The notes below the pieces were generated by a model. It was not told the origin of the DNA, did not search any database, and was given only the letters and a program-made list of their open reading frames with translations. A DNA stretch of 64,000 nucleotides, taken from assembly GCA_039024435.1 (NCBI GenBank), contig JBCCQH010000011.1:11940-75939 (forward strand), given 5' to 3'. The DNA comes from Bacteroidota bacterium (lineage in GTDB: Bacteria > Bacteroidota > Bacteroidia > J057 > JADKCL01). Below, piece by piece: positions 1-64,000 of this stretch. The translations under genes and the position numbers were made by a program. How positions within the stretch are numbered: the first letter of the stretch is position 1; each line of letters begins with the position of its first letter.

Positions 1-568
1 GCAGGGTGGATTGCTCATCGTCAACCGGCCCGAATTGAACGTGCGGGCGGCCCAAATCTGGCAAAATGGCACCAATCGCAGTGCTTTTGCGCGGGGCGAA
101 ACCGACCACTACACCTGGGTCGCACCGGGTGGCTGCTTCACCACCTCGGACCTGAACGCCGCCTACCTGTACGGGCAGTTGCAGCACCGGGAGGAAATAT
201 TGGACCGCCGCCGCCGGCTCTGGCAACAGTACCGAGAGCAACTGGCCCCGCTAGCGGATCGCAAGCAAGCGGGAATGCCGTTGGTCTTCCACGAATGCCG
301 CCACAACGGCCATATTTTCTACCTGCGGCTACCGGACCGGGCCACCCGCGACGCCCTACTTTCCCACCTGAGGCGGCGCGACATTCACGCAGTTTTTCAC
401 TACATCCCTCTGCACAGCAGCCCCTTTTTCCGCGCCCAGCACGGTCCCACTCCCCTGCCCAATTGCCGCCACCACGCCGATACCCTTCTCCGCCTGCCCC
501 TCTTCCATCAACTCCAACCCGGCCAATTGCGGCGGATCGTCGCCTCGGTAATGGAGTTCTTCGGTTAG
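1..568 (+). CDS. dTDP-4-amino-4,6-dideoxygalactose transaminase (WecE/RffA-like, DegT family), 5' truncated by the window edge
   Basis: GTNRSAF..G..D.YTW, SDLNAAYL.GQL, HNGHIFY, AVFHYIPLHSSP and LLRLPLF motifs typical of WecE/RffA. Confidence 0.85.
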   Translation, partial: QGGLLIVNRPELNVRAAQIWQNGTNRSAFARGETDHYTWVAPGGCFTTSDLNAAYLYGQLQHREEILDRRRRLWQQYREQLAPLADRKQAGMPLVFHECRHNGHIFYLRLPDRATRDALLSHLRRRDIHAVFHYIPLHSSPFFRAQHGPTPLPNCRHHADTLLRLPLFHQLQPGQLRRIVASVMEFFG

Positions 569-668
569 TGCCTACGGCCCACTTTCTCGGTACCGTGTGC
601 CGCACCTGAGTTTCCCAACTGCATAAAAAGTCCTATCTTCAGGCCACCTTAGCCCACTAACGAAACGC

Positions 669-917
669 ATGGATTCAGTCAGGCCTTCACTGGAAGATTT
701 TACCGCGCACTTTGCCGCCCAACTCGAGGAGACCGATGCCGCCCTGATTGCGCCGGAAACCGAGTTTCGCCAGCTCGCGGAGTGGTCCTCCATGCAATCG
801 CTGATCGTCATCGCTTCGTTTGACTGGGAATACGGCGTGACCATGTCCGCGGAAGAAATGAAAAGCGCCCGCACCGTCGCCGACCTCTACGCTATCGTAA
901 AACCTAAGATCGCCTGA
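669..917 (+). CDS. Acyl carrier protein
   Basis: 82 aa acidic protein; WSSM phosphopantetheine-site variant; ..YGV.......TVADLY C-terminus; adjacent to fabH-like gene. Confidence 0.8.
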   Translation: MDSVRPSLEDFTAHFAAQLEETDAALIAPETEFRQLAEWSSMQSLIVIASFDWEYGVTMSAEEMKSARTVADLYAIVKPKIA

Positions 918-918
918 T

Positions 919-1974
919 ATGGCGCGGATGAGCATCGAGCATATTGCCCTTGAAGGGATTGCGACCGCAGTCCCCCGTAACACCGTGTCCAATTACGAAG
1001 TGGCGGTGTTGCCGGAAAAGGAGCGCCGGCTGTTTGTCCGGACCACCGGCATTGAATTCCGGCGGGTCGCACCGCCGGGCCTGACCGCCGCCGATTTGTG
1101 CCGCGCTGCCGCCGAACGCTTGCTCAACGAACTCGGGTGGCCGCGGGAAGAAATCGATGCCCTGGTCTTTGTCTCGCAGACGCCGGATTATTTGATCCCC
1201 GGTTCTGCCACCCAACTCCAGCAACAACTGGGACTTCCCTCCTCTTGCCTGGCCCTCGATATCAATCAGGGCTGCGCGGGCTATGTATACGGGCTGGCGA
1301 CACTTTCCAGTCTCATGTCGGCCGGGCATCTCCGAAAGACGCTGCTGCTCGTCGGCGACACCATCACCCACCTGTTGTCGCCGGAAGACAAAAGCACCCA
1401 ACCGATTTTTTCCGATGCCGGTTCGGCCACTGCGCTCCAGTTCCAGCCGGACGCTGCTCCACTTCACTTCAATCTGCAGGCCGATGGCCAGGGCTACCGC
1501 TCGATCATCGTGCCCGAAGGCGGCGCCCGGCAGCCCTGGCAAGCCGACGGTGAAGCGCTGCGCGACCACGCGCCCGGCGTGCGCCGTTCGGACCGCCACA
1601 TGGGCATGGAAGGTTTGGCGATCTTTCACTTTGCCTCCCGCGAGGTCGCCCCCAATGTCAACGCCTTGCTGGATTTTGCCCGGACCACAACCGAGCAGGT
1701 AGACCACTTTGTTTTCCACCAAGCGAATCGACTACTGAACGAAACGATCCGCAAGAAACTCGGCTTGCCCCCGGAAAAGGTGCCCTATTCCCTGCCCCAC
1801 TTTGGCAATACCAGTTGCGCCACGATTCCGGTAACGCTGGTGGACCAGTTGCGGGATCAACTCCGCACCGCAACCAACAAATTGGTCCTCAGTGGCTTCG
1901 GGGTAGGACTATCCTGGGGATCGGCCCTGCTGGACTGCGGCCCCATCACTTGTCCGGAGATCATCGAGCTATGA
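919..1974 (+). CDS. 3-oxoacyl-ACP synthase III family protein (FabH-like)
   Basis: DINQGCAGY (catalytic Cys), FHQAN (His), FGNTSCATIP (Asn), GFGVGLSWG. Confidence 0.92.
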   Translation: MARMSIEHIALEGIATAVPRNTVSNYEVAVLPEKERRLFVRTTGIEFRRVAPPGLTAADLCRAAAERLLNELGWPREEIDALVFVSQTPDYLIPGSATQLQQQLGLPSSCLALDINQGCAGYVYGLATLSSLMSAGHLRKTLLLVGDTITHLLSPEDKSTQPIFSDAGSATALQFQPDAAPLHFNLQADGQGYRSIIVPEGGARQPWQADGEALRDHAPGVRRSDRHMGMEGLAIFHFASREVAPNVNALLDFARTTTEQVDHFVFHQANRLLNETIRKKLGLPPEKVPYSLPHFGNTSCATIPVTLVDQLRDQLRTATNKLVLSGFGVGLSWGSALLDCGPITCPEIIEL

Positions 1975-2906
1975 ATGACACCGCCCCATATCGACCGGAT
2001 ATTTCTATCGTGACCCCGGTCTACAACGGTGCAGCTACGCTGGAAGAGCTATTTGCCCGGACCAATGCGTTAATGACTGAACTCGGCCTGGCCTTCGAAA
2101 TGGTCCTGGTCGACGATGGCAGCACGGATACAAGTTGGGGTACAATCAAACAACTCAAAACGGCGCACCAAACCCAGGTCCAAGGCATCAAACTCGGGCG
2201 CAATTTTGGGCAGCACAATGCGACACTCTGCGGGATTCGCCACGCTCGGGGCCGCTACATCGTCACCATTGACGACGATCTCCAAACCCCTCCCGAGGAA
2301 ATCGCGCAGCTTTTGCGGGTGCAGAAAGCCACCGAGGCGGACATCGTTTACGGCATTTATCCCAATAAAAAGCACTCCTGGTTGCGCAATTTGGGCAGTA
2401 AACTCCTCAAGCGCCTCTTTCGCTATCTGGTCAATGGCCTGCGGGACGGCTCTTCTTTCCGCCTGATCACCCGTGATCTCGCCGACAAAATCGATGGGCA
2501 CAATCAGTACTTCGTATTCATCGATCAGATTTTGAGCTGGCACACCAGTGACACGGAATTCGTCGAAGTGGAGCACCGGGAACGGGCCGAAGGCCGCTCC
2601 GGGTACTCGACCCGAAAGCTGTTCCGCATGGCGATCAACATTATTTTCTCTTATACCGATTTGCCGCTGCGGGCCATGACCTGGATCGGCATCATCACGT
2701 CCATCGCCAGTTTTGGAATCGGAGCCTATTTCATCTACCAAAAAGTGGCCCACGGTGCGGCGATTGGCTTTACCGCGTTGATTGTCTCGATCTTTTTCTC
2801 CACGAGTCTGATCGTCTTGTCATTGGGGATTCTGGGTGAATACATCGGGCGGATCTACGCGGCCCGGGGCAACCGACCCAACTACTCCATCAAAAAGAAA
2901 GTCTGA
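1971..2906 (+). CDS. Glycosyltransferase family 2 (ArnC/GtrB-like polyprenyl-phosphate glycosyltransferase)
   Basis: SIVTPVYN, VDDGSTD, RNFGQHNA, TIDDDLQ, two C-terminal TM helices, LGEYIGRIY; ATG at 1971 overlaps the upstream stop (ATGA). Confidence 0.9.
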   Translation: MNDTAPYRPDISIVTPVYNGAATLEELFARTNALMTELGLAFEMVLVDDGSTDTSWGTIKQLKTAHQTQVQGIKLGRNFGQHNATLCGIRHARGRYIVTIDDDLQTPPEEIAQLLRVQKATEADIVYGIYPNKKHSWLRNLGSKLLKRLFRYLVNGLRDGSSFRLITRDLADKIDGHNQYFVFIDQILSWHTSDTEFVEVEHRERAEGRSGYSTRKLFRMAINIIFSYTDLPLRAMTWIGIITSIASFGIGAYFIYQKVAHGAAIGFTALIVSIFFSTSLIVLSLGILGEYIGRIYAARGNRPNYSIKKKV

Positions 2907-3496
2907 TGGAGATCCAGCATTACGGAATTCGACTGAAAACCATCGGGTTGGCGGATTTGGAGCGGATGCGACAGTGGCGCAATGCCGAGCACGTGCGTTC
3001 CAACATGGAGTACCAAGCGGAAATCACCCCCGCAATGCAGCGCGCTTGGTTTGCCAAATTGGATCCGGAACGCAACCTGTATTTCACCTTCGGATCGGGG
3101 ACAGCGGGAATCGGAGTGGTCCACCTCAAGGACCTCGATTGGACGGCGCGTTGCGGGGAGGCGGGCGTATTTGTTGGGCTTTCCGAATGGCTGAATACCC
3201 ATTTGCCGGTGGTGGCGGTGCTCACAATGATGGATTTTGCCTTTTCCGCTCTGCGGTTGACCAAGCTTCAGGCCAAAGTGCGCGCGGACAACCCCGCTGT
3301 CTTGACCTTCAACCGCCAGCTCGGCTACCGCCCGTTGCCCGACCAAGCCGACCTGCCCTTCGTCCGTTTGGAAGTTGATGCCTCCGCTTATGCGGACCGC
3401 ACCGCCAAATTGCGCGCCGCATTGACCCGCCGCCACCCCACACCGATGTCCATTCGGGGGGCATCGCCCTTCTGGGCGGAACGCCTCCGCAAATGA
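2906..3496 (+). CDS. GNAT family N-acyltransferase (PseH-like)
   Basis: DLERMRQWRN..VR..M.....IT...Q..WF and V...N...L.FN..LGY acetyl-CoA motif; translationally coupled to GT2. Confidence 0.8.
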   Translation: MEIQHYGIRLKTIGLADLERMRQWRNAEHVRSNMEYQAEITPAMQRAWFAKLDPERNLYFTFGSGTAGIGVVHLKDLDWTARCGEAGVFVGLSEWLNTHLPVVAVLTMMDFAFSALRLTKLQAKVRADNPAVLTFNRQLGYRPLPDQADLPFVRLEVDASAYADRTAKLRAALTRRHPTPMSIRGASPFWAERLRK

Positions 3497-3503
3497 GTTC
3501 CCC

Positions 3504-4400
3504 CTACCCCTTTCCCAGCTTTCGCCCCCCGATCAGTTGCCGCCACTCCAGTTTCAGCGCCAGCCGAATCGGCAGGCTCGGATGCAAGCCCCAGCGCCAC
3601 AAGCGCCGGGGAAGAATCTGGTCGTGGTAAGGCCACTTCCGGGTATCGAGATCGGGGTCCAGCGCCCCAATCGCCCGCCAAAACTCCCGGCGATTGTGGG
3701 CAAATAGCTCGCGGTTGCGCCGTTTAAACACATCCTCCCCGATGTGAAAGGTCAAGTGGGCATCGTCCAGCAAGCGGAAATTCTCCCCAAAGGCAAAGAC
3801 ATTTTGCGCAGTCAGTATCCCAATAAAGGGAATGCCCACACAGACCTGCGCGAGTTGAAATCGGGGATAAATACTGCGGTGAAATACAAAACAATCAAAT
3901 CCCGGATGGGGCTTGCCCCGCTCGACGTACATTTCCGGCAACTGCTCTACCCGGCGGTAATGCCCCGGTATCCGGCGGCGGTTGATGATGAGCGCCCGGT
4001 GACCGAACCGCAGCAACTCGGCGACCTCCCGGTAAAAGTGGGGCTGCAGCGCGATGTCCACATTGGTGTAAATGAGGTATTCCGCGGCGGAATGATCGTA
4101 GAGCCGGTCGAGCAAGTCCCGAATCAAAGGGAACGGCGGTGCGGCTGCCCCCGGCACCAGGTCGCGCACGGAACGCTCCAGATCGGGAGTGGGCACGAAC
4201 CCTTTCGGAACTGCGGCCCGGTCCGCCGCAAACTGTGCACTGAGCAGATCAACTTGCACATGAGGGCCCGCCTGGTCCTGCGCCACACGCATGGAAGCGT
4301 AGGTAATCGGCTGCACATAAGCAAATTCCGAATCGGGTGACGCCCGAAACGGATTGATCAGGTGGGCAAAGTGGATATGAGCGGGGGATGCGGCCGACAT
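3504..4400 (-). CDS. Hypothetical protein, possibly GT-A-fold glycosyltransferase-like
   Basis: 298 aa ORF; EYLIYTNVDIAL (NxD), GFDCFVF. Confidence 0.65.
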   Translation of the reverse strand: MSAASPAHIHFAHLINPFRASPDSEFAYVQPITYASMRVAQDQAGPHVQVDLLSAQFAADRAAVPKGFVPTPDLERSVRDLVPGAAAPPFPLIRDLLDRLYDHSAAEYLIYTNVDIALQPHFYREVAELLRFGHRALIINRRRIPGHYRRVEQLPEMYVERGKPHPGFDCFVFHRSIYPRFQLAQVCVGIPFIGILTAQNVFAFGENFRLLDDAHLTFHIGEDVFKRRNRELFAHNRREFWRAIGALDPDLDTRKWPYHDQILPRRLWRWGLHPSLPIRLALKLEWRQLIGGRKLGKG

Positions 4401-4424
4401 GGCGGAGAATATTCAGGAAAACAA

Positions 4425-4447
4425 AAAGGGCTGCAAAGCAGCCCTTT
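4425..4447. terminator. Rho-independent terminator (T-tract on the minus strand)
   Basis: AAAGGGCTGC-aaa-GCAGCCCTTT perfect hairpin just downstream of the 4471-4965 gene. Confidence 0.75.
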
Positions 4448-4470
4448 ATATTGCGAGTCGTATTGATCTC

Positions 4471-4965
4471 TTATTCTTCAGTTTCCATCGTGGCTTCTTC
4501 TTCGCCTTCTCCACCACCCAGGTTGTCGAGTTCCTTGGCGGCTTCATCCATGGCTTCGTCGAATGCGCCTTCAATTTCTTTGCCGATGTCATCGAGCGGG
4601 TTGGCTCCACCGCCGTCCATCTTGGAGAAAGCAGCTTTCCACTCTCCGCCTTCCTTGACGAGGTTCAGCGTCATTTCTTTGCCGGCGTCGGTGTAGGTAG
4701 CGACTGCTTTGTCACCATCTTCTTCGACGTTGGTCACGACGATGTCGTCAGCGTTTCCAGCTTCACCCGGGGCGCTGGCTACCATTTCGATAGAAGCAAC
4801 TCCTTCTTCGGTGGCCATGGCCTTAGCGGCGTCGAAATCGCGGGTTTTCATCGCTTTGAGGAATTGTTCTGCGGTGCCTTTAGCGTCGAGCGCTTCACCA
4901 CCACAAGCCCAAAGGATCGTTACGCCGAGCAAGGCGAATGCGGCAATTTTCAGGGATCTAGTCAT
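4471..4965 (-). CDS. DUF4878-like (NTF2-like) lipoprotein, single domain with acidic tail
   Basis: Lipobox LWAC; AEQFLKAM...DFDAAK...VEEDGDKAVATY...L.LVKEGGEWK. Confidence 0.8.
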   Translation of the reverse strand: MTRSLKIAAFALLGVTILWACGGEALDAKGTAEQFLKAMKTRDFDAAKAMATEEGVASIEMVASAPGEAGNADDIVVTNVEEDGDKAVATYTDAGKEMTLNLVKEGGEWKAAFSKMDGGGANPLDDIGKEIEGAFDEAMDEAAKELDNLGGGEGEEEATMETEE

Positions 4966-5620
4966 AGTCGTACTTAAATATTAGGTTACAGTGATTGTTT
5001 AAATAAAGGTTATCAATAGCTACGTAAGGCTTGTTTATAACCTGCGACAAAGGTATAAAATTTTTGTCATTAGTTGCAAGCAATAAGGCCTTGTAGATCA
5101 TCTCACTGCAATACATTTTATTGTCGGTCTCCATGTCAAAATCGGTATCAAATTCGACCCCGGCGGCATAGTAACGATCCATGATGCGCATGAAGTCCGC
5201 CATTTCCTCGGGCGCGAGATCGTAGCGGAATATCCCAAACTTAAAAACCGCCGCCGGATGGCAGTAAAGGGAGATCGGATCAAGCTTCATTTTGTTGCTG
5301 GCGTTTTCCTCCCCGCCCGTAGCGTGGTAGACGTGCGCCTTTCCGTTGACCATTTTGATGATGCCGCTGTGGGAATATTGGGGGTCATCGGTGGAAAAAG
5401 ACAGGATGGCATCGCTGACAAATCCTTTGCTATGGCGCAAGATCAGGTCTCCGTCCTTCAGGATGCTTTGATCGAGGCCCGCCCCTTGCCATTTGGTTTG
5501 GTGCCGTTCGCTCAACCATTTGGGATAGGGATTGAAGTCCACGTGTTTGATCGTGTACCCCACAAAGGTCAAGAAAATGATGGAAAAAAGGCCTTGACGG
5601 ACCCGGTCATTTACAGTCAT
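4958..5620 (-). CDS. YiiX/YebB-like permuted NlpC/P60 cysteine hydrolase
   Basis: LKDGDLILR, YSHSGII (His), FDTDF....KMYCSEMIY (Cys), N-terminal TM; start taken at ATG 5620 just after a TACATTTG -7 box. Confidence 0.85.
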   Translation of the reverse strand: MTVNDRVRQGLFSIIFLTFVGYTIKHVDFNPYPKWLSERHQTKWQGAGLDQSILKDGDLILRHSKGFVSDAILSFSTDDPQYSHSGIIKMVNGKAHVYHATGGEENASNKMKLDPISLYCHPAAVFKFGIFRYDLAPEEMADFMRIMDRYYAAGVEFDTDFDMETDNKMYCSEMIYKALLLATNDKNFIPLSQVINKPYVAIDNLYLNNHCNLIFKYDYD

Positions 5621-5674
5621 AGCGCTGCAAATGTAGCAAATTCGTCCTGGAAATACACTTGGGGCGACCACAAC

Positions 5675-5703
5675 AAAAAACGGAACGGCCTGCAGCCGTT
5701 CCG
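5675..5703 (-). terminator. Rho-independent terminator of the Cys-rich mini-gene
   Basis: CGGAACGGC-N5-GCCGTTCCG hairpin followed by a T6 tract on the minus strand. Confidence 0.75.
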
Positions 5704-5763
5704 GTAGTCAAAACACAATACATGAATTCGGATCAAATGGATCGTTTTGGGAGGCAGCCGCAA

Positions 5764-5961
5764 TTATGCCGCGAGGCCCGCCTCCGCCTGCACCTGCTCA
5801 AGCGCTTCAAAATATTCCGGGCCGTAACCCAACTCATCATCGCCGGCCGCGAAATCTTCGCGTTCCGGAACCGTACCCATGCAAATGTCGCATTCACATC
5901 CAGGGGCCAGGAGGTACTGATTGGCGCAGGTGCAGAAAGAGGCAGTCTTGATCGTATTCAT
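5764..5961 (-). CDS. Small Cys-rich acidic protein (65 aa; CxC-x11-CxxC), paralog 1
   Basis: CTCANQYLLAPGCECDICMG ... YFEALE ... LAA; paralog at 10103-10318; own promoter and terminator. Confidence 0.7.
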   Translation of the reverse strand: MNTIKTASFCTCANQYLLAPGCECDICMGTVPEREDFAAGDDELGYGPEYFEALEQVQAEAGLAA

Positions 5962-6009
5962 TGCGGTGTGTATTGCTTTGTGCTTGACAATACAAGGATA
6001 GCGGTGGGT

Positions 6010-6028
6010 TTTGACATCTCGTGTCAAA
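6010..6028. promoter_or_regulatory. Palindromic operator TTTGACA-N5-TGTCAAA upstream of mini-protein 1
   Basis: Inverted repeat; TATCCTTG -7-like box starts 11 nt after TGTCA on the minus strand; motif recurs at 6405 and 10360. Confidence 0.7.
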
Positions 6029-6404
6029 GTAAACGGTAAAGATTCTTTTTTTTTGCCCGGAATCTTGCGCGCCTACCGGCGTATTTTCTCAAGCCTTGGG
6101 ACCTAAATGGAGCAATTGTGCTGGCAAATAAAACCACTTCTGCTTAACCCAAGTCGAACCTGGGCATCGCAGTGGCAATAAATAATCAGCCGCAAGCGTC
6201 CAGTAGCAGCCCTCAGCGGATTGGGTAAATCGGCTCGAAAACAAAGGCTTCCTCGCGGAAGCCTTTGGCTGAATACAGAACCATGAATTGATTGTGAGGT
6301 TGTGGCCGGAGAATCCGGCCCGTTGATTGATTGTTTTTCAAAGGGAAATTGCCCGGATCGCTCTGATCCTTTGTGAGCAACTGGGGCAATATCGGGAGGC
6401 AGTT

Positions 6405-6419
6405 TGACACCCTGTGTCA
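6405..6419. promoter_or_regulatory. Palindromic operator TGACAC-CCT-GTGTCA (further copy of the motif)
   Basis: Same motif; degenerate -7 box GATATTGC at the same 11-nt spacing on the minus strand. Confidence 0.55.
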
Positions 6420-6523
6420 GGTGGCGGTTCCATATTTCATCCACTTCGTTCTACTTTTTCTGATTTGCATTTCTGCCCAATCTTCCTCACCTGTGTCTTC
6501 GCGACGCGCGACAAAGGAGCAAA

Positions 6524-6623
6524 GAGGAGATCAGGAGGAATACGCAGTGATCTTGAGCGGGGCTGCTTTTCCGGCTCAATGCGGCACCGCCCAAGATCGC
6601 TACTTGGCCATCGCGATCTCCTC
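6524..6623. other. 100-nt rod-like inverted repeat with central bubble (candidate structured RNA)
   Basis: GAGGAGATC/GATCTCCTC outer stem; GCAGTGATCTTGAGCGG/CCGCCCAAGATCGCTAC inner stem; unpaired segment between them. Confidence 0.35.
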
Positions 6624-6685
6624 ACGGTGCCCTAGCGCGTTGGCGAAGACGGATTGGTGTTTTTTTACCTGACAAAGTAGAATTA

Positions 6686-6758
6686 GAGGCGGTGTAAAAT
6701 TGGTTTGTGAAATTTGCCAGCGCAGATTTTTTTGTCCATCGAAGCTCGTTTTGGAGTC
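6686..6758 (-). mobile_element. Truncated MITE copy (one end only)
   Basis: TTA-GAGGCGGTGTAAAATTGGTTTGTGAAATTTG...TTTTGGAGTC resembles the reverse complement of the right half of the 24508-24669 element. Confidence 0.75.
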
Positions 6759-6886
6759 GATGACGAGAGGCGAGTGGATCGGGTCGGGCAGGGTGCTTGG
6801 GAGGGGGGAAGATTCAGGTCCGGCGGCGAGTTGGCGAAGCGAAATAATCGGCTATTTTTAGGGCAACAATTGCAAATCATTCCGTT

Positions 6887-8008
6887 ATGAACTTTCTACC
6901 TTCTTTCCTGCTGGCCCTGGCGCTGGTATTTGCCGCTGGTTGCGGGAACGATCCCCAGAAAAACCCCACGGCCACGGCAACCGCATTTCTCGAAGCCCTG
7001 CAATTCGGGGACTACGAAAAAGCCAAAGGGTTCTGCTCACCGGGCACCCAAGACAATTTGGGAATGTTCCAACTGGCCTCCGGCCTCGGCAACAATCCTT
7101 TCAGCGAAGACTTTAAAATCCTCCGGGAGGAAATTTCCAGCGATGGCGGCTACGCCAAAGTCTTTTATGTCCAGGGGGATGAATCTCAAGAAAAGTACGT
7201 CCGGCTGCGCAACAATGACAAGCAATGGGAAGTCCTCGCCAATAAAACCGACTTGAGCCTAGACGACGATGAGGACACCGGTGGACTTTTGGATTCTGAC
7301 GAAGACGTAACCGATATCGACCACTCCCGTGCCCAGCGTACCCTGCGCGAAGGCAAATCCGCCCGCCAAATTGCCGAAGGCTTCCTGACCGCGATGATGT
7401 TTGGGGATTACGAAAAGGCCAAACGCTTCGCTTCCAGATCTTCGGGATCGGCGATCGATATGCAGAGTGGCATCGGCAGGAGCAGTCTGGAGGATTTTGA
7501 GGTCGACCGAGTGGAAGAAAACGACGAATTCGCGACGGCTTACTACACCGAAAAGGGAGAAACCGCCCAAAAAGAGCTGAAAATGAGCCGCGATGAGCTT
7601 GGTAATTGGCAGGTCATCATGAGCAAAAACGATGACAACGGCAGTGATACCGACTTCGATTTTGACTTGGAAGATGAGGCGGAAGAACAAACGCACGCCG
7701 AGGCGAACGAAAGACTGCGCGCCGGAAAAACCCCCAAACAGATCGCCACCAACTTCCTGGATGCGATGAGCCGCCGCGATTTCACTACCGCCAAACGCTA
7801 CGCTTCCAAGTCCTCGGAAACTGCCATCGATATGCAGGACAACAGCGGCAATTCCAGCATCAATGGATTTGAGATTATCCGCAGCCGCACCACGGGGGAC
7901 GAGGCAAGGGTTACTTACATTGAGCGGGACCAATCCCGGGAGCAGGAGTTGAAATTGAAGAAAGATCCGTTGGGCAACTGGCAAGTGATCATGAGCAAGG
8001 ACAACTGA
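6887..8008 (+). CDS. Lipoprotein with three tandem DUF4878/NTF2-like repeats
   Basis: Lipobox AAGC; three repeats A..FL.A(M/L)...D(Y/F)..AK..AS..S...W(Q/E)V separated by acidic linkers. Confidence 0.85.
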   Translation: MNFLPSFLLALALVFAAGCGNDPQKNPTATATAFLEALQFGDYEKAKGFCSPGTQDNLGMFQLASGLGNNPFSEDFKILREEISSDGGYAKVFYVQGDESQEKYVRLRNNDKQWEVLANKTDLSLDDDEDTGGLLDSDEDVTDIDHSRAQRTLREGKSARQIAEGFLTAMMFGDYEKAKRFASRSSGSAIDMQSGIGRSSLEDFEVDRVEENDEFATAYYTEKGETAQKELKMSRDELGNWQVIMSKNDDNGSDTDFDFDLEDEAEEQTHAEANERLRAGKTPKQIATNFLDAMSRRDFTTAKRYASKSSETAIDMQDNSGNSSINGFEIIRSRTTGDEARVTYIERDQSREQELKLKKDPLGNWQVIMSKDN

Positions 8009-8128
8009 CCGATCACGCACGAGTGGACCAAGCACAAAATATGCGGAGAATCCCGAGCACAGCGCATGAAAAAACAGAATTTGCGTTAAATTGCCCGTAC
8101 TTAATCATTTACAAACGACAATCACGAC

Positions 8129-9601
8129 ATGAAAAAATCGCTATTTATCCTGCTGGTCGCCATTGCTGGGGGAACGATCATAAGTGCTTACGGCGGGCAG
8201 GCCGACGAGGGCGAGCCGACCAAAGTCGCCGAGGCATTTCTGAAGGCCATGCAGAAACAAAAATTCAAAAAGGCCCGCGCGCTTTGCGCCCGCAGTTCGC
8301 ACGAGACCTTTGATAACTACGTGAACAATTTGAACCCGGAAAACCCGTATCCCTACGGTGCGCCTTACGAAATCGGGAACGAAAAAATCCTGGAAGATCT
8401 CGATATGGCACGGGTCTATTACCAGCAAGAAGGAACAAGAAAAATCATCACCCTGAACCTAAATGAGGGGCAATGGGAAGTGGATTTCGACAAATTGCAG
8501 ATGCCCAGTTTTGCGGGAATTGACGAGGATTCCGAAGAAATCGCCGAGACGCCCTCCCAGCACGCGCAGCGACACCGGGCCATGCGCGAAGGACGGGCCC
8601 CCGAGCAGATAGCGCGCGCTTTCCTCGATGCCATGATACGGACGGACTACGCCACCGCCAAGATTTACGCCTCCAAGTCTTCTGAATCCGCCCTTGACTT
8701 GACGGCGACCAATCCCGAGCCGACCCTGACTGGTTATCGGATCACCCAAGTCAGGGTAGACGAGCCCAGAGCAACGATTTTCTACATTGAAGACGGCGAG
8801 ACGGCAGAGAAAGAGCTGGCTCTGGAACAGGATGACTTGGGCAACTGGGAAGTATTTTTCACCAAAGAAGGTTCCACCGAAACGCCCCTTTCCGATGAAG
8901 CGCAGGAGCAAAAAAATGCCGATGAATACCGCGAATACCGGGAAGGCCTTTCTGCCGAAACAACAGCGGCCAATTTCTTGGGGGCCATTGCCCGTTCGGA
9001 TTTCGAAACCGCCCAGCGCTATGCCTCTTATTCTTCACAGATGCCGATTCTAATGCTCGGAGCGGCCGAAGAAAATAGCATGAGCGGAGCCCGCCTCCAG
9101 CGGGTCGAAGTCAACGGTGACAAAGCGGTGGCATATTATCTTGAGGGGGAGGAAACGGTTGAGAAAGAACTCAAGTTGAACCGGGATCCCAATGGACTCT
9201 GGCAGGTGATTATGACCAAAGACGAAGGGGCCGCTGATGCGGTGACCAACCCAGCGGAACAAAAGCAGCGTCACGCGGACAAGAACGTTGCAGTGCGCCG
9301 CGACCGCAGCGCCGAAGAAATCGGAACGGCATTCTTGAGTGCATTTGCCGAAAACGACTTTGCCCTCGCCAAGCAATACGCCTCCTACGAGTCCCAAACG
9401 AGCATCGATATGCTGGAAATGAGTGAGAGCAATCCCCTAAAAAGCGCAAGGATTTCGCGGGTAGTGGAAAATGGAGAGACCGCAACCCTCTATTACCGGG
9501 AATTTCTCGATTCCACGGAAAAAACCCTCAGCATGAACCGCGATCCCAATGGATTCTGGCAAGTAATCCTGAACAAGGATTCCGAGGGCAATATTGATTA
9601 G
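8129..9601 (+). CDS. Exported protein with four tandem DUF4878/NTF2-like repeats
   Basis: Signal peptide; four repeats of the same unit as in the upstream gene (later ones end L..D.(N/L)G.W(Q/E)V). Confidence 0.85.
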   Translation: MKKSLFILLVAIAGGTIISAYGGQADEGEPTKVAEAFLKAMQKQKFKKARALCARSSHETFDNYVNNLNPENPYPYGAPYEIGNEKILEDLDMARVYYQQEGTRKIITLNLNEGQWEVDFDKLQMPSFAGIDEDSEEIAETPSQHAQRHRAMREGRAPEQIARAFLDAMIRTDYATAKIYASKSSESALDLTATNPEPTLTGYRITQVRVDEPRATIFYIEDGETAEKELALEQDDLGNWEVFFTKEGSTETPLSDEAQEQKNADEYREYREGLSAETTAANFLGAIARSDFETAQRYASYSSQMPILMLGAAEENSMSGARLQRVEVNGDKAVAYYLEGEETVEKELKLNRDPNGLWQVIMTKDEGAADAVTNPAEQKQRHADKNVAVRRDRSAEEIGTAFLSAFAENDFALAKQYASYESQTSIDMLEMSESNPLKSARISRVVENGETATLYYREFLDSTEKTLSMNRDPNGFWQVILNKDSEGNID

Positions 9602-10102
9602 TGCGCTTCAAGGTTCGATTTTCGTTTGCCCGGAAGCGACTTTGCCCGCAATCACAATTCCATTTATTGGGGGCCGTAGCGCGCGCGGTCTCGCGCGCTA
9701 CGGCTATAATTTCTTGATGCCGGATGCGGAGGAAGAAATCCAGTCTGGGCCGGAAGGATGGAAGTGGACAATTCCCCAAAACGAAGGTGCCTGGTGCAAT
9801 TTACCGCAATACCACCGGTGGGCGAAGACCCGGAAGCACCCGTCGTGGGTCCGCCCGGCAGGCATGATGCCGGACGCATACCGGGCATTGAAAATCAAAG
9901 CGAGAAAACGACTTGTCCATCATCCCAAAAATCCCGAACCATCGGAGAAAATTGAGATGTGTCCCTACCTACCCCAAAAAGTAATCAGGGGCACCTGGCG
10001 GCGCCCCTGGGATCATTGCTGCTATTTAAGATGGGCTAAAATGAGATGGGAAAAAACTGCTAGGATCTACATAGTAGATATATTTCTATTCTTGCACAGC
10101 GA

Positions 10103-10318
10103 TTAAGCTGCGTACTCGATGTCTTCGTAATAAGTTTCCAGCTCTTCAAAGTAGAGCTCATCAAAAGGATCGCGGCTCACCATTTCCGGAAGCTCCGGCT
10201 CCGTACTGGAATCGGTAACCAAACCCATGCACAACTCACAGGTAGCACCGACATTGAGCAGGTGCTGGTTGGGGCAAGTGCAAGCGTGGACCTGGGTGTT
10301 GAAAATGATGCTGTTCAT
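10103..10318 (-). CDS. Small Cys-rich acidic protein (71 aa; CxC-x11-CxxC), paralog 2
   Basis: CTCPNQHLLNVGATCELCMG ... YFEELE ... YAA; A-rich TIR (AAAACAATT-ATG). Confidence 0.7.
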   Translation of the reverse strand: MNSIIFNTQVHACTCPNQHLLNVGATCELCMGLVTDSSTEPELPEMVSRDPFDELYFEELETYYEDIEYAA

Positions 10319-10359
10319 AATTGTTTTCCTTTTGGTGACACTACAAATATTCGGAGTGC

Positions 10360-10380
10360 TTTTGACACCTCGTGTCAAAA
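10360..10380. promoter_or_regulatory. Palindromic operator TTTTGACAC-CTC-GTGTCAAAA upstream of mini-protein 2
   Basis: Perfect 9-bp arms; AATATTTG -7-like box 11 nt after TGTCA on the minus strand. Confidence 0.75.
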
Positions 10381-10687
10381 ACCACAACAATATTTTTTGC
10401 CTTTGCCTTTTTCATTGGTACGAATATACCATTTTTATTAGCGAATAAAAATAGCTTTGCGATCATTTTGCAAACTTTTCTCTGCTCCCGGGCTTTCCCG
10501 TGCACCCAAAACCCACTTATCCGAACGGCAGATACTAATTTTATTGACGAAATACTTCCCGACCAGCGATTTTTATTCGGAACTAAATCTTTCGCAACGA
10601 ACTGATCTCGGAAAATGTGCAAATCTCGCCCCTCGGAAATAGAGTAATTTCCCTACATTTAAATAGTTGTCAGGAAGTAGCCACAAT

Positions 10688-12031
10688 ATGAATACCGAAC
10701 CCAAGCGGCCCATTGCGATTGACCTCTTCGCCGGGGTTGGGGGGATGAGTTTGGGGTTTGAACAGGCGGGTTTTGATATCATTGGTGCAGTGGAAATCGA
10801 TCCGATTCACGCAGCCGCCCATCGGTACAACTTTCCCCATTGCATCGTTTTCCCCCATTCTGTACGGAACTTGAGCGGCGCCCAAATTCGGGAAGGTGCG
10901 GGAATTGGTGACCGGGAAGTCGATCTGGTGATTGGGGGAGCGCCTTGTCAGGGCTTCTCACTCATGGGGCAGCGTGCCCTGGATGACCCCAGAAACGGCC
11001 TCGTCAAAGACTTCGTACGACTCGTCGCGGAATTGGACGCGGCCTACTTTGTATTCGAAAACGTCAAAGGGCTGACCGTGGGGAAACACCGGCGCTTTCT
11101 GGGAGAAATCATCGAAGAATTCCAAAAAATCGGCTATAACGTGCTGACTGAGTGGAAAGTTCTAAACGCAGCGGACTACGGGGTGCCGCAGAACCGCCAC
11201 CGGCTCATTTTAATGGGGGCCAAAAAGGGACGCCCCTTACCTGCCTATCCCAGTCCGATCACCTCCCCGGCGAATCAACCGACAATTTCCGATCTGCCCC
11301 CCGGCCCCAACTGCTTTGCCGCCATCGGGGACCTGCCCGAAGCCGAACACTTTCCGGAACTACTGGCCGGAGATGCGGTGCTCACCGACCAGTGGGCCAT
11401 CCCGAGCGACTACGCCCGGGAGATGAAATGCCAAACGCGCCGGGATTGGCACCTGGGCTACCGGCGCAATTTTGACCGAGCCTGGCTGACGGCCAGCGCC
11501 CGGACCAAGCACACGGCAATTTCGCGGGAGCGATTTCGCAATACCCCACCCGGAGAAGTCGAGCCGATCTCCCGCTTCTTTAAGCTCAACCGCACCGGCA
11601 TAAGCAATACCTTGCGGGCCGGAACGGACTCCTCTCGGGGAGCATTTACCAGTCCCCGTCCCATTCATTACGCGGCGGCGCGCTGCATTACTGTGCGGGA
11701 AATGGCCCGACTGCACGGATTTCCCGATTGGTTCCGCTTCCACGTAACGAAATGGCACGGCGCCCGCCAGATCGGCAATGCAGTTCCCCCTCCCCTCGCC
11801 CGGGCGGTCGGGAGTGCCATCCTGGCCGCGATCGGCACCGATCTCTCCCCCCCCGAAACCGTAGTCGAGTTGGGAGACTCGGCCTGGCTGAGATTGAACA
11901 TGGCCCAGGCAGCCAAATTTTTCGGCATCGAAGTGCCCATCGCCAAGCGCAACCGGAAAAGCGGGGCCAAAAAACGCAAACAATCGGAAATCAAAGCGCC
12001 CATCCAAGGCGTTCTCTTTCCAGAAAACTGA
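10688..12031 (+). CDS. DNA (cytosine-5)-methyltransferase
   Basis: Motifs I DLFAGVGG, IV GGAPCQGFS, VI FENVKG, VIII PQNRHR, IX/X TVREMARLHGFPD and QIGNAVPP. Confidence 0.95.
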   Translation: MNTEPKRPIAIDLFAGVGGMSLGFEQAGFDIIGAVEIDPIHAAAHRYNFPHCIVFPHSVRNLSGAQIREGAGIGDREVDLVIGGAPCQGFSLMGQRALDDPRNGLVKDFVRLVAELDAAYFVFENVKGLTVGKHRRFLGEIIEEFQKIGYNVLTEWKVLNAADYGVPQNRHRLILMGAKKGRPLPAYPSPITSPANQPTISDLPPGPNCFAAIGDLPEAEHFPELLAGDAVLTDQWAIPSDYAREMKCQTRRDWHLGYRRNFDRAWLTASARTKHTAISRERFRNTPPGEVEPISRFFKLNRTGISNTLRAGTDSSRGAFTSPRPIHYAAARCITVREMARLHGFPDWFRFHVTKWHGARQIGNAVPPPLARAVGSAILAAIGTDLSPPETVVELGDSAWLRLNMAQAAKFFGIEVPIAKRNRKSGAKKRKQSEIKAPIQGVLFPEN

Positions 12032-12193
12032 GAGGCTATTTAAATTTAATCCTGAAATTTTGTTATGGCAGCTTTTTCCGCCCCTCTTCAGCTATTTTGG
12101 AGTCCATAGCTCAGGCTATGGACTCCAAAATGAGCTTTGATGAACAAAAAAATCGGCGATAACAAATTTCACAAATCAATTTTAAAACGCCTC
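12032..12193. mobile_element. 162-bp MITE, IS5/IS1031-like ends, TGA target duplication
   Basis: TIRs GAGGCTATTTAAA/TTTAAAACGCCTC; flanking TGA on both sides; internal hairpin TTTTGGAGTCCATAGC-TCAG-GCTATGGACTCCAAAA; full-length relative at 24508. Confidence 0.8.
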
Positions 12194-12198
12194 TGAGC

Positions 12199-12996
12199 AT
12201 GGCCGAATCCCGCCGGAACCGCTACCAAGCATTGATCGAAAAAATCTTCTTCGACCACTACACGCCGGGGCGGGAGCAGTTTGAGTTTCACCGATCCGAG
12301 TTCGCCCCCGCCGCCATTGCCCTCGCCATCGCGTTGCCAAAAAACCTCGGCGATGTCATTTACTCGGTCCGCTACCGCACGCCGCTTCCGGCCTCGATTC
12401 GCGATACCGAACCCGCCGGCAAAGAATGGATCATCGACGGAGCGGGCCGCGCCAAATACCAGTTCCGCCTCGTAGCGATCAACCGCATCGTCCCGAATCC
12501 CGAACTTCGGGCAGTGAAAATTCCGGATGCGACGCCGGAAATCATCGCGGCCCACGCCCTCTCGGACGAACAGGCGCTCCTCGCCAAGGTCCGCTACAAC
12601 CGCCTCATCGACATCTTCCTGGGCATGGCCTGCTATTCGCTGCAAAACCACCTCCGGACCACGGTCAAAGATATCGGGCAGATCGAGATCGATGAGATTT
12701 ACGTCGGCGTCGATGCCCAAGGCCGCCAATACATCGTTCCGGTCCAGGCCAAAAGCGGGAAAGATCAACTGGCGACGGTGCAGACGAAACAGGACCTGGC
12801 TTGCTGCGCGGAAAAGTTTCCCGATCTCATTTGCCGGCCGATCAGCGCACAATTCATCGAGGACGACCTCATCGCGGTTTTTGAGTTGGCGATGGAAAAC
12901 CAAACGATCAAAATCGTACAGGAACGGCACTATCACTTGGTTCCCAGCCGATTCATTTCGTCAGCGGACCTGCGGGGCTACCGCAACCCTTCCTGA
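12199..12996 (+). CDS. Putative type II restriction endonuclease, PD-(D/E)xK-like
   Basis: Directly downstream of the m5C MTase; QIEIDEIYVG...IVPVQAKS resembles a nuclease active-site motif. Confidence 0.75.
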   Translation: MAESRRNRYQALIEKIFFDHYTPGREQFEFHRSEFAPAAIALAIALPKNLGDVIYSVRYRTPLPASIRDTEPAGKEWIIDGAGRAKYQFRLVAINRIVPNPELRAVKIPDATPEIIAAHALSDEQALLAKVRYNRLIDIFLGMACYSLQNHLRTTVKDIGQIEIDEIYVGVDAQGRQYIVPVQAKSGKDQLATVQTKQDLACCAEKFPDLICRPISAQFIEDDLIAVFELAMENQTIKIVQERHYHLVPSRFISSADLRGYRNPS

Positions 12997-13038
12997 ACGC
13001 CAAGCTTTCCCCAGCGGGGAAAATATTTCCCCGCACCC

Positions 13039-13064
13039 GCAACCTTTTCCCCGACCTCTCCGTA
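13039..13064 (+). promoter_or_regulatory. Putative ECF-sigma promoter
   Basis: GCAACC-N16-CGTA upstream of the VIT-vWA gene. Confidence 0.4.
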
Positions 13065-13191
13065 ATTCTAACGGTAAATCAATCTGTTTCCATTTCTTGT
13101 TTCCCTCCTTTTTCACCCGCCGGGTGACCGTTCGATATTGTCGCCGATTTCTCCAATAGTTTCTCGAACAACATTTCAAACAACATCCGCC

Positions 13192-15480
13192 ATGAATCAT
13201 CCATTGTTCAACCGCGTGCTGGGCTTCTGCCTGCTGCTTGTGCTGTCCGCTCCGATGGGCCTTTTTGCCCAGGCAAATGACGAAGACCGCACCTTGTCCC
13301 CCTATTTCCTGGTCAAAAGTGACCGCCCGGGCACCGATCAACTGCCGTTGAAATCCACCAATGCTGAAGTCAACATCGCCGGAGTAATCGCCGATGTCGC
13401 CGTCACCCAAGTCTACCAAAACGAAGGCTCATCCACCCTGGAAGCCATCTACACCTTTCCCGCCTCCACCCGAGCTGCCGTTTACGCCATGAAAATGACC
13501 ATCGGCGACCGCGTCATCGAAGCAAAAATCCGCGAACGCCAAAAGGCCCGCGCCGAATACGAAGCAGCCAAATCCGAAGGCCGCACCGCTTCTCTGCTCG
13601 AACAGGAACGCCCAAATGTTTTCACCATGAACGTCGCCAATATCCAGCCCGGTGATGTCGTGCAGGTGGAAATGAAATACACCGAATTGCTGATTCCGGA
13701 AAATGCCCTCTACGAGTTTGTTTATCCCACAGTGGTCGGCCCCCGCTACCACAGCCCGACCGCCGAAAGCTCGGCCGACCACGACAAGTTTGTGGCGACG
13801 CCCTACCTGCGCAAGGGCGAAAAAGCCCCTTACGACGTGGACATCCAGGTCAATCTGCGCACCGGTCTTCCCGTGCAGTCTGTCCACTCGCCCAGCCATC
13901 GGGTCAAGGTCGACCACCCCGACCTCAAGTCGGCCGTGGTGAAGCTGACTGCGGAAGAAACCAATCCCGGCAACCGCGACTACATCTTGCAGTACCAACT
14001 GGCCGGCGGACAAATCGAATCCGGACTGCTGCTCTACGAGCACGAGGACGAAAACTTTTTCCTGGCCATGGTCCAACCTCCCAAGCGCCCCACCCTTGCC
14101 GATATTCCGCCCCGCGAGTACATCTTCATCGTCGACGTATCCGGCTCCATGCGGGGCTATCCGCTGAACACTTCCAAGCAGTTGTTGCGCAACCTGATCA
14201 CCAATCTCCGCCCCACCGACCGCTTCAATGTGATCCTGTTTGCCGGCACCAGCGCCCAAATGCACGAAGAATCGGTTTTGGCCACCGAAGCGAATGTCGA
14301 AAAGGCCATCAACGTCATCGACAGCCAGGAAGGCAGCGGCGCCACCCAGCTTTTGCCCGCCCTCCAGCGCTCACTGGAGCTCCCCCGGGCCAAAAACCTG
14401 TCCCGTTCCTTTGTGATCGTGACCGATGGGTACATCAGCGTGGAACGTCAGGCATTTGACCTGATCCGCAACAACCTGAACCAAGCCAATTTCTTCCCCT
14501 TCGGAATCGGATCGGGCGTAAATCGCTACCTGATCGAAGGCATGGCCCACGTGGGCCAGAGCACTTCATTTGTCATCGATGGGCAAGTCGGCGCCCAAGC
14601 CGCCGCGGAAATATTCCGCAAGTACATCCAAACTCCCGTCTTGACCCAAATCGAATCGCGCTTCGCCGACTTTGAAGTCTACGACGTGGAGCCGAGCACC
14701 CTCCCCGATGTGATGGCCGAGCGCCCGGTACTGATCTACGGAAAATACAAGGGCACCCCCAAAGGCAAAATCATCATCGGTGGATATTCGGGGGAAAAAA
14801 CGCACCTCGAAACCATCAACGTGGCCGAATCGCGCCCCAATCCCAAGAATGCCGCGATCCGCTACCTCTGGGCCCGGGAAAAAATCCGCATGATCGACGA
14901 CTACAAGTCGGTTCAGAACGGTAGCCAGGCCGAGGCGGAAATCCAGCAGGTCACCGATCTCGGTCTCAAGTACAACCTCATGACGGCCTACACCTCATTT
15001 GTGGCGGTCGACAGCCGCGTGGTCAAGAAAAATGGCAAGCTGGTGACGGTGAAGCAGGCCGTACCGCTCCCGGAAAACGTGGAAGAAAGCGCCGTGGGCT
15101 TCAGCATGGGCACCGAATTGCTGGCTAAGGCCAAGCCTTCCGTCCCCCGCGACCTCACAACCATCGCGAAACCCCAAGCCCGTACGATCCAGACCTCGAT
15201 CTTTACCGTCCAGCTCGGCGCCCAGATTCCGGTGGCCTTCGATGCCTATCTCCAACTCTACGGAGCCCTCGGCCTGAACTGCCCGGCCGCAAATGCGGGC
15301 ACGGAGTACTTCACGGTCAGCCTCGAATTTGATGCGGCGGGGACCATCACCAAGGTAAAGGTCCGCGGGGCGCATCCCGATTTTGCCCGGTGCCTGGAAA
15401 ATGCCCTTAGGGCGTGGCCATCCGCACCGCTCGGCGAAGACGACCTCCGAAAGTTCACCTTCACCGTCACCCTGAATTAA
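13192..15480 (+). CDS. Exported VIT (vault inter-alpha-trypsin) + vWA domain protein
   Basis: Signal peptide; LEAIYTFP..AAVYAMKM (VIT); MIDAS DVSGSM, VTDG; MTAYTSFVAVD. Confidence 0.92.
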   Translation: MNHPLFNRVLGFCLLLVLSAPMGLFAQANDEDRTLSPYFLVKSDRPGTDQLPLKSTNAEVNIAGVIADVAVTQVYQNEGSSTLEAIYTFPASTRAAVYAMKMTIGDRVIEAKIRERQKARAEYEAAKSEGRTASLLEQERPNVFTMNVANIQPGDVVQVEMKYTELLIPENALYEFVYPTVVGPRYHSPTAESSADHDKFVATPYLRKGEKAPYDVDIQVNLRTGLPVQSVHSPSHRVKVDHPDLKSAVVKLTAEETNPGNRDYILQYQLAGGQIESGLLLYEHEDENFFLAMVQPPKRPTLADIPPREYIFIVDVSGSMRGYPLNTSKQLLRNLITNLRPTDRFNVILFAGTSAQMHEESVLATEANVEKAINVIDSQEGSGATQLLPALQRSLELPRAKNLSRSFVIVTDGYISVERQAFDLIRNNLNQANFFPFGIGSGVNRYLIEGMAHVGQSTSFVIDGQVGAQAAAEIFRKYIQTPVLTQIESRFADFEVYDVEPSTLPDVMAERPVLIYGKYKGTPKGKIIIGGYSGEKTHLETINVAESRPNPKNAAIRYLWAREKIRMIDDYKSVQNGSQAEAEIQQVTDLGLKYNLMTAYTSFVAVDSRVVKKNGKLVTVKQAVPLPENVEESAVGFSMGTELLAKAKPSVPRDLTTIAKPQARTIQTSIFTVQLGAQIPVAFDAYLQLYGALGLNCPAANAGTEYFTVSLEFDAAGTITKVKVRGAHPDFARCLENALRAWPSAPLGEDDLRKFTFTVTLN

Positions 15481-15587
15481 ATCGCCACGAAGCATTCCGA
15501 TCAGGTTACCTACCCCCGGACCGGGCCGGAATGCTTCCCTCTTTGATTATCGCACGCAATCCGATTCACCACGCTAACCGCACCACC

Positions 15588-16760
15588 ATGACCCAGCGCT
15601 CACGCACTCCACGAAATGTTGTTTTTGCCCTGCTCGCAGGGTTGTTCATCCTCGCCATCGTCGCGAGGGGATTTTTCACTGGCGAAAAGGCGGAGGGGGT
15701 GGTTCCCTCCGCCGACGCTGGCCCACCCTTTTCTCCCCCTGCACCCGCGGGGGACCGGGAAGACATCACCTTTATCCTGGGGGAAGACTCCGGCCCCACC
15801 AATCGCTACTACACCAATGCCCGCGCCTACTACGAATCCCATCCCGATGCCCGCACCGAGCACCTGGTGACGCACTTGCGTTCTCTGCTGGGCGTCCGCG
15901 ATTACCTGGAATCGCATCCACCGGCAAACGGTCACCCCTGGGGACGGATCAATCTCGTGGTCCACAGCAATGAATGGACCGGCATGGAGACCCCCGTGCT
16001 CCCGGGCGGCAAGCGTTCCGATGCTCCCAAAATTCAGGCAGCCATCGATCAAGGGTACTTTCCGCCGATTGTGGATGCCTTGATCGACCAAAAAACAGAA
16101 ATAGTGGTGTTTGGCTGTGCCCTGGGGCGCGACGAAACCATCCTTCACACCCTCCGCGCAGCCTTTGGGGGAGCCGAAGGCGACCCGGAACGGCCCCAGG
16201 TACGCTCTTCCCGCTACTTCATCAATTACCTTTCCGAGTGGGTGGGCGGGCGTCCCCACTCCTGCCGGCGGCTGCTGACCGATTTTCGCTACGCATTTTA
16301 TCCCACCGGATACCGACCTGCCGACTACCAACTGGTGGATCAGTTGCAGCGGTCCTATCCCAATGATTCAATGGCCTACTCCGGAGCCCTGGCCCGAAAG
16401 GCGCCCCGCTTTGCCGGGGACAGCTACCACCACACCTTTCGCGTTCCGATTGTAAAAGTCGTGCTGTACGAGCGTCCCGAGGACCGCCCCGATTTCAGCA
16501 CCGAAACCGCCCGTTCCGCCTGGTTTGCCCAGCAAACCGACCTGGACAGCGTGTTTTCCGCCTACCAGCTCACCAAGGAGCAATTCACCTGGACCTACCA
16601 AAAAATCCGCTACGAAGTGGCACCCGGCGAAAAAGTCCCCGCCGTCAAACTGATCGGTCTCTGCGACGTGGTCTGCATTCTCCAGCCCCTCCAAGACCCC
16701 CAGGGCCACCTCATCGACCCCAATCCCGACGATCTCCGTTTTTTTGCAAGCACGGATTGA
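15588..16760 (+). CDS. Membrane-anchored hypothetical protein with possible caspase-like His/Cys dyad
   Basis: N-terminal TM; INLVVHSN ... IVVFGCALG. Confidence 0.7.
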   Translation: MTQRSRTPRNVVFALLAGLFILAIVARGFFTGEKAEGVVPSADAGPPFSPPAPAGDREDITFILGEDSGPTNRYYTNARAYYESHPDARTEHLVTHLRSLLGVRDYLESHPPANGHPWGRINLVVHSNEWTGMETPVLPGGKRSDAPKIQAAIDQGYFPPIVDALIDQKTEIVVFGCALGRDETILHTLRAAFGGAEGDPERPQVRSSRYFINYLSEWVGGRPHSCRRLLTDFRYAFYPTGYRPADYQLVDQLQRSYPNDSMAYSGALARKAPRFAGDSYHHTFRVPIVKVVLYERPEDRPDFSTETARSAWFAQQTDLDSVFSAYQLTKEQFTWTYQKIRYEVAPGEKVPAVKLIGLCDVVCILQPLQDPQGHLIDPNPDDLRFFASTD

Positions 16761-16844
16761 CTTCGGATGGGATGATTTTCGATGGGTCGCTCAGAGCGGC
16801 AAAAGATCAGAAATCAAAAATCTGCTCATTGGAAATTGACCATT

Positions 16845-19800
16845 TCACTGATGGCTATGCCCCGTGCAACCGCACTTGCCTTCGATGAAGCTTTGGGTTT
16901 CTTCGTGCCAGGGGAAGTTGTCGTTGCCGCGGGCGAGCTCCCAGAAGAAAGGCTGCCGCTTGCGCGGGCGATTGCCGATTTCGTCCATCGTTGCCGCATC
17001 GTACAGCCGACCGTTCATCATCACCATATTCACCGATTCGGTGTGGCGGATGTTGTCCAAGGGGTTTTTGTCCAACACCACCAAATCGGCGAGCTTGCCC
17101 GGCTCCAGTGAGCCGATGTCCTGGTCCATCCCAATATACTCGGCGCCCCAGAGCGTGCCCGCCCGCAAAGCTTCGTGGTTCGTGAAGCCGCCTTGCTGAA
17201 TCATCCAGAGCTCCCAGTGCGCCCCCAAACCATGCAACTGCCCGTGGGCGCCCAACTGCACCTTGGTGCCCCCATCGGCAATCTTTTTTGCGCCTTCTGC
17301 ATTGCCAAAGTGCCCAAAATCATCGTCCGGAATCATCATCCGGCGCATCGAGCGCGAATCAATGATCCGCCGCGGATAGTAAGTCAGCAAGCGTTCATTT
17401 TTCCAGACCTCCGTCTTCTGATACCAATAGTTTTCGCCCCAGATTCCACCGTAACCCACGATCAAGGTCGGCGTGTAACCCGTCTTGGAGCCGCCCCAGA
17501 ACTTGACCACATCGTCGTATACGGGATACACCGGAATAGAATGCTCCACTCCGGTGTGGCCATCCTGAATCATAGTCATGTTGTGGTAGAAAAACGATCC
17601 CCCCTCGGGATAGACCATCATTTCCAGTTCGCGGGCAGCCTGCATGACTTGCTGCCGCTGGTTGCGACGGGGCTGGTTGTAGCTTTTGACGGAAAATGCC
17701 CCCACCGCTTTCATGCGCCGCAGGTGGGAACGGGCATCGTCCAAGCTGTTCACCACCGCCTTAAAATCGCCATCCGCCCCGTAGAGGATCGTCCCCGTCG
17801 AATAAATCCGCGGTCCGACGAGCAAACCCGCCTTGACCATTTCGCTCTGCGTAAACACCATTTCCGTGTTCGAGCTGGGATCGTGGGTCGTGGTGACCCC
17901 GTAGGCAACACTTGCGTGGTAGGACCACTGCTGCTGCGGCGAAATCCCGTTCCAACTGTTGCCCAAATGCGCGTGGACGTCCACCAGGCCGGGAATGATC
18001 GTTTTACCGCTGGCATCCACTTCAAAGGCGTCCTTGGGCAGTTTGACTTCCCCGGAAGCCCCCACCGCTACGATGCGATTGCCTTCTACCACCAGATCAC
18101 CGTTTTCGAAAATTTCGTCGCCTTTCATCGTTACGATCCGTGCGCCCTTGAACACAACCTTGCCTTCCGGCACGTCCGTCGTAAGGGTCAGGCCCACATT
18201 GATGCCCACACTGTCCACCGGCGGGAGACTGTCCGGACTCCCCGGCAAAAAGGTAAAGCACGCGTCCAGCTCCCGCTGGAAATACTCCGCACCGAGCATC
18301 CAGTGCAGCGCCTTGCTGTCCCCCGACCAGTGCAGACTGGTGCCCGCATCGCGCGTCACCCGAAAAACCGGATAGCTTTTGGAACTTTTGTTCAGGTCCA
18401 CGGCCTTGCCCGTCTGGGGAAATGCCGCTACGTAAGCATTGTACAGCTCAGTAAATGCAATCCAGTTGCCGTCGGGACTCGGCACAAAATCGCGGGCGTA
18501 CTTGGCGGAAAAGTGCTTCTTTTCCCCATTGCCGTCCAGATCAACACTCTTAAAGGACTTCCGGAGGCCGCCCCCATCGGTAAAGAAGATGCGCTTTCCG
18601 TCGGGGCTGAAAAAGGGATTGTAGCCGTGATCGATCACCCGCTTGATCTGCTGATCGGCTACGTGGTACACGTACAGACCGGTCCGGGTCGAGTGGGCGT
18701 AACCGAGCTGAGTCGTCCCGGAACCTCGCTCAAAAACGATCATTTTGCCGTCCGCCGAGAAGCGGGGACTGCGGTAAAATCCTTTTTCCGTGCTGATGAC
18801 CGATTTACTGCCACTCGTGAGGTCGTGCAGCACCACCGCACCGTGCGCCTCATCCCTCCAGGTGGTGTAGACCAGTTGGTCACCGGAGGGCGAAAACGCG
18901 GGATAATATTCGTGCTGCGCCGCATCAGCATTCAATCGTTCCGGTTTCCCTTTGGGCAGCTTTTTCTGGTAAAGGTGCCCCACCGCACTAAAAACCAAAG
19001 TTTTTCCGTCCGGCGAGGTCGTTGCGTGCCGAATCATCTTTGCGTTGAAGGTTTTTGGGCTGACCTCTTGCGGGAACTTGACCGCTTCAGCAATCGTGTG
19101 CTTGACTGCGGCTTCAAAAGGGATGTTTTTTGCTTCGAGGGATTCGAGGCTGACCCGCCAAAATTTCCCCTCCGCGTAAATCACAACTTCCCGGCTGTCC
19201 GGCATCCACTGGAAGCCCGGATACACGCCAAAAGTCGCCCAGGTCTCTTGCTGGTCTTTCACCAAGCGATCAAAAATGGGAAACTCCTCCCCCGTCGCCA
19301 AATCACGGATGTAAAGCACCGATTTCAGGCGGACCCGCCGCACAAAAGCCAAGTATTTTCCGTCCGGGGACGGCTGCGGCCGTACCGCACCGCCCGGTCC
19401 GCCCGTCACCGCCTCCAGCTCACCCGACTTGAGGTCGTAGCGGCGAATCGCGTAAATCTGCCCGTGCGGATTTTTGTTGTAGGTAAAGTATCCCGCACCA
19501 TCCATGTCCTCGCTGAAGTAGACATACTGGCCATCCGGCGAAAAAATCGGCTCTCCAGCATCCTGCTGGTCGTTTTTCCGCTTGGTGAGCTGCATTCCCG
19601 CCCCACCCGTGATGTGGTACATCCACATTTCACCGGCTCCCAGCGACCGCGTTCCCGTGTAGTGCTTGCGCGCCACAAAGTAATCCCCCGAGGGATGCCA
19701 GGACGCATTGTTGAGGAGGCGGAAGTTTTCCTTGGTGATCTGCTTCTTGTCCGAGCCATCCCGGCCCATGATCCAGATATTGTCCGCTCCCCCCCGATCC

Positions 19801-20126
19801 GAAGTAAACAGCAATTGCTCACCGTCGGGACTGAAACGCGGTTGCACCTCCCAGGCCATTCCCCGGGCAATGCAGCGGGCTTTGCCCCCGGAAATCGGCA
19901 TGGTGTAGATATCTCCCAGCAAATCAAAGGCGATTTCCTTGCCATCCGGACTCACGTCCAGATTCATCCAGGTGCCTTCATCGGTGGTAAATTCAAGTTC
20001 CGAGGCCGGACCGTGGGGATCATCCACGTTCCATTTTTCGTCCTTCTGGGCCATGCCCGTGAGCGGCAACCACAATCCGGCCGCCAACAGAAATGCGCCT
20101 ATCCAGCGCGAAGTCGAGTACTTCAT
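16845..20126 (-). CDS. PD40/TolB-like beta-propeller + amidohydrolase family protein
   Basis: Signal peptide; many SPDG repeats; PGLVDVHAH, GAHGQ, GSLEPGKLADLVVL; C-terminal CGCTGHSH. Confidence 0.92.
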   Translation of the reverse strand: MKYSTSRWIGAFLLAAGLWLPLTGMAQKDEKWNVDDPHGPASELEFTTDEGTWMNLDVSPDGKEIAFDLLGDIYTMPISGGKARCIARGMAWEVQPRFSPDGEQLLFTSDRGGADNIWIMGRDGSDKKQITKENFRLLNNASWHPSGDYFVARKHYTGTRSLGAGEMWMYHITGGAGMQLTKRKNDQQDAGEPIFSPDGQYVYFSEDMDGAGYFTYNKNPHGQIYAIRRYDLKSGELEAVTGGPGGAVRPQPSPDGKYLAFVRRVRLKSVLYIRDLATGEEFPIFDRLVKDQQETWATFGVYPGFQWMPDSREVVIYAEGKFWRVSLESLEAKNIPFEAAVKHTIAEAVKFPQEVSPKTFNAKMIRHATTSPDGKTLVFSAVGHLYQKKLPKGKPERLNADAAQHEYYPAFSPSGDQLVYTTWRDEAHGAVVLHDLTSGSKSVISTEKGFYRSPRFSADGKMIVFERGSGTTQLGYAHSTRTGLYVYHVADQQIKRVIDHGYNPFFSPDGKRIFFTDGGGLRKSFKSVDLDGNGEKKHFSAKYARDFVPSPDGNWIAFTELYNAYVAAFPQTGKAVDLNKSSKSYPVFRVTRDAGTSLHWSGDSKALHWMLGAEYFQRELDACFTFLPGSPDSLPPVDSVGINVGLTLTTDVPEGKVVFKGARIVTMKGDEIFENGDLVVEGNRIVAVGASGEVKLPKDAFEVDASGKTIIPGLVDVHAHLGNSWNGISPQQQWSYHASVAYGVTTTHDPSSNTEMVFTQSEMVKAGLLVGPRIYSTGTILYGADGDFKAVVNSLDDARSHLRRMKAVGAFSVKSYNQPRRNQRQQVMQAARELEMMVYPEGGSFFYHNMTMIQDGHTGVEHSIPVYPVYDDVVKFWGGSKTGYTPTLIVGYGGIWGENYWYQKTEVWKNERLLTYYPRRIIDSRSMRRMMIPDDDFGHFGNAEGAKKIADGGTKVQLGAHGQLHGLGAHWELWMIQQGGFTNHEALRAGTLWGAEYIGMDQDIGSLEPGKLADLVVLDKNPLDNIRHTESVNMVMMNGRLYDAATMDEIGNRPRKRQPFFWELARGNDNFPWHEETQSFIEGKCGCTGHSHQ

Positions 20127-20303
20127 CCCGTGCATATTTTTGAATTCCCCGCAAGGTATAGCGCAATCGGGCGTTTTGCAATTCTCGCTAGTCGTCGGGG
20201 GAGGTTGGTTTCCCCCGCCCTCTTGTACCCGCTCCTTGTACAGCAATAGTTTTCCTCTCCTACCGTTCACCGGATCGTCTTCACCTTCCTTACCTTTGCC
20301 CCC

Positions 20304-20954
20304 ATGCAAGCCGCAATCTTCGACATGGACGGCCTCCTGGTCGATACCGAACCGTTTTGGCAGGATGCCGAACTCAAAGTATTTCCCACCGTAGGGGTGC
20401 CTCTGCAACGCAAGATGTGCCTGGCAACCATCGGATTGCGCATCGACGAAGTGGTCGCCCACTGGTACGCGCAGTACCCCTGGACCGGCAAGTCCCAGGA
20501 ACAGGTCGCCCAGGAAATTCTGGAAGAAGTCGCCGCCGCGGTTCGGGAACGCGGTACGCTGCTTTCGGGCGCCCGGGAAGCCATTGACTTGGCGCGGAAT
20601 CAGGGCTTGCGCACAGCCCTGGCGTCATCGAGTGCCAAGTACCTGATCCGAAACGTCCTTCAAACCTTTGATCTGGAAGATGAATTCGAAATGTTCCGTT
20701 CCGCCGAAGACGATGCCTACGGCAAACCCCACCCCGCCGTCTTCCTCCGAACCGCCGCCGACCTCGGCATTCACCCGACCCAGTGTGTCGTCCTCGAAGA
20801 TTCCTACCATGGACTGCTAGCCGCCAAAGCCGCCCGGATGCGCGCCATCGCCGTTCCCGAAGCCCACAGTGCCCAAGATCCCCGCTTTGTGATCGCCGAT
20901 GTCCGCCTGACCAATCTGACCGAATTGACCGGGGCTCACCTGACCGGCCTGTAA
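20304..20954 (+). CDS. HAD phosphatase, hexitol phosphatase HxpB/YniC-like
   Basis: FDMDGLLVDTEP, ALASSS, GKPHPAVF, LEDS. Confidence 0.88.
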   Translation: MQAAIFDMDGLLVDTEPFWQDAELKVFPTVGVPLQRKMCLATIGLRIDEVVAHWYAQYPWTGKSQEQVAQEILEEVAAAVRERGTLLSGAREAIDLARNQGLRTALASSSAKYLIRNVLQTFDLEDEFEMFRSAEDDAYGKPHPAVFLRTAADLGIHPTQCVVLEDSYHGLLAAKAARMRAIAVPEAHSAQDPRFVIADVRLTNLTELTGAHLTGL

Positions 20955-21073
20955 CTCCCCACTTGCACCGTCCACCGAAATCCCCTTGTACCGCCCACTT
21001 GCAGTGTCACTGCTTCTCCTCCACGTCGCTTTTGCGACACGAGGCCAAAATTTAAATGCTAAACTTTTTATAA

Positions 21074-21096
21074 TAATAGTTTTACTATTATATTTG
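21074..21096 (+). promoter_or_regulatory. Palindrome TAATAGT-TTT-ACTATTA overlapping a TATATTTG -7 box
   Basis: Perfect 7-bp arms at 21074-21090; -7 box at 21089-21096. Confidence 0.6.
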
Positions 21097-21102
21097 CATT
21101 AG

Positions 21103-21281
21103 TTACAATCCAAACCAATAGCAAACTACCAGATGGCGACTGCTCCACTTGGTCGCCTTTCTGACGCGAGTGGTGGCAACACGCCGCGAGTAACAATAGA
21201 GGATATATATGTTCAAGTAGTTTGGTTTATCAATCATGACGTTTTTTCGGTCGCTCTCTTCCCCGGGCGGCCGCTTTTTTT
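21103..21281 (+). ncRNA. Candidate sRNA (about 180 nt)
   Basis: Consensus -7 box upstream; internal hairpin GGCGACT..GGTCGCC; terminator CGGTCGCTC..GGGCGGCCG then T7; the ORF from 21133 would run through this terminator. Confidence 0.4.
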
Positions 21282-21297
21282 CCAATATGTCTATGAA

Positions 21298-21410
21298 GGG
21301 CGGCTACCGACACTCCACCGAGGCGTCGGCACCAGGCTGTTCCGGGAGTTCGCGGGGCTCCGTCCCGCCGTACCGGCGCGACCCCGGCCCCTCCCATCCT
21401 TGCCGCAAGG
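21298..21410 (-). repeat. Structured dispersed repeat, copy 1 (Flavo-1/Acido-Lenti-1-like RNA candidate)
   Basis: 47-bp core CGTCGGCACCAGGCTGTTCCGGGAGTTCGCGGGGCTCCGTCCCGCCG and 19-bp CCCTCCCATCCTTGCCGCA identical in three copies; strand assigned by resemblance only. Confidence 0.75.
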
Positions 21411-21691
21411 ATAAATTTCCAATTCGCGGAGAGAATTTCCAATTGCTTGATTTCCGATTTCCAATTCGCGCGTTTGGAACGCGCAATCAACAAAATTTAA
21501 AACCGATTTCTTCCCGTAGCCGTGCGGGATCACGCACGGCGAGGGATTGCCCGGGAAGATTCTTCAATTTCCGAGGTCCACGGGGTTGCAGCCAGAGGGG
21601 CAGGCAATCGGGCGCGCAACCAAATTTTCCCATTCTCAAGCCCCAAATCGCGATCAATTTTGATGTTTTTCGCCGACGCTTCCGCAAATAG

Positions 21692-21706
21692 ATAGTAAAA
21701 CTATTA
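21692..21706. promoter_or_regulatory. Operator ATAGTAAAACTATTA upstream of the icd promoter
   Basis: 15-bp match to the reverse complement of 21074-21088; icd -7 box TAGATTTG at 21737-21744. Confidence 0.5.
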
Positions 21707-21777
21707 TCGAGGTTTATTAAACATCCCATTTTCCGTTAGATTTGCAAAAAACTTACTTTACAAATACCATCGTACCA

Positions 21778-23244
21778 ATGCAAAAGATACCAGTAACAGT
21801 AGCATACGGCGACGGGATCGGTCCGGAGATCATGGAAGCCACCCTCCGCATCATGGAAGCTGCGGGCGCCCAGCTCGACACCGAAGTTGTGGAAATCGGG
21901 GAAAAGGTCTATCGCTCTGGTCACACCTCGGGCATCAAACCGGAAGCTTGGGATTCGCTTCGCCGCACGAAGGTCTTCCTGAAAGCACCGATCACGACAC
22001 CCCAAGGCGGCGGCTACAAAAGCCTCAACGTCACGGTTCGCAAGACGATGGGACTGTTTGCCAATATTCGCCCCTGCCGGGCATTGCACCCGTTCGTGCC
22101 TTCCAAGCATCCTCTCATGGATCTGGTTGTCATCCGGGAAAATGAGGAGGACCTCTACGCCGGGATCGAGCACCAGCAAACCACCGACGTAACCCAGTGC
22201 CTCAAACTGATCACCCGCCCGGGTTGTGAGCGCATCGTCCGCTACGCCTTCGAATACGCCCGCACCTACGGCCGCAAAAAGGTGACCTGCATGATCAAGG
22301 ACAATATCATGAAGATCACCGATGGTCTCTTCCACTCGGTTTTCAAAGAAATCGGTCAGGAATACCCCGATATCGAGCAGGAATCAAAAATCATCGACAT
22401 CGGCTCCGCCCTGCTGGCCGACCGCCCGCAAAATTTTGATGTCGTGGTCACCACCAACCTGTACGGCGACGTCATTTCTGACATTACTGCCCAGATCGCC
22501 GGTTCGGTAGGACTCGCCGGCTCCTCCAACATCGGTGAGCACCTCGCCATGTTTGAAGCCATCCACGGCTCGGCCCCCGACATCGCGGGCCAGGGCATCG
22601 CCAATCCCTCCGGTCTTCTCAACGGCGCGCTGCTCATGCTCGCCCACATCGGGCAAGGTGACATCGCCGATAAAATCCAAAACGCTTGGTTGCGCACCCT
22701 CGAAGACGGCATCCACACCGGTGACATCTACGAAGAAGGCGTCAGCCAGGAACGTGTCGGTACCCAAGGCTTCGCCGATGCGGTCATCGCCCGCCTCGAT
22801 CAGGCCCCCCAGACCCTCAAGGCCAATAGCTTTGCCGGCAGCAAGCCGATTGCCATCCCGGGTTACGAACGTGAGAAAAAAGAAAAGACCCTCGTGGGCT
22901 GCGACGTATTCGTCGATTGGCAAGGGGACTCCGCCGACGAGATCGGGCAAAAGCTGGAAAGCCTCACCGGCCCGGATATCAAGCTCAAGATGATCACCAA
23001 CCGCGGCGTAAAAGTCTATCCGAACGGTTTCCCGGAGACCTTCTGCACCGACCACTGGCGCTGCCGCTTTATTTCCGCCAAAGCCGAAAAACTGGACGAT
23101 GGCTGGAAATACCCGGTTCTGAACTTCAAACAGGTCCTCGAACTGCAAAACCGCCTCAACGACGGCCAGGTCGACGTGATCAAAACGGAAAACCTCTACG
23201 AATTCGATGGAGAACGCGCTTTCTCCCTCGGACAAGGGGAATAA
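21778..23244 (+). CDS. icd: NADP-dependent isocitrate dehydrogenase
   Basis: GDGIGPEI, KAPITTPQGGGYKSLNV, RENEEDLYAG, NLYGDVISD, FEAIHGSAPDIAG, ITNRGVKV. Confidence 0.96.
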   Translation: MQKIPVTVAYGDGIGPEIMEATLRIMEAAGAQLDTEVVEIGEKVYRSGHTSGIKPEAWDSLRRTKVFLKAPITTPQGGGYKSLNVTVRKTMGLFANIRPCRALHPFVPSKHPLMDLVVIRENEEDLYAGIEHQQTTDVTQCLKLITRPGCERIVRYAFEYARTYGRKKVTCMIKDNIMKITDGLFHSVFKEIGQEYPDIEQESKIIDIGSALLADRPQNFDVVVTTNLYGDVISDITAQIAGSVGLAGSSNIGEHLAMFEAIHGSAPDIAGQGIANPSGLLNGALLMLAHIGQGDIADKIQNAWLRTLEDGIHTGDIYEEGVSQERVGTQGFADAVIARLDQAPQTLKANSFAGSKPIAIPGYEREKKEKTLVGCDVFVDWQGDSADEIGQKLESLTGPDIKLKMITNRGVKVYPNGFPETFCTDHWRCRFISAKAEKLDDGWKYPVLNFKQVLELQNRLNDGQVDVIKTENLYEFDGERAFSLGQGE

Positions 23245-23266
23245 AAATACCGCCCAGACATGAAGC

Positions 23267-23299
23267 AAAGCGCCGCTCGGATTTCCGCGCGGCGCTTTT
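23267..23299. terminator. Terminator between convergent icd and PASTA genes
   Basis: AAAGCGCCGC...GCGGCGCTTTT hairpin. Confidence 0.7.
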
Positions 23300-23321
23300 G
23301 TATTGTTTCTGAATGCAGCGA

Positions 23322-24275
23322 TCAATCAGAGCCTCGGGAAGCGGGGACGTCCGCCTTGGAACTGGTGTCGGTAGGGAGGGACATGTCAAGCGTCGGACTT
23401 CGGCCTTCGGTGCGGCTCCGCGAAACCTTCTCCTTGGCGGTGCCACCGGATCCATCGGCGTCTTCCTGTTCCGAATCGCTCTCAATCCCAAAAATCATCT
23501 CTTCCAGGCCCTCCTCCGGTTCTTTGCCGGAAATGAACAGGTCGACTTCGGAGCCGAGCTTGATCGAGTCGCCCGGAATAAACTTGGGATTTTGCCGGGT
23601 GACGGTATAGTCTTCTTCGGGCGCATCTGGCAGGAAGCGGATCACCCCGACATTCAGACCGGCCCGGTGCAGCATTCCAATCGCGGTTTGGTAGTTTTCA
23701 CCGACCAACTCAGGAATGTCGACGCGTTGTTCGCCTTGCCCCTTGCCTACGCGCAGCACGATCTTGCTGTATTTGGGAAGGGTGTCCCCTTCGCTGAGGC
23801 GTTTGCCTTTGAAGAAGGCCGCCAACACGAGATTTTTGTATTGGTGGGGCACGTATTCCATCTTCTCAATGACGAGGTTGGCGCCTTCCAGGCGCAGCTT
23901 GGCTTGGTACTGAGAGACGCCCTCCACGTCGGGGAGGGTGACCATCGGGGGGAGAACCTTGTTGACGGTGAGGTAGATGCGGCGGCCCGGTTTGACCTTG
24001 CTGAATCCAAGGGGATCCTGGGCCAGAATTGTCATCGGCGGCAGACCGCTCTTGTAGTGGGAATCGACCACTTCGTAGCGCAATCCGATTTCGTCCAGTT
24101 TGCCTTCTGCGTCATCGAGCGCCAGTTCGGTCACTTCCGGAACGAGCACCGACTCACCGTGATTGGTGTAATTGGGCAAAAAGACAAAGAAAAAGAGGAC
24201 GTAAGTTGCCCCCCCGAGCAGGACCAGCCCCAGAATGGTGAACCAGAACTCTCTGGATTTGAGGTATCTCCACAT
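23322..24275 (-). CDS. PASTA domain-containing protein
   Basis: N-terminal TM, YTNHGE, three PASTA repeats (VP/LPDV.G...A...L...GL). Confidence 0.9.
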   Translation of the reverse strand: MWRYLKSREFWFTILGLVLLGGATYVLFFFVFLPNYTNHGESVLVPEVTELALDDAEGKLDEIGLRYEVVDSHYKSGLPPMTILAQDPLGFSKVKPGRRIYLTVNKVLPPMVTLPDVEGVSQYQAKLRLEGANLVIEKMEYVPHQYKNLVLAAFFKGKRLSEGDTLPKYSKIVLRVGKGQGEQRVDIPELVGENYQTAIGMLHRAGLNVGVIRFLPDAPEEDYTVTRQNPKFIPGDSIKLGSEVDLFISGKEPEEGLEEMIFGIESDSEQEDADGSGGTAKEKVSRSRTEGRSPTLDMSLPTDTSSKADVPASRGSD

Positions 24276-24507
24276 AGAGACAAAAGTAGTTAAAATGCTA
24301 GATAATTTATCGGTTTGTGCTCGGGCGGCCCCGGGAAGTTTCCACAGGGTATTCCACAAGGGAACTCATGATGTGAGTACGCATCTGGAGGGATATGGTT
24401 GGCGGAAGTTGGGTGGGAGGCAAACCGCGGCTGACCATTCCGGGTTACTTGGACCAAATGTGCTGACCAGGTTCAAATTTGGGGTTCAGGCGAAGTGGCT
24501 TTACTTA

Positions 24508-24669
24508 GAAGCGGTTTAAATTCAACCCTGTGATTTTCCTACGGCATCTTTTTCCGCCCCTCTTCAGCTATTTTCTCGCCCATAGCTTTGGCTGTGGACT
24601 CCAAGATGAGCTTCGATGGACAAAAAAATCTGCGCCAGCAAATCTCACAAACCAATTTTGAACCGCCTC
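24508..24669. mobile_element. 162-bp MITE, second full copy, TTA target duplication
   Basis: TTA|GAAGCGGTTTAAATT...AATTTTGAACCGCCTC|TTA; colinear with 12032-12193. Confidence 0.8.
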
Positions 24670-24803
24670 TTACCGAAAGAACAAGAAATTTGTTCTATGT
24701 AGTGGTTGGGATCGGGCGCCTACGGCGAACAAATTTCCGGACGCGGGCGGTGAATCCCCAAACACCGCTTGGGCCGAAAGGCCCTCCCTGATCAATGCCG
24801 CCC

Positions 24804-25802
24804 TCAAAATCGACAATCGCTCGTGACCATGGCCTGCACCAAGCTTACCAAAAGGTGCTGGCGCCGGTCCAGGATGCGCTGCCTGAAGCGGCTAAGGAGC
24901 GGCTGCTTTGCCCAAATCAAAGGGGTGTGGTGGCGCCACCCGGCATCGGAGCCGGCACATGCTTGTAAGTTGCGCGCGATCCGGGGCAGATTTCCCGGTA
25001 TTTGGGCCGGCAATTCACTCACCAGGCGCAAGGTTGCCCGATAGAGCGCCCGCAGATCTTCCTCCCGCCCGATGGCCCGGGGATCGATCTCGTCCAATGG
25101 ATCGCTGGGGGGCACGGCGGGCAGGGCTTGCTCGCTGTAGCGCAGGATGCGTTGGGTGCGGGTCAAAGCGCCGAACAGCGTGGCCATTGGGGCCAGGATC
25201 GCCCCCGGATTGGGGGGCAAGGGCGATGTGCTCGGGAGTCCCACCACCGCCAATTCGATCAGCGGATCGATGCGGGACTCCTCGATCTGGGGGCGCAGGC
25301 GATGAAGGGTGGTCCGGGCACGCTCCCGCCAGACCGGATGGAGGTCTACCGGGAACGGATGGCATACATCGGCGGGGGCCAATCCCTGCCGCAAGTGGTG
25401 CAAGCCGCGGTGGGCATTGGCGAGTAAATGCTGCCGGAAGGTGCCTTCGGGGCCGTCTTCCGGCAGTTTGGGGGGGGCTTCCCAGGCGGGAGACGCAGGA
25501 GTCGGGATGGGAAAACTCCGCTCTCCCCCATCGATTTCCAGCAGCTCACGAATGCGGGATTGGGGAGTAGCGTAGACCTGTAAAAAATCGGCATTTTTCT
25601 TGACTTTATAGCCCGCACCCAGATGCGCGGAAAGTTGGGCAACCAGCTCGGACGGTTCATCGGCTCCAATTGGGGCGACGAGTTCGGACCGGCGCAGCGC
25701 GAGATCGGCTAGCTCATCGGCGGGGGGGACGATCCACCGCGGGTGGACCTCCGGGTGGTGCCGGGCAAAAAAAGCGCGGGTGCGGACAGCGAGGTTCACC
25801 AA
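24804..25802 (-). CDS. Hypothetical protein
   Basis: 332 aa ORF overlapping the end of the upstream gene (operon-like); no recognised motif. Confidence 0.55.
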   Translation of the reverse strand: MVNLAVRTRAFFARHHPEVHPRWIVPPADELADLALRRSELVAPIGADEPSELVAQLSAHLGAGYKVKKNADFLQVYATPQSRIRELLEIDGGERSFPIPTPASPAWEAPPKLPEDGPEGTFRQHLLANAHRGLHHLRQGLAPADVCHPFPVDLHPVWRERARTTLHRLRPQIEESRIDPLIELAVVGLPSTSPLPPNPGAILAPMATLFGALTRTQRILRYSEQALPAVPPSDPLDEIDPRAIGREEDLRALYRATLRLVSELPAQIPGNLPRIARNLQACAGSDAGWRHHTPLIWAKQPLLSRFRQRILDRRQHLLVSLVQAMVTSDCRF

Positions 25803-26452
25803 TGGAGGTGTTTTTGCAGGAAAGCAAATCCCAGCTCAATGCCCAGATAGACCCGCAAGCCTTGCAGTGCCTGGCCGAAAAAGGGGAAGTCGTACCAATT
25901 CTGGACGATATTTGCGCGGTCGATTGCGCCCCGCCGGTCGATGTTGTCCAGCATGTAGTATTCCAAGCCGCCCATGAAGCCATAGGCAAAATTCTTCTTG
26001 GGTCCGTACAGCCATTGGTAGCCGACCGTCCCGCCAAATCCCATCTGCCAATAGCTGACCTTGGAGGTAATCTGCAACTCCGGGCTGTAGTTGTGGACCC
26101 AGAGGTTGCGCCAACCGGCCATCGCCTGGACAAAGAAGCCTTGGGGGGATTTTTCCTGGGGAAAGAAATAGCGGCGCGCACCCACTCGCAACCCGATCCC
26201 ATAATATTTTTGGGGAATGTCGGGCTTTCCGAAGCGGTCATTTGCCCGACCACGCCACTGGTGGTGGTAGCCATTTGGCGCGATGTAGATAAAGTAATCC
26301 CGCCAGATTCGATGCTCTACCGACACGCGCAGTTCTTTGAACAAACCGGAGGCCGGATCTACTTTGAACAGGCGTTGTTTGCGAAACTGTCCTTTTGCTC
26401 CGCCAAACAACACCACCAGCAACAGCGGCAACAAGATTGTTCTCTTCATCAT
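25796..26452 (-). CDS. Outer-membrane beta-barrel protein (DUF3575-like)
   Basis: Signal peptide; RRYF, VGYQW, alternating beta-strand pattern, C-terminal LGFAF. Confidence 0.7.
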   Translation of the reverse strand: MMKRTILLPLLLVVLFGGAKGQFRKQRLFKVDPASGLFKELRVSVEHRIWRDYFIYIAPNGYHHQWRGRANDRFGKPDIPQKYYGIGLRVGARRYFFPQEKSPQGFFVQAMAGWRNLWVHNYSPELQITSKVSYWQMGFGGTVGYQWLYGPKKNFAYGFMGGLEYYMLDNIDRRGAIDRANIVQNWYDFPFFGQALQGLRVYLGIELGFAFLQKHLHW

Positions 26453-26691
26453 TTAAAGATAGAGAATTTCCGATTATCTGATTTTCGATTTCTGATTGGC
26501 GCACTTCGAGCGCGCACCCTACAATTAACTCAACTGATCGCGAAACCTGATTTCTTCCCGGAGCTACGGGGATTCAAATCGACAAGTTCGGATGAATTAC
26601 GATCAAGGAAGCCCACGATTTCAATCGCAATTGCCCATAGGCAGATAACCAGGGCAATAGAATCCGCAAAAAGCGCCCAACCTGATCTCTT

Positions 26692-26805
26692 TCCTGCGGC
26701 AAGGATGGGAGGGACATGGGTCCCGCCGGACCGGCGGGACGGAGCCCCGCGAACTCCCGGAACAGCCTGGTGCCGACGGGTCCGGACCCGGTCGGTAGCC
26801 GCCCC
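26692..26805 (+). repeat. Structured dispersed repeat, copy 2 (inverted relative to copy 1)
   Basis: Reverse complement of the 47-bp and 19-bp cores. Confidence 0.75.
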
Positions 26806-26942
26806 GAGCACACGTCCAAGCAACCAAAAGTCCCTTCCGCACGGGATCGTAGCCGCCGGCTACACTTCGTCCGGGGAAAATTTCCTCTCTCTTCCTGGGT
26901 GGAATTGAAAATTGGAGAGATTTCCATCGGAAATTCTCTGCC

Positions 26943-28493
26943 TCATCTCCTTACCCGAAACGTGGGGCGGCCTTCTTCGCGCTTGGGGAAGAGGCGGCGG
27001 ACCACGGGGCCCAGAACACGGATCGTGACCCGCTGGAACGCGGGGATTTTCCACAGGTAATACAGTGGATTGAGGTAGAGCAACAGGCGCAAGAGCAGCC
27101 GCCAAATCTTCCAGAGCGTGCTGACACTGAGCAATTTGCTGCTGGATGAAGCGTCGTAGGTCAAAAACAAGGCCAGGGGCAGCATGACCAACACCGGCAA
27201 CCACACGCCGACCCAGACCGGCAAGACACTTTCCACCGCCATCTTTTTGCCCTGAATCATCAAGACATTGAAGGTCAGGTAAAAAACGATGGAAATGATG
27301 ATCGGAATTCCGGCGCCTCCTTTGCGGATGATCGCCCCGAATGGTGCCCCGATGAAGAGGAAGACCATACAGGCCATCGGCAGGGAATATTTCATGTGCA
27401 ACTCGATGAGGCGTTCGCGCTGCGACTTGTTTTCGCCCTCGATGATGCTGACGGCCTTGCTGGTCAGGTTGCGGATCTTGCGGGAATTGTCCAGGGCCCG
27501 GTCCATGATGCGCCGCCGCTTGTTTTTGGGAAACTGCGCGAGAATGCTCCCGGGAGCGTTTTTGCCTTCGTAGGGCTTCAGCGCCAGGAAGGCGGTGTCC
27601 ACCCGCGTCGATTTGGTGAGTTCAACCGCATACACGTCCAGTACCTCCTGCTTCACGACCTCGATACTGTCCACCGCGTCCTGCAACTCGCCCAGGTTCA
27701 ACATGTACTGGTGGGAACTGAAGGCTTCCTCTTCCGTTCGTTCCAGGGCAAATCCTTCCAGATCAAATCGATAAAACAAAGTGTCGTAATACAGTCGGAC
27801 AAATCCTTCCACCAGGTCAAATTTACCCCGTTGCTCCTCGGTCACTTCGTAGCTCACCCCGTCAAACAGCGTCATATTCATGTAGGTGCCGTAGGGATCC
27901 TTGCGCATGATCCCGGAATCGGCAAACACAAACCGCTGATTGCCGCGGCCCGAAGTGTGGTCGTAGATCAGGACATTGTAGAGCATGTCCCGGCTGACAT
28001 CTTTGCCCTCGATCCGGATCACATAGTTGTCGATGGCCGAGTTGAAGTGGCCCGGTTTCAGGGTAAAGGCCGGTTTCATCTGCTGTACATCGTACAGGAG
28101 GCTGTACAGCTTGAGATTGGACCAGGGAACAACGTAAGAGGAAAAGCCGAAGGAAATAAAGGTCAACACAATCGTGGCCGCCACCATCGGCCGCAGGATT
28201 TTGCGCAGGGCCAAACCGCTGGAGCGCATCGCCGCGAGCTCGTAGTTTTCCCCAAAGTTGCCCATCGTAAACAGGGAAGACAGCAATATTGAGACCGGCA
28301 GGGCAAAAATCATCTGGGCGACACTGGCAAAAAAGAAAATCTTGACGATCACAAAGGTTTCCAGCCCTTTGCCCAGCAGATCATCTTTGTAGCGGGCGAT
28401 GAACATCATCACCAAAATGAACAAAGCGATCAGGAAGCTCCTGATCAGGGGCCGAAAGTAAGACGCCAGTATGAAGCGATTGATGATTTTCAC
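26943..28493 (-). CDS. LptF/LptG family LPS export permease
   Basis: DDLLGKGL, GNFGENYELAAMRSSG, GAPFGAIIRKGG; multiple TM segments. Confidence 0.9.
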   Translation of the reverse strand: MKIINRFILASYFRPLIRSFLIALFILVMMFIARYKDDLLGKGLETFVIVKIFFFASVAQMIFALPVSILLSSLFTMGNFGENYELAAMRSSGLALRKILRPMVAATIVLTFISFGFSSYVVPWSNLKLYSLLYDVQQMKPAFTLKPGHFNSAIDNYVIRIEGKDVSRDMLYNVLIYDHTSGRGNQRFVFADSGIMRKDPYGTYMNMTLFDGVSYEVTEEQRGKFDLVEGFVRLYYDTLFYRFDLEGFALERTEEEAFSSHQYMLNLGELQDAVDSIEVVKQEVLDVYAVELTKSTRVDTAFLALKPYEGKNAPGSILAQFPKNKRRRIMDRALDNSRKIRNLTSKAVSIIEGENKSQRERLIELHMKYSLPMACMVFLFIGAPFGAIIRKGGAGIPIIISIVFYLTFNVLMIQGKKMAVESVLPVWVGVWLPVLVMLPLALFLTYDASSSSKLLSVSTLWKIWRLLLRLLLYLNPLYYLWKIPAFQRVTIRVLGPVVRRLFPKREEGRPTFRVRR

Positions 28494-28522
28494 TTACCTT
28501 TGGGCTTTATTGCCCTTCCTTC

Positions 28523-29128
28523 ATGCGTGATTCCCTTTTTGATGCTCAAGAACTCGATGTTCTGTCCGATGCCCGGTTCTTCGAATCGAAGCTGCGCATC
28601 GATGCTAAAATTACTTCGCTTTTTAGCGAATTGAAAGCGGGAATTGAAGCCGATATCGCGCAGACTGCGGATCGTCTTCCGGAAGGCTTTCCCCGCTCGG
28701 GCAGTCGGATCTACCGCGGCGAACACCACGGTCCCTATCCCTGGCGGGCGGTCGACTGCCCGGCGGGCTTTCACGGGCAAGATCACCTGGCGTTTCGGTG
28801 CCTGTTGCTGTGGGGCCATGCCTTCAGTTTTCATTTTTTTCTGCGGGGCAAATGGCTCACCCAGTACTTGCCCCGCATGCACACCCACTTTGCCGAACTC
28901 GCCGCCACCCAGCTTGAACTCAGCCGGCAGGACGATCCCTGGAAGTGGCGCTTTGACCGGGAAAGTCACCGGCCGCTGGCCGAGATAACTCCGGAAGAGC
29001 TGGACCAGCGCGCTACCGCTACTGGTTTCCTCAAGCTTTCCCGCCGGCACCCCCTCGCGGAGAGTGCAACCCTGGTCAAAACCGGGCGAGCTACTTGGCG
29101 AACCTTGCAGCGATGCCTGCTTGCCTAA
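28523..29128 (+). CDS. Hypothetical protein (resembles a conserved Bacteroidota family)
   Basis: RIYRGE...YPW...D.P..F....AFR.LL.WG..FS pattern. Confidence 0.65.
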   Translation: MRDSLFDAQELDVLSDARFFESKLRIDAKITSLFSELKAGIEADIAQTADRLPEGFPRSGSRIYRGEHHGPYPWRAVDCPAGFHGQDHLAFRCLLLWGHAFSFHFFLRGKWLTQYLPRMHTHFAELAATQLELSRQDDPWKWRFDRESHRPLAEITPEELDQRATATGFLKLSRRHPLAESATLVKTGRATWRTLQRCLLA

Positions 29129-29251
29129 GGCGATACGTCCGCAAAGCACAACGTTTGCGGTTGCTTCCCTACTTTCTTTCTCCCGCAGCGGACAACCGCT
29201 CGATTGCCCGCAAAAAATGGTGGTTATTGCCGTTGATTGATCGTTCAGCGC

Positions 29252-30049
29252 TCAGTCCTTCAACTCGTATTGGTCGGCGTCCAGCCAGGCCGGAAACCGC
29301 TGTCGGTATTCGTGCAAGGGGCCGTGGGCCAGCGATGCAGTCAGCAGGCGCGGCGCCCGAAAACCGTGGTCCAGCTCCCGGCCCTGATAGTCCAAAATCG
29401 CACTGTCTCCGCTGTATTCGATGCCATTGCCGTCGGTTCCTACCCGGTTGACCCCGATGGCGTAGGCTTGATTTTCGATGGCGCGGGCCTTGAGCAGGGC
29501 ATTCCAGTGCGCCGCCCGCTTGGCCGGCCAGTTCGCGACGTAGATCACCGCATCGTACCAAAGGCGGCCTTCCCCCTCGTGGTAGTTCCGCGTCCACACC
29601 GGGAAACGCAAGTCGTAGCAAATCTGGGGACAGATCCGCCAACCCTTCACCCCAAACGCCTGCAACCGTGTCCCCATCCGGTAAACCTGGTGCTCGCCAG
29701 CCATGCGGAACAGGTGGCGCTTGTCGTAGTGCATCCCCACCCCGTTTTTCGAGACGATGAGCAAGCGGTTGAAGTATTGGCCCTCTTCTTCAATGATGAG
29801 GCTGCCCACCACCACCGTTTCCAGGCGCGCAGCGGTGGCCTGCATCCACTGGATCGAATCCCCTTCCATCGTCTCGGCGAGCCGCGCCGGTTCCATGCTG
29901 AAACCGGTGGCAAACATTTCCGGTAAAACCACCAAGTCGTGCTTGCCTTCCTGTCCGGCCAGCATCTCCGTGGCGCGTTCCCGGTTCGCCGCCGGATCTT
30001 CCCAGGCCAAATCCATTTGCACCAAACCGATGCGAAGGTCGTCTATCAT
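29252..30049 (-). CDS. Nitrilase-family amidohydrolase (omega-amidase YafV-like)
   Basis: LPEMFATGF (Glu), YDKRHLF (Lys), ICYDLRFP (Cys), ARAIENQ. Confidence 0.92.
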   Translation of the reverse strand: MIDDLRIGLVQMDLAWEDPAANRERATEMLAGQEGKHDLVVLPEMFATGFSMEPARLAETMEGDSIQWMQATAARLETVVVGSLIIEEEGQYFNRLLIVSKNGVGMHYDKRHLFRMAGEHQVYRMGTRLQAFGVKGWRICPQICYDLRFPVWTRNYHEGEGRLWYDAVIYVANWPAKRAAHWNALLKARAIENQAYAIGVNRVGTDGNGIEYSGDSAILDYQGRELDHGFRAPRLLTASLAHGPLHEYRQRFPAWLDADQYELKD

Positions 30050-31695
30050 TGCGATTTTGCTTTGCGTGCGTTTTCAATTGCCCGGCGAGCGTCCTCCTTT
30101 TGCTTCTCCCGCAGCGCGATCAATTCTTCAATCGTCATCGTGGACCGATCCGGCCCCTTTTTGCCCTTGCGCTTGCGGAAAGGGATCCAGCCAAACAGCG
30201 TCTTGTAGATATTGTACCAGTTTTGCGAGTACATAATCTTCGAGTCGGTCGCCGATTGGTAGGTAAACAGCATCGCCAACGGAAACATAACGAGGATGGG
30301 TAGCCAAACCCCTACCCACACAGTGAGGATTTCGTCCCGGGCAAACTTTTTCCCCTGAATCATCAGGATGTAGAACAGGATAAAAAACAGGATCGAGAAG
30401 ATGACCGGCAGCCCGATGCCCCCTTTCCGAATGATGGCCCCGAGCGGCGCGCCCAGAAAGAGAAACACCAAACAGGAGGTTGGCAGCATCCAGCGGTTGT
30501 TTTGCTCGATTTGGAATTTGCGGATTTTAAGCTCCTCCCGGTCGATCCGGTCCTGGATGATTCCCGCGTAATTTTTAACCGAACGCGCTTGCTGCAAAGC
30601 TTTGTTCAACAGTTCTTCTCCATCGAGGTCAGGAAACCATTCGTGGACCGCTTTCTGAGAATCCGGCTCCAAGCGGCCATCCGCGTCGTAGGTACTGCTG
30701 TCAATCGCAATTGTCTTTTTCAAAGCGCTGTTCATGGCCGTATCTACGTGGAGGTACTTCCGGTTGTAGTCCTTGAGATCGGTGACGTACTTGTCCGTCC
30801 GGACGGCCATGCTATCGGTCGCAGCGTACAGCTCAAAAATGTCGAGCATGTAATGGTGGTTGGCAAAGGTGGTTTCGTCCGATTCTTCCAGGTCAAAGCC
30901 GGACAAGGCCACGCGGTACTGCAAGGTGTCGAAATAGAACCGCTGATACTGATTTTTCTTCTTTTGGTTGGGATCCTTGACCACACTTTCGTGAATCACC
31001 CCATCCCAAAGCGTCATCATGAGGTAGCCCGTCTCTAGGCTCTGGACCATCTTTCCCCGCTCCGCGAGGGTAATCCGGTTGTTGCCGACCTGATCGGTGT
31101 GATCGAAGATTTTGATGTTGTAGACGATGTCCGCTTCCCGGTCAATGTCGGTGCAATGGATCACCATTCCGTCCACGCCGTTGTAAAAGTGCCCCGCTTT
31201 CAGGGCAAAGGTTGGCTTCACGTTGCTCACGTCAAAGATGAGCGTGTAGAGTTTCAGATTGGCCTGGGGCATAATGTAAAAAGAGAACAACAAGCTGAAA
31301 ATCGTCGTGACCAATGTGATGTTCGTGAGCGGCGCCATGGTCCGAAACAAGCCGATGCCCCCCGATTTCATCGCCGCCAGTTCGTAGCGTTCCCCCAGAT
31401 TGCCCATCGTGAGCAGGGAGGACAAAAGTACCCCCAAGGGGATGGCCAGGGGAACCAGCGTCATGCACGCGTACAGAAATATTTTGCCCAAAACCGCCGC
31501 CTCAATCCCTTTTCCAAAAAGATCGTCGATGTATTTGGCGAGAAACTGCAACACCAGGATGAACAAGATTACCGTGAAGGCCGCCATAAAGGGCCCCACG
31601 TAGGCGCGAAGAATAAGTTTGTGCAGCCTTTTCAAATCTTTTGCGTGCTTTTCGTGGCGATGGGCAAAAATACTGTCCCGGAACAGATTTTTCAA
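30046..31695 (-). CDS. LptF/LptG family LPS export permease
   Basis: FILVLQFL.KYIDDL.GKG, GNLGERYELAAMKSGG, GAPLGAIIRKGG; exact start uncertain. Confidence 0.9.
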   Translation of the reverse strand: MKNLFRDSIFAHRHEKHAKDLKRLHKLILRAYVGPFMAAFTVILFILVLQFLAKYIDDLFGKGIEAAVLGKIFLYACMTLVPLAIPLGVLLSSLLTMGNLGERYELAAMKSGGIGLFRTMAPLTNITLVTTIFSLLFSFYIMPQANLKLYTLIFDVSNVKPTFALKAGHFYNGVDGMVIHCTDIDREADIVYNIKIFDHTDQVGNNRITLAERGKMVQSLETGYLMMTLWDGVIHESVVKDPNQKKKNQYQRFYFDTLQYRVALSGFDLEESDETTFANHHYMLDIFELYAATDSMAVRTDKYVTDLKDYNRKYLHVDTAMNSALKKTIAIDSSTYDADGRLEPDSQKAVHEWFPDLDGEELLNKALQQARSVKNYAGIIQDRIDREELKIRKFQIEQNNRWMLPTSCLVFLFLGAPLGAIIRKGGIGLPVIFSILFFILFYILMIQGKKFARDEILTVWVGVWLPILVMFPLAMLFTYQSATDSKIMYSQNWYNIYKTLFGWIPFRKRKGKKGPDRSTMTIEELIALREKQKEDARRAIENARKAKSQ

Positions 31696-31764
31696 TCACA
31701 AATATCACGCCACGATCCCGCCCACCGGGGATTTTCTGGCAAAGTGACCGCTTTCCTGGACAAC

Positions 31765-33507
31765 TCACCACTCTCCCAGCCAAAATCCGGGCCGAAAGTT
31801 GTAGATCGGCGCCTGGGCAAATTCCTTTTTTACAATCATGCAGTTCTCATTCGCCCAGAGAAATATGTACGGCTGCGCTTCATAAATCTTCTTCTGAATC
31901 TGGTAGGAAATCGACTTGCGGTTGTCGGGGTCGGTCGTGTTGTCGTAGGCCTCGATGAGGGCATCCGATTGCTCGTCGCCAAACCCGATAAAATTCGAAC
32001 CCGAACCGAAGTTCTTGCGGTGCCAGATTTGGGCGTAAGAATCTTCGTTGGGATCCGACACCCAAGCGCCCACCACCAGGTCAAAATCACCTTTTTTAAG
32101 GCGTTCAAGATAGTCCTTCCAGGGCAACTCAGTGACCGAAATCAAGATCCCCGCCTGCCGCGCCTGGGCCGCCAGGTGCTCCGCGATCAGCTTGCGCGAA
32201 GGCTTGTTCTCATTGTATATGATCTCCATGACGCACTCGACCCGCGCCCCCGAGAGGGTCTTGTCGAGAAATCCATTGCCGTCCGAGTCCTTCCATCCCG
32301 CCGCGGAGAGGATCGACTTGGCTTCCTCGGGCGCGTAGGGAATCAGCGCGAGGTCCCGATTGCGAAACTCCGGTCGGTAAGCCGGATACTCCGCCGCGAT
32401 CCGGGTTCCGAGACCGAACCGCACCTTGTCCAGCAAGAGGTCCACCTGCACCAAGCGTGCCAAGGCCCGGCGCACCTCTAGGTCGGCCAGGACCGGGCTG
32501 CGGCCCCGCTCCTCCCCTCGGATATTCATCCCGATGTACTCGTAAGAATACTGGGGCGGCGAATGGAACACGTACATGTCCCGCAACTTGGGAATGTCAC
32601 TCAGTTCAAAATACAGATTGGGCTGAACCGAGGTGTACACGTCGACACTCCCCTGAAAAATCGACGAGCGCACCCGGGCCTCGTCTCTGAGGATGCGAAA
32701 CTCAATCGCCGCTGGATTTTGCTGGAAAAACATGTGGTCCGCGCCCGCCTTCCGGCCCCAAAATTTCTTATTGGAGGTCAATTCAATGTTCTTTCCGCGC
32801 CGCCAAGCGGACAGCAAATAAGGACTGCAGGTCGCATCATTGTTGAAAGATTCGCCGGAAATACCGAATCCATTGACCCGCTCGGCGATCAGCTTGAGCA
32901 CGGCTAGCTTTTCCGCCGCGATCTGCGAGGGATCCGCGAGGTCGGCAAAGGCAATCTCCGCCATCTGATTTTCTGGGTCAAAATAGTTCCGGGACAGCAC
33001 CGCAAAGTCGCCGGTCACCCGCAAGCCCTGCGCGCTGGCCTGCTTCAGGCGAATCTGTACCTCGTAGTCACTCCTCGCTTCGGCCGCTTGGATCACCGCG
33101 TAGTGGCTGCGCTTCTGCGAATTGTTCACGTAGGGGTTTTTGACCAGCTTCAGGCTGAAAACCACGTCCTCCGCCGTGAGCTTTTTCCCCGAATTGAAAC
33201 GGGCCGAAGCATCAATCTTGTAAGTGTAGGCCAATCCATCCGCCGAAACCTTCGGCAACTCGTAGGCCAGCAGCGGGACAAACTTGCCCGAACTTTTTTC
33301 CACCCGCAACAGCGAGTAAAACAGGTATTCGTTCAAATAGGAGCCGGTTGCGGAAAAATTCGTCAGCGGATTCAGCTTATCTACGTCGGAAGACTCCCCG
33401 ATGACCAGCCGTTCCATTCCCTGCCCAACCGCCAGCACAGGCAGCAAAGCGATCCAGCCCGCCAGCGCCCAGCAGGCCCAGCTCCATTGATATTGCCACT
33501 TTTTCAT
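31765..33507 (-). CDS. ABC transporter substrate-binding protein, family 5 (peptide/nickel)
   Basis: LNP, PLLA..P.VS.DG..YT, LTAEDVVFS, VRRALA, AGWKDSDGNG. Confidence 0.88.
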   Translation of the reverse strand: MKKWQYQWSWACWALAGWIALLPVLAVGQGMERLVIGESSDVDKLNPLTNFSATGSYLNEYLFYSLLRVEKSSGKFVPLLAYELPKVSADGLAYTYKIDASARFNSGKKLTAEDVVFSLKLVKNPYVNNSQKRSHYAVIQAAEARSDYEVQIRLKQASAQGLRVTGDFAVLSRNYFDPENQMAEIAFADLADPSQIAAEKLAVLKLIAERVNGFGISGESFNNDATCSPYLLSAWRRGKNIELTSNKKFWGRKAGADHMFFQQNPAAIEFRILRDEARVRSSIFQGSVDVYTSVQPNLYFELSDIPKLRDMYVFHSPPQYSYEYIGMNIRGEERGRSPVLADLEVRRALARLVQVDLLLDKVRFGLGTRIAAEYPAYRPEFRNRDLALIPYAPEEAKSILSAAGWKDSDGNGFLDKTLSGARVECVMEIIYNENKPSRKLIAEHLAAQARQAGILISVTELPWKDYLERLKKGDFDLVVGAWVSDPNEDSYAQIWHRKNFGSGSNFIGFGDEQSDALIEAYDNTTDPDNRKSISYQIQKKIYEAQPYIFLWANENCMIVKKEFAQAPIYNFRPGFWLGEW

Positions 33508-33594
33508 AATCCGTTCCAATTCCAAATCGCTGCTCGAACGCCGTCTTGATTCAAACCTGCGATCTTGCTCGCGCAGAATTAAATCCACCGCCGT

Positions 33595-36500
33595 TCAAAG
33601 CTTTTGCAGCATCTTTGTCCGGAGGCGATCTCCGTCCTGCACCTTCAGCAAGTAACGTCCGGCCGGCAGAGCCGCCAGCCCAATCGTACCCTGCAATGTT
33701 CCCTTGCCCCCCGTCACCGCGCAATCCTGCGCCCACACCCGACGGCCTTGCAGATCAAACACCGCCAGTTGCACCACGGCACCAGATAGTCCTTCCAGCG
33801 CAAAGTTAAAATCACTTCCAGAGGGGTTCGGCCAGATGCTCATTCGCTCCATCTGCGTGACCTCCCGCCCCACGGTGAGCCCATCGGTCCAGAAGTGATG
33901 TTCAAAAAACCGCCCAAATTCCGGCTCAAAAGCTTCCCGCAGGGTGCCAAATTCCACAAGCCGCGCGTAGCCCTGCCCGTTCTGCGGGTAGAACCAGTAG
34001 TACAACCCATTGTCCGCCACGTCGTCAAAGCGCAACTTGTAACACCCCGCCGGGAGATTCAAGTCCTCGATCAAGGTCAGATTCGGCCCCAGGAAAATCG
34101 TGTTTTCCGCCACGATACTGTCGTTTTCGTCGTAGACCTTCCAAGTCGTTTCGTTGCCGTTGTTGTTCGTACGCCAGTTCACCGACAGCCCTCCACTGTA
34201 CACCGCCCAGGGTTCGTAGGCAGAATAAAAGACATCGTTGTCGGTCTGCTCATCGGTGCCGCCATTGGGCTGGGAGATCCGGACCTCAAATACATTGGCG
34301 GTGCCGCCGTTCCAGAAGGTAGGATTGCTCAAGGGCAGGATCACCTCCTCGGTCTCGCGGAAGGCCAGACTTCCCGTCCAAGAATAACTCACCGGGGTTC
34401 CGCCCCGCACGTTATAACTGAACTCCAGGCTGGTGAGCGGGGTGCTGCCTTCGTTTTTGATGATGACCGTCGGCTGCGAGCAAGCCGGATTGAAGCGCGC
34501 GTAGCGGGAGCGGTCGGAGGGCACCTTGACCTTTTCGATGGCCGCATTGAGCGCAAAGTTTTTCGGACCGTACCCGACCAGCAAGTGCGAGGTCAGGTAG
34601 CGGGTATCGCCCGGATTGCCGATGTTCTGAATGCCGTACTCGACATTGATCGTATCGCCAGCTTGGGCCAAACTGTCCAGCGGAAACTCCTGCAAATCAG
34701 TCGGGTCGCCCGGACACCAGCCAGAACGATCAAACAGCCAGGTGCCGCCCTGCGGATACACCGGGACATCGGCGCATTCCTTCCAAACCGTCCAGTTCCA
34801 TTCTGCCGGACCCTGGTCGATGTTTACAAAGTGGTCGCGCGGGATAAATTCCCCCTCCTGCCCGTGACCGGTGATCATCGTGCGGATCTTCCATTCGGAT
34901 TCATTCGCCGGCAAAACCACGTCGCGCGGCTCCATGATGCGGTCGGCGGCGTAATTTGCGTAATTGTTGCCCGGCTGGCCCAAGGTTCCAGTGAGCGGCC
35001 AGACATTGCGGATACTTTTGACCTCGCGCGGCGGCGTACCCTCAATGAGCAGAAACTTGATGTCCATTTCCTCCTGGTTTTGCCCGCCCCGGTGCAGGTA
35101 CATGTAGACCGGCCCGTGCAACACCGGCGCAAAATCGGTCACGTCAAACTCCCACATCTCCCCGGTCGGTCCCAGGTCCAGCCCATTGCCGTAAGGCGTC
35201 ACAAAAGACATGAGCTCCAAGTCCATGAAGCCTTTGCGGAAATAATTGAACGAATTGATGGCCAGGCTCGAATCGACCGCCGGCGCGACCGAATCGATTA
35301 CATTGCCCTGAGCATCGTAGACGTACTGCATCGTGGCCGCCCAACCGGAAAATGTCCCCAAAGTGTCCAGATCACTGCCGTTCAACCCAAACTCCGTGAT
35401 GATATTCGGGTCGAAAGCAATCGAGTCCACCACCGGCAGCGCGTTCAGCGTTTGGTTGTAAACTCCACGCAGAAAAGTCGTTCGGGGCCGATCCGCCGTT
35501 GGGACCAGCGCCTTAAAAATGTCCCTCCCCGCAAGGTGATCGCTGAACGGCCCACCGAACTTGAGACCGGTGCGGTTGCCGGGCGTAGCGTCCCCCGCCG
35601 GCTGACTCGCCTCCTCATCGAAGCGGTAATAGAGGAACAATCCACTTTCGTTGCCGGCGAGGCGGCGCAAGCGGTTGTCCTGGATCTCGGTTGCCGTCCG
35701 CACCGTGTTCCAGACCCGGAATTCATCGATGTGGGCCTCCACGCGGTTGTTGGCATTGCGGTTCTCCCCGACGGTAAGGTCTTGCACCAAATTGTCCACC
35801 GTGCCGTTCAGCGTCGCGACATTGACCCCGTCCAGGTAGAGCGTCGTGGTCTGACTGGCACTGTCGAGGGTCACCGCTACGTGCTGCCAGTCGCCCGTGA
35901 TCGGCCCAAAATTTCCGGTTTGGTTATCGCCCAGCAAGCGGATGTTATCGTTGCCATCCAGGTCGATCTGGAAATCGCGACCGGTATTCCCGATGTTGAA
36001 AAAACTTTTGTACTGGCCCTGCCCCATCCTCGTCACGCGGGCGTAGAATTCGACCGTCATCTGGGGAAAGGAAACATTCCCCCCACTGGGCGTCCACACG
36101 ATGCGGTCATCCACCCCGTCAAACTTGCAAAACCGGTCCAGGCCCACCGAGTGGACCCCAGCGGAAAATGCCTGGGCATCCTTGCGCACACTGTAATTGC
36201 TCCCGGGACCATTCAGATCGTACGAGAACTCTACGAGCAGATTGTCCGTGCCATTCCAATTGAAGGCCTGGAAGAAAGGCAGCGTCTGCAACCCGGTGCC
36301 GGGAAACTGCGTGCTCAGAAAATAGACATCCTGCCACGCTGGACCATCGGGGACGATTTCGGTGAGGGCATTTCCCGAATAGACCCGCAGGCGCACGCGC
36401 AGGTAGCGCAACTGACTCCCGAGACTCGCCAGATCGAGCCGCATGCCCGTGATCGGACCGGCCGTGAGCCCCGCCCCCGTCAACTCAGAAGCCCGCCAGA

Positions 36501-36996
36501 GAAACTGACTTTTCGCCGCGGGAATGCTCGCCTCAAACGGGGGAGCAAACGTTCCTGCCCCCACCCCGAAATCGTAAGCCGATTCCGAGACCACCGAGTT
36601 GTACACCATTTGGTATTGGGTGTCCGCGATGAACGCGTAAGTCGGGACAAAGGTATAGTCAAAAGTCGCACCGGAAAATCCAGTCACCGTATGCGTCGGG
36701 TGTTCCAGCCGGGCCGAATCCACCTGACTCGAATCCCGGATCACCGTATTGCAACTGTAGTCCCATTCCCGACAACCCGTATTGCCATTGCCCACCGCTG
36801 CATTGTGACACCGCATCCGGTACTGCATGATGATTTTGCGGTAAGTCTGACCAGTATCGGCGGGGAACTGCCAAGTGCCCGCCCGGGCGGTCGAATCAAA
36901 TGTCAGGGTTTGCACCACCGTCGTATCCTGGGCGTTCAGGAGACCAATCGGGCCCCCCAGCAGGACCAACCAAAGGAGAGTTAAATTTTTGCGCAT
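33595..36996 (-). CDS. Peptide-N-glycosidase F-related protein with LamG insert and T9SS type A CTD
   Basis: CREWDY, FVTPYGNGLDLG, DVTDF, ITGHG, EF, QGGTW..DRSGWCPG; LamG (WQHVAVT..LYLDG..IDEFRVWN); IWPNPS..DLQGR..G.YLL CTD. Confidence 0.88.
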   Translation of the reverse strand: MRKNLTLLWLVLLGGPIGLLNAQDTTVVQTLTFDSTARAGTWQFPADTGQTYRKIIMQYRMRCHNAAVGNGNTGCREWDYSCNTVIRDSSQVDSARLEHPTHTVTGFSGATFDYTFVPTYAFIADTQYQMVYNSVVSESAYDFGVGAGTFAPPFEASIPAAKSQFLWRASELTGAGLTAGPITGMRLDLASLGSQLRYLRVRLRVYSGNALTEIVPDGPAWQDVYFLSTQFPGTGLQTLPFFQAFNWNGTDNLLVEFSYDLNGPGSNYSVRKDAQAFSAGVHSVGLDRFCKFDGVDDRIVWTPSGGNVSFPQMTVEFYARVTRMGQGQYKSFFNIGNTGRDFQIDLDGNDNIRLLGDNQTGNFGPITGDWQHVAVTLDSASQTTTLYLDGVNVATLNGTVDNLVQDLTVGENRNANNRVEAHIDEFRVWNTVRTATEIQDNRLRRLAGNESGLFLYYRFDEEASQPAGDATPGNRTGLKFGGPFSDHLAGRDIFKALVPTADRPRTTFLRGVYNQTLNALPVVDSIAFDPNIITEFGLNGSDLDTLGTFSGWAATMQYVYDAQGNVIDSVAPAVDSSLAINSFNYFRKGFMDLELMSFVTPYGNGLDLGPTGEMWEFDVTDFAPVLHGPVYMYLHRGGQNQEEMDIKFLLIEGTPPREVKSIRNVWPLTGTLGQPGNNYANYAADRIMEPRDVVLPANESEWKIRTMITGHGQEGEFIPRDHFVNIDQGPAEWNWTVWKECADVPVYPQGGTWLFDRSGWCPGDPTDLQEFPLDSLAQAGDTINVEYGIQNIGNPGDTRYLTSHLLVGYGPKNFALNAAIEKVKVPSDRSRYARFNPACSQPTVIIKNEGSTPLTSLEFSYNVRGGTPVSYSWTGSLAFRETEEVILPLSNPTFWNGGTANVFEVRISQPNGGTDEQTDNDVFYSAYEPWAVYSGGLSVNWRTNNNGNETTWKVYDENDSIVAENTIFLGPNLTLIEDLNLPAGCYKLRFDDVADNGLYYWFYPQNGQGYARLVEFGTLREAFEPEFGRFFEHHFWTDGLTVGREVTQMERMSIWPNPSGSDFNFALEGLSGAVVQLAVFDLQGRRVWAQDCAVTGGKGTLQGTIGLAALPAGRYLLKVQDGDRLRTKMLQKL

Positions 36997-37242
36997 AGTT
37001 AATCGGGACTTGAACCAGTAGTTTGACTGGCTTCAATATAGTCATCCGCCACGAGAATTTCTATCGGGTTCCGGGCGTCCTGCATCCTTTTTGGCCCGCC
37101 AACCCCAGATTTTGGGGTGGCGATTTTGTTATCTGCACACTCAACCTGCTTGGTGAAATCTGCCCCTTTCCGGATTCCGCTCCCCCCCCTTGGGTCCGCC
37201 CGATATACCGGTGGAAGGTGTTTTTCGGTTTAACTTTTGCCG

Positions 37243-37364
37243 GGGGCGGCCGCCGACCCTCCACCTGAGCGTCGGCACCAGGCTGTTCCGGGAGTTCGCG
37301 GGGCTCCGTCCCGCCGGTCTCAAAGACCGGCCCGACCGCGGTCCCTCCCATCCTTGCCGCAGGA
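37243..37364 (-). repeat. Structured dispersed repeat, copy 3
   Basis: Same cores, with an extended variable hairpin CCGGTCT-CAA-AGACCGG. Confidence 0.75.
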
Positions 37365-37557
37365 ACAGCACCCCATTGGCCCCGTGGCCGCCTCGGTGCA
37401 AGTTGGCCAACTAAAATGCAGGGCGCACATTCGCCCAAAACCCTACCCCATTGATCCAGCCCCGCTGTCCGACCCAAGATCCGTTTCTCTTTTCCGGAAT
37501 GGCAGCGTAAATTACCCCCCGAACAATTGACAAACCGATGACCAAAACCATCCTCCC

Positions 37558-38469
37558 ATGCGCCTGACCCTTCTCGGAACGACCAGCATGATGCCGACCC
37601 GGGAGCGGGCCCATTCCGCCCACTTTCTGGAATACAAAGGCGATGGCATCCTGTTTGACTGCGGTGAAGGCACCCAACGCCAAATTTTGCTGGCCGGAAT
37701 CAACCGGCAAAAAACAAAAATTGTCTGCCTGAGCCACTGGCACGGCGATCATGCAGCCGGGTTGGTGGCCTTTTTACAAAGTGTGACCCGGGACCAGCCC
37801 CCGGGTACGGCTCCCATCCAACTGATCGGCCCGCCCGGCTCCGCCGAGCACTACCACCACCTCAGCCGGTGCATGGCCACCGATACACCTTACAATGTAG
37901 AAGTCCAGGAAATCAACGCCCCCGAGGTCACCTTGGTGCTGAAAGCGAAGGACTACCAAATTCACGCCCGCAACCTGGAACACGCCATCCCAACCCTAGG
38001 CTTCTCTTTTACGGAGATCTCGCACCGCAACATCGACAAGGAATGGATGCAGCGGGAAGGGATTCCGCCGGGGCCACACCTGCGGGCACTCAAAGAAGGG
38101 CAAGCGGTGGAAGTTGCCGGCCGCGTGATCCGGCCGGAAGAAGCCACGTATCCGACCAAGACCCGAAAGTTTGCCTACGTGGCCGATACGCGGTGCTGTC
38201 CGGGCACCGTCGAAATCGCACGGGGAGCCGACCTATTGCTCTGCGAAGCGACCCATTTGCAGGAAAATGCAGAAAAAGCCCACGCCCACTTTCACCTAAC
38301 CGCCCGCCAGGCCGCCGAAATTGCCCGGGATGCCGGCGCCGAGCAGTTGGTGCTGACCCACTTCTCCCAGCGCTACCCCAATACACTCACCCACGTCGCC
38401 GAGGCCCAAGCGGTCTTCCCCAACGCCATGGCGGGAGAAGACTTCCTGCAAGTGGAAATCACAAAATGA
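37558..38469 (+). CDS. rnz: Ribonuclease Z
   Basis: LGT, FDCGEGTQRQ, SHWHGDH, flexible arm GIPPGP..LK.G, DTR, CEAT, LTHFSQRY. Confidence 0.9.
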   Translation: MRLTLLGTTSMMPTRERAHSAHFLEYKGDGILFDCGEGTQRQILLAGINRQKTKIVCLSHWHGDHAAGLVAFLQSVTRDQPPGTAPIQLIGPPGSAEHYHHLSRCMATDTPYNVEVQEINAPEVTLVLKAKDYQIHARNLEHAIPTLGFSFTEISHRNIDKEWMQREGIPPGPHLRALKEGQAVEVAGRVIRPEEATYPTKTRKFAYVADTRCCPGTVEIARGADLLLCEATHLQENAEKAHAHFHLTARQAAEIARDAGAEQLVLTHFSQRYPNTLTHVAEAQAVFPNAMAGEDFLQVEITK

Positions 38470-38898
38470 GCGTGGGCGCGGATCAGGCGCCATTGGATAC
38501 GGGCGAAATTTATCGCGCTCGACCGAGGACCCCGCAAATCCCAAGATCACCTCCGGCATCCGGGTGTCACTACCTTTGTCTTTTTATGGACCAGGAGTGG
38601 CATAACTCTATGAAGACGAAAGACATAGGTGTACTACAGCGGAACCAGCGGTTCAATCAAATGGTCCTCCCCGATCTCCGCCGGGATTTCGCATTCCGGG
38701 GAAGACGCCGTGCTCATCGGGGCGGCACCGCAGATAGAATCGGCGGTATTTGATCGTATCCGGCAAACTCCCGACTCCGGGCCGGGTTACGGCTAGGCAT
38801 GGGCCCGGTGGCCCCGGGGAATCGGAACCCGGTCGACTTCGCGGAGCCGCAGTTTTCCGCAATTCACCCGAAACCGAGCCAGCGGGAGCAGCCGGCGA

Positions 38899-39600
38899 TC
38901 AATTGGGACGCAGCGCGCTCATTCCCCCGTCAATGCCCAAAATCTGACCGGAAATCCAGCGCGCCTGCTCCGATAACAAGAAGGAAGCCATGGCTGCGAT
39001 GTCCTCCGGCGTTCCAATCATCTTGAGCGGGTGGCGCTCGGCGCTGGCCGCCCGCCGCTGCTCATTTGAAAGTAGGCGTGCGGCCAGGTCAGTATCCGTG
39101 AGGGAAGGCGCGATGGCATTGACCCGGACTTTGGGGGCAAATTCGGCCGCCAGGGTCCGGGTGATGCCTTCCAGAGCGCCTTTGGCCGCGGCAATCGAAG
39201 CGTGAAAGGGCATCCCCTGCTGCACCGCCACCGTGGAAAACAGCACGACCGATGCCCCTCCGGCCTTTTTTAGCGGCTTCTCCAAAGCCTGAATCGCTTT
39301 GATCGCCCCGAGGACATTGACCCGATAGTCTTCTTCAAAATCGGTGACTTTGAGTCCCCGGAAGGGCTTCAAGTTGATCGTTCCGGGCAGGTAGGCCAGG
39401 CCGTGGACCTCACTGGGCAGATCCCCACTGGGAAACTCGCCGGACACCGCATCGGCGGTGATCAACTCGACGTTGGCGGCGGTAACTCCGGTTCCGGTGC
39501 GGGAAAGAGAATAGATATGATTTTCGCTTTGGCGGGAGAGCATTTCCACGAGGCTGTAGCCAATGCCCTTACTTCCGCCGACGACAACGATGTTCTTCAT
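38899..39600 (-). CDS. SDR family oxidoreductase
   Basis: VVGGSKGIG, FSTVA, AAKGA, RVNAIAPSLT, GQILGIDGG. Confidence 0.92.
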   Translation of the reverse strand: MKNIVVVGGSKGIGYSLVEMLSRQSENHIYSLSRTGTGVTAANVELITADAVSGEFPSGDLPSEVHGLAYLPGTINLKPFRGLKVTDFEEDYRVNVLGAIKAIQALEKPLKKAGGASVVLFSTVAVQQGMPFHASIAAAKGALEGITRTLAAEFAPKVRVNAIAPSLTDTDLAARLLSNEQRRAASAERHPLKMIGTPEDIAAMASFLLSEQARWISGQILGIDGGMSALRPN

Positions 39601-39656
39601 GAGGAGTTCAACCGCCGGGCTTGCGAATTGTTCCCGGAGTCAGAAAAACGCCCCGC

Positions 39657-40721
39657 CTACATAAAATCGACGTCCGGTCCGTGGCGGTGGACCAGCAATT
39701 TGTGGATGGCTTCTTCCAGGGGCACGTCCTCGAAGAGTACCGAATAAAACGCTTCGACCATGGGGGCGCGCTTTTCCATAAAACGCACCACGGCCATCGC
39801 CGTGCGCACGGTATTGACCCCTTCCGCGACTTCTTCCATGGTCTCGATGATGTGCGCCAGGGTCTCCCCTTCGGCAAGGCGCCGGCCCACGGTATAGTTC
39901 CGACTGAGCGGACTCGAACACGTTGCAATCATATCGCCGATCCCGGCCAGGCCCATAAAAGCGTTTTTGTCGCTCCCAAACCAGCCGGCGATCCGCATGA
40001 GTTCCCGCCAGCCGCGGGTGATCATCAGCGCGCGGGCATTTTCGCCCATGCCCATTCCGCTGACCATGCCCGACCCCAAAGCAAGGATGTTTTTGAGCAC
40101 CCCACCAAGTTCCACCCCGATCAGATCGTGGTTTTCAAACACCATGAAGCGGTCACTCCGCAGGGCTTGCCGGCCCAGGTTGATTACCTCGTTGAAGTGG
40201 CTAGCGATCACCGTGCCGGCGGGCAGCCCCCGGGCGATTTCCTTGGCGAGGTTGGGACCGGACATGCAGCCGACCCGGAGTACCACGCTCTCCTCGGCGA
40301 TGACCTGGCTCATGGTCCGCACGCGGTTGGGATTGAGCTTGATATCGTGGAAGCGCTCTTTTTCGCGGTCAGTGAGCAGCACGTCCAGCCCCTTGGTGCA
40401 ATGAATCAGGACGTGGTAGGGACGCAAGTGGGGCGATAAATCGCGCATCATCGCCCGGAAATTCTTCGATGGCACCACCGGCCAGATCAGCGTGCAGCGT
40501 TCAGCCAACTCCGCCAAATCGCCGGTCACCGCTACCCGAGGGTGCATTTGCTGACCGCGGTGGACCTTTTCTTTTACAATCGCCTCCCGGACTGCCTCGC
40601 GCCGGGCATAGAGGATCACCGGTTGATTGACCGCCAGCAAGTTGGCGATGACGGTCCCGAAGCTCCCCGCTCCGACTACGCCCACCGGATTTTCAGAGGT
40701 ATTTTTCGAGATCATAGCCAT
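39657..40721 (-). CDS. gpsA: NAD(P)H-dependent glycerol-3-phosphate dehydrogenase
   Basis: GAGSFGT, CTKG, SGPNLA.E, GVELGGVLKN, GLAGIGD...TC.S..SRN, EG. Confidence 0.95.
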   Translation of the reverse strand: MAMISKNTSENPVGVVGAGSFGTVIANLLAVNQPVILYARREAVREAIVKEKVHRGQQMHPRVAVTGDLAELAERCTLIWPVVPSKNFRAMMRDLSPHLRPYHVLIHCTKGLDVLLTDREKERFHDIKLNPNRVRTMSQVIAEESVVLRVGCMSGPNLAKEIARGLPAGTVIASHFNEVINLGRQALRSDRFMVFENHDLIGVELGGVLKNILALGSGMVSGMGMGENARALMITRGWRELMRIAGWFGSDKNAFMGLAGIGDMIATCSSPLSRNYTVGRRLAEGETLAHIIETMEEVAEGVNTVRTAMAVVRFMEKRAPMVEAFYSVLFEDVPLEEAIHKLLVHRHGPDVDFM

Positions 40722-42384
40722 TCAAGCGGTTGTGGTAAAAGTAAAGGACGCGCAGATCCTCGGTGATGACATTTCCGGCCTTGTCGAAGGTCAGCGGCTT
40801 TTTCAGGTGGTAGGTGCCCAGGTATTCGATGCCGTGCCGGACAATGTTGGGAATGCTGTGGCGCATGTCTTCGCCCAGCCGGACCTTGCCTTGCAATTCC
40901 ATTTCGCGCAGCCGCAGGTGCAGCCGTTCCACCGAAGCGGCAAAATCATCGTAGGGCATCACCAAATCTTCCTCGGCCACCGTGAGCAATCCGTAGAGGT
41001 CCTTCTGTTGGGTCTGCAAAAGGAATTGAAAGGCGGTAAAGGCGACCAGATGGCTGCTGAAGACGATGTTTTCCCGGTAATAGCTCGCCAAAATCCGCTC
41101 GCCCAGCAAGCGTGTGTAAGCATAGCTGCGCTGCGAATCGCGTACAATTTCCCCGTTTGATTGGTAGTAATCCGCCAAGTCGATCACCCGCCCTTGTTTG
41201 TCCAGCGAGATGCCTTCTCCATTGACCTCATTGCCGAACAGGTCCATCGGCTTGCCGAAGGAAAATACCATCGAAGAGCGGCTGCGCAAGAAGTTGAAGA
41301 TGTATTTGATCGTTTTGCGGGTGCTGCGGAAGTCGTCTTTGACCAGGATGTAGCGCTCCTTGCCTTCCTTTTTCAGGAATTGATTGATCAAGGCGGTCGC
41401 CTCCAGGGTCGTATTGTAGCTCATGACCAGGGGCACCACGTAGATGCGCCTGTAGTTTTCTGGATCTTCCAGAATCAGTTTGCGTTGGGCTTCGATGGCG
41501 GTTCCGAGCAATCCCAGCTTGAGCTTGGTTTCGATGCTGCCGCTGCGCGAACGGGTACCGCCGGGGAAAAACAGCATGTGCCCGCCTTTGCGCAAGACGA
41601 TCTCGGTGTACAATTTCAGATTGGTGAGGTAGATCTCATTTTTCTTGCGGCGATCCAGGCGGAAGGCCCCCAAACGGGCCATAAAATAACTTAAAATCGG
41701 ATGCCCAAAGAGGTTGATCCCCGCCCCATAGGTAAACGCCGGCAAGCCCAGCGCCTCGATGGCCCAGCCGATCACGATGGAATCCAGGTTGCTGAAGTGG
41801 GTCGGCACCAAAATCACCACGCCCTTCTTTGAAAGTGCGCGGATCTCCTCGGTGTAGCCGGTGAGCTGCATCTTTTCGGTTAGTTTCATCCGCTTCTCCC
41901 CTTTCTTGCGCCGAAAGGGCCGCAACCGGATGGCGTTAAAAAGGCGGGTAAACCCAAAGTTTGTGGCCCAGCGGGCAAAACGGTAGGTGCGAATCCGAAA
42001 GTCGCCGGCGATTTCGTTGGTGTAGCGGTCGACCACTTGATGCAAGATCTTTTCGACCGCTTTTTCGTCTACGGTACCGCCTTCAGCCGAGCGTTGGAGG
42101 GCAAGCTTGATGCGCCGCCAAAATGCCGGTTCATCGCGCCGGTCCACCTTCCAGGGATTGTCCTTCATCCGTACCCGCTCCTGGTAATAAGCATCGGCAA
42201 TGCGGGTAAAATTGCGTTCCCCTTCCCCTCCCTGCTGGGTATAGTGCTCCATGGTTTCGGCGATGACCTCTTCGATCAATTGCTCGCGGCGCGAACTGAT
42301 CTTATAGATGGGCCAATCGTGTTCATCCGGAATTACCCGCGGATATTCTACCGTATCCTTGTCCTTGCTTTTTTTGGCAGCCAT
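40693..42384 (-). CDS. Glycerol-3-phosphate acyltransferase (PlsB-like)
   Basis: PTHFSNLD (HX4D), GAFRLDR, FPGGTRSRSG; upstream of and overlapping gpsA. Confidence 0.88.
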   Translation of the reverse strand: MAAKKSKDKDTVEYPRVIPDEHDWPIYKISSRREQLIEEVIAETMEHYTQQGGEGERNFTRIADAYYQERVRMKDNPWKVDRRDEPAFWRRIKLALQRSAEGGTVDEKAVEKILHQVVDRYTNEIAGDFRIRTYRFARWATNFGFTRLFNAIRLRPFRRKKGEKRMKLTEKMQLTGYTEEIRALSKKGVVILVPTHFSNLDSIVIGWAIEALGLPAFTYGAGINLFGHPILSYFMARLGAFRLDRRKKNEIYLTNLKLYTEIVLRKGGHMLFFPGGTRSRSGSIETKLKLGLLGTAIEAQRKLILEDPENYRRIYVVPLVMSYNTTLEATALINQFLKKEGKERYILVKDDFRSTRKTIKYIFNFLRSRSSMVFSFGKPMDLFGNEVNGEGISLDKQGRVIDLADYYQSNGEIVRDSQRSYAYTRLLGERILASYYRENIVFSSHLVAFTAFQFLLQTQQKDLYGLLTVAEEDLVMPYDDFAASVERLHLRLREMELQGKVRLGEDMRHSIPNIVRHGIEYLGTYHLKKPLTFDKAGNVITEDLRVLYFYHNRLNGYDLEKYL

Positions 42385-42660
42385 TGGTTAAAACTACATT
42401 TTTTTTGGGAGCGAACCGATGGGGTGCAAAAAAACCGGGAATTATTCATGGGCGGGGGAGCGACGGTTTGCGATTGATTTTCTGCGTCCATTGAACCTCA
42501 TTTCCGCATGGGCCACCTGAGCCAGATACGAAGAAATTGTTGCCGCAGGGAGAAAAAGATCCCAGAGAAAAATCGCAGAATAAAAATTGGAACTGACGAT
42601 CCAAATTCTGCGTAATAGCGAGAGGTTCCCTATCTTCACCGCAAACATCAACCTCCGACA

Positions 42661-43011
42661 ATGGCCAAAAAGAAAAAGAACAAGCGTAATTTCTCCGGTG
42701 GCATGGTCTATTCTACCGACCCGGATTACGACTTTGAGGAAGGATACGAGGAGGCCGAAACTCCACCCCCTACGCAGCAAAACCTTCGCCTGCACCTCAT
42801 CCGCCACAAAGGCAACAAAATTTCGACGGTGGTGCGCGATTTTGTCGGAACGGACGACGATTTGAAATCGCTCGGCAAACTGCTCAAATCTAAGTGCGGC
42901 ACGGGGGGCTCGGCCAAAGACGGCGAGATCATCATTCAGGGCAATAAACGGGACAAAGTAGCGGAAATCTTGAAAAAGGAAGGCTACAAATTCAAATTGG
43001 TCGGCGGATGA
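42661..43011 (+). CDS. yciH: Translation initiation factor SUI1/YciH
   Basis: VYSTDPD, K.LK.KCGTGGS.KDG.IIIQG. Confidence 0.92.
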   Translation: MAKKKKNKRNFSGGMVYSTDPDYDFEEGYEEAETPPPTQQNLRLHLIRHKGNKISTVVRDFVGTDDDLKSLGKLLKSKCGTGGSAKDGEIIIQGNKRDKVAEILKKEGYKFKLVGG

Positions 43012-43667
43012 AAAGGGCAAAGCAAATCCTGAAGTGGTTCATGCTCGCCCTGGGCACAATATTGCTATTCGTGGTGGCGATCAATGCCTGGGTGGTGCGC
43101 TCGGCGGTGGATCGGCTGCACGAAACCGTAGCCGATGTCCCCATTACCGATGTCGCCGTGGTGCTCGGAACCACCCGTTACGTGGCCGGGGGCCGGCGAA
43201 ATCTGTACTTTTTTGCCCGAATTGAGGCGGCGGTGGCGCTCTACCGCAGCGGAAAAATCAAAAAAATCATCGTCAGCGGGGACAACCGCCACACCAGTTA
43301 CAATGAAACCGATGACATGCGGGAAGAACTGACGCGGCGCGGGATACCCGGCGCCGCCATCGTCAATGACCATGCAGGATTCCGGACCCTGGACTCGGTG
43401 GTGCGGGCGCAGCGCGTATTTGGGCAGCAGCGGATCGTACTCATCAGCCAGCTTTGGCACCTGCAGCGGGCGATTTTCATCGCCCAAGCCCACGGAATTG
43501 AGGCGGAAGGCTACATTGCGGAGGACATGCCCGGGCGGAGTGCATTTTCTTCCATGATGGGCCGGGAATACCTGGCCCGGGTCAAGGCGTTCCTCGATTG
43601 TTACATCCTGGGCACCGAACCGCGATTTCCCGGACCGCCCGAACCGATTGCGTTTGGGGAGCGGTAG
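43008..43667 (+). CDS. SanA/YdcF (ElyC-like, DUF218) family protein
   Basis: N-terminal TM; VLG, SGDN...YNE, DHAGFRTLDS, HL.RA, REYLAR. Confidence 0.9.
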   Translation: MKRAKQILKWFMLALGTILLFVVAINAWVVRSAVDRLHETVADVPITDVAVVLGTTRYVAGGRRNLYFFARIEAAVALYRSGKIKKIIVSGDNRHTSYNETDDMREELTRRGIPGAAIVNDHAGFRTLDSVVRAQRVFGQQRIVLISQLWHLQRAIFIAQAHGIEAEGYIAEDMPGRSAFSSMMGREYLARVKAFLDCYILGTEPRFPGPPEPIAFGER

Positions 43668-43985
43668 GGCATTGGCAATCCGCGACTTTTGTCGTTTGGC
43701 GGCGATTTACCATTAATTGGTGCAGGGTAAACGCCCCACCGGAGGTACACGCCCGAGAATTTTACCCCCACAATTTTCGGGGCAAAATTGTCGTCCGCCC
43801 CTATCCAATGGATTCGCACCGGAATTTTCGCTAGCTTACAGAAAATCAATCGGCGATCCCTGATTGCCACAAGTTTGCGGTTGACGCTCGATTTCTGAAC
43901 ATGGACACCGGCCCGCACCCTGCGCGGCCACATCCGAGGGTATTGGACCGAAACGGCACGCTTGGAAAAAACTGAACTGGAAAGC

Positions 43986-46900
43986 ATGTTGAAAAGAATT
44001 GGTTCCCCGTTACTGACCCCCCTTTTTCTAATCGGAATGCTCACCGCGACCTTCGTTCGGGCGCAACCGACGATTTCCTGCCCGGCGGTAATCGCCTCCC
44101 CCGATACGACCCTGGCCTGCAGTGGCTGCGTCAACCTGAATGCTACTCCGGTCGCGGGCTCTCTCCCTACTTCTTACACCGTGCAAACCATCCCCTACAA
44201 TCCCTGGCCCAATACCGGAACCGCGATCATCGTGAACCAGGACGACATCTGGTCGGGAGTGCTGCCGATTCCCTTCAATTTCTGTTTCTACGGCAATACC
44301 TACAACCAGTGTGTCGTCGGCTCCAACGGCATTGTGTCGTTTGACGTCGGTCAAGCGGGCGGCTACTGTCCCTGGCCCATCAACAATCCGATCCCCAATC
44401 CCGCCAACCCAACCAACTGCATTATGGGCCCCTGGCACGACACCGACCCCAGCGTCGGCGGAATCATCCGGTGGAGTGTCTTTGGCACCGCCCCCTGCCG
44501 CGTGTTTGTGGTTTCGTTCAATACGATTCCGATGTTTTCCTGCAACAACCTGATCTCTACCCAGCAGATCGTTATCTACGAAACCACCAATATCATCGAG
44601 ACCTACATCCAGGCCAAACCAACCTGCACCACCTGGAACTCCGGCGCCGCGATCCACGGCCTGCACAACATCAACGGCACCGCCGCGACGGTGGTTCCGG
44701 GAAGAAATTTCCCCACCCAATGGACGGTAAACAACGATGCCCGCCGCTTTGTGCCTTCGGGTCCACAGAACTTTACCGTCAATTGGTTCCAGGTGGGCAA
44801 TGCCACCCCCATCGCCACCACCCAGACGACGCAGGTCTGCCCCACGGTCAATACCGACTACTACGCCGAAGTCGTCTACACCAATTGCGACAACTCCACC
44901 GTCACCGTGCGCGATACGGTCATGATCGGGGTGGCTGGTCCGCAGATCAGTCTCAATCCCACCATCAACAATCCAAGCTGCCCCGGTGCGACTGACGGCA
45001 CAATCACCGTGTCCCCCGCTGGCGGATTGGCCCCATATACCTACGCCTGGAGCCCCAACGGCGGCAATGGCGCGACCACAACGCCCCTCGGCGCGGGGAC
45101 CTACACCGTGAGCGTCACCGACGCAAATAACTGTGTTGCCATCGATTCCTTCACCCTGACCGATCCCCCCGCCATTCAGATCAGCACGACTTCCACCGAC
45201 GCAAGCTGCAACGGAGGCAGCGATGGCGCGGCCAGCGCAACCGCCAGCGGGGGTACGCCCGGCTACAACTATTTTTGGGTTCCGGGGAACATCGCTGGAC
45301 CCAATGCGACCAACCTCAGCGCCGGCACCTACACCGTTTTCGTCTCCGACCAAAACAACTGCCTCGATTCGGCGACGGTAACCATTAACCAGCCCCCGGC
45401 GCTCACCACCAGTGTCAGCGCCACCGCCGTGAGTTGTGCCGGCGGCGGCAACGGAACCGCTACCGCAACCGCCGGTGGCGGGACGCCCCCCTACGGCTAC
45501 CTTTGGAACACGAATCCCGCCCAGACCACCGCCACCGCGACCGGGCTTTCCGGCGGCACCTACATCGTGACCGTCACCGATGCCAACCTTTGCCCGGCAT
45601 TGGACACCATCACCGTTGCTGAACCTTTACCGATAATCGCCCAGGTCAACAATCTTCAGAATGTCTCCTGCAATGGTTCCGCCGACGGATGGGCGGTAGT
45701 GAGTGTCACCGGACAGCAAGGCCCCGTGACCTACACCTGGAATACGAATCCGGTGCAGACCACCGACAGCGCCTCCGGATTGCCCCCGGGCACCTGGACC
45801 GTCACCGCTACCGATTCCCTGGGTTGCACCGCGACCGCCAGCGTCACAATTTCCGAGCCGGCCCCCATCGGCCTGACCATGAATGGGCAAAACATCTCCT
45901 GCTTCAATGCCGCGGACGGCTGCGCCAATGTCGTGGTGACCGGTGGCAACGGCAATTACAGCTACGACTGGTCCAACGGCGGCACGGTGGACTCGATTTG
46001 CAACCTGGCACCGGGCACCTACGTGGTCACCGTGACCGACACTTTCTCTACCGGAACCAACAACCGCATCCTCTACTTCGAAGACTTTGATGGGCTGGTC
46101 AACTGGACGCTCAATGTCGCTTCCGGAAGCAACGGCGCCGACCACAATTTCTGGGTCGTCAACGACAATGAAGGCGGTCTGCCCCCACCCGCTTGCGGCA
46201 CCGCGAACAACGGTGACTCTACTTTGCACATCACGAGTGTCGCCTTTCCCAACGGCGGGGCAGCCTACGACGCCGGAGGGCTCTGCGGCACGCTCTTTTG
46301 CCCGGAAACCAATATGCGCGCCGAATCACCCGTGATCTCCACCGTCGGGTACAGCAGCATCACCCTGGAATTCAATTTCATCGCCAATGGTGACTCCATC
46401 TTTGACAATGCCTCAGTGGTGATGAACGATGGCTCGGGATGGACGACGGTCGTGCCCAGCCTCAAAAGCAATGTCTGCCTCAATCTGCAAGGGGAATGGC
46501 AAAATTTCAGCGTGGTCCTCCCCCCTTCCGCCGACAACAACCCCAATTTGCGAGTCGGCTTCAACTGGACCAATAACGACGACGGCATCGGAACCGATCC
46601 TTCAGTTTCGATCAACAATGTGCAGCTCCGGACCGCCGCCGCCAATACGCCCGCAATTTTTTGCACGGCAGTGGACTCGGTGACGATCACCCAACCCGAT
46701 TCCCTGGCGGCAACCTTTACCGTCATTGATGTACCCTGTAACGGGGACAGTACCGGCTGCATCGGGGTCAATCTCACCGGTGGCAACGGCAATTACAGCT
46801 ATCTATGGTCAAATGGCGCTACCTCCGACAGCATTTGCGGACTGGCCGCGGGGGTGTACACCCTTACTGTAACCGATACTTCGGCGGTGACCAGCGGCAG

Positions 46901-49900
46901 CAGTTCGGTTACCGTCTACACCGAGGACTTCGACGGGACGGCTACCTGGAACCTCAACGTACCGACCGGAACCCTCGGAGCCAACCCCAACTTCTGGGTC
47001 ATCAACGACAATGAGGGTGGTGTACTCCCGCCCGGATGCGGCGTAGCCAACAATGGAGATTCCACTTTGCACATCACCAGTTTCATTTTCCCCACCGCTG
47101 GTGCGGCTTACGATGCCGGGGGCCTCTGTGGGATATTGACCTGTCCCGAAACCAATTACCGCGCCGAATCCCCGACCATCTCGACGATTGGGATTTCAAA
47201 TCTGACCCTGAGCTTTGACTACATTTCGGTGGGCCAAGGACTCATCGACAATGCTTCGGTGGTCTACAATGACGGCACCGGCTGGCAAGTGCTCAATCCC
47301 AGCATCAAGAGTCTGACCTGTGTGAACCTACAAGGTCAGTGGACCGCGATTTCCTTGGCTTTGCCCCCGTCTTGCAACAACATTCCCAATTTGCAGGTGG
47401 GCTTCAACTGGACGAATAACGACGACGGTGCCGGCAGCGATCCTTCCATCGCGGTGAACAACCTCGAAATCGACGGAATCACCGCTGGGTCGAGCACGCC
47501 GGTCACTTGTGTCCTGATCGACTCGGCGGTCGTGGGTGAGCCACCGGCTCTGGCCCTCAGCATTAATGGTTACGACGCGAGTTGTTTTGGGACCAGTGAC
47601 GGAGCGGCGGCGGTTTCCGCCAGCGGGGGAACCCCGGGCTATTCGGTGGTTTGGAATACAACCCAGACCGGCGACTCGATTTCGGGACTGCCGGCCGGGA
47701 CCTACACGGCCTTGGTGGCGGATACCCTGGGCTGCCTCGACAGCATTTCGGTGACGATCAACCAGCCCACCCCGATCACCCTCACAATGTCCTCGATTCC
47801 GGTGACCTGCAACGGCGATACCAGCGGTTGCGCCATCGTGACGGCTTCCGGAGGCTCGGGCGGCTATACCTACCTGTGGTCGACCGCCGCCACCAACGAT
47901 ACCAGTTGTAGCCTCGGTGCCGGGATCTACACGGTAACGGTGACCGATACGGCTTCGGCTGCCTGCTTTGCCATTGACAGTGTGGTGGTAACCGAACCGA
48001 GCGCCGTAAGCCTGAGCGCAACCGCGACCGGGGCGGCTTGCTCTACGGCCACGGGTACGGCGACGGTCAGCGCCAGCGGAGGCACTGCGCCCTATACCTA
48101 CAATTGGAATACGACGCCGGTGCAGACCACGCCCACGGCGGTGAATCTCTTGCCGGGGGTCTACCTCGTAACCGTGACCGACACCTTGGGGTGCACCGAT
48201 ACTTTGAATGTGACGGTACCCGATATTCCCGCGCCGACCATCACCCTGGTCTCGACCATGGATGTAAGCTGTTTCGGGGGGAACGATGGCAGCGCGACCG
48301 TTTCCACTGCCGGGGGAACTCCACCGGTGACCGTAACTTGGAACTCCCCTCTGCCCCAAACCGGGCTGACTGCGACCGGGCTGCCGGCCGGCACCTATAC
48401 CGCGACGGTGACCGATACCTTTGGCTGTACCAATGCGGTAACCGTCACCATCGGGGAGCCGACGCCCCTGACGTTAACCCTGAGCGGCAATACTGCGACC
48501 TGCAACCTCAGCAATGGCGATGCAACCGTGGTGGCGTCCGGGGGCACCTCGCCCTACCAGGTGCTTTGGAGCAACGCCCAGTCCAGCAATACCATCGGGG
48601 GGCTGGCCGCCGGGGTCTACTCAGTGACGGTCACGGACAACAACCAGTGCCAGGTGATCGATTCAATCGCAATCGGGCAGACCGGCAATCCGGTCCAAAA
48701 TGTGACCGCCATTTCCCCGGTTTCTTGCAGTGGCGGCAACGACGGTGCGGCCACGGTACAGGTCAGTCTTGGAGTCCCACCCTACACGATTACCTGGAAC
48801 ACCAATCCGCCCCAAATCGGGGTCAATGCCATCGGCCTCTCCGCCGGAACTTACCTGGTGACCGCCCTTGACCAAAACGGTTGCAGCGCCACCGATACGG
48901 TCATCGTAACCGAACCGACCCCGGTAAGCGGCACGGCGAGTGCGACCGATGTGACCTGCTTCGCCACTATCCCGAATGGCACGGCGGGTATCCTCGCCAG
49001 TGGAGGAACCTCGCCGTACACCTACGCCTGGGGCACTACCCCTGTCCAGACGACCGCGCAAGCGACCGGACTCAGCCCGGGAACCTACAGTGTGACCGTC
49101 ACCGATGCCAATGGCTGCACGTACGTCGACGATGCCACGGTGGGCCAGCAACCGGTTCCCTCGGTCGTCGCCGGTCCGGATGCGAGCTTCTGCGAGGGCG
49201 ATGGCGGCGCGCTCATTTTTGCCACGGCCAGCGGTGGCGTTCCCGGCTACTATTACCAGTGGTGGTGCGATTCGACGAACACCTTCTGCGGCTTGGATTC
49301 GATCAACGACAACGACCCCATCGCAAATCCCACGGTCAGCACCACATATTACGTGCAGGTATTCGACACCAACGGCTGCCCGAGCAACATCGATTCGCTG
49401 TTCGTGACGATTCTGCCCAAGCCCATTGTCGACGCCGGCCCGGACATTTTCCTGTGCGGCGACAGTGCCCCCTGCCAGGTCCTGAACCCGGTCATCGTGA
49501 ACAATGCGCAGCTATCCGGCATTTACGGGTACAACTGGTCACCGGGAGCGGGCTTAAATGATTCCACCATCGCCACGCCCTGTGCCCGACCGGATACGAC
49601 GACGATCTACTCACTGGTGGTGACCGATTCCACCTCCGGCTGCGCCAGTGAACTGACCACAACCGATACTTTGGCCACGATCACGGTCCACGTAAATCCC
49701 ATTCCAATTGCCGAAGCCGGACCGGACCTCGACATTTGCGACGGGGATTCGGTCTTGCTGCAGGGCTTTGGTACCGGCGCGGGGCCCGATTACACTTACC
49801 AATGGACCCCGGGGACGCTGGTGGTCGATTCCACCGTGGCGAATCCCATCGCCTTCCCGCCTTTTACCACGATTTTTTCTTTGGTGGTTAACAGCAATGG

Positions 49901-51452
49901 CTGCCCGAGTTACGCGGATTCGGTGGAAGTTCGGGTCCACACCGATCCCACAGTAGAAGCGGGCTGGGACCGGGAGATTTGCTTGGGCGAAACCACCCTG
50001 CTGGACGCCCAAGCCGGGGGAGACTCCACAGCGACCTATTCCTTCCTCTGGTCCCCCACCGACGGCTTTATCAGCGACAGCACCGCCGAGGATCCCATCG
50101 TCGGGCCGGATACAACCACGACCTACTACGTGATCGCCATCACCAATTTTGGTTGCGAAAGTGCGCCCGATTCGGCGACGGTTTACTTGAAGCCTACGCC
50201 CATCGCCGAAGCGGGGCCGGACTTCTTTATCTGTGACGATGCCTGCGACACGCTGGCGGGAAGCTATTTCTACACCACGACCGACAGCGCTCCGAATGCC
50301 AGTCAGGTCTATTTTGCATGGAGCCCGGCGGCGGACCTGAGTGCGACTACAATCCTGGATCCGGTGGTCTGCCCGCCCAATTCCGGCTGGTACTACCTCG
50401 AAGTCCGGCACCGCGATTGCATCACTCAGGATTCGGTGCTCATCACGGTGGGACCGGAAATCTCGGCGGTGGCGGGGGGCGATACCAGCGTGATCTGCGC
50501 CAATGGATCGGTGCAACTGAACGCGGACAGCAGCTTGGGAACCGAGTTTACCTGGCTGCCTCCCCTCGGATTGGATGATCCGAACTCGCCCAATCCGGTG
50601 GCGAGTCCGGATACCACGACCACCTACACCCTGATTGTGAGCGAAGGCGGCTGTTTCGATACGACCGCTTACACGATTGAGATTCTTCCGGAGCCGGTCG
50701 CCGAGTACGCGAGTTCGGCACCGGAGGGCTGTGTACCCCACGATGTACATTTTACCAATTTGTCCCGCGACGGCATCTTCTACATCTGGGATTTCGGAGA
50801 CGGTTCTCCGGTGAGCAACGAGACCCATCCGGTCCACACCTACGCGGGCCCGGGGGCCTTTACGGTGACCTTGACCGCAGTTTCCGGCGGGGCCTGCGAT
50901 GGGGTGATCGATTCGATCCGCATCGTGGTGGAAGACACGGCCCGAGCGGCATTCGGCACGAATCCGGACTTTCCGGCGCAATTGTCCTTTCCGGCAACTT
51001 CGGTAGGCTTTACGGATCGTTCCCAAAATGCCACGTCCTGGTACTGGGATTTCGGGGATGGAATCACTTCTACCGAAACCAATCCGACCCACCAATACAC
51101 GGCGCCGGGTGAATATTTCGTGACGCTGGCGGTGAATTCGGCCCTGGGCTGCGTCTCGCGGGTCACCAACGGACCGTTTGTCATTGCCCTGCCAGAACTG
51201 TTCATCCCCAATGTTTTCAGTCCGAACGACGATGACATCAACGACCGATTCCTCGTGGAATACACCGGCGACCAACCTTTCCAGTTGACGGTGTACGACC
51301 GCTGGGGCGTGATGCTCTACGATGGCCGGAACAAGGTACAGGGTTGGAACGGCAAGGATCTGAATGGCAACGATGTGGCCACCGGGGTTTACTACTACTA
51401 CGTCCGGGTAGGCGACCGGGAGTACACGGGTGATTTGACTCTGGTACGGTGA
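43986..51452 (+). CDS. Giant SprB-repeat/PKD surface adhesin with gliding-motility (T9SS type B) CTD
   Basis: Signal peptide; NIDO-like head (PFNFCFYGNTY..GSNG); many SprB repeats (GGTPPY.Y.W..L.AGTY.VTVTD..C); PKD (WDFGDG); FIPNVFSPN.D.IND..YDRWG..WNG..GVYYY CTD. Confidence 0.93.
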   Translation: MLKRIGSPLLTPLFLIGMLTATFVRAQPTISCPAVIASPDTTLACSGCVNLNATPVAGSLPTSYTVQTIPYNPWPNTGTAIIVNQDDIWSGVLPIPFNFCFYGNTYNQCVVGSNGIVSFDVGQAGGYCPWPINNPIPNPANPTNCIMGPWHDTDPSVGGIIRWSVFGTAPCRVFVVSFNTIPMFSCNNLISTQQIVIYETTNIIETYIQAKPTCTTWNSGAAIHGLHNINGTAATVVPGRNFPTQWTVNNDARRFVPSGPQNFTVNWFQVGNATPIATTQTTQVCPTVNTDYYAEVVYTNCDNSTVTVRDTVMIGVAGPQISLNPTINNPSCPGATDGTITVSPAGGLAPYTYAWSPNGGNGATTTPLGAGTYTVSVTDANNCVAIDSFTLTDPPAIQISTTSTDASCNGGSDGAASATASGGTPGYNYFWVPGNIAGPNATNLSAGTYTVFVSDQNNCLDSATVTINQPPALTTSVSATAVSCAGGGNGTATATAGGGTPPYGYLWNTNPAQTTATATGLSGGTYIVTVTDANLCPALDTITVAEPLPIIAQVNNLQNVSCNGSADGWAVVSVTGQQGPVTYTWNTNPVQTTDSASGLPPGTWTVTATDSLGCTATASVTISEPAPIGLTMNGQNISCFNAADGCANVVVTGGNGNYSYDWSNGGTVDSICNLAPGTYVVTVTDTFSTGTNNRILYFEDFDGLVNWTLNVASGSNGADHNFWVVNDNEGGLPPPACGTANNGDSTLHITSVAFPNGGAAYDAGGLCGTLFCPETNMRAESPVISTVGYSSITLEFNFIANGDSIFDNASVVMNDGSGWTTVVPSLKSNVCLNLQGEWQNFSVVLPPSADNNPNLRVGFNWTNNDDGIGTDPSVSINNVQLRTAAANTPAIFCTAVDSVTITQPDSLAATFTVIDVPCNGDSTGCIGVNLTGGNGNYSYLWSNGATSDSICGLAAGVYTLTVTDTSAVTSGSSSVTVYTEDFDGTATWNLNVPTGTLGANPNFWVINDNEGGVLPPGCGVANNGDSTLHITSFIFPTAGAAYDAGGLCGILTCPETNYRAESPTISTIGISNLTLSFDYISVGQGLIDNASVVYNDGTGWQVLNPSIKSLTCVNLQGQWTAISLALPPSCNNIPNLQVGFNWTNNDDGAGSDPSIAVNNLEIDGITAGSSTPVTCVLIDSAVVGEPPALALSINGYDASCFGTSDGAAAVSASGGTPGYSVVWNTTQTGDSISGLPAGTYTALVADTLGCLDSISVTINQPTPITLTMSSIPVTCNGDTSGCAIVTASGGSGGYTYLWSTAATNDTSCSLGAGIYTVTVTDTASAACFAIDSVVVTEPSAVSLSATATGAACSTATGTATVSASGGTAPYTYNWNTTPVQTTPTAVNLLPGVYLVTVTDTLGCTDTLNVTVPDIPAPTITLVSTMDVSCFGGNDGSATVSTAGGTPPVTVTWNSPLPQTGLTATGLPAGTYTATVTDTFGCTNAVTVTIGEPTPLTLTLSGNTATCNLSNGDATVVASGGTSPYQVLWSNAQSSNTIGGLAAGVYSVTVTDNNQCQVIDSIAIGQTGNPVQNVTAISPVSCSGGNDGAATVQVSLGVPPYTITWNTNPPQIGVNAIGLSAGTYLVTALDQNGCSATDTVIVTEPTPVSGTASATDVTCFATIPNGTAGILASGGTSPYTYAWGTTPVQTTAQATGLSPGTYSVTVTDANGCTYVDDATVGQQPVPSVVAGPDASFCEGDGGALIFATASGGVPGYYYQWWCDSTNTFCGLDSINDNDPIANPTVSTTYYVQVFDTNGCPSNIDSLFVTILPKPIVDAGPDIFLCGDSAPCQVLNPVIVNNAQLSGIYGYNWSPGAGLNDSTIATPCARPDTTTIYSLVVTDSTSGCASELTTTDTLATITVHVNPIPIAEAGPDLDICDGDSVLLQGFGTGAGPDYTYQWTPGTLVVDSTVANPIAFPPFTTIFSLVVNSNGCPSYADSVEVRVHTDPTVEAGWDREICLGETTLLDAQAGGDSTATYSFLWSPTDGFISDSTAEDPIVGPDTTTTYYVIAITNFGCESAPDSATVYLKPTPIAEAGPDFFICDDACDTLAGSYFYTTTDSAPNASQVYFAWSPAADLSATTILDPVVCPPNSGWYYLEVRHRDCITQDSVLITVGPEISAVAGGDTSVICANGSVQLNADSSLGTEFTWLPPLGLDDPNSPNPVASPDTTTTYTLIVSEGGCFDTTAYTIEILPEPVAEYASSAPEGCVPHDVHFTNLSRDGIFYIWDFGDGSPVSNETHPVHTYAGPGAFTVTLTAVSGGACDGVIDSIRIVVEDTARAAFGTNPDFPAQLSFPATSVGFTDRSQNATSWYWDFGDGITSTETNPTHQYTAPGEYFVTLAVNSALGCVSRVTNGPFVIALPELFIPNVFSPNDDDINDRFLVEYTGDQPFQLTVYDRWGVMLYDGRNKVQGWNGKDLNGNDVATGVYYYYVRVGDREYTGDLTLVR

Positions 51453-51617
51453 TGTGGTGAACGGTACACGGATGGAAGGGTAAACGGTGCGCGGATTTTC
51501 GGCTTGTGGGGATTGATTTGGCCGCCGTTCGCCAAGGATATTTGGCAGTTGGGCGAAATCCGGCGAGGTAAATCCTGAATTCTACTAACTTTGAAATGAA
51601 TCTGGATTCTTAATTTG

Positions 51618-51625
51618 TATATTTG
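51618..51625 (+). promoter_or_regulatory. Bacteroidota -7 promoter box for the second adhesin
   Basis: TATATTTG ending 36 nt upstream of ATG 51662. Confidence 0.5.
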
Positions 51626-51661
51626 AATCGCCTAATCAGGTGTAGAATTTAAGCCTCACGC

Positions 51662-54600
51662 ATGCGTCACAATCGCTATTGTCTTTCCATATCACTTGCC
51701 ACCCTATTTTTCCTATTGTTGGGACCTACCTCATTTGGGCAGTTGATCACTGTACCCAATACCAACGCAACGCAGTTGGTCAATACGCTGATCGGTCCCG
51801 GAGTATTTGTTTCTAACATCACTTCTACGTTTGCGCCCAACTCGGTAGGGACGTTTACCAGCAATGGTTCCAATATCGGGATCAACAACGGGGTCATATT
51901 GACGTCGGGCAGCGTGGCCAATGCTCCCGGTCCCAACAACCAAGCCGGCGCCACTACCGCCAATGGATCGCCCGGCGATCCGGATTTGAATGCGATCACC
52001 ACCCCCAACCCTACGTTTGATGCGGCGATCCTTGAATTTGACTTGGTGGCCACCTGCGACACGATTCAAATCTCTTATGTGTTTGCCTCGGAAGAATATC
52101 CCGAGTTCGTGTGTTCTTCCTTCAATGACGTATTTGCGTTTTTCATTTCCGGTCCCGGGATCGTCGGGCAGCAAAACATCGCCCTCATTCCCGGCAGTAC
52201 CACTCCCGTGGCCATCAACACGGTCAACAACTTTACGGGTATTCCCGGCCCGGGCTGCATCACCACGAACTCCAATTTTTACATCGACAACACCAATGGC
52301 GCAACCGTGCAGTACGATGGGTTTACCGTTCCGCTGCTGGCCAAGGCGGTGGTTCAGCCTTGTTCGACTTACCGGTTGAAGCTCGCCATCGCCGACGCGG
52401 GGGACGCCTCGCTGGACTCCGGAGTATTCTTGGAAGCGGGGGGAATCCGCTGCGCCTCGCAGATCGTACAGGTAGAATCGGAGGTAAATAGCGCCACCGC
52501 TAATTCTGCGGTCGAGGGCTGCGTGGACGGTACCTTTACCTTTATCCGGGAAGGTGATTCCTCGCAAGCGCAAACGGTATTTTACTCCGTTGGTGGTTCG
52601 GCCACGCCCGGAGTGGATTATCCGCCCCTGCCCGGATCGGTCACTTTCCCGCCCAATGTCGATACCCTGGTCGTCACGGTCAGTGCTTTCCTCGACCAGT
52701 TGGTGGAAGGCAACGAAACGATTTTCCTCATTCTCCAGGATACCGTCTGCCAAAACCTTCTCGCCGATACCGCGACGATCATCATTCAGGATCCTCCGAC
52801 GGTAAGCGCAGGGCCGGCACAGAGCATGTGCGCCAACAGTACCATTAATATCGGCGCGCCCCCCACCCCATTCAATACATATACCTGGACCCCCGGGGCC
52901 GGACTGAGTAGTGCCACTGTGGCCGATCCTCAATTGACCCTATCGACGCCCGGCGTCTATCAGTACAATGTTGTTCTCACCGATACCAATGGCTGTACCC
53001 AGGAGGACTCGGTCGACATCACGGTCCAAGTGCTCCCGGAATCCCCCTTTAATTTCCCACAGGCCCTTTGTACGGCGCAGCCGGGAACATTTACCTACAC
53101 CGGACCTTCACCGCCCACCGCCACGTACAACTGGACCTTTACCGGCGGAAATGTCATCTCGGGAACCGGTCAGGGACCCTATCAAGTCAGTTGGGCTACC
53201 CCGGGGAATTATGCAGTGACTCTGGAAGTAACCGAAGGGATTTGTACGAGTACCATCACCTCAAATATGGTCATGGTCACGCCTCTCCCCCAGCTTGCGC
53301 TGACCGCGCAAGATGTCAGTTGCAATGGTTTTTCCGACGGGAGCATTGCGGCTACAGTCACGAGTGGTACACCCGGATTTACTTACAATTGGAGTGTGCC
53401 CGGAAGCGGCGCTACGGTTTCGGGCTTGCCCGTCGGTACCTACCAGGCGATTGTGAGCGATTCCCTGGGTTGTGCCGATACCGCCTCAATTGCCCTGACC
53501 CAGCCGGCACCCCTGAACAATACCTTGAGCTTCACGCCCATCCCCTGTTTTGGCGGGGCGACTTCGGCGACGGCCAATCCCACCGGCGGCACCGGTGTCT
53601 ACAGCTACAACTGGTCGAATGGCGACCAAACGCAAACCGCGACTGGTCTCACCACGGGCACTTGGAGCGTCACGATCACCGACAATACTGGCGGGGTTCA
53701 GCCTTGTCAGTTTGTTGACCAAATCACCCTCAGTGAACCGTTGCCCCTGGTGGTCACTGCCTCTTCGACGATTGCTTCGTGTGGCCAAAGCAATGGTACG
53801 GCCACGGCATTTGCCACGGGTGGCACCCCACCCTACAGCTACAGTTGGACTGGGGGCGGCCTCACAGCATTCGTCAACAACCTGGCCCCCGGCACCTACA
53901 CCGTCACGGTGACCGACGCCAACGGCTGTTCCACGACTGTCTCTACGGATGTATTGCAAACGCCCTTCCCGGTCGTAACCGCGGGCGCGGACACTTCCTT
54001 TTGTGAAGGTGAAGGCGGGGTGACCATCTCGGCCAGTGGCTCCAGTGGAACCACGCCTTATTACTACACTTGGTCCTGCGCGAACCCTCCCTGTGGCCTC
54101 GACTCGATCAACGACAATGATCCCCTCGCCAATCCGAGCGTGAGTCAGTGGTACTACGTTCAAATTACCGACGGAAACGGCTGTTTAAGCAATATCGACT
54201 CGGTCTTTGTAACCATCATCCCGAAACCGGTGGTGAACGCCGGACCGGACATCTTCTTGTGCGGCCTCAATGCGCCCTGCCAAGTGCTCAACCCTACCGT
54301 AAGCAGCAGCAGTGGTTTCCTCGGCTACCAATGGATTCCCGGCACCGGGCTGAATGACAGCACGATTCTCAATCCTTGTGCCCGACCCGATACCACTACC
54401 ACTTACACCCTGGTCGTGACCGATTCGGCGACCGGCTGTACGAGTGATTTTACCACCACCGATACCCTTTCGACGGTGGTGGTCCACGTCAACCCGGTTC
54501 CCATCGCAAATGCTGGGCCGGACATTGACATCTGTGAGGGCGATTCTGTGGTGCTCCAAGGTTTCGGTTTTGGGGCGGGGCCCGATTACACCTATCAGTG

Positions 54601-56248
54601 GAGCCCCAACAATACCCTCAGCGATTCTACCATTCCGAATCCGATTGCTTTCCCGCCGCTCACCACGGAATACACCCTGATCGCAACCTCCAACGGTTGT
54701 CCGAGTACGGGAGACAATGTTTTGGTCACCGTCCACACGAATCCCACGGTGGATGCAGGCCAGGACCGGGACATCTGCCAGGGCGATTCCGCCCAACTGG
54801 ACGCGGTCGCCGGAGGTGACAGCACGGCGACCTACTCTTTCTTGTGGACACCGCCGCAATTCCTGAACGATTCCACCCTGGAGGATCCATTGGCGGGCCC
54901 GAATACTACGACCATGTTCTACGTGCAGTCGACGACGAATTTTGGCTGCCTCAGTCCGGTCGACTCTGTACTGGTGACCGTCACGTCCACTCCGGTCGCC
55001 GATGCGGGAGATCCGGTGACCATTTGTCTGGGCAATAGCGTCCAGTTGCAAGGCGGGGTAAGTTTCATTGGCACCCTGCCGCCGGCCAGCCCCAACGATA
55101 TCTTTTACGATTGGGCCCCCGCGGGAGAACTGAGCGACCCCAATATTGCCGATCCGGTGCTCACCCCGACGCAAAGTGGCTGGTGGTACTTCACGGCGAC
55201 GACCGGGGATTGCAGTCACACCGATTCGGTATTCATTACCGTAATCCCCGAAATCGAAGTTGCCGTCACCGCGGATACCAATGTTACCTGTGCGGGCGAC
55301 AGCGTGCTCCTGACCGCTACCGCTGGCTTGGGCGGGGCGAGCTTTACTTGGTTGCCCGCTACTGGTCTATCCGATCCATTGTCAGCCGTGACCACGGCGG
55401 CACCGGCCCAAACCACGACCTATCTAGTAATTGCGGCCGAAGGTGGCTGTGCGGATACTGCCGAAGTCACGATTGAAGTACTGCCGACTCCTCAGGCAAG
55501 TTTCCTGAGTTCATCGGGGCGGGGCTGCGTTCCCCATACGGTCAGCTTTACCCAGACCGCGATTGATGGTACGTTCTACGTCTGGGACTTCGGCGACGGC
55601 AGTCCGGTTTCCAATGAGCAAAGCCCCCTGCACGAATACACCGTCCCCGGCAATTACAGTGTCAATCTGACCGTTGTTGCGCCGGGTGGCTGTTCCTCGA
55701 CCTTTACCAGTTCGGACATTTTGGTGGTTGAGCCGCCGCGTGCGGATTTCCGCAGCGATCCGGAGTTTCCGGCACAAATGGCCCTTCCGGCAACGAGCGT
55801 CCAATTTTTCGACAATTCCGAAGGAGCAAGCAGTTACACTTGGGAGTTCGGGGATGGCGCGATTTCCTCGGAGACCGATCCCACTTATACTTACCTCGGC
55901 GAGGGCAGTTACACCGTGACGCTTACGGTCACGAATGCGGAGGGCTGCCGCAATGCGGTCACCCACGGGCCTTTCGTGATCACGACGCCGGACCTGTTCA
56001 TTCCCAATGTCTTCTCGCCCAACGGCGATGGCATCAATGATCGATTCCTGGTGGAATACAATGGTTCGCAACCATTCCGAGTTCAGGTGTATGACCGCTG
56101 GGGAGTGGAGCTCTACGAGAGCCGGGACCGGGTAAAAGGCTGGAATGGCCAAAACGCTTCGGGTCTTGATGTCCCGGACGGAGTGTACTACTACCGCATC
56201 GCCGTCGGCGACAAGGAATATGCTGGCTCCGTGACGCTGGTCCGATAG
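51662..56248 (+). CDS. Choice-of-anchor L / Calx-beta-like / SprB / PKD adhesin with gliding-motility CTD
   Basis: GVILTSG, DAAILEFD, YVFASEEYPEF, NDVFAFFISGPG, QYDGFT, KLAIADAGD..DSGVF; same CTD as the upstream gene. Confidence 0.93.
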   Translation: MRHNRYCLSISLATLFFLLLGPTSFGQLITVPNTNATQLVNTLIGPGVFVSNITSTFAPNSVGTFTSNGSNIGINNGVILTSGSVANAPGPNNQAGATTANGSPGDPDLNAITTPNPTFDAAILEFDLVATCDTIQISYVFASEEYPEFVCSSFNDVFAFFISGPGIVGQQNIALIPGSTTPVAINTVNNFTGIPGPGCITTNSNFYIDNTNGATVQYDGFTVPLLAKAVVQPCSTYRLKLAIADAGDASLDSGVFLEAGGIRCASQIVQVESEVNSATANSAVEGCVDGTFTFIREGDSSQAQTVFYSVGGSATPGVDYPPLPGSVTFPPNVDTLVVTVSAFLDQLVEGNETIFLILQDTVCQNLLADTATIIIQDPPTVSAGPAQSMCANSTINIGAPPTPFNTYTWTPGAGLSSATVADPQLTLSTPGVYQYNVVLTDTNGCTQEDSVDITVQVLPESPFNFPQALCTAQPGTFTYTGPSPPTATYNWTFTGGNVISGTGQGPYQVSWATPGNYAVTLEVTEGICTSTITSNMVMVTPLPQLALTAQDVSCNGFSDGSIAATVTSGTPGFTYNWSVPGSGATVSGLPVGTYQAIVSDSLGCADTASIALTQPAPLNNTLSFTPIPCFGGATSATANPTGGTGVYSYNWSNGDQTQTATGLTTGTWSVTITDNTGGVQPCQFVDQITLSEPLPLVVTASSTIASCGQSNGTATAFATGGTPPYSYSWTGGGLTAFVNNLAPGTYTVTVTDANGCSTTVSTDVLQTPFPVVTAGADTSFCEGEGGVTISASGSSGTTPYYYTWSCANPPCGLDSINDNDPLANPSVSQWYYVQITDGNGCLSNIDSVFVTIIPKPVVNAGPDIFLCGLNAPCQVLNPTVSSSSGFLGYQWIPGTGLNDSTILNPCARPDTTTTYTLVVTDSATGCTSDFTTTDTLSTVVVHVNPVPIANAGPDIDICEGDSVVLQGFGFGAGPDYTYQWSPNNTLSDSTIPNPIAFPPLTTEYTLIATSNGCPSTGDNVLVTVHTNPTVDAGQDRDICQGDSAQLDAVAGGDSTATYSFLWTPPQFLNDSTLEDPLAGPNTTTMFYVQSTTNFGCLSPVDSVLVTVTSTPVADAGDPVTICLGNSVQLQGGVSFIGTLPPASPNDIFYDWAPAGELSDPNIADPVLTPTQSGWWYFTATTGDCSHTDSVFITVIPEIEVAVTADTNVTCAGDSVLLTATAGLGGASFTWLPATGLSDPLSAVTTAAPAQTTTYLVIAAEGGCADTAEVTIEVLPTPQASFLSSSGRGCVPHTVSFTQTAIDGTFYVWDFGDGSPVSNEQSPLHEYTVPGNYSVNLTVVAPGGCSSTFTSSDILVVEPPRADFRSDPEFPAQMALPATSVQFFDNSEGASSYTWEFGDGAISSETDPTYTYLGEGSYTVTLTVTNAEGCRNAVTHGPFVITTPDLFIPNVFSPNGDGINDRFLVEYNGSQPFRVQVYDRWGVELYESRDRVKGWNGQNASGLDVPDGVYYYRIAVGDKEYAGSVTLVR

Positions 56249-56273
56249 CCAAACGCTCACAATTGATAGAATA

Positions 56274-56305
56274 AAGCCCCGGTTCAGAACCGGGGCTTAT
56301 TTTTT
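56274..56305 (+). terminator. Rho-independent terminator
   Basis: AAGCCCCGGTTC-A-GAACCGGGGCTT followed by a T-tract. Confidence 0.85.
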
Positions 56306-56525
56306 GAGAGTGGTGATTCATTCCTTCAAGGGGGTCCAGGTACGGGCAGACTGGGCTGGGTCGGTGTCGAACATTCTCCGGTTCAGTCGAAGTGGCTTTG
56401 CCGCCGGGGGGGAGTAAACCCATCGGCAGTCTCACGCAAGATCTCGCGCGGCCACGGACACAGTTTCGGATGCAGGATGCGGCCATAGCAACGCAGAATG
56501 GGCCGGAACTGGGCTTGTTACCGGG

Positions 56526-56903
56526 CTAATTCTCATCCGGGGTCTCGCCTTTGCTGCGGGCAAATCGCTCCTCCAGCAAGGCATTGATCTTTTGTAGATA
56601 TGCATTTTCTTTTTCGAGACCTTCCTTCTCTCGCTCGAGCAGGTTGCGTTCTGCGATGCACTTTGCGCAGTCGTCTTGTGGGGGGGGCCCGTCTTCAAGG
56701 GTCAAGTCGTGGCTGTAAACGCGAAAAAAATCGTAGTCCAAAGCATAGCAGAGTTTGACCAACAAACGCGTGTCGATTGACTTGCGCTTGTATATGCCGT
56801 AAACGTTCTGCTTCGAGGTATCGATCTTTGCCCCCAGTTCGGTGGGTCCAATCCTCAAATCTTTTGCACGTTGCTTGACCAGCGCCCCAATATGTATATC
56901 CAT
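56526..56903 (-). CDS. XRE-family HTH transcriptional regulator with C-terminal coiled coil
   Basis: HIG.LVK......IG.TELG..I.TSKQNVY.I..R.SIDT..L..L..AL.YDFF; LE.ENAYLQKINALLE. Confidence 0.85.
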   Translation of the reverse strand: MDIHIGALVKQRAKDLRIGPTELGAKIDTSKQNVYGIYKRKSIDTRLLVKLCYALDYDFFRVYSHDLTLEDGPPPQDDCAKCIAERNLLEREKEGLEKENAYLQKINALLEERFARSKGETPDEN

Positions 56904-57605
56904 GCCTAAATAAATTACATCTTTAGAAAGCTGTGCTCGTCTCGCTTACTGCCAGCTGAAGTCAACTTACCTTCAACATTTCATAGTCAGGAATACGGGA
57001 TCCTTCAATCCAATTCTCATAATTAGAGCAAGCAAAAACTTACGTTTTTACCGACCGCTGACTGAATGGATAAAAGGTCAGGAATTCATGACAGATCGGA
57101 CGATAAACTAAACTTTGTCGTCAGTTAAGTACGATATTTTTGCGATAAAATCCAAAATCCAAAACATTGCTTTCCCGGCAGTGGCTCCCCAGAATGCACC
57201 TTAGTCCCCCAAAGCCTACCGCGCTGCAATCGCGGAATCGTGCCATTGAGCGCCGATTTTCCCTCTTCTACCCCAGATTGGTACGATTAAACAAAGTTCT
57301 GTGCCCTTCTTTCATTGACTCCGCAAAGCAGGAGATCCTTGCCCCCGCATTTGGCCCGTAGTCGACATATTCAATTCAACATTGAATTATTACATACCTG
57401 GATTTGCCGAATCATTAATGAATGGTTGCCGATGTTCAATAAATATGCGATATGCGTTTAATAATTTGACAAATGATATTCATTTCATGAAAATATACTC
57501 CGCAATTTGCAGAGTGGCCCCTTCCAAGGGTCGCCACCGATTGGTCCGGACGCAACCTTTTTTTCAGAATGGAGTATTCAGTATTGAATTAGTAAATAAA
57601 AGTAA

Positions 57606-57974
57606 ATGGAAAAAGCGCTCATGCAAGATGCCTATCGCTCCCGAAAATACGCCAAGTTGGCCTTGTCCGTCGCGTGTGACATTATTGGGATGACGACATT
57701 TCTGATTCCCGGGGTCGGAGAAGTCGGCGACCTGATTTGGGCTCCCCTTTCTTCCGCCGTCGCATTTCTTATGTTTGGCGGAATCACCGGCGCTCTGGGA
57801 GCCACCGGAAACTTCGTCGAAGAGTTTCTCCCCGGCACGGATGTGATCCCCAGCCTGACGCTGACCTGGCTACTCAAGTACGGTGTGCTCGACAAGCATT
57901 CCTTTACCGCCTTTGCCCGGCGGCGCGCCCGGAAAAAGCAAAAAAAGAGGCTGAGAATTCCCGATCCCCGATGA
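57606..57974 (+). CDS. Small membrane protein (hypothetical)
   Basis: D.IG..TF.IP.VGE..D.IWAP and F.EE.LP.TD.IP..TL.W duplicated helix-hairpin pattern. Confidence 0.75.
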   Translation: MEKALMQDAYRSRKYAKLALSVACDIIGMTTFLIPGVGEVGDLIWAPLSSAVAFLMFGGITGALGATGNFVEEFLPGTDVIPSLTLTWLLKYGVLDKHSFTAFARRRARKKQKKRLRIPDPR

Positions 57975-58044
57975 ACGCCCTTTGTACCGTAACCCAAAGT
58001 AGAAATTGGAAATTTCCCGATTGGAAACTGGGAATTTTTCCCGG

Positions 58045-64000: not shown

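Follow-up and report, generated by a model that had tools for sequence, protein, structure and literature searches.

Two short open reading frames in a 64,000-nucleotide stretch of DNA from a Bacteroidota bacterium (the window) encode genuine members of an undescribed protein family, which is kept in one marine Bacteroidota family. Both genes are preceded by a palindromic box that also precedes recA, and the encoded miniproteins are probably cytosolic effectors that bind Zn and are short-lived owing to an ssrA-like degron at the C-terminus; their synthesis would be switched on by a WYL-type activator upon DNA damage, sensed as ssDNA. The features of the window on which this reading draws are as follows.

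4471..4965, minus strand: DUF4878/NTF2-like lipoprotein with an acidic tail, part of the conserved island
4958..5671, minus strand: permuted papain peptidase of the YiiX-like type (Peptidase_C92); in relatives its gene is in synteny with those of the miniproteins and carries a separate box
5681..5703, minus strand: intrinsic terminator hairpin of miniprotein 1 (10 pairs, T run)
5764..5961, minus strand: miniprotein 1, 65 aa, ending in GLAA; Cys4 knuckle, linker, acidic YFEALE helix, AA end
5993..6000, minus strand: -7-type box TATCCTTG of miniprotein 1, exactly 10 nt past the palindrome
6011..6027, no strand assigned (minus-strand reading): palindromic box TTGACA-CGAGA-TGTCAA in the miniprotein 1 promoter, candidate WYL-activator site
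6404..6420, plus strand: third box TTGACACCCTGTGTCAG, degenerate, with one dyad mismatch and a weak CATATTTC 10 nt downstream, facing the lipoprotein genes
6887..9601 (6887-8008 and 8129-9601), plus strand: two multi-repeat NTF2-like lipoprotein genes between the miniprotein genes
9986..10009, minus strand: terminator-like hairpin of miniprotein 2, ~95 nt past the stop
10103..10318, minus strand: miniprotein 2, 71 aa, ending in EYAA; nearest to the family consensus
10344..10351, minus strand: -7-type box AATATTTG of miniprotein 2, exactly 10 nt past the palindrome
10362..10378, no strand assigned: palindromic box TTGACA-CGAGG-TGTCAA in the miniprotein 2 promoter

Both frames lie at the coordinates that an earlier note on this DNA had given, on the minus strand, and their proposed paralogy was borne out by BLASTP (41% identity over 64 columns, E 2e-10). 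Each contains the CxCxNQxLLxxGxxCxxCMG block and an acidic tail that includes YFExLE, and each terminates in AA. Searches of Pfam and NCBIfam, as well as sequence and fold searches of the PDB, were without match, in agreement with the suggestion of an undescribed family. A word search yielded nine family proteins, and a profile search returned 58 cluster representatives with E <= 1e-3, including 23 with E <= 1e-10. Purifying selection, whose lack, like a lack of homologs, the note had regarded as fatal, was also detected: across 91 pairs of 14 miniprotein genes, the median pN (0.41) was lower than the median pS (0.74), and dN/dS was ~0.3, a rough value because dS was saturated (at least 0.95 in every usable pair). 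The expectation that gene callers would easily miss such genes was overstated, as 58 clusters of called proteins exist and the Atlas holds an identical 71-aa protein. The family is present in all 11 other genomes of the same bacterial family, mostly in two copies, and in the next bacterial family a match was detected in one of 35 genomes, which was weak and lay within a 4561-aa frame.

In an alignment of 46 rows, C13, C15, C27, C30, F57, and A71 were invariant, and N17, G24, G32, Y56, E58, L60, E61, and A70 were conserved in at least 90%. Both motifs occur in 57 of the 64 family proteins of <=200 aa, and 52 of these 57 have an AA C-terminus, compared with 14 (0.32%) of the 4343 long ORFs in the genome. 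The residues preceding the terminal AA vary across the family and the AA itself is kept. The four invariant Cys, the nearly invariant Ala-Ala end, and the inducible-type promoter are in agreement with the earlier note. The tail is strongly acidic and aromatic-rich, and the median net charge of family proteins is -8. These features are best explained by an N-terminal Cys4 (CxC...CxxC) zinc knuckle, for which Zn binding is predicted, followed by a variable linker, a conserved acidic amphipathic helix ((F/Y)DxxYFExLE), and the Ala-Ala end. An AlphaFold2 model built on the family alignment had a mean pLDDT of 81.5 (~90 across the knuckle), with a helix at 54-66 and a pTM of only 0.41, and the single-sequence Atlas model of the 71-aa protein was poor (pLDDT 0.48). 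Signal peptides and membrane segments are absent, and the miniproteins are best regarded as cytosolic, each from its own transcription unit. A terminator had been reported for the first gene, which is correct, but it is not the sole one, since both genes have hairpin terminators.

The promoter architecture common to both genes turned out to be sharper than originally described. There is no -33 element; in its place, and separated by exactly 10 nt from the Bacteroidota -7 box that follows, lies a 17-bp TTGACA-N5-TGTCAA palindrome (TTGACACGAG(A/G)TGTCAA at 6011-6027 and 10362-10378). A pattern search gave four matches (three distinct sites) vs 0.25 expected in shuffles. Among distinct miniprotein genes, 13 of 14 have the exact palindrome upstream and the 14th has one mismatch, and an xAxxTTTG-type box follows exactly 10 nt after it in all 14. 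In all 10 related genomes with a recA match, that gene has the box upstream as well (eight exact, two with 1-2 mismatches). It occurs 2-38 times per genome in the host's bacterial family vs 0-1 in the control, and 0-3 times in 49 genomes of other families, so that its enrichment is confined to the former. Public metagenomes contained 54 exact 17-mers, six of which had a -7 box at offset 10; three of the six stood before miniprotein genes, one before recA, and one before a DUF1508-like gene. The best explanation is that the box marks a small regulon with recA and the miniprotein genes as its conserved core. In this genome, recA is the sole classical repair gene with the box, and its other box genes encode two DUF1508 proteins, an HU-like protein, small membrane proteins, an NHLP-like protein, and IS1595 transposases. 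Since, in addition, relaxing the search to two mismatches gave no gain over the control (2 vs 2) and dinB, near the WYL gene, has no box, the inducing signal could be other than DNA damage.

A single-copy regulator with HTH_11, WYL, and WCX domains, a relative of PafBC, DriD, and DdaA, is the candidate for docking on this box. Its orthologs are found in 12 of 12 genomes of the host's bacterial family (53-100% identity; <=36% elsewhere), and in 10 of these genomes a miniprotein gene follows the WYL gene in the same orientation, no more than ~620 nt downstream of it. In this genome the gene is on another contig, unlinked to the miniprotein genes, and has no box within 2 kb. A profile of the regulator matched PafBC (5.8e-14), PafC (8e-14), and DriD (1.1e-7), and in one genome of another family, the only such palindrome lies 27 nt from the start of a distant WYL paralog. 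The published DdaA box is CGWCA-N5-TGWCG, which agrees in its GACA-N5-TGTC core and spacer with the miniprotein box, and the DriD box is CGAC-N7-GTCG (PMC12392091). DriD binds at a constant distance from the -10 element, where its sites overlap the -35 position, and it activates its neighbor gene and not itself (PMC13004042). DdaA activates recA and the division inhibitor gene aciT; WYL regulators may also be repressors, which counts against the activator reading (PMC13010146). The earlier note had overlooked that recA shares the promoter element and that a WYL regulator accompanies it.

Under the activator reading, the HTH-WYL-WCX regulator would dock on the box and respond to DNA damage by detecting ssDNA and activating transcription, so that the miniproteins and recA might be turned on together during damage or ssDNA stress. 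The acidic helix may serve as an effector surface that binds a target, and the Ala-Ala end may be recognized by ClpXP, or by a different AAA+ protease, as an ssrA-like degron, in which case the miniprotein would disappear soon after promoter shut-off. The genome's own tmRNA tag is GNNNFALAA and ClpX was found in it. A transient checkpoint or inhibitor is the leading guess for the role, and two versions of it, both drawn by analogy and equally tentative, are division arrest, as by DidA and AciT in the DriD and DdaA regulons, and DinI-like DNA mimicry acting on RecA or another DNA-binding protein. Division arrest is made less likely by two small membrane proteins of the box regulon, found in only three of 12 genomes, which are more similar than the miniproteins to known membrane division inhibitors.

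The box might instead be the SOS-type operator of the genome's only HTH_XRE-Peptidase_S24 repressor, which in Bacteroidota is the 'non-canonical LexA', with the miniproteins as classical SOS genes derepressed by RecA-stimulated self-cleavage. The genome does encode one HTH_3 plus Peptidase_S24 protein, conserved in 10 of 11 relatives, and recA, a core SOS gene, has the box. LexA-type repressors are normally autoregulated, yet the TTGACA palindrome was found in none of 10 upstream regions of the S24 genes, which have a TTAGC-N5-GCTAA-like element in common instead. Moreover, the S24 gene never adjoins miniprotein genes, as the WYL gene does in most genomes, dinB is without the box, and the single box to -7 distance in all 14 promoters is more in keeping with an activator site than with an operator. 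Bacteroidetes LexA motifs are likewise dyads around N5 (GGA-N5-TCC, CTAA-N5-TTAG, and TTAC-N5-GTAA; PMC8565304), but the present dyad is unlike all motifs of the phylum published there and matches the WYL DdaA core, which makes the repressor explanation rather unlikely. Another alternative is a feedback role on the damage sensor, in which the acidic aromatic helix would mimic ssDNA and bind the WYL domain or RecA, and the miniprotein would tune or end the response with a time constant set by its degron. DdrR and DinI provide precedents as small co-regulators and RecA modulators that have acidic helices, the tail has the appropriate composition, and the miniprotein gene is directly downstream of the WYL gene in those 10 genomes; however, regulation alone already accounts for this adjacency, given that DriD also activates its neighbor (PMC13004042), Pfam gave no match to DinI or another family, and the pair is unlinked in this genome. 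Such feedback is considered doubtful.

The earlier note had pointed toward an inhibitor of restriction, or a DNA mimic, with a functional connection to the neighboring restriction-modification system. Miniprotein 2 is very acidic and, as noted, divergent from a C5 DNA methyltransferase gene (PF00145, 1.8e-68), after which comes a gene for a type II restriction enzyme. However, this pair is missing from the corresponding locus in four of four relatives examined, where the WYL gene is on that side, and a repeat element borders the insertion; PADLOC and PHROG searches gave no match, and the patterns applied to viral contigs revealed no relative there. The link is thus incidental, and the anti-restriction idea is already largely refuted by synteny and highly improbable. 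The two repeat lipoprotein genes are indeed flanked by the miniprotein genes, whereas their assignment to DUF4878 was below the Pfam cut-off (E 0.11), the best match of the second being MecA_N/NTF2-like (4.6e-5). It is also very unlikely that the frames encode precursors of a RiPP (a ribosomally made, modified peptide) or of a secreted Cys-rich peptide rather than folded zinc proteins. In favor of this, the proteins are small and have many Cys, their C-terminal part is conserved and rich in Tyr and Glu, and an NHLP-type leader-like gene elsewhere in the genome has the same box, but radical-SAM, cyclodehydratase, lanthionine, and peptidase-transporter genes are absent from the conserved neighborhood in four relatives. 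The lack of a signal peptide, the invariant CxC...CxxC spacing with a confident knuckle model, the conserved AA after variable residues, and the probable co-regulation with recA also speak against it.

Several known systems resemble parts of this arrangement. The ClpX 'C-motif 1' (...LAA, ...VAA) of ssrA-tag-like degrons is known from the tmRNA tag, the LexA N-fragment, and RecN; the hydrophobic-Ala-Ala end of most family members and the genome's own FALAA tag are similar, whereas some members end in EAA, QAA, TAA, or SA. DinI, SulA, and YacG are small damage-response or inhibitor proteins of similar size. Induction along with recA is a property of DinI and SulA, of which the former ends in an acidic helix and the latter is unstable, and YacG combines a zinc finger with an acidic tail. 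In neither sequence nor fold did the miniproteins show any relation to these three (zero Pfam families, no PDB match). Mycobacterial PafBC, the regulator's best sequence match, drives recA from RecA-NDp promoters independently of LexA through a site that replaces the -35 element, but it is a heterodimer or fusion with a non-palindromic motif and a large regulon. In Caulobacter crescentus, DriD (targets didA, bapE, and CCNA_03891) is likewise a WYL activator, homodimeric in that case; DidA is a membrane protein, unlike the miniproteins, the DriD box is ATACGAC-N7-GTCGTAT, and Caulobacter also has a LexA SOS system controlling recA. The position of the DriD site, the lack of autoregulation, and the activation of a neighboring gene and a small checkpoint protein are shared features. 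The DdaA regulon of Acinetobacter/Moraxellaceae belongs to a different phylum and is much larger, and in Acinetobacter some 50 bp separate its box from the TSS, whereas the present one abuts the -7 box. Like the present arrangement, it combines an HTH-WYL-WCX regulator, recA, a palindrome with the same core and 5-bp spacer, and a lineage-specific small effector gene under the box.

Two short genes in the window encode acidic Cys4 miniproteins that are paralogs of each other (41% identity across 64 columns, E 2e-10), and these two are the only copies in the source genome (7.66 Mb, 218 contigs). The earlier note had described both open reading frames, the relationship of their products and a common promoter layout, all of which were recovered here. 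The terminator that it assigned to the first gene is present, and a hairpin was also found 3' of the second.

Features of the miniprotein loci in the window
5764-5961, minus strand: miniprotein 1 gene, 65 aa, C-terminus GLAA
5703-5681: hairpin terminator 3' of the miniprotein 1 gene
6011-6027: palindrome TTGACACGAG(A/G)TGTCAA upstream of the miniprotein 1 gene
6404-6420: degenerate box with a weak -7 box, aimed at the lipoprotein genes, which lie at a distance of 467 nt
10103-10318, minus strand: miniprotein 2 gene, 71 aa, C-terminus EYAA
10009-9986: hairpin terminator 3' of the miniprotein 2 gene
10362-10378: palindrome of the same form upstream of the miniprotein 2 gene

At both genes, a -7-like box (TATCCTTG and AATATTTG) stands exactly 10 nt past the palindrome, the Bacteroidota -7 consensus being TAnnTTTG. 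An 850-bp stretch (6030-6886) separating miniprotein 1 from the first lipoprotein gene has no convincing ORF or Rfam match, which raises the question of whether it is a long leader or holds a small gene or RNA that is not annotated; the Rfam scan of 4000-12500 gave two sub-threshold chance matches only. No RNA datasets were listed for 5500-10500, the matching runs being four DNA runs from one marine-metagenome study.

The Cys4 miniproteins are a new protein family and, probably, the lineage-specific core output of a WYL-type regulon. No Pfam or NCBIfam family was found for either protein (hmmscan against all Pfam-A at E <= 1), a search that also removed SulA or DinI membership from consideration, and neither had a match in PHROGs or PADLOC at E <= 0.01. 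A word-indexed search yielded eight relatives, and 58 matches at E <= 1e-3 (23 at <= 1e-10) came from a profile search against 1.84 billion cluster representatives, in agreement with the previous proposal of an undescribed family. In a 46-row alignment, C13, C15, C27, C30, F57 and the last Ala were invariant, and N17, G24, G32, Y56, E58, L60, E61 and the penultimate Ala were conserved in at least 90% of rows, whereas the linker between the conserved blocks was variable in both length and sequence. The motif set comprised 64 proteins of up to 200 aa (62 relatives plus the two from the window, after removal of two long Cys-repeat matches), with a median net charge of -8. Both motifs were present in 57 of these, and the CxC...CxxC pattern in 63. 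Ala-Ala ends were found on 52 of the 57 two-motif proteins (YAA 13, FAA 13, LAA 8, others 18), against a background of 14 among 4343 ORFs of at least 250 aa in the source genome.

Miniproteins were detected in all 11 other genomes of the source's taxonomic family, a marine Bacteroidota family, usually in two copies separated by 0.5-4 kb, while 49 genomes from ten other families of the order gave one weak match (E 0.008) within a 4561-aa frame. A narrower family alignment located relatives at two loci in genome contigs and, with two peptide patterns, none in metagenome or viral contigs. No longer or fused forms appeared among 7998 candidates, which is weak evidence, and the best ESM Atlas feature scores (0.88 to unannotated clusters, 0.85 to NinF) are leads only. 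For 14 distinct genes of related genomes (91 pairs), median pN was 0.41 and median pS 0.74; the resulting dN/dS of ~0.3 is only a rough figure because dS is saturated (at least 0.95). A search for homologs and a dN/dS comparison had been proposed as checks in the earlier note: relatives do exist, and their motifs have been kept despite saturated synonymous change. Chance ORFs are ruled out by this conservation.

The four conserved cysteines and their spacing are those of a predicted Cys4 zinc knuckle, for which no described zinc-ribbon family or fold was matched in Pfam, NCBIfam or PDB folds. AlphaFold2 modeling on the alignment (mean pLDDT 81.5, pTM 0.41) gave a confident N-terminal knuckle (pLDDT about 90), a weaker linker, and a helix at residues 54-66. 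Comparison of the model with PDB structures returned no Foldseek match and no exhaustive structural alignment with Z >= 2, and a PDB sequence profile search with the family found nothing significant. The C-terminus, a hydrophobic residue followed by Ala-Ala with a free carboxylate, has the form of an ssrA-like degron, and ClpX is encoded in the source genome (ClpX zinc-finger match, 5.7e-16). ClpX recognises C-termini such as ...LAA and ...VAA, and the organism's own tmRNA tag is GNNNFALAA.

The 17-bp box upstream of the miniprotein genes, TTGACA-N5-TGTCAA, occurs at 38 sites in the source genome versus one for a reversed control; 23 of them precede an IS1595-family transposase, mostly at contig ends, and 15 are single-copy sites. 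The regulon was scanned by exact and 1-2-mismatch matching: one dyad mismatch added 16 sites (control 4), and two gave no gain above control. Exact and one-mismatch boxes in promoter orientation were followed by recA, both miniprotein genes, two DUF1508 (YegP-like) genes, an HU-like gene, two small membrane-protein paralogs, an NHLP-like gene, and another IS1595 transposase, with the offset of 10 at most non-IS sites. In related genomes, the palindrome was exact upstream of 13 of the 14 miniprotein genes and had one mismatch at the other, and an xAxxTTTG-type box lay exactly 10 nt past it in all 14 promoters. Similarly, a box lies 133-175 nt upstream of recA in all ten family genomes where recA was found (eight exact, two with 1-2 mismatches); the other two, whose completeness is 93% and 72%, gave no recA match. 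Family genomes had 2-38 sites each (control 0-1), compared with 0-3 per genome for the 49 from other families, and box enrichment is thus limited to the source's family. The possibility that the palindrome is a mere sigma-70 -35 hexamer was rejected: the dyad is complete, is specific to the family and stands together with a Bacteroidota -7 box. In public metagenome contigs, an exact 17-mer scan gave 54 loci, mostly evident chance; six had a -7-like box at offset 10, namely three miniprotein genes, one recA, one DUF1508-like gene and one ambiguous case (the recA and DUF1508-like calls being made by eye from translation). Since the box is kept at miniprotein genes and recA across related genomes and metagenomes, both are the conserved core of the regulon.

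Several other elements of the source genome carry the box. DUF1508 (YegP-like) genes are repeatedly found downstream of it (C27:19787-20137 and C172:2211-2561, with another on an unrelated metagenome contig), which suggests that this uncharacterised family is part of the same stress regulon. Two tandem paralogs of 70-80 aa (C3:45895-46137 and C3:46370-46582), each with its own box, encode the small membrane proteins; detected by a single-sequence query in 3 of the 12 family genomes, as against all 12 for the miniproteins, they look more DidA-like than the latter and are candidates for DidA/SidA-like membrane checkpoint proteins. Boxes at C49:10602-10618, C49:11077-11093 and C29:47106 have strong -7 boxes (TATATTTA/G), and for several hundred bases beyond them no ATG-started ORF of at least 45 aa occurs, with tandem repeats in one of the stretches; these may be non-coding RNAs of the regulon. 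In the IS1595-family element (transposase start MNLFNFIAQFPDEQSC...), a TTGACACGAGATGTCAA palindrome preceded by 1-3 tandem TTTGCCACGGC-like repeats lies about 45 nt before the transposase gene in 23 copies outside the window (e.g., C8:93-109, C20:86-102 and C77:106-122), and transposase expression may therefore depend on the same regulator. The IS1595 copies interrupt the assembly.

Judged from sequence, the box is probably read by an HTH_11-WYL-WCX regulator of the PafBC/DriD type. Such a regulator is encoded in the source genome (Pfam: HTH_11 2.4e-7, WYL 2.9e-8, WCX 1.5e-8), and its profile matched PafBC and PafC in PDB at about 1e-14 and DriD at 1e-7.

Regulator gene outside the window
G000:C82:28163-29080 (contig C82 of the source genome): WYL gene

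A single ortholog is present in all 12 family genomes (53-100% identity), whereas only paralogs of at most 36% identity occur elsewhere, so that the taxonomic range of the orthologs matches that of the box. In addition, the WYL gene lies 100-620 nt upstream of a miniprotein gene on the same strand in 10 of the 12 genomes, the two exceptions being the source genome and one fragmented assembly. The box has a palindromic GAC...GTC core like those of the DdaA and DriD boxes, which the available text of PMC12392091 gives as CGWCA-N5-TGWCG and CGAC-N7-GTCG, respectively; the GACA-N5-TGTC core and the 5-bp spacer are common to it and the DdaA box. In all 14 miniprotein promoters, it stands at one fixed distance from the -7 element in place of -33, directly abutting -7, which is the geometry reported for DriD sites (PMC13004042). 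According to that paper and part of PMC13010146, DdaA and DriD are activators that sense ssDNA and act on recA or on checkpoint genes (aciT in the case of DdaA, didA in that of DriD). A distant WYL paralog in another family also has the sole such palindrome of its genome 27 nt from its start. Against a damage regulon under WYL control, no classical repair gene of the source genome other than recA has a box; dinB, which is 2.3 kb away from the WYL gene, lacks one. WYL proteins are also capable of repression, as stated in part of PMC13010146.

The alternative candidate is a single HTH_XRE-Peptidase_S24 protein of the non-canonical LexA type, for which the box would be the binding site. The evidence favours the WYL regulator: the TTGACA palindrome was absent from all ten S24 gene upstream regions, which gives no sign of autoregulation, and the dyads of the box are unlike GGA-N5-TCC or CTAA-N5-TTAG, which appear with TTAC-N5-GTAA among the motifs given for this type in the available text of PMC8565304. 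The S24 gene itself (G000:C30:44495-45283; relatives at loci L073-L083) is preceded in relatives, at a distance of about 70-95 nt, by a conserved TTAGC-N5-GCTAA-like palindrome, which differs from the CTAA-N5-TTAG given there. This element was dropped as a second regulon motif because the source genome has one exact site and no enrichment.

The gene order of four relatives places the miniproteins in a conserved island: SDR, WYL regulator, miniprotein (1-2 copies), DUF4878-type lipoprotein, YiiX-like Peptidase_C92, more DUF4878 lipoproteins, and CBS-like enzyme. In three of the four, an extra box separates the first lipoprotein gene from the YiiX-like gene, and in two of these it is aimed at the YiiX-like operon. 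The window retains the miniprotein, YiiX-like and lipoprotein part of this island and lacks the regulator, and a complete type II restriction-modification (R-M) pair adjoins miniprotein 2.

R-M pair in the window
10667-12031: C5 methyltransferase (PADLOC MTase_II, 1.8e-169)
12199-12996: endonuclease (PADLOC REase_II, 2.1e-127)

A short repeat that has inverted ends and contains ...CCATGGACTCCAAAATGAGCT... was observed at about 12040-12160, just 3' of the methyltransferase, and again at G000:C82:29080-29250, just 3' of the WYL gene; it may mark the rearrangement by which regulator and miniprotein genes came apart in this genome. Because the window lacks the regulator and the repeat lies beside both the R-M pair and the WYL gene, the R-M adjacency is regarded as a local rearrangement outside the system. 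The R-M pair is in the equivalent locus of none of the four relatives, and the connection drawn earlier between the miniproteins and R-M has to be given up. What stands of that interpretation is an undescribed, probably inducible and short-lived Cys4 family, whose regulatory context had been described incompletely. An anti-restriction DNA mimic was also rejected, given the lack of kept R-M linkage (0/4 relatives) and of any PADLOC or PHROG match, as was a RiPP precursor, no modifying-enzyme or transporter genes being found among the neighbours in the four relatives.

In the proposed mechanism, ssDNA would activate the WYL protein, which would bring RNA polymerase to box-dependent promoters and thereby turn on recA and the miniproteins. 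The latter would fold around one Zn, and their hydrophobic-Ala-Ala end, resembling the organism's own tmRNA tag, would be a ClpXP degron, so that protein level would closely track promoter activity. The acidic amphipathic helix would bind the target. Two roles, both suggested by analogy, appear equally possible and, singly, rather unlikely: one in checkpoint or division control, modeled on DidA, AciT and SulA, which are unstable or damage-induced division inhibitors, and one as a RecA or DNA mimic, modeled on DinI, whose acidic helix acts on RecA. Feedback on the WYL sensor seems less likely still; a complex prediction with two regulator copies and miniprotein 2 scored 0.00 (mark 0.32) and counts neither way. 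As a whole, we tentatively propose, with considerable doubt, that this marine family may have a LexA-independent, WYL-driven ssDNA/damage response, with a conserved core of recA and a Zn-knuckle miniprotein whose ssrA-like timer would hold up a central process (either division or RecA/nucleoid activity) for only as long as the damage lasts.

Small effectors induced by damage, of which SulA, DidA, AciT and DinI are examples, are restricted to particular lineages and difficult to find, and we know of none reported from Bacteroidota. In the available text of PMC8565304, the damage regulons described for this phylum are of the non-canonical LexA type only, and the literature found on WYL, Bacteroidetes, recA and DNA damage treats PafBC, SiwR and DdaA, with no WYL-controlled recA found for the phylum. 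The locus offers a compact testable module consisting of one regulator, one 17-bp box of fixed geometry, recA, and a protein of 65-71 aa whose three parts, the Zn knuckle, acidic helix and AA end, can be separated. If the proposal is true, the new family would join a binding helix to a constitutive degron, a design that is also interesting as a natural 'self-erasing' regulator. Damage sensing of the DriD/DdaA type would then be extended to Bacteroidota, and the miniprotein would correspond to SulA, DidA, AciT or DinI in function though not in fold, as the first effector of this kind to be proposed for the phylum.
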